A DNA stretch of 64,000 bases. Source: Podarcis cretensis (Eukaryota). Of this stretch, positions 1 to 64,000 are shown piece after piece; within the stretch, counting starts at the first letter, position 1; every line of letters starts with the position of its first letter. The position numbers and the translations under genes were made by a program. A model generated the notes under the pieces. The model had not been told where the DNA came from. It did not search any database and saw only the letters and a program-made list of their open reading frames with translations. The stretch spans positions 49,538,001 to 49,602,000 of the forward strand of contig OX638152.1 in NCBI GenBank assembly GCA_951804945.1, in the 5' to 3' direction.

Positions 1-17
1 TGGGTTTGGGTACTATG

Positions 18-197
18 TGTTATTGTTGTTTAATCATTTCTTCGTGACCCCATGGACCAGAGCACACCAGGCACTCCTGTCTTCCACTCCCTCCCGCAGT
101 TTGGTCAAACTCGTGTTAGTAGCTTGGAGAACACTGTCCAACCATCTCGTCCTCTCCTCTTCTCTTCTCTTCTCTTCTTCTCATGAGGTGGCCAAGT
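18..197 (-). mobile_element. Bov-B (RTE clade) LINE 3' fragment, degraded and internally deleted
   Basis: ttcgtgaccccatggaccagagcacaccaggcactcctgtcttccact...tcatgaggtggcc matches the copies at 15134 and (reverse complement) 31359; degraded (TTG)n tail at the left end. Confidence 0.85.
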
Positions 198-576
198 TGT
201 ACTTGGGTCTTCAAGTCACAAAGCCATGCTGACCATCATTTTGATTTTATGAATAAATAAACATTCCCCCCTATTTTTAACCCAAATTCCAACCCAGCAA
301 TTCTTGCTAATTTCTCCAAGTAATTAAAGAAATTGAAGGTGGAGTGTAATCATCACCACATAGTGCAATGAACTCTGGCAATAAGATCTCAAGTATCACA
401 CATCTGTGAACACAGGTAGAGACATGGCAGTTGGTGCAAAACATGAGTAGGCAAATATGCACACTTGGGGATCAACTCAGCTAGGGAAAGCCAGGAGAAG
501 TTATTTTACTACTGCAACAGGGCTTTATGCCTCCTCCCTTGGTAACATAGATTACGCTCTAAAATCAAAACAAATA

Positions 577-818
577 CAGTGGTACCTTGGTTCTCAAACT
601 TAATCCATTTTGGGAGTACGTTTGACTGCCAAAACTGTTTGGAAACCAAGGTGCAGCTTCCAATTGGCTGCAGGAGCTTCCTGCACTCAAGCAGAAACCA
701 TGTTGGATGTTCGGCTTTCGAAAAAAGTTCACAAACTGGAATACTTATTTCCGGGTTTGCAGCATTCGGGAACCGATTTGTTCGACAACTAAGGCATTTG
801 AGAACCAAGGTACCACTG
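577..818. mobile_element. Tc1/mariner-superfamily (pogo/Tigger-like) MITE
   Basis: 22-bp TIR cagtggtaccttggttctcaaa / tttgagaaccaaggtaccactg; TA TSD at 575-576 and 819-820; no transposase ORF. Confidence 0.9.
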
Positions 819-2594
819 TAGTGGTAATTCAGAAACAAATAAGATTGATGTTCCATAAATCAAATCTGCTCCATATGGAATTACTAAAGGCAAATTAGCA
901 GAGTAAAATGGATAAAGTGTTAACTCGCCATACGCCCAAGACTATTGGTATGCAAGAGCTTCTGACATAAATAAAGGCTACTTAACATCTTCAGCACAGT
1001 ACAGTCAAGGTTTTGCAACCCAAAGAAATACTATTTGACTCTCTACTGGCATATATACTGTGTACTGGTGGATTTGTTTGTTTTATGACCGTGAGGGACA
1101 GATATCCAGTCATTTGGATTCATCATTTGCAAAGAGAATAATGCATGTAGTGAGTCTCTTCCTTTGCAACATTGTCAATGGAGTAGTTCTGAGGAATGGG
1201 ATCAAAGGCTCAGTTCATGGACTAGGAAGGTACTGCTGTAGCAACTGTTGCAGTGGGCTGCAGTCCTATGAGGCATCAGTTACAGCTGGGTGCAAAGAAC
1301 ATTATTCAGCTTCATTGCCTGGGGGGCTGCCAATCCTTTCTGCTTCGATGTCTAGGAGTGGGGAAAAAGTCCTGTCACAAAGCAACTACTTCCACCTTCC
1401 ACAAACAACCTTGAATCAACAAATATTGGTTGAACTATAACCCTCCACCACCCCCGGCTAGCATGGCTAATGATCAGGTGATGAGGCAATGGTGATGTTA
1501 GAGATTAAATGTGTCTAGTAAATAACTTAAATATATTTAGGGGAATCATTGGGATACTCAGGATTAGTGAGATTAAATACACTTAAGCCCTCGAGAGGAA
1601 GTGCATCTTTCTGCTGCTACAGTCAACTCTAATACCACCTTAAAGTAGACTAGAGGGGAGATAGATTTTAAAGGACACCTTTTGGTGCAGGCTTTGATTT
1701 TTGTCTCTCTCTCTTTTCCCCCACTGCCTTTTACAGAGTACTTATGAAAGTTATGAGTTTATGAGCCCTTGAGAATAAAGCTTTTAAATATTTTATTAAT
1801 TTGCAGATGGTAGAGCAGAGGGCCGAACAGTACACCTTTCCCCACATTGCCCATTATTGAGGCTTAACCTTGAACAAGAAGAAAGCTCTTTCTTCAGATA
1901 AAATACAAGTTGACTTCTCTATTCAGTCTGTCCTTTGCCCCTGTGCTTGGACATGCAATAAGAGCTGTGGTTAGTGATAAGTACTGTGATGACAGGTGCC
2001 TGCTGGGCTAAGATCTCCTTTCCTCCTAAAGAATGCATTCATCTCCTTTATAAACTGTGACATCTTTCTCTACGGGAACTGCGAAGAGAATGCTTATGGC
2101 ACAGCTGCAGTTTGGTCTGAACCGGGAATGTAAGTCAGATGCACAAATTGCCTTCATTACACCTTTGCACAGGTAACATTTTAAGAAACCCAGTTAATAA
2201 GTACTTATTGTCAATGTATGGTCCACAGGTGAAGCATGCCTCTTCTGTCAATTTTTTTTTTTAAGGTTGTGAGATTTCTGACTGCACACACTTCTCAAAG
2301 CATAAAACAAGGAAACACCTGCAACACAACTGAGGGAATTCTTACACAATCTAGGATGGGGCATTTCGGGGGGAGAGGATATCGGCCAACATCAGACTTG
2401 TATCCTAAGATAACTTAAGGCAGTTCATGAAAGTAATGTTCCTCAGCTTCTCCTCCTCCCCTCCTGCCCCATTCCATGTTGCTTAGGAATTCTCTCTTGC
2501 TTGTATCTCTGAAAGAGGATTTTCATGGCTGCAGGTAGTTGCAGGAAGGAGGAAGGGGTGGGAATCATCCCTTCCATAAGCTTACTTCTGAGTA

Positions 2595-2960
2595 AAGGGA
2601 GCGGGTGGCGCTGTGGTCTAAACCACTGAGCCTCTTGGGCTTGCTGATCAGAAGGTCACCAGTTTGAATCTGTGTGACGAGGTGAGCTCCTGTTGCTCTG
2701 TCCCAGCTTCTGCCAACCTAGCAGTTCGAAAGCACACCAGTGCAAGTAGATAAATAGGTACCACTGTGTTGGGAAGGTAAATGGTATTTTCATGCACAAT
2801 GGCACTTGTCACGGTGTCCCGTTGCTCTAGAAGCAGTTTAGTTATGCTGGCCACATGACGGGGAAAGCTGTCCATGGACAAAGGTTGGTCTGAAAAGCGA
2901 GATGAGCACCACAGCCTTTGACTGGACTTAACCATCCAGGGGTCCTTTACCTTTACCTTA
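2595..2960 (+). mobile_element. Sauria SINE, full length, older subfamily
   Basis: tRNA-like head ggtggcgctgtgg...gtttgaatc, core gcaagtagataaataggtacc, (ACCTTT)n tail; 14-bp TSD cttacttct(g/c)agta at 2581-2594 and 2961-2974. Confidence 0.93.
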
Positions 2961-5950
2961 CTTACTTCTCAGTATGCATACATGTGCTGATAAGGACATC
3001 CCAATTAATACAATTAGCCTTACTCCCTAGTAAATATAGGATGGAGCCAGCCTAACTTATCATAGGACCCAAGTAATTATTTATGGGAAAATAGGAGTGT
3101 TATTTATAAAACATCCTCTAGGTCAGCTGCCATCACAACATCCTGTGGCAAGTGCATCGATTGGATGGAATGTGAAAAAGAAACTGTTGCTGTTATTTCT
3201 TATTGGCCTCCCCACCTTTCCTTCCCTTTTTTTGGGGGGGGGGCAGGCAGTCTTGAAAGCAGGATCTGGCTTCAGGAATCTTAGAAAATGAGGCACTGTT
3301 CTTTCTCTTGTGCACGGGTCCTTATTAAGGTCTTTAATCTTTTCCATCACTATCCTGTTTCTGTGATAGGAATAGCAGTGCTTTTATGTGCTTTCATCCA
3401 GGTCATGTCTAGGTTTCTGCCCAAGCTCTATTCCTGTGCATTATGCATCTCTGCTCACCTCACCTTGCTTTGCAGCAGGGATTAGGATCATGTGATGCTG
3501 AAGATGTCATTCAACTCCCATAAATCACACCCCGCATGGTTCAGGACTAATGAGAATTGTAGTCTAGCAGCATCTGGAGGGCCACAGTTTCCCCAGCCTG
3601 CCCCACAGATTATTTACCTGATTTCTGACTCTGGCTGTTCCCTGTTCATACACTGTCCCCATTTTGAGACACATATTTAAAAATAAAGAGGAGGCGGCAG
3701 TAATTTTACATTCATCTACAAGGCAACTATGCTTAATTAACTCATTTTCAGAATATGGTTGATGGTATCTCTTAAATTATCACAGTTGTATAAAAGAAAA
3801 GAGATCAATTATTGCATCTTGTCTGTATCAAGGAAGTAGTACTCGACTGATTTATACACCATGTTTTCTATTATACTGTATCATTTATCTAGTCAAGTAT
3901 TAATTAACCATTCATTCTCAGTTTTCCCAGAAATTGCAACAGCATCTCAGAAACACATATCTATAAATAGCCTTCATGACAATGTGATGGGAATATATAA
4001 AAGTGGCCTGTAATCCTAAGCAATGCAAATGTTTGTCTGTAGATCACCACCTTCTGCACCTTAGAATAGTCTCCCCAAGGTGCCTGTCTTGATGTCACTT
4101 TGGTACCAGGCATTAATGAAACTATTAGTTCTTCTGTGCCAGTTTCTAATATTTCCCTTACACAGCATCACTTGTTGGGTTATGGATCTTTGGCTTTTAC
4201 CACCACATTGTGCTAAATGTAATTCATGCCAGTGGGTGTGGTTTGACGCAACTGCTGATGTAATTGAACATGTCATCACTCATTATGCACTTGCATGCTT
4301 CTGTTTCCCCATGATTCATTCATGAAAATGGCAGGAAAGAACTGTTTGGCAGAATACTACCCCCAATGTCATCACATGGTGTGACCCTTCAAAACCACAG
4401 AGAAATTATAGTGCAAAATTCCCAAAATTTTCCAGGTTAACAAGGTTGCAAATGACTATATTTCGGGAAGTAACTAACACAGAGACTAGTCTTAAACTTC
4501 CACTAGATTTTGTTAGATATTTAAGAAGTTGCTTTTGCAAGATAAAATTGAGACATTATTAGGGAAGGAAACATGAGGAAAACAGAATAAAATGATGTCT
4601 GAATGCAACCTAGTTCTGTTCTTATATAAAGTGCTGTTACTTCTTATTGGCTGATTTTTATCTTGTATCTTAATTTTTTAAATGATTGTTAGGAGTTTAT
4701 GTTTCTCTCTCTCATTTTCAGTGTTTCATTTTAGTTATATTGAAGGTGCAGGATACAAGGTGAGCAAATGAATTCATTAATACATTGTCCTCTTTCATTG
4801 TAGCATATTGGGCTCATCACCCTTAAAACACCAAGCCTTTCTTTGCCCTGCCACTGTTTTCCAGTCCTTCAGGAAGATGGGAGCCAGAACCAATTCAAAA
4901 TGCATAATGATTGCACACAGAAAGAGAAATTACTTAAACATGCCCATGTTTGATTCTGGTTGGGGACCAGAATGTATTTATTTATTTATAAAGTGTGTCT
5001 GATCATCCAATTGTTGCCTTTTATTGCATTGCAGAATCAGTGGCAACTTGCAAAGAATGGTTCAGGTTTTGTTCTGAATCCAGACAAAAACAGCAATTCA
5101 GTTCCATTCTTGGCACAGATTCAGGTTTGGTTTGATTCTCTGCTCATAGCTGTTTTTGGTACAATTTCTCAGCTCTCTGTCAGCTCAACTATTACCGCCC
5201 TTTGAGTGGCTGCAGTTCAGATATCTTTGCCCAGATACATTAGCATATTCTCCCAAGATGAATTTCATTTCATGGCCACATTCTTAATGCCTTTAGGACC
5301 TATTATACCACTAGTTTATCCTCAATGATGTTTAAAACAGTTTCTAATTAGGATCCTCTATAAATTTAATTACCAAGCTATTTACCTTCTCTTCCAAATC
5401 ATTAATGAAAATGCTAAATAACACCAGGGGTCCCACCAGTATAGCTTCTTACTGGATATACCATCTCAATTTTGATAGATTGCCATAAACATTTTTACAG
5501 TCTACTTCTCAATTTTTGGCTAAGGTGATCATGCTCTTATTCCTGTCATTATTCAAAGAAAGTTTTCATGAGACACAATTGCTATCATAAAATTCCACAT
5601 CAGAGCTGAAATTAGTCTTCTTTATTAAAAAAATATGATGCTGAATTTGCAAATATAAAGAGTAAGCACATTTGAATGAGCCCCGTTGTGCTTTTCTGCT
5701 TGTGAAAAAAGAATTCCATCATAAAAAAGAACTTGAAAATCAAGTTTCACACAGTGAGTTGGGGCTATTTATAATTGGGTGCAATGTTCACAAATACAGA
5801 GGAACCTACTTTTATTGTTAATATATGCATAGAGCAGACTGTAAACGGGCTGGAGATAAACCAGAAGCACAACACAACTATTCATTTATTTAGAAAAATT
5901 TGTAAACTGCTTGAACACAAAACCATCTAAGTGGTATAAACATTAAAGTG

Positions 5951-6003
5951 TATAAACACTAAAATAAACATTTCTAGTCTATAAACACTAAAATAAACAT
6001 TTC
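5951..6003. repeat. 24-bp direct repeat
   Basis: tataaacactaaaataaacatttc at 5951-5974 and 5980-6003. Confidence 0.85.
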
Positions 6004-6133
6004 AATGAAAAGCAGCTAAAACACAAAAACGTATTTGTTAAAAAAGCAAATATATGTATAACAATGATTGATTAAAAAAATAGATAAAATCAGTATGTGT
6101 ATGTATATGCCTTATTTGGCTTGCTGATTTTTT

Positions 6134-7349
6134 ATTTTTTATATAAATATTTTATTAAATTTTCAAGATACATAATACAAAATCCCTACACCAAAAAACC
6201 AAAACAAATACACCAAGAAACCATATAAAAAGAAGGAAATAAAAAATAAAAAACAGATACAAAGATATAACTAACTGGACTTCCTCGCATCTCCTTACCC
6301 TGCATTATTTATAATCAGAATATCAGCAAATTATTACCTTATTTCATACCTTATTTTGTACTTTCCAAATATTATACTTCTAAATTTAAAATAATTTTTA
6401 CCAATTGCTCATACGTTAAAATTAAACAAAATATTGTCTTAAATTTTGACCTTTTCTTACTTATAACTTAGTTTTCTATTTTACAAAGCCTATTCGCTGG
6501 AGCTGGTATTTTCTAAATCGTGCAAATACTTAACATTCATACAACTTATAATATTTTTGTAGATAATCCTTAAACTTCTTCCAGTCCTCTTCCATTGTTT
6601 CTTCTCCCAAGTCTCGGATTCTGCCAGTCATTTCAGCCAGTTCCATATAGTCTATCAATTGCGTCTGCCACTCTTCCAGTGTGGGCAAATCTTGTGTCTT
6701 CCAGTACTTTGCAATGAGTATTCTTGCTGCTGTTGTCGCGTACATAAAAAAGCTTCTGTCCTTCTTTAACACTTTCTGGCCGACAATGCCCAAAAGGAAG
6801 GCCTCCGGTTTCTTAACAAAGGTATATTTAAATACCTTTTTTAGTTCATTATAGATCATTTCCCAGAAGGCTTTCACTTTAGGGCATGTCCACCAGAGGT
6901 GAAAGAATGTCCCCTCAGCCTCTCTACATTTCCAACATTTATTATCAGACAGGTGATATATTTTTGCAAGCTTGACTGGGGTCATGTACCACCTATATAT
7001 CATTTTCATAATATTCTCCTTCAAGGCATTACATGCCGTGAATTTTATTCCGGTGGTCCATAACCTTTCCCAGTCCTCAAACATAATGTTATACCCAATA
7101 TCCTGAGCCCATTTTATCATGGCTGATTTAACAGTCTCATCCTGTGTGTTCCATTTAAGCAGCAAGTTATACATTCTCGAAAGTACCTTAGTCTTTGGTT
7201 CCAACAGTTCTGTCTCTAATTTCGACTTCTCCACCTGAAATCCTATCTTTTTGTCCAATTTAAAAACCTCTTGAATTTGGGCATAGTGTAACCAATCTTG
7301 CACCTTATTCTTTAATTTCTCCAAGCTCTGCAACCTCCATTTGTCTCCA
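6134..7349 (-). mobile_element. 5'-truncated L1-clade LINE (ORF2 C-terminus, 3'UTR, A-rich tail)
   Basis: 17-bp TSD tggcttgctgatttttt at 6117-6133 and 7350-7366; T-rich tail on + strand; uninterrupted ORF with CCHC motif. Confidence 0.92.
6530..7333 (-). pseudogene. L1-type ORF2 C-terminal fragment with Cys-rich zinc knuckle (267 aa, no EN/RT)
   Basis: CWKCREAEGTFFHLWWTC (C-x2-C-x8-H-x4-C) and W-rich ARILIAKYWK..EEW, typical of non-mammalian L1/Tx1 ORF2 C-termini; truncated at the element 5' end. Confidence 0.88.
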
Positions 7350-8989
7350 TGGCTTGCTGATTTTTTTTTAATAGCCAGTGTCTATAAAATATATAGTGAA
7401 AGTGTCAGTCTAATGCTAGTAGGCAGGGTGCTCCAAAGTATAGGTGTGGCAACACTAAAAGATTAACTGTTGCTTCTCAAGCAGTGGTGGAGGGAAGCAC
7501 CATCAAGCTCAGCCCCACACTTCCCTTCTCATAATGGAGACAGAATGCCTGAGTACAGTCAAGTATCTTTCACATTTTCAACCTGATCGTAATACACTTG
7601 CATAAGGATAAATTGCTGGGCTTGCTTTAAAACACTAAAATGCACACATTCATTTTAGAAAACTAAAATCAGAATTAGCCTGGAGACACTTGCTTAAAGC
7701 TTACGGTTGACTTGAACTTTGGGCATTTATGCTTCTAGCTCAGATGTAGGGGTTTCAGAGAATTCTGCCAGAAATAGCCATTCCTGCGATCTGGATGTGC
7801 CCTGACAGTGCAATTCTAGGCATGTTTTCACAATCTCATTGTGTACAACAGACTGTGTAGAGGATGTGCAGGGGATTCCAGACACAATTTGTTAAAATTT
7901 GTAATTCTTACAGCACTATCCTATGCACATCTGCTGAAAAGCAAATCTTTATTTTCAGTGAGGCTGGTTCACTGCAGTCATAACCACTTGGAAAACCGTA
8001 TTTCTACAGTCTGTGTCTGCAAGCCAGACAGCATGGTTTGTAATATCTTGAAAGTAGCTTTAGTGGCAAAAACTTCAATATACACAGGTCAAACATGATG
8101 CATGCAGCATACTGACAGTGGTACAGTATTATGGCGCTGTACGCACAAAGCCATTTCTTCTGTCCTTTCTATGTTACGCAGGATCTTCTGTGATAATCTC
8201 TAAATTCTACTTGATAATAAAACTAATTTCTCTACCAAGATTCAACTGACTGCTTATTATAGGAATGGCATTTTCTATCTTTAAAGTTCTCCCCCCCCCT
8301 TCAAAGTAACTGGGGAACTTTTATATTTCTTCAATGCAGGGACCACATAAAACCCTTTTCTAAACACTTCTTCTTAAATCACCTTGCCTCTTAAGAATCT
8401 CCTCAGGCACAGGCTCCAAGAGAGAGAAAAAGCCTTTGACTCCAAAGGACTGATAGATGGATACTAGGCAATAAAAGATGAACATCCTTCTCTGTTTTTA
8501 TTACCTCCCCTGTCAACAGTCTGCATGCTTCAAATGCTGTGTCTTCCATTGGGTCACTCACTTATATGTCATCCTCAGTTGTTGGCACTTACAATAAATG
8601 TCTATTGAAGCTGTACATGTGAAAGACCCTTTACATGTTCACTTACAGGAAACCATCTCTATCTAAATTCTCAACAATGCACCGTCCTGAAAGATTATCT
8701 AGGGCAGTGTCACACTGTGGCTACAATCCTACTGAAGTTAAACTTAAGTTTATTGAAACCAATTTGCTAAAGTGCATCAAACTCTGTGATGAATTGTGAG
8801 CTGTATCTTATGGACATGGCAGGTTCATAGTGGTGCAGTAATAAAACTGCTAGCATATGTGCAAAGTTAAGCAGGGTCCAGTATGGTTTCAAATTGGATG
8901 GGGGACCGCGTGTTAAAGATTCTGGCATTGGCCCTCAGGATACCCTCCAACTTTCCAATTCCATGTTTCTGTGACAGGGATAGACATGG

Positions 8990-9118
8990 GTAGATTAAAT
9001 GTGCTATGAACATGTTGTATGACTGAGAGCTCTGGGTGGCCATTGTGACAACAGGATTCAGGATTCTAGACTAGATGGGCAATGACCTGATCCAGCAGGC
9101 TCCTCTTATATTCTTCTA
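8990..9118 (+). mobile_element. old CR1/L3-like 3' tail remnant
   Basis: gccattgtgacaacagg...ctagactagatgggcaatgacctgatccagcaggctcctcttat resembles 27770-27840. Confidence 0.5.
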
Positions 9119-10142
9119 TTCCTAATAACTCACCTGCTTTCTGGAGGACAAAAAACCAGTTGTCTCAGACTTTTACAAACACAATTCAAATATCCTGATG
9201 CGTGACAATATCATTTCCACATTGACTCCTCTTCTCCTAGGACAATGTGTTTCAAAGGCATTTATTAAGATGCGAACCATTTTATAGAACAAAGTTATGT
9301 GGAATTAATTGAATATATATATATTAGCAGCAAGGACAAAATCATATCACTAAGGAAATACAAATGGTCACTAAAAATAAACTTTAACATGTGGTGTTCC
9401 TAGGAACCTACACAGATGCTTTAAAGTCACCTCTCAAGATTGACGAACTTTGCAAATTGTTCTGAAACAACCTTGAACTCAACATGCCACCCAATATAAT
9501 GCATGTTTATTCAGAAGTAAATCCACTAAATTCAGTGGGTCTTACTCTCCAGTAAATGTGCATAGGAATACTGACTTGCTTGCTCCCATGCTGACAGGCT
9601 GTACTTGAACTGATTTCCAGGGCCCAAGGTGGGTGTGCACCATACCTCCCCAATTTTCCTGGTCATATTTATAGTGGCTTCTGCAAAACCAGCCATTTAG
9701 GAAATGCTTGATATGGAAAAATGTGCTTGTTTATGCAGCACCACCATTTTTCCCCCAAAAAATAAAAAGTAAACTTATTTTTTTTGTTTTTTTTTTAAAA
9801 CCTAGCAACAAAAAAATGAGATTTACTTGGAAAACCCAAAATAAGAAGTATTAAATTAAGTTCAATTAAAACAGTACTGTTCAATAAATTTCAAACTATA
9901 CAGAAGCAGCAGAGAAGATTTTTCAACAAATTTCTAAATGTCTGGTGTCAATCACCCTGAGATCTGAGGAAGAAAGATATACAAATTTAATAAATAATAT
10001 TAATAATATTAGTAGTAGAAATAATTGAGTAAGGTGTTGCAAGTGCCCAAGAGCTAGTGAGATACTTGTCCCTGCTGCCTTAGCACATTAGTAGAGTTAA
10101 TTATTTGCATGAAGAATTTCCAGGGTAAAAAATGAGTTACAG

Positions 10143-10435
10143 CAGTGGTTCCCAAACCATTTTAGGCCACCATCCATGTGGCTCCCCAGTGCCCCCTACA
10201 CTACCCTACAAAAAAGCATTATTCAGAATAGTAGTTTGCACAACCTACTCAAGTTAGCACAATAAAATTCAAAACAGTAACCATTAATTGCACATTTGTT
10301 CAAAATTATTTAGTTTAATTCAGCAACATTGATTAACTTGATTATGTGATGCCACCTGATACCAGTGCCTCCTCTGCCCCTTGCCTTTTAGCACTAGGTA
10401 ACCCACCATCCCCCTAGGGGGTATTGCCAACTAGT
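10143..10435. mobile_element. degraded hAT-like non-autonomous element
   Basis: left end cagtggttcccaaac (Charlie-like terminus); right end degraded, no TSD confirmed. Confidence 0.4.
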
Positions 10436-12736
10436 TCTGAGCTCGGTGGACCAGAGGTCTGACTCAGTAGAAGGCATTTTATGTTCCCATTTTAACCTCA
10501 TTAGCTCCCCTATTTTTTTCTTTTTTGAGGGTAATAATCTTTTTATACAACCTTGTCAATATAGCATATGGACTCTGACCTAGTTCTCAGTTGAACAGAC
10601 TCTTCCAAATCTGGATTTTTATTTATGTAACGTTCCTAAGGAACCACAAAACTTTCTTATCCATTGCTGTGGGCTTATACAAATAAAATGAGTGAACGTT
10701 GCAATTGACCCATACAAAAAATAGTCATAAGGAGCCTCAGACTATAAGAGAGCTTTTGTTCACTTGTAATCTGTCAGACATAGCATTGCATAATTAAACA
10801 GAAAGGCTTTTAAGCACATGTTTACATAAACGATGTTCTAAAGTGATGCTGACAAAATGCTCCATGTACAACTGAAAAGGTCTGATAACTTCAGGGCATG
10901 GAGGTGAAAGCAAATTAGTGTAATTCATGACTACACTTGAAAATGTCCTGATATTGTATTAAGAAGTGTGAGTCATGACTCATAAATGCTTTAACTGAGG
11001 AGTGAAGGTTAAAACACACAGCTCATGAATTACTTACAGGCCAATTCTGCAGTTCTTTCTAGCACTTGTTCACGGGACTGCTTCCATTGGCGATAATGTG
11101 ATTACCTTTGGGAATAAATGTTATTTGGTGTAAGGGTTGAACTCTCTGCCTTCTGAGAAAAAAGATCAATAGATCCAACATAATTTACCTGTTTAAATCA
11201 AATGTGGCTTGAGCATTCAACTGCATAGCCTCCAGCAAAAGAAAGAGAAAAGAGGTGTAACTCAAGCATAATTGTGAATTTCGCAGCCAGGACTGGGGCT
11301 TTGGGTCAAACAAGCTATGATGCAAGATATCAATAAGCCACATCAACAAGTGTGATCCATAGCAGTGGAAGATGGAGATTAGCCCTTTCCTTCCATGTCA
11401 TTTCCCCAATCTAGAGAGGAATTTGTCACACTGAGATGATCATTCCATCAGGGCCAGTATTTCTGTCTGGCAGATGGAATGATGTTCCCCTCTCTTCCTG
11501 CTGCATGCTGTTCTGTAGGTTCTCCTGACACCCTGCCCCAGCTAATTGGGATGGTGGGGTAGGATGCATGGTGGGAGGAGAGAGGGGAAAGCCCTGTTGT
11601 GCAAGTGACAGTCCTTGCACAGGGCTTCTGCTGATTGGGTTCATTAGGTGAATCTTGCCCTTCATTTCCCCATGGACAAGAGCCGACATGCATCATAAGT
11701 TGGTTTGTTGCTGCTGCTTACTGGGAGGCAGAGCAGGAGAGGAAAGTTAGTGGGAAGGTGAGCATAGTGGAAACACACCATCAGGAATGCTGGATTGGCT
11801 CCACTTTTGTCTTTGCACTGTGCCAACCTCCCCACTGCCTTTGCTCATTCCATCCCAGTGAATCAGCTGTCAGGAGGTCACCACTACCCACAAATACTAT
11901 CTGCTGCTGTGCATCAAATAACTATTGATACGCTTTCCCCATGGGGCAAATAGCAGTTTCAGGAGATTTTGCTTAAAAAAAAATAGCAGAGGAAAAAGGA
12001 ATATGGATTCCTAAAATCTATGTCAGCAAGTAGCAGAAACCCCTTGACAATTAGAGACGAAGTGAAAATGTTGGAGGATAAATAAGGATCAGAAGAAATG
12101 CAGGTGGAATAAGGGTACACTGATTTTGATCACACATTCAAACTAGATGTGACATTAACAACACTTCCAGAAAAAAGAAAAACTTCCAGGAAACCTGTTT
12201 CTTGTGCATTCACCCTGTTTGCAGGGACGTTAGAATGTTGGCTATCTCGTGTGCACTCATTCTGATTTGTTTGTGGGAAGGTAAGACAATGTTGCATCAA
12301 GCAAGTGTTCTCCCACAGTTTCCCACAGTCTCCCACATTTTCACATCGCTTTCCTTATCACAAAAAGTCCAATCTTTGGGGGAAGTGGGTTTGTTATTTT
12401 AGACCTCCCAATTAACTGTAATTGTGCAAGATGAATTTGATGGTGTCTGATTGAATCCTACTTGAAAAGAGTGACAGACTGGAAACACCCTAAATGTGCC
12501 CTTGCATCTAATGTGCAGAGGGTTTATTTTTAAAAATAATAAAACTGCATTAGTTGATTAATGGGAACAGAAATGGAAGGTGGGGGAATCCAGCTCTTTA
12601 CTCCCCTGCTGTGTCCTGATGATGAAGATTGTTCCCTGAAGCTACTATCTGCAATGAAAGTAAATGCATATTGGGCACCAATAAGACCAGTTGAATTAAG
12701 TGTGCTAGTAAATGTGTTCCAGATTGTAAAAGAAAC

Positions 12737-12920
12737 AAATGACATCCTATGTCTATGAACATCACATACAATACCTATTTCATTAGCTATATATTGCACA
12801 TTAATCAGCACCACCCAACAGCACAGCCTTGTCAGTGACAATCTGATTATCATGCAATAAACCACATTTATTTTATGCAAATGTACTGAACATTTGCAGT
12901 TGCTAGGAATGTAAATTGCA
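12737..12920 (+). repeat. diverged ~180-bp duplicated element, copy 1
   Basis: collinear blocks aaatgaca, tatttcattagcta, attaatca, ccttgtcagtga, ccacat, tatgcaaatgt shared with 13887-14070. Confidence 0.75.
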
Positions 12921-12957
12921 TGGGGAGAAAGTGCCCAATTGTGCAAATAACAGCTTT

Positions 12958-13050
12958 AGGCTATAACCCTATGCTCATTTATCTATGAATAAGCCCCACT
13001 GACCTTAATAGGACTTACTTCTGAGTAAGCATATATTGGATTGCACTGTC
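12958..13050. repeat. short (~90 bp) imperfect-palindromic interspersed repeat
   Basis: ataaccctatgctcatttat..taagccccactga..ggacttacttctgagtaagcatatattggattgca; related decayed copies near 9495-9570, 13740-13815 and 16950-17005. Confidence 0.55.
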
Positions 13051-13886
13051 AGACAAGCAATTTTCATCCAGACTGCAGCAGGAGGAGAAAGGGTTAAACA
13101 CATCTCCTGCTTGCTACAATCCTGATGATTATCAGGCCCCACATGCAAGCTATCATTTATATTTAAAAACAACATGTACATGGAAACATACATCATGTCT
13201 AGTTTGTTCTATGTTTCAGTGCAGTTTGAAGGGGCTGAGGCTGCTTCTGGATAGATAAATGGATCAGAACTATCATTATCCATTTCATCCTGTCAATTCA
13301 TTGCACTAAAAAGAATCAGGATGTTTATACAGTGGGCCCAATTCTTACGAACATCATCTTGGAGACCATGAAGAAACTAATGGGAAGAGATGGTCTCTTG
13401 GTTATGTATCTCAAAATTTCAAGGCTAAGCTGTAAATCCAAGCCTAATACATCACGTGCTCTTCTCTTGTTTGAGCCTGCTATTTTCTAACAAATTGTGT
13501 TTCATGGCAGTTGAACATGTAGTATTCACAAATACTGTGCTTTCCATTATAAAGACACATTTGCAACATTAACAAGTTTTTTGCAAACCTCATCGGGAAG
13601 CACAATTATTTATGTCATCTGGATTTTCTAAGGAGTTTTTGTTGTTCTTGCATGGAAGGATTAAAATGCTACCTGCGTAGTTATTTGCTTGACTCTGATA
13701 TCAGATAAAGTAGGCTATGATCAATTAAAACACTTCTGCAGCCCAACACTAAGCTTATTTTCTTATAAGTAATGCTAATTCAATTCAGTGTGCTAGTGAA
13801 AGTGTTTAGGATTGTATCCTTGGTGCATTTGCACAGTTCCTGTTTTGTTTATAAAAGCTAATATAATTTGCCATACTGGAAATAAA

Positions 13887-14070
13887 AAATGACACCTCTG
13901 TTGAACATTGTGTGCAGCATGTATTTCATTAGCTAAAGGCTGCATATTAATCAACATTACCCTATAACACAACCTTGTCAGTGATGTTCTTATTATCTTT
14001 CAATACACCACATGTTTGTCCTATGCAAATGTGTTGACTGCTCAGCATTGTTAATAATATAAACAACATA
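13887..14070 (+). repeat. diverged ~180-bp duplicated element, copy 2
   Basis: collinear with 12737-12920, offset ~1150 bp. Confidence 0.75.
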
Positions 14071-15133
14071 TTCTCTTACACTTTGGGGGGATATTCTGTT
14101 CTGGGTGACTTATTAATAGCAGCAGTTATAGCAATATTGAGTCTGTCCCTGTCAGGTGAAATATCCCATATGTACATATTTCGCTAGAACACAATAAAGA
14201 TAGTAGCCGACGAGATTGCCATATGAGATTTCACAGATGCTGAATTATAATTCTACAACAAAATAGAAATGTGTAGAAACTCCTTCGCTCTTCTATCCCA
14301 TTGCATTTCTTTCTTCACATATTCTGCAAACTCTTGTCATATATAAAATATGTTTTCTAATATAATTTGTTAAATTGGTAAGTGTTCAGCCTAAATTTAA
14401 TGAACATGATCCAGTAAAATTTATAATATGTTCCTTTGCATGTTTTGTCCAGAAGTAAGTTTGTTGTATTCAGTGAATCTTATACTAAGGTTGACTGGAG
14501 CAAGAATGAACATTGTGACCATGTGGTCTCACATCTCTCACATGCTGTCATGCAATACTTCCAGGTACGTTAAACCATAGTTTCCCATTACATCTAAACT
14601 GAAAATCCCTATTCTGCTGCTCCGGCTTGCTTTGGACAGTGAGGCGAGTTTGCAGCTGGTACTGAAGCAGCTGTTGCCATTTTGATTGCTGGTGCATTAT
14701 ATGTCATGGTGCTGAGATGAGGCAATGGAGCCCTTTTAAGCCTGCCCCACCTTTTCCTCACTCTCTTCCTTGGCTGCCACTCTCCATCCCTTTATTGCAG
14801 TATGACTGGTGTTTGTCACCTATTCCATACTATGTGATAGGAGACCATTAGGTGCACTGTCTTAATACTCAGCTATTCTGTCCAATAGGTTGATTTGGCT
14901 CCTAATTGTTGATTAACTGATAAATCTGGCCATCTATATGGCCATCTCAGATAGATTAATATGGTCAATTTGGCAGGACCCAGGAGCAATACATGGCTTG
15001 CCTCTGAGGTCAATTTGTCTCACACCTGGAGTTTTGGGAACCCTTGGATGGTAGCAATGCAGAAAGGCTTCCCTGCTTACCTTCATGTTGAAGGGGGTAA
15101 GCAAACTGGTTTGCCTTTGAACTGGAAGGGGAT

Positions 15134-15453
15134 TGTTGTTGTTTAGTTGTTTAGTCGTGTCCGACTCTTCGTGACCCCATGGACCAGAGCACGCCAGGCA
15201 CTCCTGTCTTCCACTGCCTCCGCAGTTTGGTCAGGCTCATGTTTGTAGCTTTGAGAACACTGTCCAACCATCTCGTCCTTTGTTGTCCCCTTCTCCTTGT
15301 GCCCTCCATCTTTCTAAACATCAGGGTCTTTTCCAGGGAGTCTTCTCTTCTCATGAGGTGGCCAAAGTATTGGAGCCTCAACTTCACGATCTGTCCTTCC
15401 AGTGAGCACTCAGGACTGATTTCCTTAAGAATGGATATGTTTGATCTTCTTGC
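15134..15453 (-). mobile_element. Bov-B LINE 3' fragment (5'-truncated)
   Basis: minus-strand peptide KLRLQYFGHLMRREDSLEKTLM..GTRRRGQQRTRWLD; (CAA)n tail; 7-bp TSD aggggat at 15127-15133 and 15454-15460. Confidence 0.93.
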
Positions 15454-17112
15454 AGGGGATAGGGCATCCTTAAAGCTATGGGATTTGATTTATAGTCAGT
15501 TCCTTTGTTTCCCTCTACAGGTTTTAAGTTTTATAAAGTGGCCCTTATTCAACTCAGCTATACATGCTCATGTCTTTATTTCATCCCTAGGCCATAAACT
15601 GTCATGTATCAAACAATCATTTGACCCTTGCTTGATATCCTAGAGTAGTCAGTGCTAAAGTCTCACTTTCTCAGTTCAGTTTAGCATAAATGTACACAAG
15701 AGACAGGAAGAGAAGAGGTGGAAATGCATGAGCATTTGTCAGGTTTCGGAATAACATCAGAATTGAGCTTTAGTTGTGTCTATGCCCAATATAATAATGG
15801 GAGTCAATAGAGTTACAAACATACAACTATAGTCTGCATGAAGCATCAAATTCACCAGACCTAGTGCAGCTCACTCACCTGTTCATTATACTGTAATGAT
15901 ACTTTTGTTTGTAGAGAGCTACACACCATATAACCACCCTTTAATGAGTGGGGTCCAAAAGTATAGGTATTATTTGCATAGATTCTGATTCACACAGAGA
16001 CTGTGTGCACAGAAAATTAAAGGTGCTTGAGCCCTGTTATAGTCTAAATTCTGTCACAGTCCTTCATATCCTATTTGGTATCCCATCTCTGCTACACAAT
16101 ATCTACCATGAAATGTGTAAAAAAACTTAGGAGCATTCTGCTTAAACTCAGAGGAAGCTTCTTGTGAAATTGGACAACTTGTAACAGTCTCTTTTCAAGG
16201 AAGTGATTTTATCCAAACATCATATCTGAATTTTATACCCATCTGCAGTTTTCTTCCTATTTTGCTTCTTAGGGATGTTATGTGTATTTGGTTATCTTCA
16301 AAAATATTTTTTAAGTATTCTGGACATCAGACATGTGTAATGCTGGATAGAACTATTCTCTTAACTCCTCCCACCCCCACCAGAAAAGCTTGGCTACATA
16401 GATTTCTTATTGTGAGGAAATGTTGATTTCAATGAAAACTGTATTTCTACTGCAAAATGCTTTTACTTGCAGTTTCTTGACCAGCTCTCTTTCTGGTTCT
16501 CTCTAAGTGGTTCGGAATTTATAGCCGATATATGAAAGTCCCTGTTATCAGAAAGGCTACTATATAATGGGAGATATTTCCAGCTGCTGTAAATCTGCAT
16601 AGCTCCATTAAACTGTATGAAACAGCATCAATTTACAGCAGCCACAAATCGAAGCCAGTGTTTGTAAAGACAGTTCATGTTCGTTGGCATAAATCTAGGT
16701 TATGAATTCAAACCAATTTGTAACCGAAAAAGGTCACTCAATAACTGAGAGAACAATGTTTCAAGAGACTCATGAAATGCAAGTGCATAGTAGTGGGAGA
16801 TGCTTTGTGGTATGGCTTCGCTTGTTGCCTAGCAACAGAGACATATGCCAGATAAATAATGGATGCTCTTGCCATATGAGAACCACTGAAGGATGTATAA
16901 AGTTTAGGACCAGATTATATCTTTTATCAAACCATCCTCAGGTTACCTCACTGAGCAAATTACTGGGTGAGCTTCACTGAACAAAGTAGGAGTTACTTCT
17001 GAGGAAACATTTTGCAAACTTTAGTATTACACAAATCTCTTCTTCATTGTTCAGTGTTCACCAAAGTGCATGTGTCAGTTCTAAAGGGCACACCCAAGTC
17101 CCATCAGGCATA

Positions 17113-17487
17113 AGGACCCCCTGGACAGCTAAGTCCAGTCAAACCTGACTATGGGGTGCAGTGTTCATCTTGCTTCAAGCTGAGGGAGCCAGCATTTGTC
17201 CACAGACAGCTTTCTGGGTCATGTGGCCAGCATGACTAAACCACTTCTGGTGCAACGGGACATCGTAATGAGTACCAGAGTGCACAGAAAGGCCATTTAA
17301 CTTTCCACTGCAGTGGTACCTATTTATCTGCTTGCACTAGTGTGCTTTCAAACTGCTACAGTATGTTGGCAGAAGCTGGGACAGAACAATGGGAGCTCAC
17401 CACAATCATGTGGATTTGAACTTCTAACCTTCCGATCATCAACCCCAAGAGGCTCACTGGTTTAGAGCACAGCTCCACCTGCATTCC
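17113..17487 (-). mobile_element. Sauria SINE, older diverged copy
   Basis: reverse-complement core ggtacctatttatctgcttgcac and gggtcatgtggccagcatgactaa; head ggtttagagcacagctccacc. Confidence 0.88.
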
Positions 17488-18012
17488 TCCATCAAGCATA
17501 CTCCATCCATCTGCATCCCTCCATCAGGCAGATCTCTGAAAGTTGCCTTAACCCAATCATGCCTTGTTATACCTACTGTTTTTCTCCCCCACTTCCTTAC
17601 TGTGCAGACTCCATGCCAGACTGGCAAGCATGTCACATCATTCCCAAATGGCAGTCTAGTTAGTGATAGCTGTGTGGAGTAGGCATAAAGAGAGAGAGAG
17701 AGATACAAAACAAGGAGTCTCTCTCTCTCTTCCCTCCTCCCACCGCCCAAATTGCTTCTCAGCCTTGGGAGACTAGCAATTGTCAAAAGCCAACAATACT
17801 TATATGGAGTGACGACAGACAAAAAGGTGGAGGATTTAGAGTGAGGACCTACCTGGCTAATAAGCCAGACGTAACCTCCTTTCCAATTGGTGAGACTTCT
17901 CTATCCCCTCCCTTCAGGAGCAAAAAATCATGAATTGTCTCTCTGAAAGGAATGGGGTAAGGGCATGCATGTCCCCTCTGAAAATATGTTAGCAGCACTC
18001 TCAGAATGTGTA

Positions 18013-18238
18013 CAGTGGTACCTCGGGTTACATATGCTTCAGGTTACAGACTCCGCTAACCCAGAAATATTACCTCAGGTTAAGAACTTTGCTTCAGGAT
18101 GAGAACAGAAATCGTGCTCCAGTGGCGCGGCAGGAGCAGAAGGCCCCATTAGCTAAAGTGGTGCTTCAGGTTAAGAACAGTTTCAGGTTAAGTACGGACC
18201 TCCAGAACGAATTAAGTACTTAACCCGAGGTACCACTG
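18013..18238. mobile_element. pogo/Tigger-like MITE (same family as 35646 and 37152)
   Basis: TIR cagtggtacctcgggtta / taacccgaggtaccactg; TA TSD; repeated internal tcaggtta motifs. Confidence 0.92.
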
Positions 18239-19317
18239 TATTTGTCTTGGGCAAATGTTGAGCTGCTTATAATCTGATATATTTAGAACATGTTTTGAAC
18301 TGTTACTAATCTAGTAATAGTAACCAAATGCCATCAGTTTATAGTGGACTGTTTTCCTAGTCCAGTGCAATTCATATGGGAAATCTCTGTATGAATTATG
18401 ATTTAGTTGACCATTACAGAAGTTTAGAGAGATTTATTTTGAACATAGAATTTTACTAACATATCTCAGATATTTTTGCAGTTGTTGATATTTTGTAGAT
18501 AAACAATAAAAAGGATGCCTAAATTGTTGACTATTTCCCAAATGCTAAACATGCTGCCTAGGGGAACTATTCATCAACCCCCTCTTCCAAATAAGTCCCA
18601 CTAAAATTAATGAATGTGGCATAGGATCAAATACTAGTGGAATTGCACTCTAAATCACTTTCTTATCCAAACAGTATGGCTTAAATGATAATAGTGAGGA
18701 ATAAGGCATGGTCCTCAATGGTTTGGCTGGTTTATAATAGGGTGCATAGGGTTTCCTTTATTAGGAAATATTTACCAGTTAATCACTGCAAATGGATTTA
18801 AATTAGTTTAGCCTTATACCCATTAGTGTAATTCTGTAATTTACTGATGCAATTTTAAGCAAGCAAATAAACTAGTTCAATTATCTCTATTCTAGATGAA
18901 TGCATTCATTTATGTGGTACACAACATGATGGGCATTTCCTTGGCATATTTGCAACCTGCTCAGATCCTAAGCATATTATATCTGCCCCATTTAAAACCA
19001 GGGTGGTCATATGTCTGGTCCAAGGCAAGGTCAGTCATAAAAAACACACAAGGAGAGATATTGATAGGGATGTAAAGCTGTGCACCAACAGTTAGCACCT
19101 GGGGAGAAGACTGAGCAGGGCCCCAGTTGTCCTCACCACAATCTTCCCCATTAGGATGAGATGTTTTGCATTCCTATTTAGATTATAGTATTTCTAAATG
19201 TGGCATCTATAATATAAATTAGCCTATGCTGATTCTTTTCAAATTTGTTTTCAGAGGTGCATTTTCTCTATTTTGGCTATTTTCTCTATTAGTTCAGCCC
19301 CCCCCCCTCTCACTCAC

Positions 19318-19319
<2 letters not shown>

Positions 19320-19356
<37 letters not shown>
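19320..19356. repeat. (CA)n microsatellite
   Basis: perfect dinucleotide run. Confidence 0.95.
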
Positions 19357-19358
<2 letters not shown>

Positions 19359-19568
19359 ATTTGTAGTGGAGCAGAATGACAAGAAAGATTTTGCTTGTTT
19401 TGAAAAATCAGGAAACTAACTGGCAACCTTTAGTTTCTTGAAATTTCCTTTCTTTAGGCTCCTGATGGTTTCAGCTACCTGGTTTGTAACTTTAGCCAAT
19501 ATGTTAACTGGCTAATTAGAGGATAAGTATAACATGCATGAATGAAAGATGCTTTAGACAACTTTCCC

Positions 19569-19854
19569 CAGGGGTTGGCAACCTAAGGCCCATGGGCCAG
19601 AAGCAGCTCAAGGGGGTTGTTTAACTGGGCCATGAGCCGCCCACTTGGTGAGTCCCCAAGTGCAGCGCTAAACTGGCGCTGTGCAGCATGGGGACTCACT
19701 TCCGTGGTGCTGGAAATCGCGTCTGCGCAGACACTGCAAATCATGTCTGCGCAAACACAGATGCTGGAAATTGCGCCCCCCCCCCGATCTGGCTCACAGA
19801 GGGATCTCCACTGGAGTGAACTGGCTCAGGCAAGGTAAACCTTGCCGACCCCTG
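19569..19854. mobile_element. hAT-family MITE
   Basis: TIR caggggttggcaa / ttgccgacccctg; 8-bp TSD actttccc / acttttcc; internal repeats gctggaaat and gtctgcgca. Confidence 0.85.
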
Positions 19855-21526
19855 ACTTTTCCTGTAGCTGGAGCAATACTGAATATGTTGGTGATCAAAC
19901 GAGCCTTAGAAGAATGCATCAGCTTCACATGCTTTATGAATGGTATGTCTCCTCAACTCACAAATTTATGAATAAATATGTATACACATTTAAAATGAGT
20001 CATTTTTAAAGAAGCACCAGACCCAATGCTGTTAGATTTGGAAATATCACTATGGACATTATTAGACTTGGACAGTTCACTCTCCCAAGGAGTACTAAAT
20101 GGGTACGTCAAGTGAAACTTTTTACATCATCCTTTGACAGGCTCTTGTAATCTATCACAAAATGTGCATGCAGGTCCCCTCTCTTTCAAAAGAGTTTGCA
20201 TATGCAGCAAATGGAAGGTAGTGCTGTTCTAGAAACACAGATGTAAATATGACTCGGGCACACAGACTCTTTCATTCCAGGTCATTGGCTCAACCCATAC
20301 ATGAAAAAAGTAAATAAGTAAATGATGGTTAGCAAAAACAAATGCATGCATGCTTATCCTGAGATATTTAGAGTCAAATTAGGTCTTTCAGGATATCTAG
20401 CTGATTTATATACTGCTTGCTTGATTGGGGGGGGGGGGGAGAGAAACCACTTCATAGTTGACAAAAAAATTGATATCACATCAAGCCATAGTCAGTAACT
20501 ATAGATGATGTATTGGTTGGTTATTCTGATTGGAAATATGCTTTGCAGTAGTTGCATCTGAGCTCTTTGTGAAGCTGAAGCAATTAGAAAATGGAATGCA
20601 GTGGCGCTTGAGACCTTCTGCTGGGAGCTAATGGGCTGCAAAAGGAGAGGAGATCTAGCAGTCAATGAATCTTGGAAAGAAGCAGAGGAGAGAAAGCTAC
20701 AATGTCTATAAACTATGACAGCTTGTGTGTTAGTTTGCTATCAGTGCATGATTTGGATGCCTAATAGCCTACAGTCACCTTAGTTGTAATTTTCCTGTAA
20801 CACCCTCCCAGAAATTAGGAAGCTGTTGTTTGAAACCATACCTGAGAAGAACTTGTACAATGAAGGCTGTGTCAAAACAGCGTTTTACAACTGTTGATGT
20901 AGTAAGAGAAAATAATGAGAACGTTAAGAATCTCTGGGAGATACAGAACTTCCCCCATGGCCTCATTCTCTCCTAACTAGTTTGGCTGTAATTTGCATGA
21001 GACAACACACCTAACAATGTCTAGCACCCAAACAAAGCTTTGGACCTGATGTCATTTAATGCATTTTTGTAGATGACATTCTCCTGGAGTTGTGGGTATA
21101 TTTGTGGTGGGTAATTTTTCAATAATATTGTGACATAAATACAATCCAATATTTTGCAACAAATATGTCTTCCATGTCATCCAAGTGGAAATGACCATCA
21201 GTAATTACTTCCCTATGAATTTCTGTTACAAGGACAGAAACATGCCCCTATGCACCGCTTTTGCCAATCACCTTCCTAATCCTACACTGGACACAGTTCT
21301 CAATCGGTGGCTCCTACATGCTGCAGCCACTTGTGTTTCTGAACTGGAACTGAGCCAGCAATCAGCTCTGACGGATGTTATATTACTCAAAATGCAATGC
21401 CCAATGCTAAGCTGGGCATGGTGCATGGATAATCTAACATGGTGTCTAGCTGCTGTAGTTCACAACTGAGTGCTCACTTGCATCCCATGAGGAAGTTCTG
21501 CCATTGCTCTCTACCATGAAAACATG

Positions 21527-21529
<3 letters not shown>

Positions 21530-21563
<34 letters not shown>
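21530..21563. repeat. (GT)n microsatellite
   Basis: perfect dinucleotide run. Confidence 0.95.
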
Positions 21564-21564
<1 letters not shown>

Positions 21565-23824
21565 AGGGGGGAGCAGATGAAGTGAACAACTTGCAGCAGC
21601 AGCAACAACAGTGGTGCTCCATGGCTTTGGTAGTGGCGATGGCAACCAGGGCAACCAGTAGTAGTCCTGAAGGATGAACAGGATTGGGTAGTGACAAGCA
21701 ACCCTGAGACCTCAGCAGGTTCCTAACGGTGCTGACCACTGATGCCAGGAGTGTGACAACCTGATTCTGTATGCATTTCCTGGATTAGTATGATTGTCTT
21801 ATGCAAAACTTGATGGTGTGAGGGGCATCATTGCATTAGTGATCCAGCAAAGTCTCTCTCCCAAGAAGCTGTACAGAAAATGCAGATTGTGTGAAGCCAA
21901 GTGTAATGTATTTCCCCCTGCTTGTTCCATTATTAGTATTTTTTTTTTTTACAGGCTGGTAATAAAACAAGCACTTTCCAAAAGTGTAAAAGTGCAGCAT
22001 GAAAGCAGGGTCATGAGCTTGTTCAGAGATTTGTACAGACTAATTCTGAATGTGCAATGACTACCTTTTGTTGAACTCTCTTACATGTGGGAGGAATTCA
22101 TAAAGATATAGCCAGTAAAACATATTCCTTCATTGGTATTTTTTTCCTCTCTCAATCTCTCTCTCTCTTTTAAAAAGTAAAGTATTTAGTTTCTCTTATC
22201 CTAGTGATAAATACACATATGTTAGATGAACTTTGAACCTAGAATTCTGGAGTAAAAGAAAATGAAATAAAAGGTCAGAGGAATGAAACCAACTTACAAA
22301 GAGATCTCCATGATGAAAGAGCTTTATTGTTCCATGGAATGTCTATAAAATTGTCTTTGTTTTTTTATTTCTCCAGCACTAAATCTAAAGCTGTTGCCAT
22401 CCTTGCCGCATTTCTTCAGAGCCACATCCATAATTCTGTTTCTCCTTCGCTCAAAGAGGTGAAGCACCCATTGCAGAAATAATAGGCAATTTTGAAATCC
22501 ATTCAGAGGTGTAAATTATGCAAGTCTTAGCCAAAAGAAATCAGTATAATCTGCAAAGAAATACCATTAATTTTAGTGCCCAGGGACAAGCTTAATCTAA
22601 GCCACCAGTCAATGCGAAAACCCTGTAAAAGAGAGATACTGCAAAATGATGTTATTTATAATAATGAAGAGTTGACCGTGATTAATAAGTATTTATTTTT
22701 CCATCAAAAACTGCTCCGACTAGGGAAATAAATGTGTGGTCTTCATTGCTCTAAATATATTATACATGAGAAGAGAAGAACAATAAGGAGCGAAAGATGC
22801 ATGCAATACCATATCTCACTTTCTATAACAGGAAACCCGTCCATTTTATTACATTAACACAGCAATTCCTTCTGTTTATGCCATTTACTGGTGGCATTCC
22901 AAATCAAGAAAAGGTATGAACACTATATTCTGTGTGATGGTCTTATAAATTAGACCACTCGAGTCCCTGACAGCTTATAATATATATCCTGGAAGAATTA
23001 AGGAGGTTGAAAATAAAAATCATCCCCTATACTAGACTGCATAATGTAAGGTATAGGATGATATAAATTCTATCAATGTACTGTCCATACAAGGATGGCT
23101 CAGGCTTCAGTCACACATGGGATTTACTCTGATAGTTTTACTGCTCATAGGACTACCACTCCTGTTTCTTTCACACTGCGGTACCTCGATTCTGACATGT
23201 CACACTAAATTCCATCCACATTCTGGCTGCTACCTACAAAATTCTGACCCTGAAGTTAAAATAAATAAATTCAGCTGGCCTTTTCTGTGTGGTTCGCCAT
23301 GTTATGGTCTTCAAGTTCTTTGGGGACATGAAGAAAACAGAAGGATGGATAGGTGTCAGCATCTAGCTACCCAGAGTGTCTCTATTACATTATATTATAT
23401 ATTATATATAGAGAGAGAGAACAAATGCCTGAAGCTTAAAATTTTCAGTCTTTGCATTCCGTTCTTAAATATTTCATGGAAGGTATAATTTGACAGTGAC
23501 CTCTAAAGTTAACTTATTACTAGTGTCATCTGAGGAATTAGTGAATTGCGCTTGGTTCATATAATCCTTCCATGGAGTGGTTTTTTCAGCTATAAAAACT
23601 CAAAGCATTGAAGTTGTATGGACACACTCAATTTCTTCAGCCACACCTCCTATTCTGGGAAACGGTGGCAATCATGCAAGCCATAGAGAACAAAAGAAAA
23701 GAAAAATGATCTCAGGTCAGGTCTGCCAGCTTCATAGTTCCATGGATTGAAATCTATAATGTATACAGATCTCCCTTGTCTAATAGTTTAGCGCTATTAT
23801 GCCCTTAGGTTTAAAATATGAGTA

Positions 23825-24067
23825 CAGTTGTACCTTGGATCCTGAATGTCATGGTACTCGGATGTTTTGGCTCCCAAACGCCACAAAGTGAGTGTTCTGG
23901 TTTGCAAATGTTCTTTGGAACCCGAACGTCTGACGAGGCTTCTGTGGCTTCTGATTGGCTGTAGGAACTTCCTGCAGCCAATCAGAAGCCGCACTTCGGT
24001 TTTCGAACATTTTTTAAGTCAAACGGACTTCTGGATTGGATTCCATACGACTTCCAAGGTACGACTG
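23825..24067. mobile_element. pogo/Tigger-like MITE
   Basis: TIR cagttgtaccttgga / tccaaggtacgactg; TA TSD; central palindrome ggcttctgattggctgtaggaacttcctgcagccaatcagaagcc. Confidence 0.87.
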
Positions 24068-27000
24068 TATTGTTTTTTATTGCTTCACTTTACAAAAACT
24101 AAAGTAATCAGATATTCAGAAATAGCTGTATTCAAATCCTCTAGGCAGCCCACCTTTCTTGTCTTTCAGAAAAATAATCCACTTGGAACTGTGGGATCAT
24201 ATTCTTTCGGAGCCCTTAAATAATATGAAACAAGAGTCAATAACTGAATGAAATGTATTCTCCTTTACCTTTTCATTTTTGTGTTTATTATTATCAAGAA
24301 CTATTGACTTACTCTGCATCCCAGTATACAATATTGGTCAGCTGTTAATGAATTTGGCAGTTATGGAAAAAATGGTGTTTAAATAAATATGTGATGGTTG
24401 ATTTATATATTCCCATGCTGTTTTAATCAGTCCATGATTTAAGGTGGCACGTGATACTTTCCTTTTAAGAAGTAGTAATAATTGCAAACTGTTATTACTA
24501 GCCCCATTCCTATTAAATAAAAATTTAATTTGTAACAAGAAGTTGCTGAATGCAACACAAAATGTACACAGAAGAGAGTCCCCTATCCAGAAGCCTTTTA
24601 TCTATGTTTGAGCTTATCTGCACACATAGTCAAATCATGCAGTGCTGAGTAATTGGAACCATACTGTTTCGAGCTCTTGGTGGGACATTGCATCTTTGAA
24701 TATTCTCCACCTTAAGAACAAAGGAAAACAACCCCACTTGTAGAAAACTAGCATGTAGCAGGAAGAAGGCTAGGCTAGATCGTTCTACCTAGTAGACTGT
24801 TTTTCTGCAAGCTGGAAGATTTTGATATTAAAATGACAGTATTTACAGTTTCCGTGGGTTATTATTGTACAATCTACCTATCAGAGCAGTGGCAGTCCTT
24901 TATTATGGATTCCCATTGACTGCATTGGCTGCTCTGAACATTACCAATTGTACTATTCCAACAATGCAATCAAGCTGTGTGTTGAGAATGTAACTGCATT
25001 TCTTTATGAACTGAAATACCCTATTGCTGTGTTAAGTAAAAACACTGAGCAATTTACACCTGTTCCTAGTACTGTGTCATGCTGTTCCATTATACCACCA
25101 CCAAACTCCTGCTGCTAAACTAAAGAAAAGCATTGCCAACTAATCCATTAAAGGGTTTTTTTCCCTTCCCCACAAGACTTCAGTATTATCTTCCTGTTTG
25201 AAGGTATCATCTAATTCAGGCAAACTTCTGCAGACTTACTAAAATATAGATGACTCTATGCTGTATCTTCAAAATATTTTGGAATATTTTTTCATAGCTA
25301 AATCCAGGGAGCAGGAAAGGGGCGCAAAAAAGTCCTTGCTTTCTGCTTGATTCATGCACAATTTAAGGTGGCATTCAGGTTCTTTACTTCATTTATGTCT
25401 TTCCCTAATCATACATTACCAAATGAGATTTACAGATAGACAGAACACTGGGACAGACACACTGACTGCATGAACAGTCCTATCAAGCATCTGAGTGTTT
25501 TACAAATATGCATAGAGTACACGAAGGAGGCAATAAAACCCTGCACATATAGAATCTTGATGCAATCTTTTTTATGATTACTCCTTTGCTGCTGTGTTTT
25601 GTCAGTGAACATACAGAGCTACACTGGCAATCAGTGAGTGCTCCAATCCCAGAAGTTACTTTAGAAATTGTCCCAAATCCTTCTCATGTCTTTACCACAC
25701 CTGCCCATTGAACACACCTTCAAAAGGGACACTGGCCACTCTGATACATCACCTGCTTTCTGATAGTTTCTCCTCTTCTTCATTGGCTGCGCTGCCCACA
25801 TCCCCACCTACAAGCAGATGCTACACAGGGCAAGCAAGTTAGCACCATGATTGGTATGGTAGACATGAAACAGCCATTTGTTGGGGATTGAAATAAGACA
25901 CCAAAGGAGTATAGTATAGATCATAACTGTTGTCTTTCTTCAACCTTCTCTCCACAGCACCATCACTCCTGTCATTGCTGAAACAAGCAAAGAAGCTCAC
26001 CAGGCATATTCTCACCAGAGTTGACTTGGTCAAGTTTCCATGGGCATGCCCAGGGATCAAATTTAATGTTGTGCATTCAGGCTAATGCTGCACACACCCA
26101 TACCTGCTTCTCATGTGTAGTATATGAGAAATAAAACAGTCCTTTCCCCAGTAAGTGTCCAGTAAGTGGTGCCAAATCCTAAAAGACAAACCAACAAAAA
26201 AACTTGACCTTTTTAATCTAGAAAGTTGCCAACGCTACAAGATGTACAAGAAAGGTTATGTGGTAAAGTTAAGTGAATCTTAACTTCAGTGAAATAGCTT
26301 CTGGGAATATTTGTAATATAGGGTACCATGTTGACCAAAGACTTGTTGAGAATGAGCTCTCCCACTCATGACTACATCAGCACAATGACTAGTTGTTGAT
26401 ATCTAAGCTATTTTTGAGCATCTCACCACATACATTTGAAAGCAGCTTGCTCTGAGGCCTGCAGTGTGAGAATGACTATTTCACTCTGTGTGCTATTTGA
26501 TTTGATTTCACTGATCATATCTGATGTAGTGGAGGAGGGTGGGCAACAACCAACAATGGAGATCAGTTAGAAATGACACCATCTTTGTTAAGTTTTCCCA
26601 TGACACTGCTCTTGAGAAAACACGTGGAGACAAAGCAAAACAAAATAGGTCTGTAGGTTTGCAACTAAAACTAATAGAATGAGGTGACAAAAAAAGTCAG
26701 AGTGCTATTTATTGTACATTAAAATGCTAATTAGACTCAATTCAGTTTAATGATGATGCCAGAAGGGTAATTGTCTAAATTAAACTAATTAAATACATCC
26801 TAAAGGAAAAAGAGGTGGCAAGTTGTCTTTAAGGATGAGTATACATAATTTAAGGGTGAAAATGCTCAAAACAAATACATTATTATTCAAGATTACAAAA
26901 AGGAAATACAGCCTGTGAAAGTATGCAAAATGCTAAGCTGATATGTTTATGTGTTTAGATAGACCAACTTGCCACTTCGAACAGGGCTGGAGAAACTACA

Positions 27001-27539
27001 GCACTCTGGATGTCACTAGACTACAACTGCCATCACCCAAGCTCATTGCACACCAAATACATAGCACACCCATGTCTCCTCCAGGTCAGAGCTAGGTAAA
27101 GTATGGAGGGTTGATTCACTTGCTGAACAACTGGAACAACCCTGAAGCACAGAGGCAAACCCACATATCTACACCTTCCCCATCCCTATATGAAGGTTGG
27201 GGCAGAGGCTTGTTATGCCTCTGTGTTTGCTGCAAAACCAAATCCTTAGAGACTTCTGTCAAATTTGGGAGATGTCTGCATCAACCACATCTCTGCTGCT
27301 CCAGGATTGGAACTGATTGTGCCCTTAACATAGGGAGAGAGTGGGGCAAGTGAGATGTAGACCTTTGGCATGCTGCTCAATATCATGACTCTGAAAGGTC
27401 TTCAATTCCCCCTTCCTGATCAATCCTGAATTTCTACTTCATGTTGGTGCAGAAGGCAGTACACAACCAATAAGTTCAAAACAAAATCATGATAATAACA
27501 ATTATCGTAAATTGTATTAGTAAATGCCACACAGTGCAC

Positions 27540-27840
27540 AGTTAAACTGTAGCGCTCGCTCCCACGTTAGGAAGTGATGGCCACCAATTTGGATAACTGT
27601 AAAGGAGGCTTGGACAAATTCATGGAAGATCAGGCTACCAATGCCTACTAGCCATTGTGGCTATGCTCTCTTTCCATGATCAGAGACAACACTTCTGATA
27701 TCAGTTGCTAGAAACCATAAAAGGGGAGAATGCTCAGGTCCTGCCTGAAGGTTTGCTACATACATCTGGGTGGCCACTGTGAGAAATGGATGCTGGACTA
27801 GATGGACCATTGGTTAGATCCAGCAGGCTGTTTTTATGTA
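27540..27840 (+). mobile_element. old CR1/L3-like LINE 3' end
   Basis: gtgatggccaccaatttgga..ggacaaattcatgga..ggccactgtgaga..gctggactagatggaccattgg..gatccagcaggct. Confidence 0.6.
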
Positions 27841-27842
27841 AT

Positions 27843-28188
27843 AAGGTAAAGGTAAAGGGACCCCTGACCATTAGGTCCAGCCGTGACCGACTCTGGGGTT
27901 GCGGCGCTCATCTCGCTTTACTGGCTGAGGGAGCTGGTGTACAGCTTCCGGGTCATGTGGCCAGCATGACTAAGCTGCTTCTGGTGAACCAGAGCAGCAC
28001 ACGGAGACACCGTTTACCTTCCCGCCGGAGCGGTACCTATTTATCTACTTGCACTTTGATGTGCTTTCGAACAGCTAGGTTGGCAGGAGCAGGGACCCAG
28101 CAACGGGAGCTCACCCCGTCGCGGGGATTCAAACCGCTGACCTTCTGATCGGCAAGTCCTAGGCTCTGTGGTTTAACCCACAGCGCCA
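27843..28188 (-). mobile_element. Sauria SINE
   Basis: (AAAGGT)n tail at the left end; core ggtacctatttatctacttgcac; B box ggattcaaacc; head cacagcgcca; many CpGs retained. Confidence 0.94.
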
Positions 28189-30049
28189 GTTAAAATCAAA
28201 CTCCAAGCATATACATGCATTGCAGTTGAAAATAATAACCTAATTCCTCAAAGACCTCAGGATACCCGAATAAATTCTCCTCCCTGTCACAAATGTGAGC
28301 TAGTTTTGTAGATTTGGAGAGAATTGCACATGTGAGGTACTACTTTTTATTAGCAGAATGTACCACAGAATTTTGGGGTGAGATACTCAGGAAAATCAGC
28401 ACCATCATTGGACAAACTATGGTTGAAACATGAAAATTAATGCTACTTCTATGGTTTGACTTGGATTGGGTGTGTGTATATTGTACTATTTAAGGACTTG
28501 ATTAGATTTATGTTAGTAGCTGCTACATGTGAAAACATAACTCTGGATGAGTAATCAGGCTCTTATTTTAGATTTTTGATCAAGTAAACTTTTGGAAATG
28601 CTGTTGTGGAAAAGCTTACACATCAAATCCATATCATCAAGGGAAAAACAAAATAAAGATTTGCCTTTTTGCAGAATGCAGTAGTTCTATTTTTCAAACG
28701 AATAAGATTGACATACAAAGACACTATGTGACAAAATGGGTAAAAAATAAAATGATTCGGATGTCCAGTGAATTATCATCCCTTAATGTTGTTTATGATG
28801 CATTTATTCCCTCTGGCTGACAAATATGACAATAGTGATTGTCTTCTTTATTGGACCATAAGGAGAAAAAATATTCTGTTAGCTAAACTGCCATGCTATT
28901 GTTGCCAAGCTTTACTCTGGTTTGGAATTTTGTTTGTTCTTTGGTGTGTCTATTTGATACATGTAAATACTTGTAGCTTACAGTCAAACAAAAAAACAAC
29001 AGAAAAGGGATGTTTCCACTGGCAAATCTGTTCACCTGTGGTTGAAAGTAGGAGTTACCCTGAGTGCCTAGGAGATGCATTTCTTGCATTTTAGAACCTG
29101 CTCAAAGCACACTGATTTACTTGGACATCTATGGGCTTAGGTTTCAGTCCAAAGCTGATGTCCAAGCAGGGCTTAATGGAATTGTAGAGCCGCCATCACA
29201 TCTGTTGCCCTACTCTGCATGACAGCTGCGGGAAAAGGTGGGTTGGGGAAGGAAATTGTTTTGCCAGGCTGATCAGTATTAGTCCCATATCAGACCCAAT
29301 GGGGACAGCTAGAGATTCAATGCATCCTGAGCCAAGACAGCACCTTTGCCTGGAATGCCCTGCTTTTGGACTTCCCTTTGGACTTCCCATTGACTCCCAG
29401 CCCCCTGCCCAAACACAGAGCTGTGTGCCAACAAGTCTAGCACACTTGGGCAGAGAGGCGCCATTGTGCAATTTTCCCAAGCCCAGTTGAAATGATTTGT
29501 TAGTTATTCTGAAAGAGGAAGCAACTGTGTAGTTCTGTAGATCAATAGTTATTTATCATGTTTTGACTTCTGGAAGCATCATGGTGGCATGGAATATAGA
29601 GGTATTTATTGTCTTCTTTCATTTTGCTTGTACCCTGTCCTGGGGTCAGGTTTGCTGAAGGGTGAATTAGAATGAAATAAATGAATCAGTACAATGATAG
29701 ATGATACAGACAAAAGGAATTATTTATCCCAGCAGTACATAATTTACATACCATACTTCAAAGTGACCATTAGCCTGGACAATCTTATTCTGAAATTAGA
29801 TAAATTCATGGAGGACAGTCCTCTCAATCTTTGTAGAATATGATAGTGAAATAGAAGGAACTTTGAAGTGCAGAGTCAGTAAACATCTGATTTCCAGGTG
29901 TAGGGATGAAATGAGTGTGGCTAGTAGAACCATTTGCAAAACACTTTATTTCTTTAATAAAGCTAAATAGAAGGCAAAGTAATAACTAGTTGCATCTCTG
30001 TCATTTAAGGAAATCCCAAGCTTCTGCAACTTTATCCTGTCTCTGCGAA

Positions 30050-30377
30050 TAGAGTTGTCATATGTCTGGGAAATCCTGGACAGGTCCTCTTTTGGGGTGC
30101 TCTTTTGGGAGGATTTTTACATTTTAAAGGAAATGTCCAGGTTTGGGGGTACAGTATTTATTTATTGGGGTGGTTGGTTCAGGCTCGGGCATGAGTGGCT
30201 CGGGCACGGGCCTGGGCTGCTCTACATGCCGCAGCTGCTGCCAGCCCGAGCTGGGGAAAGGGGCACATGGGTGCTCTGCACCCCCATGCACCCCCATCCA
30301 TGCCCCTCTGTGCCCTGCTTGGGCTGGCAGTGGCTTGGGCTGTCCTTTTTTTTGCTCTTCAAGATATGGCAACCCTA
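30050..30377. mobile_element. hAT-family non-autonomous element with GC-rich interior
   Basis: TIR tagagttgtcatat / atatggcaacccta; 8-bp TSD tctgcgaa / tctttgaa (6/8). Confidence 0.72.
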
Positions 30378-31137
30378 TCTTTGAACCTACTTGTGATCAC
30401 ATGAGTTCTGCCTCCCACAAAACTACTGTTCTCTAATGATAGCTTCAATGATGGATAGTCTTGATAGTCTCCAATCCCAGTGTAGCCTGCTGGTCACTTT
30501 CTCTGGTAGCTTCCAGCTGCAGCAGAAGAGGTAACCAAACTTTACACCAAGGTACACCAAGCAGACATTTGAAATCCAACTAGGCCAGCAATTTTTGTCA
30601 ACTATTCCATTATGCTGCACAAAATACAAACTAATTCTTTTCCATAACCATATCGCATTAGCCCAAACTAAGGGGAAGGAAGCAGAAATAAGAGCTAAGT
30701 CTCCCAGTAGAGAATCATTCAGAATGTATGAATGCTCTGTGCCTGTGAAAAGCTATCATGTCAGGAAAAAAAAGTTAAGCTAAAATTGTTGTGCCTGAAT
30801 TGCTATATTTTCAGAGCAAAGTTCAGTAACTGCTTTACCCAAGAGGTGGCTCCAGAGAATACGCTGACATTATGCCTGCTTCTGCTTAGTGCACTGTTGT
30901 ATTTTCCTCCCAGGAAGCTCATTCTGCATAGTATCAAAGAGAGCTAAACTAATACCCCAGTATATATGGTATAACTTGCTGATACTGGCATAAAATAATT
31001 TGGAGACAGACATTTCAGCATTGTTGAAATAGACTCAGGTTTCCCATATACAGCTTCTCTGGCCTTCTTCCGAAGCTGATTGAAACCACAAGCCTAAAGA
31101 GCAAAATAGCTCAGTATTCAGTCATTGTGTGCTTTAA

Positions 31138-31200
31138 TTTTGTATGTTAAGCTTACATTGTAATTTTTAAGCAATTTTTGTATGTTAAGCTTACATTGTA
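31138..31200. repeat. 25-bp perfect direct repeat with 13-bp spacer
   Basis: ttttgtatgttaagcttacattgta at 31138-31162 and 31176-31200. Confidence 0.9.
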
Positions 31201-31256
31201 TCATGTAAACATTTCAGCACAAATCTGAAGCATCACTGAAAATGCATGGGTATGCC

Positions 31257-32205
31257 CAGTGCTTTTTCCCCCTGGGGGGATGCAGGGGTACGCATACTCC
31301 TCAACATTTTGTGATTCCAAGTTTGGCCTCATTGAGGGGCAGTATTTTAATATGAGTATCATGCGAAAGGCTGGGCTGGATGAATCCCTAGCCGGAATTA
31401 AGATTGCCGGAAGAAATATCAACAACCTCAGATATGCAGATGACACAACCTTGATGGCAGAAAGTGAGGAGGAATTAAAGAACCTTTTATTGAGGGTGAA
31501 AGAGGAGAGTGCAAAATATGGTCTGAAGCTCAACATCAAAAAAACGAAGATCATGGCTACTGGTCCCATCACCTCCTGGCAAATAGAAGGGGAAGAAATG
31601 GAGGCAGTGAGAGATTTTACTTTCTTGGGCTCCATGATCACTGCAGATGGTGACAGCAGCCACGAAATTAAAAGACGCCTGCTTCTTGGGAGAAGGGCAA
31701 TGACAGGCCTAGACAGCATCTTGAGAAGTAGAGACATCACCTTGCCAACAAAGGTCCGTATAGTTAAAGCTATGGTTTTCCCAGTAGTGATGTATGGAAG
31801 TGAGAGCTGGACCATAAAGAAGGCTGATCGCCGAAGAATTGATGCTTTTGAAGGAAATCAGCCCTGAGTGCTCACTGGAAGGACAGATTGTGAAGCTGAG
31901 GCTCCAGTACTTTGGCCACCTCATGAGAAGAGAAGACTCCTTGGAGAAGATCCTGATGTTGGGAAAGATGGAGGGCACAAGGAGAAGGGGGCGACAGAGG
32001 ACGAGATGGTTGGATAGTGTTTTCGAGGTTACCAGCATGAGTCTGACCAAGCTGCGGGGGGCAGTGGAGGACAGGGGTGCCTGGCGTTCTCTGGTCCATG
32101 GGGTCACGAAGAGTCGGACACAACTAAACGACTAAACAACAACAACATTTTAATATGAGTAGGGAAATGAGAGTACCCCTAAACATTTTTTTTGAAAAAA
32201 CACTG
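31257..32205. mobile_element. short MITE (cagtgctttt...aaaaaacactg) interrupted by Bov-B
   Basis: terminal inverted repeats; the rejoined sequence is the reverse complement of 32376-32498. Confidence 0.75.
31359..32146 (+). mobile_element. Bov-B LINE, 5'-truncated, RT C-terminal region with an internal deletion
   Basis: GIKIAGRNINNLRYADDTTLMAESEEELK (YADD catalytic motif), KLRLQYFGHLMRRED..RWLD; (CAA)n tail; perfect 15-bp TSD attttaatatgagta at 31344-31358 and 32147-32161. Confidence 0.97.
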
Positions 32206-32213
32206 GGTAAAGG

Positions 32214-32498
32214 CAATGCTTTTTCTGGGGGGATGCAGGGGTACAAATACCCATAACATTTTGTGAATCTTTGTACTTTTGTCCATTTACTGTATTTATT
32301 TCCCCCAATTTGAACTACAAAATGGTCATTTTCTTGAGTCAAAATGAGAGTACCCCTAAACATTTTTCTTATAAAAAAAATGTTTAGGGGTACTCTCATT
32401 TTCCTACTCATATTGAAATACTGAAATGAGGCCAAACTTAGATTCCCAAAATATTTAGGGGTATGTGTCCCCCTGCGTCCCCCCAGAAAAAAGTACTG
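32214..32498. mobile_element. tail-to-tail composite MITE of the 31257 family
   Basis: left caatgctttttctggggggatgcaggggtac; right gtcccctgcgtcccccagaaaaaagtactg; central inverted repeat aaaatgagagtacccctaaacattttt / aaaaatgtttaggggtactctcatttt. Confidence 0.72.
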
Positions 32499-34697
32499 AT
32501 ATGCCATAGTGCTAAATGTACAGCATTGAATGATAAAATGCAGCATTTCTATGGGACGACTCTGCTGGCCTCACAAACAACACATTTGCTCCTATTACAC
32601 CATTGTGCAAAGGATGATGAATTGCCTGTAGGATGTTGGCCCTTTTCCCCGGCCTGATGCTGGTCCTACACTGAAAAAGACAAAGGAGTAAGTCGGCTGC
32701 AGAAGAATTCAGTCCCAGTGCTGGAGGAAATGTTGCACTGCTCTGCATGTTCTGAGACCCAACAGAAAGGAAAGAAAGCACCCAGCTTTCTTTTAAATAT
32801 CAGCTTGACTGTTTGCCATTGATTATAATGGTAGAACAAATACATATTTTGATTTTCTAGATAATTAATTTTAAAAGGGTTTGGCAGGATGATGTCCCAT
32901 CTTGACTGTCACGGTATCCCACTGGACAACCTGAAAAGGAGCACATATAATTACTCTTCACTGAGTTAGAGAGCCAGTGCCTGATCCATCTAATCTTGTA
33001 CATCTTTCGAAGCCAGCTTAACTTAATTTTCCCCTTAGGATATTCCAGGGCATAGTATCAAATGCCATGCGGCATTACAGCTACATCTGCTCTTTTCCTT
33101 TTCACTGTTTTTCCTCCCCTCTCTCTTCAATTTTGTCAACAACAGCAAAATCAATCAGCTTGATTTGACAGGACAGCTTCTTAATAAAACCAGTGCTGAG
33201 TCCCTTTGATGCTGTCCTTCTCCAAATTATTTTAGCATTCTAAAAATAGCAATTCTACCACTATTGGGTAAAGAAGATGATTGATAAAGTCACTGAGTGG
33301 ATGCACTTATCGCTGCCCATCCCCAAAAGACTGAAACCTTGAAAAATGTGTTGGCATCACTGACGTTTCCCAGACATAGTAGGTGGGCTAGTGCTTGTAG
33401 AAGTTGAAAACATGGCCTTCAGTTATGTGGGAACATGATCCAGATTCTTAACAGTTTCAGCATGGAAGAAACATGCTGAAAAAGGAAATAATTATTTACT
33501 GGTTAGAGTAGATCCACTGAAATGAATGAACATGACTAAGATATGGCCATTAATTCCAAGGGGTCCATTCTTGTAAATGTTAGTTGAATTCCACTCTATG
33601 TAATTATATAGAGTATGGGTTGCATCTAACTAAGTTCTACTCAGTGCAGACCAACTGAATTCAATATTCTGTTAAATTCAATATTCTGGGTAGGATTTAC
33701 CTAATGAACCCATCAGTGGGAGCCCAGCACAAGGACTTCCACTTGTTCAATTGGTCTTTCCCCTTCCTCCACACCTCCAAAATTGGCTTGGGGTTTTGAG
33801 AAAAACCCCAGAACAGCATGCAAGGAAAAGGGAGTGGGTATTGTTCCATCTGTCAATATTCCACAGAAATTAATATTGTAGGGTGAAGATTGCTGTTTGT
33901 TTCTGTCATTAATAAATATTAATCTAGAATTAGTATGAATAAAGAAGTATGAAGATGGAATAATACTAGGTAGCTTACAGTTGTGGGCAAGTTTTGATTA
34001 CTAAGTTGCATTGATTATTTAATGACTATTGTTTGATATATGAAGTATGAACTAAGCTAATTGTTGTTCTTCTTGATTACATATGCAGATTGGCTGTATA
34101 TATAAATTTAAATATTCAAATAAGATTAAAGGGGTGAATGACAAATTCGGAAAAGTAAAAAATGGAAACTATGGTAGGGGCTGCACCTCAACCAGGATGG
34201 CTTTTGGAGCAGAAAGGCAGCCTATGCATTTCAGTATACCAGTTCCATCCATCACAGAGACACTAACACTAGAAAAAACCTGTGTGTGTAATTTACAATG
34301 ATTGAATGGTATGCAGCCTTCGCAGCAGGCATTTGCCCTGCGCTCTTGAATCTGCAGTTGCTATGTCAACAAAAGTTGCTCTGTGAGCCTTGAAGTTATG
34401 CCTGGCTTTAGGTTGTGTGTGAGTTCGTATCTTCTCAAATAACTTTAGTATTAAAAATAATACAATCCTCTGTACCTAGGTGTGGAACTGGAGAGGTTTA
34501 GAATCATGCGGCCCAGTCCACTTTGGGATGCCTATCTTGCTCCCCATGTCTGCCCCTTGGTTATCTTGCTTGGCTAGGAGGCTGCAGACAGCCTAAAGTT
34601 CTGTCTATTCCATTTTGGGAGCATAGGTCACATGTTTTGGTTCTACATTCTTTGGGTTCTACACATGTGAACTGCAGTGCAGACATTTCAGGGACCA

Positions 34698-35537
34698 ATC
34701 CATGACAGATGGCCATCCAACCTCTGTTTAAAAACTTCCAAGGAAGGAGAGTCCACCACCTCTCATAGGAGTCTGTTCCTCTGCTGAACAGCTCTTACTG
34801 TCAGAAAGTTTTCAGAATGTTTAGTCAAAATCTCCTTTCTTGCAACTTGAAGCCATTGGTTTGAGTCCTATCCTCCGGAGCAGGAGAAAACAAGCATGCT
34901 CCCTCCTTCATATGACAACCCTTAAGTTATTTGAAGATGTGGGTTAAAGCCTCAGCGCCTAGGAGTTGCCGATCGAAAGGTCGGCGGTTCGAATCCCTGC
35001 GGCGGGGTGCGCTCCCGCTGCTCGGTCCCAGCACCTGCCAACCTAGCAGTTCGAAAGCACCTCCGGGTGCAAGTAGATAAATAGGGACTGCTTACCAGCG
35101 GGAAGGTAAACGGCGTTTCCGTGTGCGGCTCTGGCTCGCCAGAGCAGCGATGTCACGCTGGCCACGTGACCCGGAAGTGTCTCCGGACAGCGCTGGCCCC
35201 TGGCCTCTTAAGTGAGATGGGCGCACAACCCCAGAGTCTGTCAAGACTGGCCCGTACGGGCAGGGGTACCTTTACCTTTACCTTTTTATCACATCTTCTC
35301 TCTGTCTCCTCTTTTCCAGTCTAAGCATCCCCAATTCCCTTAACAGTTCCTCAAAGGGCTTGGCTTCCAGACCCTTAACATCTTGGTTACCCTCCTCTGC
35401 ACAGGTTCCAGCTTGTCAATATCCTTCTTAAATTGTGATGCCCAGTATGGGACATAGTATTCCAGGTGCAGTCTGACCAAGGCAGAATAGAGCAGGACTA
35501 TTACTTCCCTTGATCTGGACATTATACTTCTGTTTAT
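34698..35537 (-). mobile_element. CR1 LINE 3' fragment interrupted by a Sauria SINE
   Basis: peptide [37 protein letters not shown]; collinear with the CR1 at 39211. Confidence 0.9.
34938..35285 (+). mobile_element. Sauria SINE, young subfamily, slightly 5'-truncated
   Basis: B box ggttcgaatcc, (ACCTTT)n tail; near-identical to 41802 and 43399. Confidence 0.95.
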
Positions 35538-35645
35538 GAGAAGTTTGGCATAACAAAATTTGTTTGTGTTTTGCTTTTTGCTTTTCTTTTTGCCAACTCA
35601 CTCTTAGATGGCTGAAATGGTTTTAAGTGACAGAATATGAAAGTA

Positions 35646-35880
35646 CAGTGGTACCTCGGGTTACATACGCTTCAGGTTACAGACTCCACTAACCCAGAAA
35701 TAATACCTCAGGTTAAGAACTTTGCTTCAGGATGAGATTAGAAATCCGGCGGCGGTGCAGCAGCAGCAGCAGCAGCAGCAGGAGGCCCCATTAGCTAAAG
35801 TGGTGTTTCAGGTTAAAAACAGTTTCAGGTTAAGAATGGACCTCCAGAACGAATTAAGTATGTAACCAGAGGTACCACTG
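35646..35880. mobile_element. pogo/Tigger-like MITE with internal (CAG)n
   Basis: TIR cagtggtacctc / gaggtaccactg, TA TSD; collinear with 18013-18238. Confidence 0.92.
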
Positions 35881-37151
35881 TACTTTGCAAGATGGGTTAA
35901 GGCATTTCAAGTTACTTTAGGAAGTCTATGTCATCTAACACACACATATATATGTGAGTTAATACTGGCTGTTACAGGAGAACCCATATGGAATTCTTCA
36001 GCATTTCCATTTGCCAGCCTAAAAGCTGTTATAATCATATTTTAAAAAGATTTAAAAGGAATACTATTGAGACTGGCATGAAGCACATATTCAGGAAGCT
36101 TTGTTTGCAACTCTATATGCCTCTATCTTTCCACTCACTTGCAATCAAATGTTATTAAGTAGACAAAGTGCAATTCTGTGTAATCTGAGTCTAACATAAT
36201 GAATCTTTATTGATGAACCTACTTTGACGTCACAGTCCAGAATACATGAGAGCCATGCTTTGATTAATGAAAACGCATGTGATGCACTCTGAGCATAAAA
36301 AATGTACTATATAAATGCAAAATATTATTATTATTATTCCTATTATATAATAAGTCCCTTTATTAAAAGTGTCTCTCTGCCTTTACACCAATGTGGAACA
36401 ATGCACACTAATGTTAAGTTCCAAACTTATTTGCAGTACAATAGAAATTATTAACTGGAAAATCATATCCTCATGAAAATTACATATCTATCTTTGGTGG
36501 AGAAGAAGCAGAAGGAAAACACATCCTGAGTCTGTTGGATCAAGTCAGTTATCCATCTAGTCCAGCATCTTCTTCTAAAAGTGGCCAACCAGATAACTAT
36601 GGGAAACCAACAAGCAGGATCTGAGTGCAATAGAAATCTCCCCTCCTGAGGTTTCTAGCAACTCGTATTCAGAAACATACAGCCTCCAACTGTCAAGGCA
36701 GAACCCATTCATAGATTTTAGAATTGTACAGTTGGAAGGGATCCTGAGCTTCATCTAGTCCAACTCTCTGCAATGCAGGAATCCTGTCCACCCAGGGTAA
36801 ACAGTCAGATGAACTGAGCCACCCTTCTACAATTTCTAGCCTTATCTTCCATGAATTTGTCTCATGGATGTTCATGAGTTGTAGTGTGATGAGAGAGAGA
36901 AAACAACTCTTTTCTATCTACTTTCTCCATACCATGCATAGTTTAAACACTGTGGACTCCTACTTGCCTTTTCTCTAAATTCAAAAAATCCCCACCCCAA
37001 AGGCTATAATCGTTCTTAAAAGTGGAGTTTCTGCATCTTTTGATAATTTAGGTGGCATTTTTTTTCTGAACCTATTCCAGCTCTAGAATAACCTATTTGA
37101 GGTGCAGCAATCAAAACTGTGCAAAAGTATTTGATGTTTAGTTAATCCATA

Positions 37152-37819
37152 CAGTGGTATCATGGGTTAAGAACTTAATTCGTTCCAGAGGTCCGTTCTT
37201 AGCCTGAAACTGTTCTTAACCTGAGGTACCACTTTAGCTAATGGGACCTCCCACTGCTGATGCACCACTGCCATGTGATTTCTGTTCTCTCTCTCTCTCT
37301 CTTAAATAAAAAGTAATCTTTATTAAATAGTTTTCCAGATGAAATACATTGTTTCTGAGAGATTTGCATGGGGAAATCTTTTTTTTTTCCTTTTTTTCTT
37401 TTTTGTGGGTTTTTCCACAAACAAACCCCAAGAAAATAAAACAATCTTTTACAATCAACATTTTAAGTCATCATATTTACACTGCGTGTCCTCACGCCTC
37501 AACTTCCTTCCTTCCCTGCTTCGGTTTTCTTGAGATATATCCCCTCCTGTAGATTCTTATTCCCCTTCTATGCACATCACAGGAATTATGTTAACTCTGC
37601 CATAGTTTTTAAGCTTCTACAGTTTGTTCTTATATATGCCATAAATTTACCCCATTCTTCATCAAACTTTGTTCCTTTTTGGTCTCTTATTCTATATGTC
37701 ATTTTAGCTAATTCTGTATATTTCTGTTCTCATCCTGAAGCAAAGTTATTAACCTGAGGTACTATTTCTGGGTTAGTGGACTCTGTAACCTGAAGCGTCT
37801 GTAACCTGAGGTACCACTG
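37152..37819. mobile_element. pogo/Tigger-like MITE (18013 family, opposite orientation) interrupted by L1
   Basis: TA-flanked cagtggta.../..gaggtaccactg; the halves rejoin to the reverse complement of 18013-18238. Confidence 0.88.
37290..37719 (-). mobile_element. short L1-clade 3' fragment (second family)
   Basis: 12-bp TSD atttctgttctc at 37278-37289 and 37720-37731; minus strand reads YTELAKMTYRIRDQKGTKFDEEWGKFMAYIRTNCRSLKTMAELT*, similar to YMELAEMTGRIRDLGEETMEEDWKKFKDYL of the 6530 ORF. Confidence 0.85.
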
Positions 37820-38129
37820 TATATTTGTTTAATGGCATTACACTGACAGTTTCATTTTCAAATTCTTCCTAATGATCCCAAGCATGGTATTTGCCTTTGT
37901 GACAACTGCTGTACAATGGGTTAGCATCTTCACCAAATTATCCACTACAACCTCAAGGCCTTGCTCCTGGTCACTTAAACTCCATGCATGTATTTTTGAA
38001 ATTAGAGTGTATTACACTTGACCACACTGAACTTCATTTTCCATTTTTTCCCACCCATGCATTCAGTTTGGAAGATCACTTTGGAGAAATGCCTCAAAGG
38101 TGCAATGTCTCAAAGATGTGCTGTTGCTG

Positions 38130-38290
38130 TTAGGCAAAAGTAACAGGAAGGACCATAACTTTCTCATTAAAGCCAATACCACTCTTACCTGTAATCAATA
38201 AAGTTGTGGCCATTTTTCGCCCATTAACCTAAATTCTGGTGTCCAGTGTCTTTATTTACTACATCTGTGGGAGGGGGCGGGAATCGCCAT
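38130..38290 (+). mobile_element. possible DIRS/Ngaro-like terminal fragment
   Basis: aagccaataccactc..tgtaatcaataaagttgtggcc resembles DIRS-type terminal repeats (recalled, not aligned). Confidence 0.35.
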
Positions 38291-39210
38291 GCAAACATAG
38301 ATGTCTCACATAACAGCTTTCTGCTTGTGATCCTGGGCTACCATAATGCCAAACACAATTATTTCAAACATTTGTTCCATGTGGCCTTTCTGTTTTATCC
38401 TGATCAGTTTTGTAGAGTCAAGCAATAAAACAACAATCCTATCAGAAACCATGTAGGTGGAAGTAAGTTCCAGTGAAAGAAATGAGACTTTCTTTTGAAT
38501 AAATGAATTTGGAATTGGATAGGTGCCAGTCTGAAGCACAAAAGTATTGCTTTCCATTTCTAAGTTTCTTTTTAAAAATGGCTCGGTCATGGCACTACAC
38601 TTAACACTAACATATTAGACAAATGATCATTAAGCTTGCCCTTGTATAAATCCATGTGCCTGCATGTACAGAAATACCTTTTTCACAACACCTTTAGCAA
38701 AATCAATAACATTTATGGATACCTTGAGAATCGTTCATCAAGACAATTACATTTTTACACTCCATATGAAGAATAGGTGCAGAACTAGGACATATTAAAT
38801 TATGATGTAGTACTCTATAAATGCATAATAAATTTGATATTTCCATTTTCTTTTAGTGATGGCATTAATATATTTGACCTTACTCCCTCAGTCAGCAATG
38901 GAAACATTTTTCAAAACCATAAGATTGCTTTTAAGATAACAAATGATACATTTCAGCTATGGGTTTCCATTTCACTCGCCTTTAAAGATTGCCACAGCAA
39001 AGATATTCACCAGCTTCATGTTTTCAGCTTTAAACAATGTACTTTGGAATGATCCCTAGGGCTTTAATTTAGTAAGAAGTTTGAATATTGTGTCGTTGCT
39101 TACCTACGGGTTGCCAAAATTGTAATTTAAAATATATATATATGAATAGGTTGGCTCCAGACTTTCTCTCCCACCATGAATATGGAAGGCACAAGAATCA
39201 AACAGAGGTT

Positions 39211-39828
39211 CATAGAATCATAGAATCATAGAGTTGGAAGAGACCACAAGGGCTATCGAGTCCAACCCCTTGCCAAACAGGAAACACCATCAGAGCACTC
39301 CTGACATATGGTTGTCAAGCCTCTGCTTAAAGACCTCCAAAGAAGGAGACTCCACCACACTCCTTGGCAGCAAATTCCACTGTCGAACAGCTCTTACTTT
39401 CAGGAAGTTCTTCCTAATGTTTAGGTGGAATCTTCTTTCTTGTAGTTTGGATCCATTGCTCCGTGTCCGCTTCTCTGGAGCAGCAGAAAACAACCTTTCT
39501 CCCTCCTCTATGTGACATCCTTTTATATATTTGAACATGGCTATCATATCACCCCTTAACCTCCTCTTCTCCAGGCTAAACATGCCCAGCTCCCTTAGCC
39601 GTTCCTCACAAGGCATCGTTTCCAGGCCTTTGACCATTTTGGTTACCCTCCTCTGGACACGTTCCAGTTTGTCAGTGTCCTTCTTGAACTGTGGTGCCCA
39701 GAACTGGACACAGTACTCCAGGTGAGGTCTGACCAGAGCAGAATACAGTGGCACTATTACTTCCCTTGATCTAGATGCTATACTCCTATTGATGCAGCCC
39801 AGAATTGCATTGGCTTTTTTAGCTGCCG
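39211..39828 (-). mobile_element. CR1 LINE 3' fragment, young, frame intact
   Basis: [62 protein letters not shown]; 8-bp (ATTCTATG)n tail at 39211-39232. Confidence 0.96.
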
Positions 39829-41801
39829 ACCTAAGTGATTGGAGTGGCTTTTTTCTGATTTCCCCTTCCTTCTCCTGCAGTGAACCCTCCCCTGCTGTGG
39901 TCTTATGCATCATCCAGGTGGTACAGGAGACTGCAGAGGGGTGGGAAGCAGGAAAGAATGGACAGAAATTACCGGTACTGCCATGCTCTCTTCCTCCAGC
40001 ATAAGCAGAATTCCACCGAGTGCAAGTCTGGGGCTAACCTACAGAGTGCAATCCCAACCCATTAGAATCAATTCACTTTTTGCTTTTGCTACTGGCTTTA
40101 AATAAGATACAGATTGTCCTCATCTTTATTCTAGTTTTCATATTGGGGCATTCTCATGACCATGACCATGGCCAAGAAGCCAAGAGCAAGAACATAGGAG
40201 CTACACACTTGCTCCCCCTCTTGTCCCTGCCTCTCTTTCCTGCATGGTCCCTTCTCCCCTTCCAGTGTCAGGATTAACCAAAGTGGGCAGATTTGTATGG
40301 GAGAGCAGAGGAGGGAGAAGACCATGTGAAGTCACCATGCGCTCCCAGTCTCTTAAGCATAGTTAAGAAATTAAAATAGGATGTCTGCTCTTGTCCCTAC
40401 TGACTAATATAGTCATAGATATAAATGTAGCACAATCATTTGCTATGAATTGTTTGTCTCACCCCATGGGGTTTACATCCTAGCATGCGCGTTAAGGATT
40501 GCCCCATTAAGTGAACATGAGCTTGTGGAAGAGGATGACTGTGCTCTGTCAAAGGTTTGTGCAGGAGAATCTCTTGGTGGATTCAACTTAATAACAACAT
40601 AGTAGGGATGCTTCGAGTCTGCAAGTGTTTTGCAGGAGGGATTCAACATAGCAGGAAATTTAGGTTTGCAAAAATAGTGTAGATTAAAGCACTCTGGTAC
40701 ACTAGTGCAACAGATCCACTTTAGCTAACAATGTGACTCCGTGCAGTTAGAAGAGTGATGGGGACATGCAATAAAAAGTATGGGATGAATCGAGATTAAT
40801 AGGAAGACATATAAACACCCCACAAACAGATCAGGCTGAATGCAGGATAAACACTCTTAATCATGCAACCTCCCCACAAACAAATCTGAATAAATACTGG
40901 ATAACCCCCAAGTAAGCTTTCTGCAAGCAAATCAGTGCTCCATAAGTAGGTTATCTGGAGAAGTACTAGGATTAGAAATCAGACCTTCTTTTGCAACACC
41001 TCTGATGTGCAAGGCCTCCGATTCCTGAAAAAAATGTTATCATTTTTAATTTGCATTAAAACATAAAGTGATTTCAGATTATTTCAGATGGGGAAAGAAA
41101 TATATTTTTAAAAGCAAAGTTGTAGTTTTAACATTGCATATCCAAGTCATCCATATCCCAATGCATTTCATAATGATCTTCAATGATACATTTGTGTGTG
41201 TGTTGCTCTATTAAGATAGATATATGTGGTTCTTTCCCTGAGGGTGTCCGTGTTATTTCTCCTCTTCAGGATGTCTGCATTGAAGATCATGCTGTCAGCT
41301 CCTGAAGATTTCAGTATGGCTCCCTGCAATCCTTGATTTGCCACAAGGCATTTGAAATCCAGTCTGTGCTTTATTCAAGTAAGTGCATATAAGGTAGAAG
41401 AACTCCATCAACATTCGTATATCCCTTTCCCCCATAGTGACAGACCCATTAGAAGTCCACAGTTTATCTGAGTGAGTCATAACAATATGAGCATTTAAAT
41501 GTTGCTAGTATATTAGAGCATCCATTTTGATGCAATAAAGAGGACAGTTTACCACAAGCTCCATGAACTCTGGACAAAATGAAAGAATTGTGTCTTAAAA
41601 GGATTTGTGTGGGTGTGTGGGTGTGCAGAATTGCAAAATTGCAAGAAGAGGGGAAGTTGGTTTATCCTGAATATTTTCCCATCTACTATGCAATCATACT
41701 GTCAGTGATGCTCCATCATCTCAGGTGTAGATCTTTCCTATCACCTCTTACCTGATCCTTTTAACTGGAGTTTGTATTTGACCTTCTGTATGCAGAATGT
41801 G

Positions 41802-42166
41802 GTGAGACGCAGGTGGCGCTGTGGGTTAAAGCCTCAGCGCCTAGGACTTGCTGATTGAAAGGTCGGCGGTTCGAATCCCTGCGGCGGCGTGCGCTCCCGC
41901 TGCTCGGTCCCAGCGCCTGCCAACCTAGCAGTTCGAAAGCACCTCCGGGTGCAAGTAGATAAATAGGGACCGCTTACCGGCGGGAAGGTAAACGGCGTTT
42001 CCGTGTGCGGCTCTGGCTCGCCAGAGCAGCGATGTCACGCTGGCCACGTGACCCGGAAGTGTCTCCGGACAGCGCTGGCCCCTGGCCTCTTGAGTGAGAT
42101 GGGCGCACAACCCCAGAGTCTGTCAAGACTGGCCCGTATGGGCAGGGGTACCTTTACCTTTACCTT
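41802..42166 (+). mobile_element. Sauria SINE, full length, young subfamily
   Basis: A box tggcgctgtgg, B box ggttcgaatcc, (ACCTTT)n tail; perfect 13-bp TSD tatgcagaatgtg at 41789-41801 and 42167-42179. Confidence 0.96.
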
Positions 42167-42354
42167 TATGCAGAATGTGAGCCTACCTAATTCAAACTTC
42201 CTGCATCAAAATGCAAACCAATACACAGTTATCCTTTAAAATCTGCACTACACCAAAATTCAGTCTATAACCAGAAATGCTACAAAAATAGCATTTCCTG
42301 ATATGCTGCATTGTATTATTACAGGAGTCAGTGTGACATGGGGCTCATATATCA

Positions 42355-42451
42355 CAGGGATGTGAGATGGAGTTCCAACTTCCATCAGCCACAGCCATAG
42401 ATGTTGTTTTAGTTCAACAACATCTGGAGGACCACAAGTTCCCCAGCCCTG
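42355..42451. mobile_element. short hAT MITE
   Basis: caggg...ccccagccctg ends; 8-bp TSD atatatca / atatattg; related to 46702. Confidence 0.6.
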
Positions 42452-43129
42452 ATATATTGCATGGTGACTAACTGTGATTTTCCAGGAATTACCTCTAGCC
42501 TCCAGTTGCATAGTAAGGGCCATCTCCCAGCCTCACTTGAAAATCTAGGAAAGTAGGGACCCTTGCAGAGGTTCTGCACAATTGCCTCTCATTAGAAGTG
42601 GCACATACTAAGTTTTAAATGGCTGGCATAAAAATAAAAAATGTAACTTTGCATAGAAAATGTAAACTTTGCATAGGAATAATATGTTGGAAGTGTCTTT
42701 AGTACATGACTGCTCAGGATTTGGATGCTACAATTCAGAACATACAGTCCCCACACACTGTGAGGCAGTTGTGCAGCTCTATGAGCTGATCTCGTCTGTT
42801 CAGTATGGCACAGCTGGCAAAACATAGGGGTCAGTATCTGATCTATGCCGTTTCATACAGTCATCTCTGACTATGCATCATGTCCAAGGACACATGAACA
42901 ACATACCAGGTGAACCAGCAATACAAAATGGATATATTGTGCAGGGATTTATACAAAGTAAGAAATACAATTGTAGGAATTGGGACAAGCTATATTTGCA
43001 GGTTTGTGGAAAACTTATCCTTCGTGCAAGTGTGTAGATAGAAACCTATAGAGAAATCAAAGCCCTCAATGAAAAAAGGATAAATGATCCATCCATTAAT
43101 GTTTTAAAAAGTGGCCTATTCAAAGGTAA

Positions 43130-43290
43130 GAGCTGGCAGAATACAGGTTTGGTATGCAGAATGTCCAAGATTCAATTTGTTGCATCTTCAAGCTGGGCTG
43201 GAAAAGACTCTTGTCTGAAATCCTAAAGAGAGACCTAAAGAGGTCAGTGTAGACAATACTGAGCTATATGGTCAAATGATTTGTCGTACT
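43130..43290 (+). mobile_element. old tRNA-derived SINE remnant
   Basis: atgcagaatgtccaagattcaat..gctgggctggaaaagactcttgtctgaaatcct..gtcagtgtagacaatactgagcta. Confidence 0.5.
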
Positions 43291-43292
43291 AC

Positions 43293-44273
43293 GTGAGTAA
43301 CCAGTGTGATGCAGCAGCAAAAAATCCTTAATGCTATTCTAGGCTGCATCCACAGAGGTATAGTGTCTCAATCAAGGGAAGTAATAGTACCACTCTATGA
43401 CGCAGGTGGCGCTGTGGGTTAAAGCCTCAGTGCCTAGGACTTGCCGATCGAAAGGTCGGCGGTTCGAATCCCTGCGGCGGGGTGCGCTCCCGCTGCTCAG
43501 TCCCAGCGCCTGCCAACCTAGCAGTTCGAAAGCACCTCCGGGTGCAAGTAGATAAATAGGGACCGCTTACCAGCGGGAAGGTAAACGGCGTTTCCGTGTG
43601 CGGCTCTGGCTCGCCAGAGCAGCGATGTCACGCTGGCCACGTGACCCAGAAGTGTCTCCGGACAGCGCTGGCCCCTGGCCTCTTAAGTGAGATGGGCGCA
43701 CAACCCCAGAGTCTGGCAAGACTGGCCCGTACGGGCAGGGGTACCTTTACCTTTACCTTTATTCTGCCTTGGTCAGGCCACACCTGGAGTAGTGTGCTCA
43801 GTTCTGGGCACCACATTTTATGAAGGATATTGACAAAGCTGGAATGTCTGCATAGGAGGGTGAACAATATGATAAGGGTTTGGAATCCCAGTCTTATGAG
43901 GAATAGTTGAGGGAGTTGGGGACATTTAGCTTGGAGAAAAGGAGACTGAGGGGAGATATGATAGCCATCTTCAAATATCTAAGGGACTGTCACATGAAAA
44001 ATGGAACAAGGTGATTTTCTCCTGCTCTGGAAGCTAGGAGCTGAACCAATGGCTTCAGGTTACATGAAAGGAAATTCTGTCTAAACTTCAGGAAAGACTT
44101 TCTTACAGTAAGAGATGTTCAACAGTGAAACTGACTCCCATGAGAGGTGGTGGACTCTCCTTCCTTGGAGATTTTTAAGCAGACGTTGGCCACCTGTTGA
44201 GATTCCTGCACTGCAAGGAGTTGGATTAGATGGCCCTCACAGTCCCTTCCAGCTCTACAATTCTGTGATTCTA
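43293..44273 (+). mobile_element. CR1 LINE 3' fragment interrupted by a Sauria SINE
   Basis: aatgctattctaggctgcatc..agggaagtaatagtaccactctat|tctgccttggtcaggccacacctggagt..; attctgtgattct tail; reverse complement of the 39211 CR1. Confidence 0.9.
43399..43759 (+). mobile_element. Sauria SINE, young subfamily
   Basis: near-identical to 41802; inserted in CR1 with only a 3-bp (tat) duplication. Confidence 0.95.
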
Positions 44274-46701
44274 AGCTTTCAGCTTATTTGCTAAGGGTAC
44301 CTCTGACCCAGTCAATATGTTTTTTAGGAGCTTTAAGACTAAAGGTGAACTCTCAGTAATTAAAATTCTTAAGCCATTCCTTTATAATTTATTTCTTTCC
44401 CTGCATTTAGATAATGCCATGTGGTTACTCTTTGCTTGGTTCCGTAAGTGTCACTTGTAAAGAAGATTGAAGTAGTATTTATATACCATGCTCTAGTGTT
44501 CCAGCATCATTCTGCCAGAACCCATCTTATTAACTTCAGACTTTTGGTCTGTGAACATTCCACTTTCCTTCTTGCCAGCTAAGTGTGACTCAAATTTATT
44601 CTCCTCCTGTCCTCATCCTTCACTGAGTCACTGACTGAAGTCTTCCCCTTCTGTAGCTGAATGTCATGTTTTCATTACTGATCTCTTGCTGACTTCCAAG
44701 CAGTCTGACAGCACAGTATATGTATGAAAAGATCAGTAAAAACTTCACGGTTAACTTTGTTGTCCTTGACTTCTACTTTCTGGGTTTGCTAAAAAATAAT
44801 GGAAGGATCAGACTTTATTCAGCTTTAACGTGTATTAAAAAGCAATGTCATAACAGACTACTGTATGATTCTGAAATCAGTACAAACAAGTGGTACCTTA
44901 GGGAAAAAATGGTGCTATGTGAAATGCTCCTGTTTAGTTTTAACAGCCAGCCCAGCTATTCATTCCTCTTCCCAACAGTTTTGTCTCCCATGTGCCACTC
45001 CCAATAGGCACTTGGCATTCTGTGGCTACTAAGCATACTCAGTCCTCATTGGGATATTTTAGATCTTTTGTTTCATTATCTGGATTTTATTTTATTTTTG
45101 GCCAATTTCAAAACAATCCTTTATTTCTGCGTAAAAGCCAACTTCTAATCAAAATCGGCCCCCCAGTTCAGTAGGCTTGGCAAACTTACCCTGCTATCAA
45201 AGGTAAGGGGTGCATTGAATGAATAGCAGGATAGCACCAACATTATTACTGTTAGTGAAATATGGAGGCTGCTGGTATAAAGGAAGTAAGCAGTACTGTG
45301 CCTGTCAACCATCAGCTTGAGTAAAATCAGGAAGACCCTCCAATGATAGTCTCACAATTTGATACTCGTCATGTGTTTGTTCTTTTCATACCAGACTTCA
45401 CATTTTAAAGCTGTTTATATTAAAATAGAACATAATGTTTTCAAGAATGAAAAAAATTCTTAAATACCACAAACAAGAGAGTGTATGGAACAGTTGAGGT
45501 GGCAGAGAAGGAATTATTCTATTTGCGCTTATTCAGTAGACTTTATCTTTTTTTAATGTAGTTATTCCCAGATGTATCTTTGGTGAAAATAACATGAATA
45601 GTAAAAAAGCTTGAGAAGTAGGGACAGAGAAGATGACATTACAATTAGTTTTTCCCCCTCTCCAAATGGCAATTAGAGGAAATTGAATTTTTTTAAAAAA
45701 TGTAATTTAATTTTTTGTTTGCAATTGAATTTCAGATTCTATGTATATAATGGCATCCAGAAGTTTCCAGGTAAGAGTATACTATTAGTTAGTGATTACT
45801 TCAGAGATCCAGCCTTCTTGGTTTCCATTGATATTTGAAGCTCAAACTGTCTGGGCAACTTCTGAAATAACCAGACACCAAATCACATACAACTTTATAG
45901 TGGCTTAATCTAATCACTTTGGCAGGAAAGTTAAATTTAAATCCTTAGTCTGGGCCAAACCAAGTATCTAGCTATCCACTATTGAAATTTGATAGGAAAT
46001 TCACAAACAAGGCTTCCTTTCCTCCATTTTGTTCCATCTCTGCTCACTTTGTCAGCAAAGCTGCTTCATGAGCCCCCAGGCTTAATTCTGATTGACTTTC
46101 TTGTCAGTGTGCTGAGAGTATGTGGTTTTGGTTTCATAATTTGTGTTATTGTCACTATATAGTGTCCTGATAAAACACTGTTGTTTTGTAGTGTTGGTCA
46201 CCTTCAGGGTCTCCTCAACCATAGTAAATGAATAAGAAAATAAATAAAAGCCTTTGATGAATAGTGAGATATAAATGTTAAAAATAAAATAATTAAAAAT
46301 AAATTATGGGGATCTCTGCAGTGGGATTTAGGGTGTCCACTCCCATTTACCTGTGGATTTTCTCCAATGCTTGTGAGTCAACTTCCATAAGATAGGACTG
46401 TTTAAAATATAAAGAAAGTAAAGCAACCCAAACCAGAAGCAGCTGGAGAGGTGAGGAGGGTGGCAGTGCACATCTGGCCCCCAACATTGGCATCACTGTG
46501 GCTTACTGGGAGGGAAAGGGGTGAGGTTGACAGACATATCAGAAGGAGCAATGGATTGGCTCTTCTGGTGTGTCTATTGAGCACTGGGGAAAAATGAGGA
46601 TTTGAACTTACAGTGAAGAGACTTTAACCTTTTCATTCATTTTAATAAGCTATTAGACGTTTAGTCAGGTGACAAGTGAAAAATGTGACTATCATTTACA
46701 T

Positions 46702-46828
46702 CGTATGTGGGAAACCTTTTGCCCTCCAGATGATGCTAAACTACACTTCCCAGGCCATCGGCCATGTTTACTGGGGCTGATGGGAGATGTAGGGCACCAT
46801 CTGGAGCGCCAAATATTCCCCACACCTG
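46702..46828. mobile_element. short palindromic hAT MITE
   Basis: tgtgggaaacc..ctccagatg..catctggag..ttccccacacctg; 8-bp TSD atttacat / atttatat. Confidence 0.75.
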
Positions 46829-47662
46829 ATTTATATTAAAGAAAGGAAAGTTAATCAAAACTTCCCAAATTCAGCTAGCTTTTGAAAAATATGCAACATA
46901 GTATGATCCTGCAATTACATTTTTTAAAATAAAGAAAATAACACATTTTGGGATCTGCTCAGAAAATAGTTGTGTAATTCCATGTGAGGAGGGAGCTGTT
47001 GGTCCTGAAGTTCCTCTAATAAGCATGGAACACTTCTAGGGAAAGGCAGCAATAACTTGTGATATGTAAGGATAACTGTCTCTTCAAATTCAGTATGCTG
47101 ACTATTGATGTAATGAAATATTACATCTGATTCTTAACCATTGCAACCTATCACACTACGTAAGCTCCTATCTTTGCAATGAGAATGAAGCAAATCTATG
47201 TGGCACATCGCATCTGGAAGTGTCAGCCCAGGAACTTGAAAGGACATGTGAAAATGTCATATATTATTGGTTCAAGATGAAAGATACAAAAATCAGCATT
47301 AAAACATTGTTATTAGTGCATGAAGAAACCTCTCAATTTTTACATCCTAGTCAGATGGAATGGTCTTTCTCTCTGAATCCTGACACTTGAGATATGAGAT
47401 ACTAAAATTGTAAATCAGTGTTACTCATCACATTGGTTCAACAGGACAGGAAACCTACAGCAAGAGTGATGGAGCCTCTCTTTTTTAACCAACTTGATTC
47501 TAAAATACAGAAAGTGTGGTTTTGTGATTTACACTCTTGATCAGGCTTGGGTGTTCTGAACGGGGGGCGGGAAACCTCTGCCACATGCCTAAGACAACTT
47601 ATGAGGAAACTATTGGCAAAGTTTCTCTAGCAAAAATAGTATTTGAAGAAGGCTTTGTGAAG

Positions 47663-47949
47663 GAGGGGTGGGCGAGAAATTGAGTTTGGTACCTAATTTG
47701 CATTTCCCAAAACAATATATGAATTGAATGCAGCTGTCCTTCAAACTTCACACTTTTCAGAATTTCGCAATTCAGTTTTCCAACCCCTGAATGTGTATAT
47801 CAGGGGACAGAGCACATAAAAGTGCATGCATCTTAGAGAAATAACAAACAGAGCTGCATTACATTAGGGGAAATGTGGGGAACTGAATTTAGAATTGGGG
47901 GGGGGGGATAAGAAATTGAAACCAAAATTGACAGATGCCCCCAACCCTA
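47663..47949. mobile_element. degraded non-autonomous DNA element (hAT-like)
   Basis: aggggtgggc..ccccaacccta ends; no clean TSD. Confidence 0.4.
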
Positions 47950-49140
47950 CGAGAAGTTGCCAACTATGAAGAGTATGTGATGGCCAACCATACCTTGTCA
48001 TTTTAGGTCTAATGGAATAACATTTCCTGAAGTTTCTTTTTCTTTATCACAAAGTTTCAATCCTCTTGGATAGCAGCGCTTCTAGCTTTGAGTAAGGAAA
48101 AAAAATACCCTGCTCCATTTCTTAAAGTGTAATACCTTGGTGATTTTAGAATGAAAACTTGGAACAGGCGAAGCAGACAAAAAAATAAAAAAGCCATTCA
48201 TTTTAGTATTCAACATAACCCCCTGGTATTTTATTTAAAACATTTAGAAACCGTGACACTGCTGATGAAAATGAAGCTTTAATCATGAATGTTTGTATGC
48301 TCTACAAAAACACCTTGCAACTAGTAATTTCTAATCAAGACAGGGCCAGCATTGAAATACCAAAGGTCTCCTGAGTTTAAATTCACCTTGCTAATGTTTA
48401 TGTGGACCAAATAATGACAGTAAGTACAGAATCATTTGCTCTGTCTAAACACAACAGGACCATGGCTCTGCAATCATTAATATAATAAATCGGCCACCTT
48501 CAAAGCTGGCATCAGAGATTTTTGTGTAGATCTTTACATATTCCTAAGAGAAATTCCATGGTGCCTGTCAAGCCCCCTTTCTCCTCTCATTGTTTTTAAA
48601 AGAGGTGTGTATATGTGTTGTTGAGGTCTTCCTATTTGGGGGTGATGTTTTCTTGGTTTTTTCCTGCATTTTCTTTGGGGTGTGTGTGTGTAAGTTTGTC
48701 CATTGTTTGCAGGAATGTCTAATGATTGCCAGTTTTTCTTCTGTTGTGAGTGTTTTGTGTGCCCATGACAGTTCCTTAGACTTCCAAATGTGCCTCCAGA
48801 TAAAAAAAATGTTCAGAACTTCATTCTAAAGACTGATTAATGCAATGCAGGATGGTTTCTGCATACAGAATTATACAAACTGAAACCAAGATTATCCCAT
48901 ACCAAAACATCCCTTCCACTAAAACAGATTCTACTGGCACTAGATGAGAAGATGAAGGTGACTCCTGTCAGTGATTCATCAAGTTGAACTGTTTGTAGGA
49001 TATCCTAAATAGATCCAATGTGAAATGTCAGTAGGAGATCCTAAATAGCTCTCTAACCATGCAAGCTCATCATGCTGTACTGAACCATACAGCATGTAAC
49101 CTTCAGCTTCTCCACTGATCCCTTGCACTGAACAACTTTT

Positions 49141-49530
49141 AAAGTCCTTTAAAGCCCTAAACGGCCTCAGCCCAGTATACCTGAAGGAGCATTTCCACTC
49201 CCATCGTTCAGCCTCTGGGCTGAAGGTTCAGCACTGAGGGCCTTCTGGCGGTTCCCTTGCTGCAAGAAGTGAGGTTACAGGGAGAAGTGAGGTTGCAGAG
49301 GGCCTTCTCAGTAGTGGCACCTGCCCTGTGGAATGCTCTCCCATCAGATGTCAAAGAAATAAACAACTATGACTTTTAGAAGGTATTTGAAGGCAGCCCT
49401 GTTTAGGGAAGTTTTCAATGTTTGATCTTTTATTGTGTTTTTAATATTCCATTGGGAGCCACCCAGAGTGGCTGGGGAATCCCAGCCAGATGGGCAGGAT
49501 ATTATTATTAATAGTAGTAGTAGTAGTAAT
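49141..49530 (+). mobile_element. L2-clade LINE 3' end
   Basis: KALNGLSPVYLKE-like start, agggccttctcagtagtggcacctgccctgtggaatgctctccc (RAFSVVAPALWNALP), 3' hairpin and (TTA)/(TAG)n tail. Confidence 0.8.
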
Positions 49531-49559
49531 TTCTCAGTGAATACCTCACACTCCTGCCC

Positions 49560-50330
49560 AAGGCTGTTGAAGCCTTGACTTTATACCCACTCCTGCACAT
49601 TCCTTAGAGAAAGCATGTTCTCCCTCATGGAGAGCACATGTTGTGGTGGGGTCCGCCGGGCCACCCCTCTGATGCCAGGCAGGATTCCTAATGGAAGCCA
49701 GTGGCAATGATTGGATGGCTAGGTTGCTGGGGTAAATTCTATGTTGCAATTTGGTGGGTGGGATTAGTTGTTTTAAATCCCATGCACGCTGCTTGGTGCT
49801 TTCTCTTTGCTGCGTGCATTGGATCGCTCACCCACCCTAATTTTATGGGTTTTGTGTTGACCTTGCTATGCCTGTCATGGCATCGTCTGCCGTTGGGGCA
49901 GGGGCCTGGTAGGAATTTTATCCATCTGGCTGATTGGCTGGGCCATTTGGTTTTTGCCTACTGCGTAGCAAATCGTCACAACTTGTAAGGTTGCAGTTAG
50001 CCATTGGTTATAAATTAGTTGGTGGAGGGGTTAGGATTGGATGGGCCTCCCTCCAAGGTTGCTGTGGAAAGGGAATTCTGTTAAAGGAATCCAGGGGCTT
50101 GCCAATTTTTCATCCGAATCCCTGGAATGGGGCTAGGGCTGGCAAGCCCTGGGGAGCATGCGGGGAGAGGTGAGGGCCTGTTGCTCAGCTCCATTTCTCC
50201 CCAACATTTTCTCCCCAATATTGTTTTCCCTTACTGGCTTTTGTTGGTGTCTGGAAGTCAGTTCTGTCCCCAGGCGGGGGGGGGGGGGGGCAGATAGTGT
50301 TAACCAATGCCTAAGCAACCACTCACATTT
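49560..50330 (+). mobile_element. GC-richer repeat, probably a DIRS-like non-coding 3' region
   Basis: compositional shift, poly-G tract, end taaccaatgcctaagcaaccactc loosely resembling 38170; family assignment recalled, not aligned. Confidence 0.35.
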
Positions 50331-50357
50331 CTAAACAGAATCCAGACACATGCATGC

Positions 50358-50614
50358 AGAAGAAGAAGAAGAAGAGTTTGGATTTGATATCCCGCCTTTC
50401 ACTCCCCTTCAGGAGTCTCAAAGTGGCTAACAATCTCCTTATCTCCTTTCCCTTCCTCCCCCACAACAAACACTCTGTGAGGTGAGTGGGGCTGAGAGAC
50501 TTCAGAGAAGTGTGACTGGCCCAAGGTCACCCAGCAGCTGCATGTGGAGGAGCGGAGACTCGAAGCTGGTTCCCCAGATTACAAGACTACCGCTCTTAAC
50601 CACTACACCACACT
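50358..50614 (-). mobile_element. tRNA-derived SINE (Squam3/MIR-like) with (TTC)n tail
   Basis: minus-strand head gtgtggtgtagtggttaagagcggtagtct, core gggtgaccttgggccagtcac, (AAG)n at 50358-50374. Confidence 0.8.
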
Positions 50615-53600
50615 CTCTAGAAAGTTTGAGGATGTGTGCACACAGATGTTACAGAAATGCATGCAGACCTCTTAATCACTGTGATGGATTTCAAGCCTGA
50701 AAATGTAATAGTACTCAGAAGAATTCCCTTGTGTGGGGTTCATGCAAGTATTCTAATGCTTTGGGTCACTGGGTGGGGTGGCATTGGTGCACTGGTGCTG
50801 CCATAAAGGATCCTTCCATCCCTTCCGCTGCAGCAGTCACTTCTGACAAGACAAGGAGTGGAACTTATGCTGGGAGTTGGCATCTGCAGCTAAGACAGAC
50901 CTAGAAAGAATACCAATGGAGCTGTGGAGACTTGGTGACTCGAATTTCAGTAAACCATCAGTGTGGCTCTGGCTGGCAGCACTCAAGTCTTCCTATAGCT
51001 GGCAGATCAGAGAGTTTCATGCATTTTTTAGGTGACTGGGCTAACCCAACACTGGCTTTGCTTATAGAACATATCTACTTTACAATGTATAGGTGCTGGC
51101 TGAAATCAGTGACACCATTTCTGCGCATGTGCCTGTGTGTGTCTGTATTTTTGTTTACAGAGTTTGGGATCTAAGGAAAGGCTTTGTGCACTCAAAATAG
51201 AACTTTATCCACAATCAAAACCTCATCTTTGTCTTGCTGTGGCAGTTTTATTAGGAAAATAACTTTTAAAAATATTTCTTGTTTGTTTGACATGAACAAA
51301 AACTGGCAACACTCTGGTATACAGTTGCCTCATAAATATTAATATCCTTTTTTTTCTGTGGCCCATTACTTTCAGAAAACTGCTTTTAGAGATATAGAGA
51401 TCGGGGGGGGGGGGGAATCTCCATTATATCAAATTATGCAAACAATAATAACATTTGAGTCATGGATTTAATGCTTCTTTGGTATAATTGTCCCTTTAAG
51501 AACTGAAATCAGAAACAATAAAAACCAACTGTGATTAAAAGCAATAAGATCACAGAGGCCAAATAATGCATTATATTTGATTTTGTACAATGTCAAAAGG
51601 AAACTGAATTAAACCAACACCTGCAAATCAAATTATGCATGTAAAAATTAGATATTAGCATAAATGTGTTGTTAGTATATAATTATGATGGGAGCCATTT
51701 GATTTGCCACAGCTCAGAAGTGTGAGGGTTTGGTGAAAGTTTGTCACCTTTCAGATGCATTTTTTCTTCTTCTTTTCCCTGCAATAAGAGTCAGGTGTTA
51801 CATTCAGCGACCAATGCCATTAACAATGGATTTAATTAATTAATCTTGAAAGGTTTCACCCATGAAATAAGTAACTGTTTACATTGTCTTTGGATTATTT
51901 CTGTGATTATTCTGGATTATTTTATACTTTTTAAAAATTCATTTTGACTCATGTTGAATATATTGCACATGTAGTGAGCTAGAATTCTGAACATTATCAT
52001 CAGCTTAGAACACCAAGAAATATGCAATGAATGGAGTTAGGATTCAGCTCAAAACAGGCAATAACACCTTTGTACCACACAGTGCAAAAGAAGATCACAA
52101 AGGGGATGTCACATTACTCTGTTCACATGTTCATGAACATGAGGAGAGAGTGGGGTAATACCCACTGTCTATGGATTTGACATAAGTATGATGGGCAGGG
52201 GTGCCATTGAGGGCCCCCAAAAATTATCAAAGAGGTGGACAGGCTCCCTTAATATTCCATGGTGATGTGCGCATGCCACATGACATGTTTGTGTCACACA
52301 TGCAAGTCGCGTGGCGCACACGACAGGTCATCACGTCACGCGGTGTGTGCAAACCTAAGTAGGGTTTGAAAAGTATCATAGGTATGCCTGAGTGCAATTC
52401 CTATTATAGTCAGTGGCAGTAGGAACTGGTAAACTCTAGTACCTAAAAGCTTAAGCCCTTTGAAATTTGTTTAAGGTGATACAAGACTTTTGGCAATTCC
52501 ACCTCTGGGTGCTGTTAGCATTTGTTTGCAATGGATAAGTAGCATGACACTCCCTCCCCCAGTTAACACACAATTGTCTCACATGCTGTGCTGCAGCAGC
52601 TGTCTTATTATATTCCACAGATCTTGCAAGCACTCAAGGCACCATTATGCTTGCTTGCAGAAGAGGTAGCCACTGAAAACAATCAGTATGGCATCTCCAT
52701 ATCTGATCCCAAACATAGCACTGCTGAAATTCTGATGTTACATCACATTTTGTGATATGTGGCCCCCTGTGTGACATATCCTAAATAAACTAGATATGAG
52801 CTATTGCATTTTCTAATTTGCTTTCTTCTGGCAACCAGTCTGATAGCTGTGCACAGATTCAAGCGTTACATTATAAAATAAATATTTTGCATGACAAACT
52901 TTAACATCGGGAAGTCTGCAAACTATAGGTATTGGGTTAAGTATATATAGACTACATTGTGAACCTGGATACATGAATATAGGGATTATCCTCTACTGTG
53001 AAGGTTTCATGCTCTTAGGCGCAAAAATAAACAGTCACAAACATTGCACTGAAAGAAATGAGGTCAAATCTTGCATGCGCATCAGAGCCCTGTGGAGACA
53101 AAAATCATGCCCAGAAGGTTTAGGTGTGTTAATTTGTTATGCAATCTTCCCTGATTCTGTACAGCAAGGTTCTCTAATCTTTGAGGGTACTTCAAAGTTC
53201 AAATAAAACAGCTGTAATCCTAAAGGAGATCACCTATTATGAAAGCTGACAGACTAATTTATCATATGCACCCAAAGTACAGCAGAATATTAAGCCCCTT
53301 CACCTCTCTGTCATCACCAATTGTATATAATTTCATTGTACTTAGCTGGAGGGGAGATATCTCCCACCCACAAAAAAAGTGCCCATAGCTTACATTTTAG
53401 AGAGAATTGCTATTGCAGTGAGATGTCATAGATTATGGTACTTCACAAATATGCTCCTCAACCCCGTGCTTCTATTTTTAAAGCAGCCCCTCAGTATTCT
53501 ACTATTGCTTGGTTAAAATGAGATTAGTGGGCAATGTTGTGACATCCTTTGAAAACTTCATGGTCATCATTGTGATGCACAGCGTGGCTGCTCAGAGCTT

Positions 53601-54689
53601 CAAAATAGCTCTGTGCAAATGTTATAAGAATAGAGAGTGGACAGTTATAGAAAGCTGGAGTTGGAGTCCCCATGAAAAAAGCAGGGTATCCAGGGTATTC
53701 AAATCTACATTCATAAAATCTGTAAGCATATAAGGACCGAATAGACAAGTTTGTGCACCAATTAATAGCTCACCACCATAATCCAAAGAAGAAGCCACTT
53801 TTCTTGTGGCCAAAGCCAAATAACCATCAGATTTAAAAACTGTGCTTCTGCTTAATTTGTTGAACAGTTCACGTTTGTTCCTTATAGGGTGTTTGGGTGG
53901 TTTCTGGGACTTTTATCTTCCTGTGGGGAAAATAAACAGTTCCCAACAACACCAAATTGCCAAGAAGAAGTGTGTACTTACTTTAACTTCCTGTTTTCCC
54001 TTTGAGAGCATTAGAAACAGCACATGTTTACAAAAAGGAAATGCTTGAGTGGTCTTCATGCAATAACCTGCGTGAACATACATAGTGAAGAAAGGACCAT
54101 TTTACATTAAGGATGAGCCATTTCAAATTTGCATGTTTTTCACCCATAATTCTACTCTCTTCCATTTCTTCATTAATCTATATTTTTTTCCAAAAATGCT
54201 TCTCAAGATATATACTGAAAATATGCATGTAATTAGTTGTAATTAATTTAATTAGTTCAACCCCCCACCATGGGTGTGTGTATGGATTTTGGCCACATAT
54301 CTGATGAAACACAGGAACTGGGATGATTTAACAGTGAAGTGAGAGGGATTGCAATTTGCGTTTGTATGTTTCATCTTGCTTTTTTATATTTTCATCTTAT
54401 TTTTTTTTAAAAAAATTAAGCCACATACTTTGCCAGTTGTTGGCAGAGCAACATTACCAGAAAAGCTCTGGTCACTATTAGCACTATGCTTCCTTTCCAG
54501 AGTGTCTCTGGAAATGATGCCAGTGTTCCCTCCTCTGTCCTCTAAAACCATTTAAGGAACTAATTGGACCTAGTCCCCTGAAATAGAACCAAAATGTGAC
54601 TGTGGAGGAAAATAGGGGAAACCTGTTTTTGCCCACCTCTGATTTGTTACTTATTTAAATGTTTAATCCACAACTCCCTGAAAAGAAAG

Positions 54690-55515
54690 TGTCAGAGCTG
54701 CCTCTAGGTCCCAGCTCACAGAGGACCAACACTATGCTGTAGTAATGTACAAAAGTCTTTATTGAAGTTCAGTTTCCATTTCAAAGCCACAGCGTGCAGC
54801 CCTACGTCTTAAACCCTAGATCGGCGAAGTCCCGTCTGAGTCTCCTCCCCTATGACACCAGTTTAAGATCCTAGCCCTGCTCCACCTTTTACGCTGCTCT
54901 CTCCTCCTCTGGGTCCTCCTGCCCGCTGGGGCATTGCCCTTTCTGGACTCTTCCGACGCTGAGTCGCTTAGCTCCTCCCCCTGCCTCCTGCGGGCTTTAG
55001 GACCCGGTTCCCAATCCTCATTCTCTGCTGTCCCGCGCTCCTGTACATGTGAACTTGCCTCTCGCGCCAGCCCAGTGACCTTTCTCCTAACCGTTACACT
55101 ACTTCGGTCACTGCTTCCCTCTTCCGAGACACTGGCCGGATCTGACCTCTCCTCCGTTGTCCGACTTTCTGATGGAGGCGTGGTCAGCCCTGCCTTATCT
55201 TCTCTCCCTGGTGGGGAATGCACTGGCCCCGATCCTTGGGACTCTTCCCCCCCACTCTGCTCTGGTGGGGAAGCTGGTCCTGATTTCCAGCTACTGCTCT
55301 GGGAGTCCCTGCTGCCCCCTTGCTCCTGGGGCGTTCCCCTTGGGAACCCCCTACCCCTGGCCACTGGCGCCCCCTTCTGTGAATCTTCCGATTCGCTGGA
55401 GAGGCTCATGGAATCCCTCGGTCCACTGTCCTCTTCTCCTACGCTCCCCTCGGATTCTTCCCCTTCGCTCTCCATCTCCTCTCTTCCCTGTGCCTCTGCT
55501 CCTGAACCCCTGACA
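54690..55515 (-). mobile_element. solo LTR (826 bp), probably Gypsy/Ty3-type
   Basis: TGTCAG...CTGACA termini; perfect 5-bp TSD gaaag at 54685-54689 and 55516-55520; minus-strand AATAAA at 54758-54763; sharp GC increase. Confidence 0.88.
54816..55475 (-). CDS. putative LTR-encoded low-complexity protein (219 aa; acidic/Ser-rich with Arg-rich C-terminus)
   Basis: uninterrupted frame covering most of the LTR, open from LTR nucleotide 2; motif similarity to the decayed frame in the 61417 LTR; translation unproven. Confidence 0.5.
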   Translation of the reverse strand: MESEGEESEGSVGEEDSGPRDSMSLSSESEDSQKGAPVARGRGFPRGTPQEQGGSRDSQSSSWKSGPASPPEQSGGEESQGSGPVHSPPGREDKAGLTTPPSESRTTEERSDPASVSEEGSSDRSSVTVRRKVTGLAREASSHVQERGTAENEDWEPGPKARRRQGEELSDSASEESRKGNAPAGRRTQRRREQRKRWSRARILNWCHRGGDSDGTSPI

Positions 55516-57299
55516 GAAAGGAAAAGAAATTTATTAAATATATTAATTTATAAATTGGGCACTGTATTTTTCCTTCAGGTATTTAACTCTCTCTATTCAC
55601 TATGTACTTCATTTCCCTCTAAATTCACCCCGAAACACCACACACACACACACACCCTTTCAGTATGGATGTTTTCAAAGAATTAATTAAAATATAATTA
55701 AATTAACACAATGGTTTAATGGCATTCCGAGCTAGTTTCATTTTCACCACCCAGAGCTCCAGCAGAGTGCAAATAGTCAGTATCATGAGGCATGAGGAAA
55801 TGTGAAAGGCAGTTCAATGTATTAATTCTATTTAACTGCAGGGGTCAGCATATCAGTCAGTTATACATCTCAATAAACTTTTCAAAGTAGTTATATAACT
55901 CAAACAAATACACAAAAGAAGCTAATTTCCCCTCTGGAGACAAGGAGATGGAAGTAGCTTTATACGCTAGCGACAGCAAGTTCGTAAAAGTTATGAATGC
56001 TTCAAACTATATTCATTCATCTAAAATAGCATCTTGATTTACAATAGAAAAATAAGGCCCTTTAGCAGTTATGTCCCCTAGGAAGACAATATTATTTGAT
56101 ATTCCTCAGGTCCCCTTCAACCTGCGGTTTCAGGTATCTTGTAAAGAAACACATTTTTTTGCCCAGTCTTTCGCTGACCCATAAGTTTGTTTTCTTTTTG
56201 TCTGTACGGATTCCCTGAATTTCTCATTTTATTTGGATTATATACCTTTGTATGCTTTTGTACTACTGTTTTACTGTTTTATGTTGCATTTTCTTAAAAA
56301 GAAATTAAGCAGTTTATAAATGCTTTAACTGGGTAATAAATATAGAAATTCACCACTCTCTATGGTTTCCTTTCTATGACAGGCAATGAGACTCTCCTTC
56401 CAAGGCTGATTAGAAAAGAGGAATCAATTCTGCAAATCCGGCAGCATTTTTTCTCATTATTTCTCTCTCACTAATACCTCATTGGAAATCATTGTACCTT
56501 GGCTTTGTTAAAATCAGTTATCGTTATGCAAGTTGTCATAAACACATAGCAACTTTTCTTTTACTTCTTATGACTTTTCAGTTTGCCTTTGACCGGAAGA
56601 AACAATTATACCTTATGTATCCTTGATACATTTGACTCATATCAATAGTCCTTGTACAACATCAGCTTTCTTGGATTTACTTGATCATTTGGTGCTGAAC
56701 GTGATCATTTTTGTAAGGGTGCATTTACACAGCACTTTATTTCATTTTCCTGACATTTCCTTACCGGATGATTGCTGTACTTTCTGTGACCTTTCACACA
56801 GCAAGCCAATTTCAAATAAAAGTCACTTCTGGGAATCTACTTAAATCTAGTAGAAATTTAGCACTCATTTCTGGGTAAATGGTAGGTGGAATTTGTTCTA
56901 GAAACAATCTGGTTAACATGGAAAATCACAGGTGTTTTCCATCAAAATGGTGAAATTCTATGCTATATCCTAGCATATAGTTCTTTCCCAACATTTTAAA
57001 TTTAGTGCAACATGGCAGTATATTGATCCAAAAAGCCAACAGCCAATAATATTCCATATATTCCTTCATGAAGGAAGTAAGGTGTCAGCTCTGAGAATAC
57101 TGGTGATTTTGGAATTTAGTTTCTGAGTCAGCTAGATTCAGATTTGTCTTATAAAAAGAGCAGATTGCATTAAATATTGTTGCATGCCACCCAAATATCA
57201 GAGTGGTGTAAAATTCCAGGGATCCCCATCTCTGAATTGTGTGAGATTCCAGGAGTTTCAGGTGCTTACCCAGGGTTCAGTTTCCTTGGAATGAAAGAC

Positions 57300-58253
57300 T
57301 GTGGAGTGTGGGAATGTTCAGGGAGGCAGGAGAGGATATATTGTTTAATAATATCCTTTCCAACTTGCATTAACAAGTTCTATGATTTAGCAGAGTAACA
57401 CTCCCCCTTTTTAAACTTACACAGCAGGTAGGTTTGCCAGGCTTGCATAAGCCTCTAAAATAAGTTTCCTGATAATTCCCCTTATATTCCCTCTTAAAAA
57501 GAATAGACATGACACAGTCTTGTATAAAAGTATAAAATAGTTTACTCACACATTCTGTTCACAGATGGATCCCAGAAGGCATACATAAGTTACAAAATAT
57601 ATACACCTGGAATCTATCCCATAAGGATATAGTTCTTTTGTCCTCTCTTGGCTGGAAGCCAAGAGAGCATCTCAGGCTGATGCTTCTTTGATGAAAGCAA
57701 AATGGAGAAGAGAGAGATGTGGTGGCCAGCCCTGTGTTTTTGTTACCTGCACAGGTGAGGTCACACCCACATCTGGTCACATATAGAGGAAGTTTATCTA
57801 TTGGCTGGACAAACATCCCTCTTCATGTCTAAACATGTCCACTCTAGGAATGTTGTATTTGACTGCTCTGTGTTTCACACCCCACATGGAGACTGTGATG
57901 TCCTTATGATACATGGTTTATTTACACATATAGAAAACATGAGCTTATGATGGAGGGGCTCACAGCATTAACTTCCCAAGACAGTCTTGCTTCTCCCATA
58001 GCCATAGCCTTGGATTCAAGCAGAAATCAAGCATGACTCTCAATCTCTGACTTCTGCCTGCTTCTATCTCAGCTCTCTCACACACTCCACTCTGGCTATT
58101 GTCCTTCCCCCTACCAGCCAGTTGAGGGAGGGGTCCCACCCATTTGCCCCCCAGCACAAAGCAACTTCCTTTCTTATACTAACCACCTGCACTCAGGGCC
58201 ATTACCAACAAATTGGCCTGAATACTTTAACAATGATTTCCCCAAACCTCACA
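57300..58253 (-). mobile_element. possible ERV-like solo LTR (~950 bp)
   Basis: TG..CA ends with imperfect inverted termini (tgtggagtgtgggaat / atttccccaaacctcaca); minus-strand AGTAAA near 57541; TSD not matched. Confidence 0.4.
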
Positions 58254-60357
58254 ACGCTGTAGTGGGTTTCAGTTGTCCATGTTACATGGGATATAAAAAG
58301 AAAACAAAAATCCCTCACATTTGTTCCTTGAACTGCTTCCTTCAGACATTCCACTGCCTATCCTGTTGATTAAATCACAATATTAAAGCCATCAGGAGTT
58401 ATACTGATATTTAAAAGCCATATGTTTTGTATTAATGCTTATTTTAATTAGCATCCTAAATAGATTAGTTTTGCCTGCTTATATTTAATGTTCACATTTA
58501 ACTTAAAATGTTATTTTTTCCCCTTTGAGGCCATGCTGATTATTAGCCTAATGTGATTATTATCCTGTTAATGAACCAAGTGCATGCCATTTTGAAATCT
58601 CTCTCCAAATCGCTGTTTTGAGCTAGAACTTGCTCCTGCCTTTGGCAGCTTCTGACAGAAGGTTATGGCAAAGGTTTCTGAAGTCTAAAACCAATTTATA
58701 ATTTATCTTAATTCCCAGACTGCAACTGAATCAGTAAAAGGCACTTTCCAAAGCATCACTTAGGAGGGTTGTCTGCTTGTTGCTAGGGTTTCCTTTTGCA
58801 ACTTTCTCTCCATGCACTGACCAGCCGTGCCCCTGCATGGCTCGGGAGATCTGTCAAGATCAGAGTTTGTGCTGGTAGTGCTGCAGGCAATACATATCAC
58901 CAGAGTATTCCCTTTACTCAAAACTAGTTGGAATTCTCATTTATGTTAGTGTCTGAAGTTAATTTTTATTTTCTTTATTTAAAAAGAGGTGTAAGAATAT
59001 GGAAGTAAAGCAAGCATTCAAGGTCCACAGAACATAAGGTGAATTAAAATAGAGAATGCAGGATCTCCTTTGTAGAGAACTCCATTTCAAAACCAAAAAC
59101 TGGATAAGTCTTCTCCTTGACCCCAGAATAAGTATTACAGCAGATCAGAAGTTCCTAAAACTCTGCAGCAGCTTCTATTCCCATAGTGTGTTATGTACTA
59201 ATCAGAAATAGTGTACCCTTTATGTAGCCAAAGAATGAGGTATTAGGAGGTTCAGGTGAACCCCAAGTTTCACAGAAGTAAAAAGAAAAATCTTTACCAA
59301 AAATGAAATGGGAAGACATTTTGTGTGTTTGTTTGTGTGTGTGCCTGTACACGAGAGAACAATTGGGGACTCTTAACAATACATTTACCCAAGTTCTGCA
59401 GACCTCCCCAAACCGCCCACAAAAGGATAGAAAATACAAGATGAAAAACCCATTTTGAATTCAATACAGAGGGGTGTGTGTGTAAAAGAGAGAGAGAGAG
59501 AGATTTGGAACAGAGAAAGAGCAGGCAATTTAAAATGTATTTAGACGCTTTGTCATGGATTTGCTAGTTTCTCTTGCTCTCTGTTTTTCTCTTTGCAAGG
59601 AGATTTTTAAATGTGGGGGAGCATTCAGGAATGGTGTTTTCCATTTGCAGTCTAAAGTGGAACAATCCACCTGCCACCTTAGGATTCTATTACCTTATTT
59701 TCCTCTGTGTGCAGACCAGGTCACACTCCCTTTCAGTTCCATATTTCAAGTGTTCAGATATCATTCCTTCCCTCAGGTAGAGGAGTGTTTCAGAGCTGCT
59801 TTATTCATTCAATTGTAAAACCAATTGCTTTTAAGATTTTATTTTATTTTATTAATTTTTATCAGTACTCAGTAATTTCCTCATTATTCAGAATAAGAGA
59901 CTTATGTTTAAATTGCTGTAATTGTGCATGTAGAATATTTTGAATTTGATTAATATAATAGGAAATTACTACTGACAGAGATATAGCACACATTTTCCCC
60001 CAAATTAGAGTTTGCCAGATTGTAGTGCCCTTTTATTTTTAATCTTCCTCTTCTTTTCAGTTTTTTTTAGACAGACGAAAGAGCATGGTGCAAGGTTACC
60101 TAGTAACACTTGATGCTTCTTTTTTATTTACCATTTGTGCTATGAACAAAAATAGTTAAGGAATCTAAGAATGGAAGAAACAACTAAAATGGTTTCAGCA
60201 CCAATGGATTAAAATCCTAAAATTAAATCTAGTAAGATTGCAGCTTCACTGTTGATTGGGGGTTATTTGCCCCCAGTCCTTTGAATTGCGAAAACCTCAT
60301 TGGGCTTCTTCCTGGTGGGTGGAGTCAAGCCACTCCATTGGCCAACAAAGTGAGGTC

Positions 60358-60844
60358 TGAACAAACACAAACCCCTGTGTTGCAAAATGTGACAATCTAC
60401 AAAAATGCAAATGCAACACGCTGGGTAATAACTGTTAGTAAATATATAATCGGTATGATGTCAATCAAAATATACGAATAAGCCACTTCAAAATAATATA
60501 TATAACATACAACACATCTCACAAAATATACAAGTGACTGCAAATTGTTATGTATATCAGAGTCAAACAAAGGTTCAAACAACCAATGAATAGCGAGGAA
60601 CGCCAAACCATCTCTCAAAGGAAGACATCTCACACAAGTTTAAAAGGAAGACGTTTCTCCAAAGTCTCAAAAGGACAGTGCATCCAGAATAGTTCAACTG
60701 TTTCGAAATAAAGTCTTCATCAGAGAATAATTATCAATGAAATATACACACTAGTGAAGATCATGCTAGTGGATCAGTGCTCACTGGATAATGTAGCTGC
60801 CGATCAGTATTCCAGCGTGTTGCGTTTGCATTTTTGTAGATTGT
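60358..60844 (-). mobile_element. Penelope-like retroelement remnant with inverted repeat
   Basis: 14-bp TSD aacaaagtgaggtc at 60344-60357 and 60845-60858; 33-bp inverted repeat 60392-60424 / 60812-60844 (1 mismatch); minus-strand CTGATGA..CGAAAC. Confidence 0.65.
60690..60728 (-). ncRNA. degenerate minimal hammerhead ribozyme motif
   Basis: ttctCTGATGAagactttatttcGAAAcagttg: core boxes present, stem II weak, stem I unconvincing. Confidence 0.35.
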
Positions 60845-61416
60845 AACAAAGTGAGGTCAGCTGCTCCTTTGTAAGGGAGCACCACCCTTGAGGCCTGCTC
60901 TTTTGCTTCATTGCAGTGACCCACTTAGTGGGTTACATTAGTGTTGCATTTTGGCTGGGCAGGGAACAAACTTGGGCATAAGGTGAGCACCGTTAGGCAC
61001 CCTCAGAAAAAGGGGCTCTGGCCAACCACCCCACATTGTCGTCCAGCTTAAGGGCTGCTTGGTCTGCTGTTCTTGGATCTGAAGGAGCTGTCCAGTTGAA
61101 TATTGGACTGTAGGGACAGAAAGAGCCCACTCCCAGCTCATTTTTATGATGAGCGGAGAATGAGAACCTAACCTTAGTTTAAATTGGGTGAGTAGGTTTG
61201 AGCTGTGGTGCTGTTGCCCAGAACCAAAGTTTGGCCTGCTCTTTATTCCTCAGAGCAATTTCCAAGTCTGCTGCTATTTGCTATGCCTTGCTGCAGACCT
61301 TTAAGCTCCTGTTAGCAAAACCTATGCCCTTTCCATCAGACACCTACCTCATGAGTCTTCATTCTAGCTATCTGGGAGCAATACCCTTTCTTTCTTCTCA
61401 GTACACTTTGCATGGC

Positions 61417-61884
61417 TGTCAGAGACATGGCCAGAAGAGAGGAATCTGCAGAGGGGGAGGAAGAGGCACAGGAAAACAGGAACTTAATTCTCTCACACAA
61501 CAAAAGTGTGATAAGTCCTTCTCGCTCTGGATTGCTGCCTGTAAATTTATGCAGCAGCACAGAGATGAAGGAGCAGGATGCAGGTGGTAGGAGGGGGTTG
61601 GATTCAACTCCAGAGGGGTAGGAATTGGCCGCACCTGAGTCTCCAAGAAGCAGGAGGCGGAGCAAGCGATGAGAACAAAAGAGGACCAGCAGGAAGTGGG
61701 GGAGGGCTGGGCATATATCTAGCCTTGGAAGGGGCCAGAAGCCAGTTGAGTCAACTGACTCTGACAGTGAGGAATGAGTTGTGGGAAGCTTAGATTTCTG
61801 AATGCCTGTTGTTGATAAATAAACCTCAACTAGTAAAACTGCCAGCGTTTCGTGTCTTGTGTGGGAGAAGTGCTAAACCTGACA
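61417..61884 (+). mobile_element. solo LTR (468 bp), probably Gypsy/Ty3-type
   Basis: TGTCAG...CTGACA termini; perfect 5-bp TSD atggc at 61412-61416 and 61885-61889; AATAAA at 61818-61823. Confidence 0.85.
61418..61777 (+). pseudogene. decayed LTR-internal ORF resembling the 54816-55475 ORF
   Basis: VRDMARREESAEGEEEAQE...PEG*ELAAPESPRSRRRSKR*EQKRTSRKWGRAGHISSLGRGQKPVESTDSDSEE*; two in-frame stops (61619, 61670), no frameshift. Confidence 0.5.
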
Positions 61885-64000
61885 ATGGCTCTGCTTGGTT
61901 GTTAGAAGTAGTTGCTCCCATTGTCTGACTGCATTCATGGAACGACAACCATACCAATATTTTTGTGGGTGCATCTTACTGCCTTTGTGTTCCATTTGAT
62001 GTCAGAATTTCACAATGTCATTTTTAGTAACTCTTGGATTTTGTGAGTATTAACATACCAGGAGCTGTGGCCTTGCTCACTACATTCGCCTGCCTGCCTC
62101 CCCTTCAACCCTCCTCTCACCAAATCCACCCCCTCCCCTCCATTTATTACTCACCAAAGCCATCCGGCCCTCCCTTTGCACCTCACCAAAGCTTTGTGAT
62201 AAGTAAAATTGCATACAAATGTGCACGGCATAATAACTTCACACTCACAATATGGGACCTGTTCCTAGTGGAAGAGGAAGATGAGGGGGGGAGGGGGAGA
62301 GCTGCCACTTACTAAGCCCTGCTGCCTTGCTCTGTCTAAGACAGAAGCTGAATAGTAGTGTCTCCTCTTCATTCTTTAATTTTTACCCTCCCATTGACCT
62401 GAGTGGAAGATAAAATAACCCACCAGTTCCAGAGATGGCAGAGTTTATTGGTCCTTCTGGGGGCATGTCAGGGGTCTATGTCATACCCCTTTTTGTGTAC
62501 CACAGAGTAGTGCCAATGGTGCAGAAAGAATGGTGGAAATTTCTGTCAGTGTGCCAGGGGGCTATATGCACAGACCTTCCTCTCTGTTCCAGAGAGGAAG
62601 CTCTACAGCAGCCAATGGACCCTCAGGTGCCTTCTCCAAATGTAGTCTGTGCTAGGCACAGTGACAGTATGAGACAGAACAACTCCAGTATAAGCTTTAG
62701 TTTTGCCCTGGATCCTTCCAGATAGATCTGTGGCAAAATGAAATTGTTCCTGTTCCATCACAGGAATGTCTCAGGGTGCTCTGCTGTTCTCACAACACAA
62801 TAGTATGGAAAGTAGTTTTTGTTTCAAAATAATATTTCATGCTTCTCTAGGATTTTTCTTTAGAACCATCTGGAGCAGAAAGAAAATGTTTCAAGAGACA
62901 TGGCTTCATCTGTTGCCCAAATATTTGACACCCATAGCTAACATTTATACATTTAGCAAGCAGGGTAAAGTTGTTTTAGAAGCAGTGATTTGGTCATTGA
63001 TCCAAAACGGTTTTAATATTCAAGGACAGAGCTGAACATAGGAAACAAGGTTATAATAAAGAATATTTCTTGTTAAACAAAGTAGCCATGTTTATTCATA
63101 TTTGCAAACATACAATTCAAAGACAAGAGCTGCTTATAATGTTTCAAAGCTAAACTGAAGTGTGTTCTCAAAACTTGTATTCATGGTTTTGAAAATTTTG
63201 TATTCATGTATTTGGCATTCCTGTTTATGATCTTCTCCATGAGATAATCCTCAAACCTTTGTTCTCTAATCCTTCTTTATCGTGTCTAATTTGAACTTTC
63301 TTTTTGGCCTTCTTAAGGATTTCAGATTCAGAGCTTCCCTTAATGAGATGAGTTTGTTACTTTAACATAAATGAAATTCATTTTTGTACAATGATTTCTC
63401 AAATAGGCAATGCCAGCTTAATATTTGGGCTTAGAACATGCTATATGGACAGAATTGTATTGAATATGTAGTCAGAATATTAAAGAAATCGTTTTAATTC
63501 TTGTATTCCAGCAACTATTATAATAAAGGCAGCAATGGCTGCTCGTAAATGAAGTATAAGAGGACCTATTTTTCTGACTTATATATGTTCATTTTGCAGA
63601 CATTATTTTGACTGATAGGAAGATCACTTGAAACCCCTGATCTGTTGCACTTGCGTTTAGGAGGAGTGGGAGCTTCCTTCTGTCCAGCCCTATCCTGCTC
63701 TGCCCTTGGTAGGAAAGCTTTATTGGCAGGAAGCACCCTAATATGCCCAGCCACATGGCACATGGGCAAGGCTTGGCAGTAACTTCATTGACAATAGCTA
63801 ACAGAAACTCTGTTAAACAAGATGTTTGAGGGATCAGAATGGGGTGGGCAGGCACAAGATCTGCTGGATTCTGTGTGGACCCTGCTGCTGTCATGTGACA
63901 GCAACAGGTCAAATCGGGGCCTCCTTCCTGTGCCAGCCTGGCAGCAGTGGGACCAATCCAGGCCTCTGGGCTGTGCCAATCTGACTGGTATAAGCACTGG

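Follow-up and report, generated by a model that had tools for sequence, protein, structure and literature searches.

An open frame filling the U3 region of a Podarcis cretensis solo LTR is probably the orphaned C-terminal end of Pol of a Tf1/sushi-type chromovirus

Introduction

Retroviral accessory proteins that overlap U3 or are Arg-rich (Nef, Sag, Rev, Rex and Rec) are encoded by separate genes on spliced RNAs. In vertebrate Gypsy elements, the LTRs are generally treated as DNA without coding function.

Chromoviruses whose polyprotein frame runs into the 3' LTR have been described in plants, namely CRM group A, which carries a CR motif, and the Reina-clade elements Bingo1-4 and 7; in CRM, the 3'-LTR part encodes a putative targeting part of the integrase (excerpts of PMC3059260 and PMC3605345). 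The Tf1/sushi group, with its vertebrate V-clade (Sushi-ichi, Amn), is characterized by a CCHC Gag, a -1 gag/pol overlap, the order PR-RT-RH-IN-chromodomain and self-priming, in which the primer-binding site (PBS) pairs with the 5' end of the RNA (excerpts of PMC6317226 and PMC4600332). The integrase of the copia element Ty1 has a large disordered C-terminal half which is dispensable for catalysis in vitro, is phosphorylated by CK2 and contains a short host-contact segment (available sections of PMC8487063, PMC9673352 and PMC10050235).

The DNA analysed here, called the window, is a stretch of 64 000 nucleotides of the Podarcis cretensis genome (contig OX638152.1, positions 49,538,001 to 49,602,000). 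A first-pass annotation had drawn attention to an LTR almost filled by an open frame, and had proposed that the frame encodes a U3 accessory protein. According to the reading preferred here (probability roughly 0.7), the frame is the orphaned C-terminal end of Pol of a Tf1/sushi chromovirus, designated family A, and is selected as a tail attached to the integrase that would act in import or tethering. Plant CRM is the closest precedent for a frame entering the LTR. Family A differs from CRM group A in keeping its chromodomain upstream of the polypurine tract (PPT), where CRM has a CR motif downstream of the PPT in its place. It further differs from CRM in the size of the LTR part (210-232 codons, filling the whole U3), in the use of a self-primer instead of a tRNA-Met PBS, and in its vertebrate host, where solo copies are dispersed. 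The features listed above for the V-clade are shared by family A, but family A has a selected tail of about 360-380 residues after the chromodomain, mostly in the LTR, and its chromodomain has no aromatic cage. The carp protein P0010, unlike family A, ends about 20 residues past its chromodomain. The tail resembles the C-terminal module of Ty1 integrase in its predicted disorder and its 10 S/T-x-x-D/E sites, a likeness for which no sequence similarity is claimed; the Ty1 tail is internal to Pol and not encoded by the LTR. With the retroviral accessory proteins, family A shares coding in U3 and an Arg-rich helix, but its frame is fused to Pol and has no conserved start of its own. A literature search, with the older sushi-element papers (Butler 2001, Gorinsek 2004, Kordis 2005) outside its scope, did not find 3'-LTR read-through, its selection or the motifs described below in vertebrate elements. 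This suggests that, while read-through is known in plant chromoviruses, the vertebrate variant with a selected tail filling U3 is new.

Results and Discussion

An LTR almost filled by one reading frame

The element is 826 bp long, starts with TGTCAG, ends with CTGACA and is flanked on either side by GAAAG, in agreement with the ends and the perfect 5-bp target site duplication (TSD) annotated previously. The features of the element are as follows.

54690..55515, minus strand: solo LTR, 826-bp subfamily of sushi-type chromovirus family A, with TG...CA ends and TSD
54685..54689, plus strand: left TSD, GAAAG
55516..55520, plus strand: right TSD, GAAAG
54816..55514, minus strand: open frame of 232 codons plus stop, probably the C-terminal Pol tail left as an orphan in this LTR
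55473..55475, minus strand: first ATG within the LTR (codon 14, giving 219 aa), not conserved
55098..55160 (ends approximate), minus strand: in-frame segment of about 63 nt (21 codons), present in the 826-bp and missing from the 759-bp subfamily
55077..55094, minus strand: basic patch TVRRKV, candidate nuclear localization signal
54984..55001, minus strand: basic patch PKARRR
54855..54920, minus strand: Arg-rich C-terminal helix RRTQRRREQRKRWSRARILNWC, the main predicted helix of the LTR-coded part
54758..54763, minus strand: polyadenylation signal AATAAA (LTR nt 753-758)

The minus-strand frame is open from LTR nt 2 over 232 codons to a TAG at LTR nt 698-700. The AATAAA lies 52 nt past this stop, where the first-pass annotation had given about 50 bp, and the product counted from the ATG has 219 aa, as it had reported. 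The position of the codon-14 ATG is occupied by Ala in L047/L084-type LTRs, a third type, and by Thr or Leu in the homologues P0001, P0002, P0023 and P0047. The 232 residues include 40 Ser, 32 Glu, 30 Gly and 29 Arg, and the tail was predicted by AlphaFold to be disordered except for the terminal basic helix; the product had been described as Ser/Glu-rich and probably disordered, and this description stands. Both basic patches that had been pointed out, PKARRR and RRTQRRREQRKRWSRAR, were found in the frame. EPGPKARR is unchanged across 11 diverse tails and TV[KR]RKV is present in 11/11 diverse aligned tails. A Pfam search of the LTR frame in either direction returned no family, and an ESM Atlas search with the homologous tail of P0001 returned no usable match.

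The T content of the LTR is low (14%), which makes stops rare. Among 3,000 dinucleotide shuffles, 0.5% reached 219 codons or more in a sense frame and 1.3% did so on either strand; when limited to the first 700 nt of the LTR, the values were 0.8% and 1.8%. The longest frame in the shuffles had a median of 102 codons. The first-pass annotation had cautioned that purine- and GC-rich DNA is naturally poor in stops. For one copy alone, the shuffle statistics are only suggestive of coding; the frame was judged on the data from its family.

A young and abundant family

The right end of the LTR has 4,285 exact matches in the genome (1.5 Gb), against 368 LTR-to-internal junctions found with an exact pattern; most copies are therefore solo. 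Identity to the window LTR was about 99% or better in 39 other scored matches. Among the 30 closest copies, which were picked as best matches and are biased toward intact ones, the same stop is present in 27 and a perfect 5-bp TSD in 23. The family stop ends the frame in 104 of 127 collected LTRs, a set that includes both LTRs of some elements and 28 LTRs picked by protein similarity. Two main subfamilies differ in LTR length, one of 826 bp with 232 codons and one of 759 bp with 210 codons; further types exist. The LTR pairs of full-length elements differ by 0-11 mismatches, so the family is young. From its predicted features, family A is a young, abundant, self-priming Ty3/Gypsy chromovirus of the Tf1/sushi type. 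The window copy itself is an ordinary passenger. Thousands of such solo LTRs contain an orphan frame resembling an exon, which the host could exapt.

Solo LTRs are scattered along the chromosome arms and no narrow target is evident. On contigs C1-C3, 52/87 of the 5' LTR junctions are no more than 1 Mb away from a contig end (1.5% expected), compared with 9/46 for LTR ends followed by TGG. The excess of 5' junctions may reflect targeting, or else full-length copies may survive better where recombination is low.

Several unusual copies were seen. L084 has two unlike LTR types (156 mismatches) and unmatched flanks, and is likely a recombinant of two copies. In L045, L047 and L048, close to the end of C1, LTRs are nested in other family A LTRs. 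Among the 30 nearest solo LTRs, three (L015, L029 and L030) occupy a CATAC/GTATG site, seemingly in the same dispersed repeat. At L004:507-2326, solo LTRs of two subfamilies, independent of each other and each flanked by its own TSD, are separated by about 170 bp. L083, L086 and L072 are two-LTR copies with internal deletions; in L086, gag is joined in frame to the chromodomain and tail.

Pol continues across the PPT into the 3' LTR

Full-length gag-pol elements flanked by the same LTR as the solo copy at 54690..55515 were found. They measure 6.56-6.71 kb and have two LTRs, a PPT and 5-bp TSDs. Their gag (Retrotrans_gag, Ty3_capsid, CCHC) overlaps pol in the -1 frame with a GGGAAAC site. After gag, the Pfam domains of L064 follow the order PR-RT-RH-IN, SH3, which agrees with the earlier assignment of the window copy to a Gypsy-type element. 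The SH3 is followed by a chromodomain, about 150 internal codons and 210-232 LTR codons, and the Pol stop lies about 20 nt into the inferred R region. The chromodomain matched PF00385 with an E of 7.6e-5 and 23 bits, slightly under the cut-off of 25.1; its predicted fold (AlphaFold) has three strands and a helix with a pLDDT of about 90. The three-residue aromatic cage of type I chromodomains is absent from family A (NEV...LIAR...EGA, against YEV...IDW...KGY in family B, described below).

Unbroken frames of 1,562-1,563 codons were found in L063, L064, L065 and L085 (759 type), and one of 1,591 codons in L153 (826 type, the same as the window LTR). In these five copies, the frame is open from a point upstream of the protease, crosses the PPT and terminates at the same 3'-LTR stop. 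Twenty junctions were examined: five are open from the protease, five from the integrase or chromodomain, and ten are interrupted at most 125 codons upstream. The proposal that the frame starts in the lost internal region and crosses the PPT is upheld by the five junctions with continuity back to the protease.

The 826-type PPT junctions are often out of phase with L153 (60/100, counted on the first 100 of 147). The differences correspond to the lengths of several G runs, spread roughly evenly over two of them when read by eye, and both G-run states occur inside the same SNP lineages. This variation fits repeated slippage or assembly error. A single G7 run inside the LTR varies in 6/57 copies, a rate lower than that of out-of-phase PPT junctions. 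Tail-less forms of Pol may be common. No env-like frame was found in the element.

Four Pol clusters of Podarcis muralis match the tail region, the best with 58% identity over the whole tail length, and several of their members end at the equivalent stop. The UniRef entry 'Gypsy retrotransposon integrase-like protein 1' of Podarcis muralis (A0A670KNJ5 and its cluster) belongs to the same family and has the same tail and the same stop; it is annotated automatically, under names that are silent on the tail or the LTR overlap. Given the continuity in full-length copies and the Podarcis muralis clusters with the equivalent stop, the frame of the window is, on sequence grounds, the last 232 residues of Pol. 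Repeat libraries that split the LTR from the internal region would shorten this protein.

Selection on the tail in three families

Over 9 non-independent pairs of natural copies, 7 of which share the window copy, dN/dS was 0.27-0.38 in the frame, compared with 0.93-1.26 when the two remaining sense frames were read. After transition weighting and removal of CpG codons, it was 0.26-0.49. A codon model on 15 intact copies gave a maximum-likelihood (ML) omega of 0.45 (0.35-0.55; 2dL 51.4 against 1) in the frame and 1.6 in shifted frames. Indels between subfamilies measure 3, 18 and 63 nt and keep the frame. The dN/dS and indel-phase check that had been suggested thus came out in favour of coding, with values below 1 in this frame only among the sense frames. 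For RT, dN/dS was about 0.05, so selection is far stronger there, and the constraint on the tail is a loose one. Compared between LTR types, the internal tail segment gave an uncorrected dN/dS of 0.28-0.37, similar to that of the LTR part, as expected of one coding unit. Among 11 diverse tails, 81/232 columns are invariant, and SEDSQKGAP-like, SGPASP, EPGPKARR and WS.AR.L.WC blocks are conserved. About 85% of the LTR would then be selected coding sequence, and it is considered highly likely that the frame is a Pol tail under selection.

Three further families were reached by a search with the integrase SH3 stretch. Family B (L147, L148) has an RT 55% identical to that of family A, a canonical chromodomain and 117 codons extending into the LTR. 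Family C (L151, L152, L165), with an RT 69-71% identical to that of A, extends about 100 codons into the LTR, and family D (L161), seen as a single copy, 67 codons. In the Pol frame, dN/dS was 0.44-0.52 for family B (4 informative of 6 pairs) and 0.41-0.54 for family C (3 of 9 pairs). Three families of one genome thereby show selected LTR-encoded tails. The A, B and C tails have an acidic or Ser/Pro-rich composition, and each closes with an Arg-rich stretch near the self-primer. RRE.R.R.S...[IL]L.W is common to the A and C tails (shuffle p 0.003-0.023); homology was not detected between A and B tails (p about 0.3), nor between B and C tails. Many B and C copies are also interrupted at the PPT. 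In an RT tree built with no named Sushi-ichi or Tf1 reference, A forms a group with C and P0001 (100/100), which B and a Rhineura element join with lower support (94/95).

The frame could also be open by chance in purine-rich promoter DNA, Pol reading through it without benefit. The low T content, the 102-codon median of the shuffles and the many copies out of phase go in this direction, but chance does not account for an omega below 1 that is specific to the frame, has a 2dL of 51.4 and persists after CpG removal, nor for frame-keeping indels and the same pattern in three families. This explanation is largely refuted and is held to be very improbable.

The plus strand carries a second open frame.

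54856..55686, plus strand: antisense open frame, judged to be a shadow of the sense frame

It might be argued that this frame encodes the selected product and that the sense frame is its shadow, because inside the LTR it is open over 220 codons and has an ML omega of 0.55. The two frames share third codon positions. The antisense signal is weaker than that of the sense frame, stops interrupt it in several copies, it has no start codon near its beginning and no link to any gene; this explanation is hardly credible.

Between the 759 and 826 types, dS was about 0.15 over RT, RH and IN and 0.5-0.6 over the whole tail. The jump from the core to the tail and LTR was observed between L064 and L061, L067, L075 and L082. 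These values suggest that the tail and LTR have been exchanged between subfamilies as one cassette by recombination, which would tie promoter evolution and integrase-tail evolution together.

Transcription start and a separate U3 gene

A stretch near the end of the frame is complementary to the PBS of full-length copies.

54827..54837, minus strand: self-primer (LTR nt 679-689), marking the inferred U3/R border and transcription start

The complement between PBS and self-primer is 10-11 nt long in 25/28 5' junctions. A compensatory change was found in L062-L066 (one clade of five, one event) and a further paired change in family C. A search for a tRNA-type PBS (TGG after the LTR) returned only flanking DNA. 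Transcription is likely to start near LTR nt 679, about 20 nt before the stop and past almost all of the frame. With such a start, the U3 frame would reach RNA only from the 3' LTR, and the promoter of the solo copy in the window would not drive its expression. U3 would be used twice, as promoter DNA in the 5' LTR and as coding DNA in the 3' LTR.

Assembled contigs from six runs presumed to be RNA and two of uncertain kind were compared with two full-length copies, of which the internal and LTR parts were both covered. Two contigs from one sample run unspliced from the LTR end into gag through GTAAGT, a donor-like sequence located after the 5' LTR; the contigs show neither starts nor strand. 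No GT..AG joint was present among the contig matches listed on the two full-length copies.

These data bear on the original proposal that the frame is an accessory gene in its own right, comparable to nef, sag or rev. Such a gene would be expressed from a spliced or internally started RNA, with its ATG at the PPT or at codon 14, and possibly also from solo LTRs. Family A and the Podarcis homologues do have an in-frame ATG, located past the G runs and ahead of the LTR, and translation from it would escape the G-run slips of the 60/100 junctions (first 100 of 147); the GTAAGT could serve as donor. However, the frame is continuous with Pol, and similar selection and the 18-nt in-frame indel are found upstream of the PPT-side ATG. 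This ATG is lacking in families C and D and the GTAAGT in families B and C; the GTAAGT also overlaps the self-priming PBS. The codon-14 ATG is not conserved, and the inferred start of a solo LTR lies downstream of almost all of the frame. A separate gene is considered improbable; the first-pass annotation was right on the frame and its origin, and probably wrong on this point.

A putative role on the integrase

In a full-length element, the tail would likely be translated as the C-terminal end of Pol and left on the integrase, where a disordered extension of this kind could help nuclear import and chromatin tethering. The basic patches may act as nuclear localization signals, the terminal Arg-rich helix may bind nucleosomes or DNA, and an FxGF motif just after the cage-less chromodomain may recruit a LEDGF-type host reader. 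FxG[FY] occurs between the chromodomain and the PPT, outside the window, in every copy printed of families A, C (twice) and D, and the cage is degenerate in these families. FxGF is the consensus for binding to the LEDGF IBD (excerpts of bioRxiv 10.1101/624023 and PMC11740969). Checked against this consensus, the copies printed of A, C and D have FxG[FY] upstream of the LTR in a disordered acidic or phosphorylatable context; in family A, it is preceded by Ser/Thr and not by acidic residues. A four-residue motif is weak alone, and the RT/RH core contains two further instances of F.G[FY]. When a LEDGF-type IBD (P0081 385-474) and the FxGF segment of family A were modelled as a complex, the score was 0.01; this run, without controls and by a method unproven on peptides, speaks neither for nor against binding. 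The family B tail holds RRSARL, the core of the HMGN nucleosome acidic-patch motif RRSARLSA (excerpt of PMC12487698). The leads to import and tethering (basic patches, RRSARL, FxG[FY]) are motif resemblances. That the tail stays on the integrase and acts in import or tethering is regarded as slightly better than an even bet. The regulatory role first proposed for the product is plausible, more probably in the form of an integrase-attached tail than of a free RNA-export protein. With such short motifs at hand, target choice by vertebrate chromoviruses becomes directly testable with peptides.

The tail could instead be made within Pol and then released by the protease of the element; as a small basic protein on its own, it might serve, for instance, as an RNA chaperone or as an export factor acting via the Arg-rich helix. 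In families A, B and C, the disordered acidic body ends in an Arg-rich helix, which would suit such a protein, as would the apparent exchange of tail and LTR as a module (dS 0.5-0.6 against about 0.15 in the core). No cleavage site was identified in the tail, however, and only 5/232 residues of the LTR frame are leucines, without an evident export signal. A product limited by frameshifting and packaged into particles would be poorly placed for nuclear RNA, and the corresponding C-terminal regions of CRM and Ty1 are counted as integrase (excerpts of the sources cited above). A cleaved tail is considered unlikely.

The integrase-attached tail can be extended into a more speculative model, which is offered tentatively and is on balance doubtful. 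In lizard sushi-type chromoviruses, the whole U3 would be a gene for a swappable integrase tail, with host-mimicking motifs for target choice: FxGF would capture LEDGF or related elongation readers where the cage has been lost, and the LTR-encoded Arg-rich helix (RRSARL in one family) would grip the nucleosome acidic patch. If true, this would be a case of convergence of a vertebrate retrotransposon with plant CRM in its layout and with HIV in its LEDGF tether, the promoter and the targeting tail being passed on together as a single cassette.

Other repeats in the window

Fragments of LINE ORF2-like frames were noticed at window positions 6530-7381, 31229-31867 and 39290-40033; the last two presumably represent RTE/BovB and CR1 types. 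Dispersed repeats of 300-350 bp ending in ACCTTT units, which resemble Sauria SINEs, are located at window positions 2626-2959, 34924-35284, 41806-42166 and 43399-43759.

Follow-up and report, generated by a model that had tools for sequence, protein, structure and literature searches.

A selected reading frame in lizard chromovirus LTRs, probably the C-terminal tail of Pol

Introduction

What is a long, nearly open sense frame doing in a solo LTR? The question is raised by a 64,000-nucleotide stretch of the Podarcis cretensis genome (here the window; positions 49,538,001 to 49,602,000 of contig OX638152.1, assembly GCA_951804945.1), in which two solo LTRs each carry such a frame. A sequence-only reading of the window had proposed that the two, though unalike as DNA, encode members of one LTR-encoded protein family with a disordered linker of variable length. 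Coding, purifying selection and a disordered linker of variable length are all found, but the family is not an independent one; it is the C-terminal end of Pol. For the LTR that is the subject here (family B), the reading that we consider very probable is that it is a chromovirus solo LTR whose frame is the C-terminal tail of the Pol integrase-chromodomain region, read via the PPT into the 3' LTR.

The two window LTRs

Much of what had been said of the pair was borne out. Their lengths (468 versus 826 bp), their identical termini and the 5-bp TSD on each are as described; useful DNA similarity is lacking between them (best BLASTN E 0.046), and both frames open at LTR base 2 with Val-Arg and contain the peptides that had been singled out. 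A poly(A) signal 60–70 bp from the LTR end holds for the family B copy (67 nt) but not for the other, of family A (74 nt). A likeness of the two peptides beyond composition was not borne out: 29 in 1000 full shuffles and 92 in 1000 local ones did as well as the whole peptide, and 362 in 1000 as well as the N-terminal match. The C-terminal 50 amino acids match better, only 5 of 1000 full shuffles being as good. With family HMMs, 199/500 (B against A) and 164/500 (A against B) local shuffles scored as well. No special motif is needed for the common Val-Arg start, because the invariant TGTCAG terminus is read in the frame arriving from pol, and the DSD end is conserved partly because putative cis-elements, a TATA-like box and a self-primer, lie there. 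The features of both elements are collected in Table 1.

Table 1. Features of the family B solo LTR and of the family A comparison element in the window
Feature	Positions	Strand	Remarks
Solo LTR, family B, Ty3/Gypsy chromovirus (assigned from sequence)	61417..61884	+	468 bp; termini TGTCAG..CTGACA
TSD, left copy	61412..61416		ATGGC, 5 bp
TSD, right copy	61885..61889		ATGGC, 5 bp
Probable Pol C-terminal tail, broken in this copy	61418..61777	+	119 codons and terminal stop
Internal stop, codon 68	61619..61621	+	Private to the window copy
Internal stop, codon 85	61670..61672	+	Private; other copies without Arg/CpG codon there
SP and Arg-rich block, codons 68–96	61619..61705	+	Most constrained part of the tail (dN/dS, B versus C)
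Putative TATA-like box, within the coding frame	61712..61718	+	About 30 nt upstream of self-primer match
Predicted self-primer and transcription start (start of R), codons ~109–113	61744..61754	+	10/11 match to complement of L164 PBS
AATAAA poly(A) signal	61818..61823	+	40 nt downstream of terminal stop
Solo LTR, family A, comparison element	54690..55515	-	826 bp; 5-bp TSD; young (~99% identical copies)
Family A Pol tail	54816..55514	-	232 codons and stop; open in this copy

Near the two LTRs no long host ORF is evident. Repeat fragments lie elsewhere in the window, at 6530–7381, 31229–31867, 39290–40033, 34924–35223, 41806–42105 and 43399–43698; some of them we take to resemble LINE reverse-transcriptase ends and others a recurring SINE-like repeat of about 300 bp.

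An old family that keeps its frame

When the genome (1.5 Gb in 51 contigs) was searched with family B DNA, 54 matches besides the window copy were found at 74–93% identity, the best 40 of 103 candidates having been scored. Over 30 loci, 5-bp TSDs are exact in 14 and carry one mismatch in 8 more, and the loci have no internal sequence in common. The window copy differs from 20 other family B copies by a median of 12.6%, and by its sequence the family is to be regarded as old.

The terminal stop of the window frame is common to 23 of 24 family B copies, and the frame from base 2 has no majority-stop column, the other two sense frames having 5 and 6. Neither internal stop recurs in other copies (0/25 and 0/23), so that each belongs to the window copy alone. 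The idea that the TGA in KR*EQ is a CpG-decayed CGA did not survive: neither Arg nor any CGN codon stands there in the 23 other copies aligned at that place. It is the codon before this second stop that has the pattern of CpG decay, being a stop in 5/23 copies and CGN in 11/23.

Relatives with the same LTR ends make up subfamilies B2, B3 and C, some shorter and some longer than B. The most frequent start-to-stop lengths, 357, 306 and 195 nt, are each divisible by three, and overall the phase is kept in 25 of 46 copies. Within B, pairwise dN/dS is near neutral at 0.74 (CI 0.51–1.10), as expected from decay after insertion, and the window copy would itself now be decaying neutrally. In old LTR families E and F (L226–L230, L236, L238, L209, L237) the base-2 frame starts Val-Arg-Asp, and several of these LTRs have an SP-R/K-xRR..(E/A)Q motif.

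Selection on the frame

Comparison between families gives another picture than comparison within B, and purifying selection that is specific to the frame is seen in A/A2, in D and in B/C. For the young pair A and A2, dN/dS of the tail is 0.30 and 0.34 (CI 0.21–0.49), against 0.98–1.40 for the shifted sense frames and 0.08–0.10 for the integrase core; with the last 32 codons removed it is still 0.30 (0.20–0.45). A post-stop control of 42 codons in the same pair leaned to third positions too. Four D pairs gave 0.27–0.57, the one at 0.57 with a CI spanning 1.

For the old families a codon was compared only where the two copies taken from each subfamily agreed on it, and the values are to be read with dS near saturation (B versus C), with CpG inflating dS and with few columns. 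The contrast of synonymous with non-synonymous change that had been called for did reveal constraint at the protein level and in this frame: dN/dS is 0.25 (0.11–0.51) for B versus C and 0.20 (0.07–0.71) for B versus B3, the value for B versus B2, 0.43 (CI 0.17–1.16), not being significant. Shifted sense frames of B/C range overall from 0.8 to 2.5. Along the B–C comparison the constraint is uneven, with 0.29 (0.10–0.69) for codons 1–67, 0.06 (0.02–0.33) for codons 68–96, where the shifted frames give 2.48 and 1.64, and 0.43 (0.08–1.56) for codons 97–119. B3 versus C gave 1.30 for codons 1–67, on 20 columns. Arginine is retained across the AGR and CGN codon families.

Pol reads into the 3' LTR

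Where could such a frame come from if not from within the LTR? Read-through from pol is directly observed in families A, A2, D and G, in which the Pol frame crosses the PPT and ends 101–126 nt before the end of the 3' LTR. Family A yielded 2464 candidates, of which the best 40 scored are ~99% identical, and its 232-codon frame is open in 27 of 30 loci. A full-length family A element has gag, protease, RT, RNase H, integrase, SH3 and a weak chromodomain match. Thirty further 3' ends were taken, ranked by likeness to an out-of-phase copy; among the 28 that could be scored, 10 are in phase with the chromodomain and 6 can be read from it as far as the LTR stop without interruption, while in the other 18 the phase is lost and the PPT G-runs differ in length. 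Read-through is found in 9 of 12 A2 stretches (selected for long frames) and at 14 of 18 family D junctions (20 loci, two without a junction), and 7 of 8 family G junctions are in phase, the whole tail being open in 2 of the 8.

Four G-runs just before the 3' LTR in L064–L093 are of variable length in family A, and an independent DNA run disagrees with the assembly on them; the out-of-phase copy used for the ranking is one whose G-run length differs in that run. The G-runs of the PPT are thus a hotspot of frameshifts or of assembly error. Tandem or nested layouts also occur: a PBS-like sequence lies directly 3' of the 3' LTR in L073 and L083, the LTR start is repeated ahead of the junction in L228, and in L034 (508–1332) a second LTR, 88% identical, lies ~170 nt upstream of a young one.

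For family B, read-through is deduced from one old junction copy, L175, in which integrase SH3 and chromodomain (37% identical, E 3e-23) are in frame with a B2 LTR but an in-frame stop stands five codons before it. L164 has a B-like LTR ahead of gag, protease and the beginning of RT. A hunt for further B-family junctions by DNA, protein and pattern yielded L175 and L197 alone, the junction being deleted in the latter. Thirty loci of the clade held 14 junctions with an upstream chromodomain, 9 of them in phase and 5 out of phase; L175 is the only one of the 14 to be stopped in the ten codons before the LTR, so that its stop is probably a lesion. In a tree of 13 SH3-chromodomain stretches B2 groups with E, F and unnamed old copies, with A and D apart.

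Gene models tell a similar story. UniRef entries of Podarcis muralis named 'Gypsy retrotransposon integrase-like protein 1' (P0001, P0002, P0004, P0005, P0008–P0010) have an A- or D-type tail, wholly or in part, at their C-terminus, and their names give no hint of its LTR origin. P0007, a UniRef model of a Podarcis muralis phospholipid-transporting ATPase, ends in ~45 residues of D-type LTR tail, and this end is either an annotation chimera or an exonised solo LTR. Two contig sets presumed to be RNA showed no joints, which speaks neither for nor against.

Promoter, self-primer and stop

In a full element the genomic RNA would end at the poly(A) site of the 3' LTR, so that U3 can be promoter DNA and coding sequence at once. 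The sequence after the 5' LTR is a perfect 10–12 nt complement of a site 126–149 nt before the LTR end. Eight pairs were tried and five were found, all five having the complement (two from A2 and one each from D, G and the B-like L164; equalled in 0–4 of 300 shuffles). No tRNA-type PBS was found after the 5' LTR. In family A the self-primer match is 11/11 in L073, 10/11 in L061 and absent in L083, and between A and A2 one base is changed on each side of the pairing.

Transcription is predicted to start near 61744, ~30 nt after the TATA-like box at 61712, both falling within the final 25 codons. The TATA-like box coincides with the I-S-x-W/L codons, and the self-primer with the V-E-S-T or D-G-T codons. 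With a start near codon 109, the promoter of a solo LTR would not lead to a transcript of its tail. The position of the stop is also regular: in all eight LTRs examined (six families, tails of 100–232 codons) it falls 101–126 nt before the LTR end, and in six of the eight it is 35–52 nt before the poly(A) signal.

Layout and predicted structure of the tail

The tail would begin with an acidic stretch, continue through a disordered spacer of free length to an SP and Arg-rich block, and close with a short acidic end. In the four tails measured the first 30 residues are acidic, 9–12 basic residues lie at -45 to -15 and 67–76% of residues are disorder-prone. AlphaFold2 on a D-type protein (9 sequences; mean pLDDT of the model 45.6) folded the chromodomain and gave residues 285–474 pLDDT below 50. 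Held-out HMM tests found the C-terminal pattern common to B, C and D (0/500 local shuffles as good in each); against local shuffles A (38/500, 167/500) and G (62/500) were not significant.

Pfam has no family for the A and B tails and gave only single weak matches to a 19-member motif alignment (Rev, E 0.07), while the best match of the tail among PDB sequences had E 1.2. The motif profile, run against a set of 5.8 billion proteins, gave two matches at E<=1 among 7999 scored candidates, one a Logan contig protein and one a Podarcis muralis model, both D-type; a search of this strength sets no limit to the taxonomic range.

The processed integrase would bear the tail behind its chromodomain, presumably keeping it on the mature enzyme. 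By analogy with basic integrase C-termini, and with the potential NLS noted for CRM Beetle integrases in the accessible text of PMC3605345, nuclear import or chromatin tethering is a likely role.

Other explanations

Could the frame instead be a stand-alone accessory gene of the LTR, of the nef or sag kind, with its own ATG and a spliced or internally started RNA? The stop before the LTR in the one B2 junction and the majority of family A copies out of phase with Pol would suit such a gene. An ATG at the required place is, however, missing from most B3 copies and from C, D and G, there being no conserved ATG at the tail start across these four; Pol runs stop-free into the LTR in four families, and the database gene models are fusions. 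We regard an accessory gene as quite improbable. To suppose that the motifs are DNA or RNA cis-elements (GC box, TATA, self-primer) in a purine-rich U3, with the frame a tolerated read-through that has no protein function, is a view to which the conserved end codons lend something, coinciding as they do with the TATA-like box and self-primer, as do the wide interval on codons 97–119 in B versus C and the weak direct A–B peptide match. Against it, the constraint is specific to the frame and strongest upstream of the TATA-like box, it extends to codons 1–67, the A–A2 value stands when the last 32 codons are left out, and Arg is kept across both codon families. As an account of the whole frame it is highly improbable. 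The sequence-only reading had itself named a promoter element as a competitor, and there is a partial truth in this: such an explanation is disfavoured for codons 1–96 but is to some extent right for the final ~25 codons, where the TATA-like box and self-primer lie.

It may also be asked whether the sense frame is but the shadow of a real gene on the other strand. Each of the window LTRs has an antisense frame that is almost open, and the dN/dS of this frame for A versus A2 is 0.38–0.44. That frame nevertheless has its third positions in common with the sense frame and no early Met, and its number of stops (0–3) is what synonymous-codon shuffling gives in all eight tails (fraction 0.17–1.0). 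An antisense gene is scarcely credible and was rejected, the near-open frame being the shadow of sense codon usage. The tail of Pol, read through the PPT, is the explanation that we carry forward.

Comparison with known systems

By its sequence the window LTR is assigned to a self-priming, Tf1/sushi-type family of Ty3/Gypsy chromoviruses. The order gag then PR-RT-RH-IN is present in the family A element L061, whose gag frame (4314–5447) is overlapped by a pol frame in a different frame from 5258; for B-like LTRs there are pieces only, a gag-PR-RT start (L164) and an IN end (L175). The chromodomain PF00385 is found on P0006 and P0008–P0010, and the family A match (E 0.009) falls below the cut-off. 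Tf1/sushi elements, the Fungi/Vertebrates chromoviruses or V-clade, are described in the accessible text of 10.1101/2022.12.06.519325 and PMC2774666 as having gag-PR-RT-RH-IN-chromodomain, a gag/pol overlap and a PBS complementary to the start of R. The lizard elements share the domain order, the overlap in different frames and the self-priming PBS, but have a long selected Pol tail filling U3, which those portions of the two papers do not describe.

A closer likeness in layout comes from plants. The available sections of PMC3059260 and PMC3605345 have the polyprotein frame of CRM group A chromoviruses entering the 3' LTR, where the integrase C-terminus is encoded (the CR motif, whose partner is left unidentified in that part of PMC3059260), and PMC3605345 reports positively charged residues with a potential NLS for CRM Beetle integrases. 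Here too a chromovirus Pol frame enters the 3' LTR, as seen in A, A2, D and G and deduced for B. In CRM-A, to go by the same sections, the CR motif replaces the chromodomain and the primer is tRNA-Met, whereas the lizard elements keep a chromodomain upstream of the PPT and have a PBS complementary to their own LTR; and while in the plant hosts the LTR codes for the integrase end, in this vertebrate its part is an extra tail of 65–232 residues. With chromodomain kept and self-priming, the lizard elements are not members of CRM-A, alike as the layout is.

Retroviral nef and sag stand apart as accessory genes, each with an mRNA of its own. The long sense ORF in U3 of HIV/SIV (nef) and MMTV (sag), as given in the accessible text of PMC2664473, resembles the lizard frame in filling U3, but the latter is continuous with pol and without a conserved start codon of its own. 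The literature search, which took in few subscription journals, found no account of such a tail in the LTRs of squamates or other vertebrates; Butler et al. 2001, on vertebrate members of the Tf1/sushi group, may mention one.

Location in the genome and what the tail may mean

Internal copies of the young families A/A2 and G crowd at both contig ends. Of 142 integrase-bearing A/A2 matches, 56 are found less than 1 Mb from a contig end, where 2.5% would be expected, 8 on one contig of unknown length being left out; 7 of 40 A LTRs lie within 1 Mb, and 6 of 6 G junctions within 2 Mb (2 dropped). None of 39 old B solo LTRs is near a contig end. Four end-located copies (L078, L090, L188, L189) are inserted at different points of one common repeat, and Tandem Repeats Finder gave no array in the L189 flank (longest period 500). 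All these lists are best-match samples, and retention bias could give the same pattern as targeting. It is unlikely that the Arg-rich LTR peptide, regulated at SP, is an independently evolved second targeting module of lizard Tf1/sushi chromoviruses, akin to the CR motif, that steers integration into chromosome-end repeats; were it so, the copies at contig ends would be explained, and promoter and targeting peptide would evolve together in the LTR.

The LTR-encoded Pol tail is real and selected, in a layout already known from plant CRM. It explains the long open frames in thousands of solo LTRs of this lizard genome as Pol tails, not host or accessory genes, and such tails can leak into gene models, as in P0007. 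Nearly all LTR length variation is taken up by the in-frame spacer, and one short sequence is put to triple use, at once promoter, self-primer and protein. Should the Arg-rich block prove to be a signal for targeting or import, vertebrates would have a counterpart of the plant CR motif, in the form of a short peptide open to testing.
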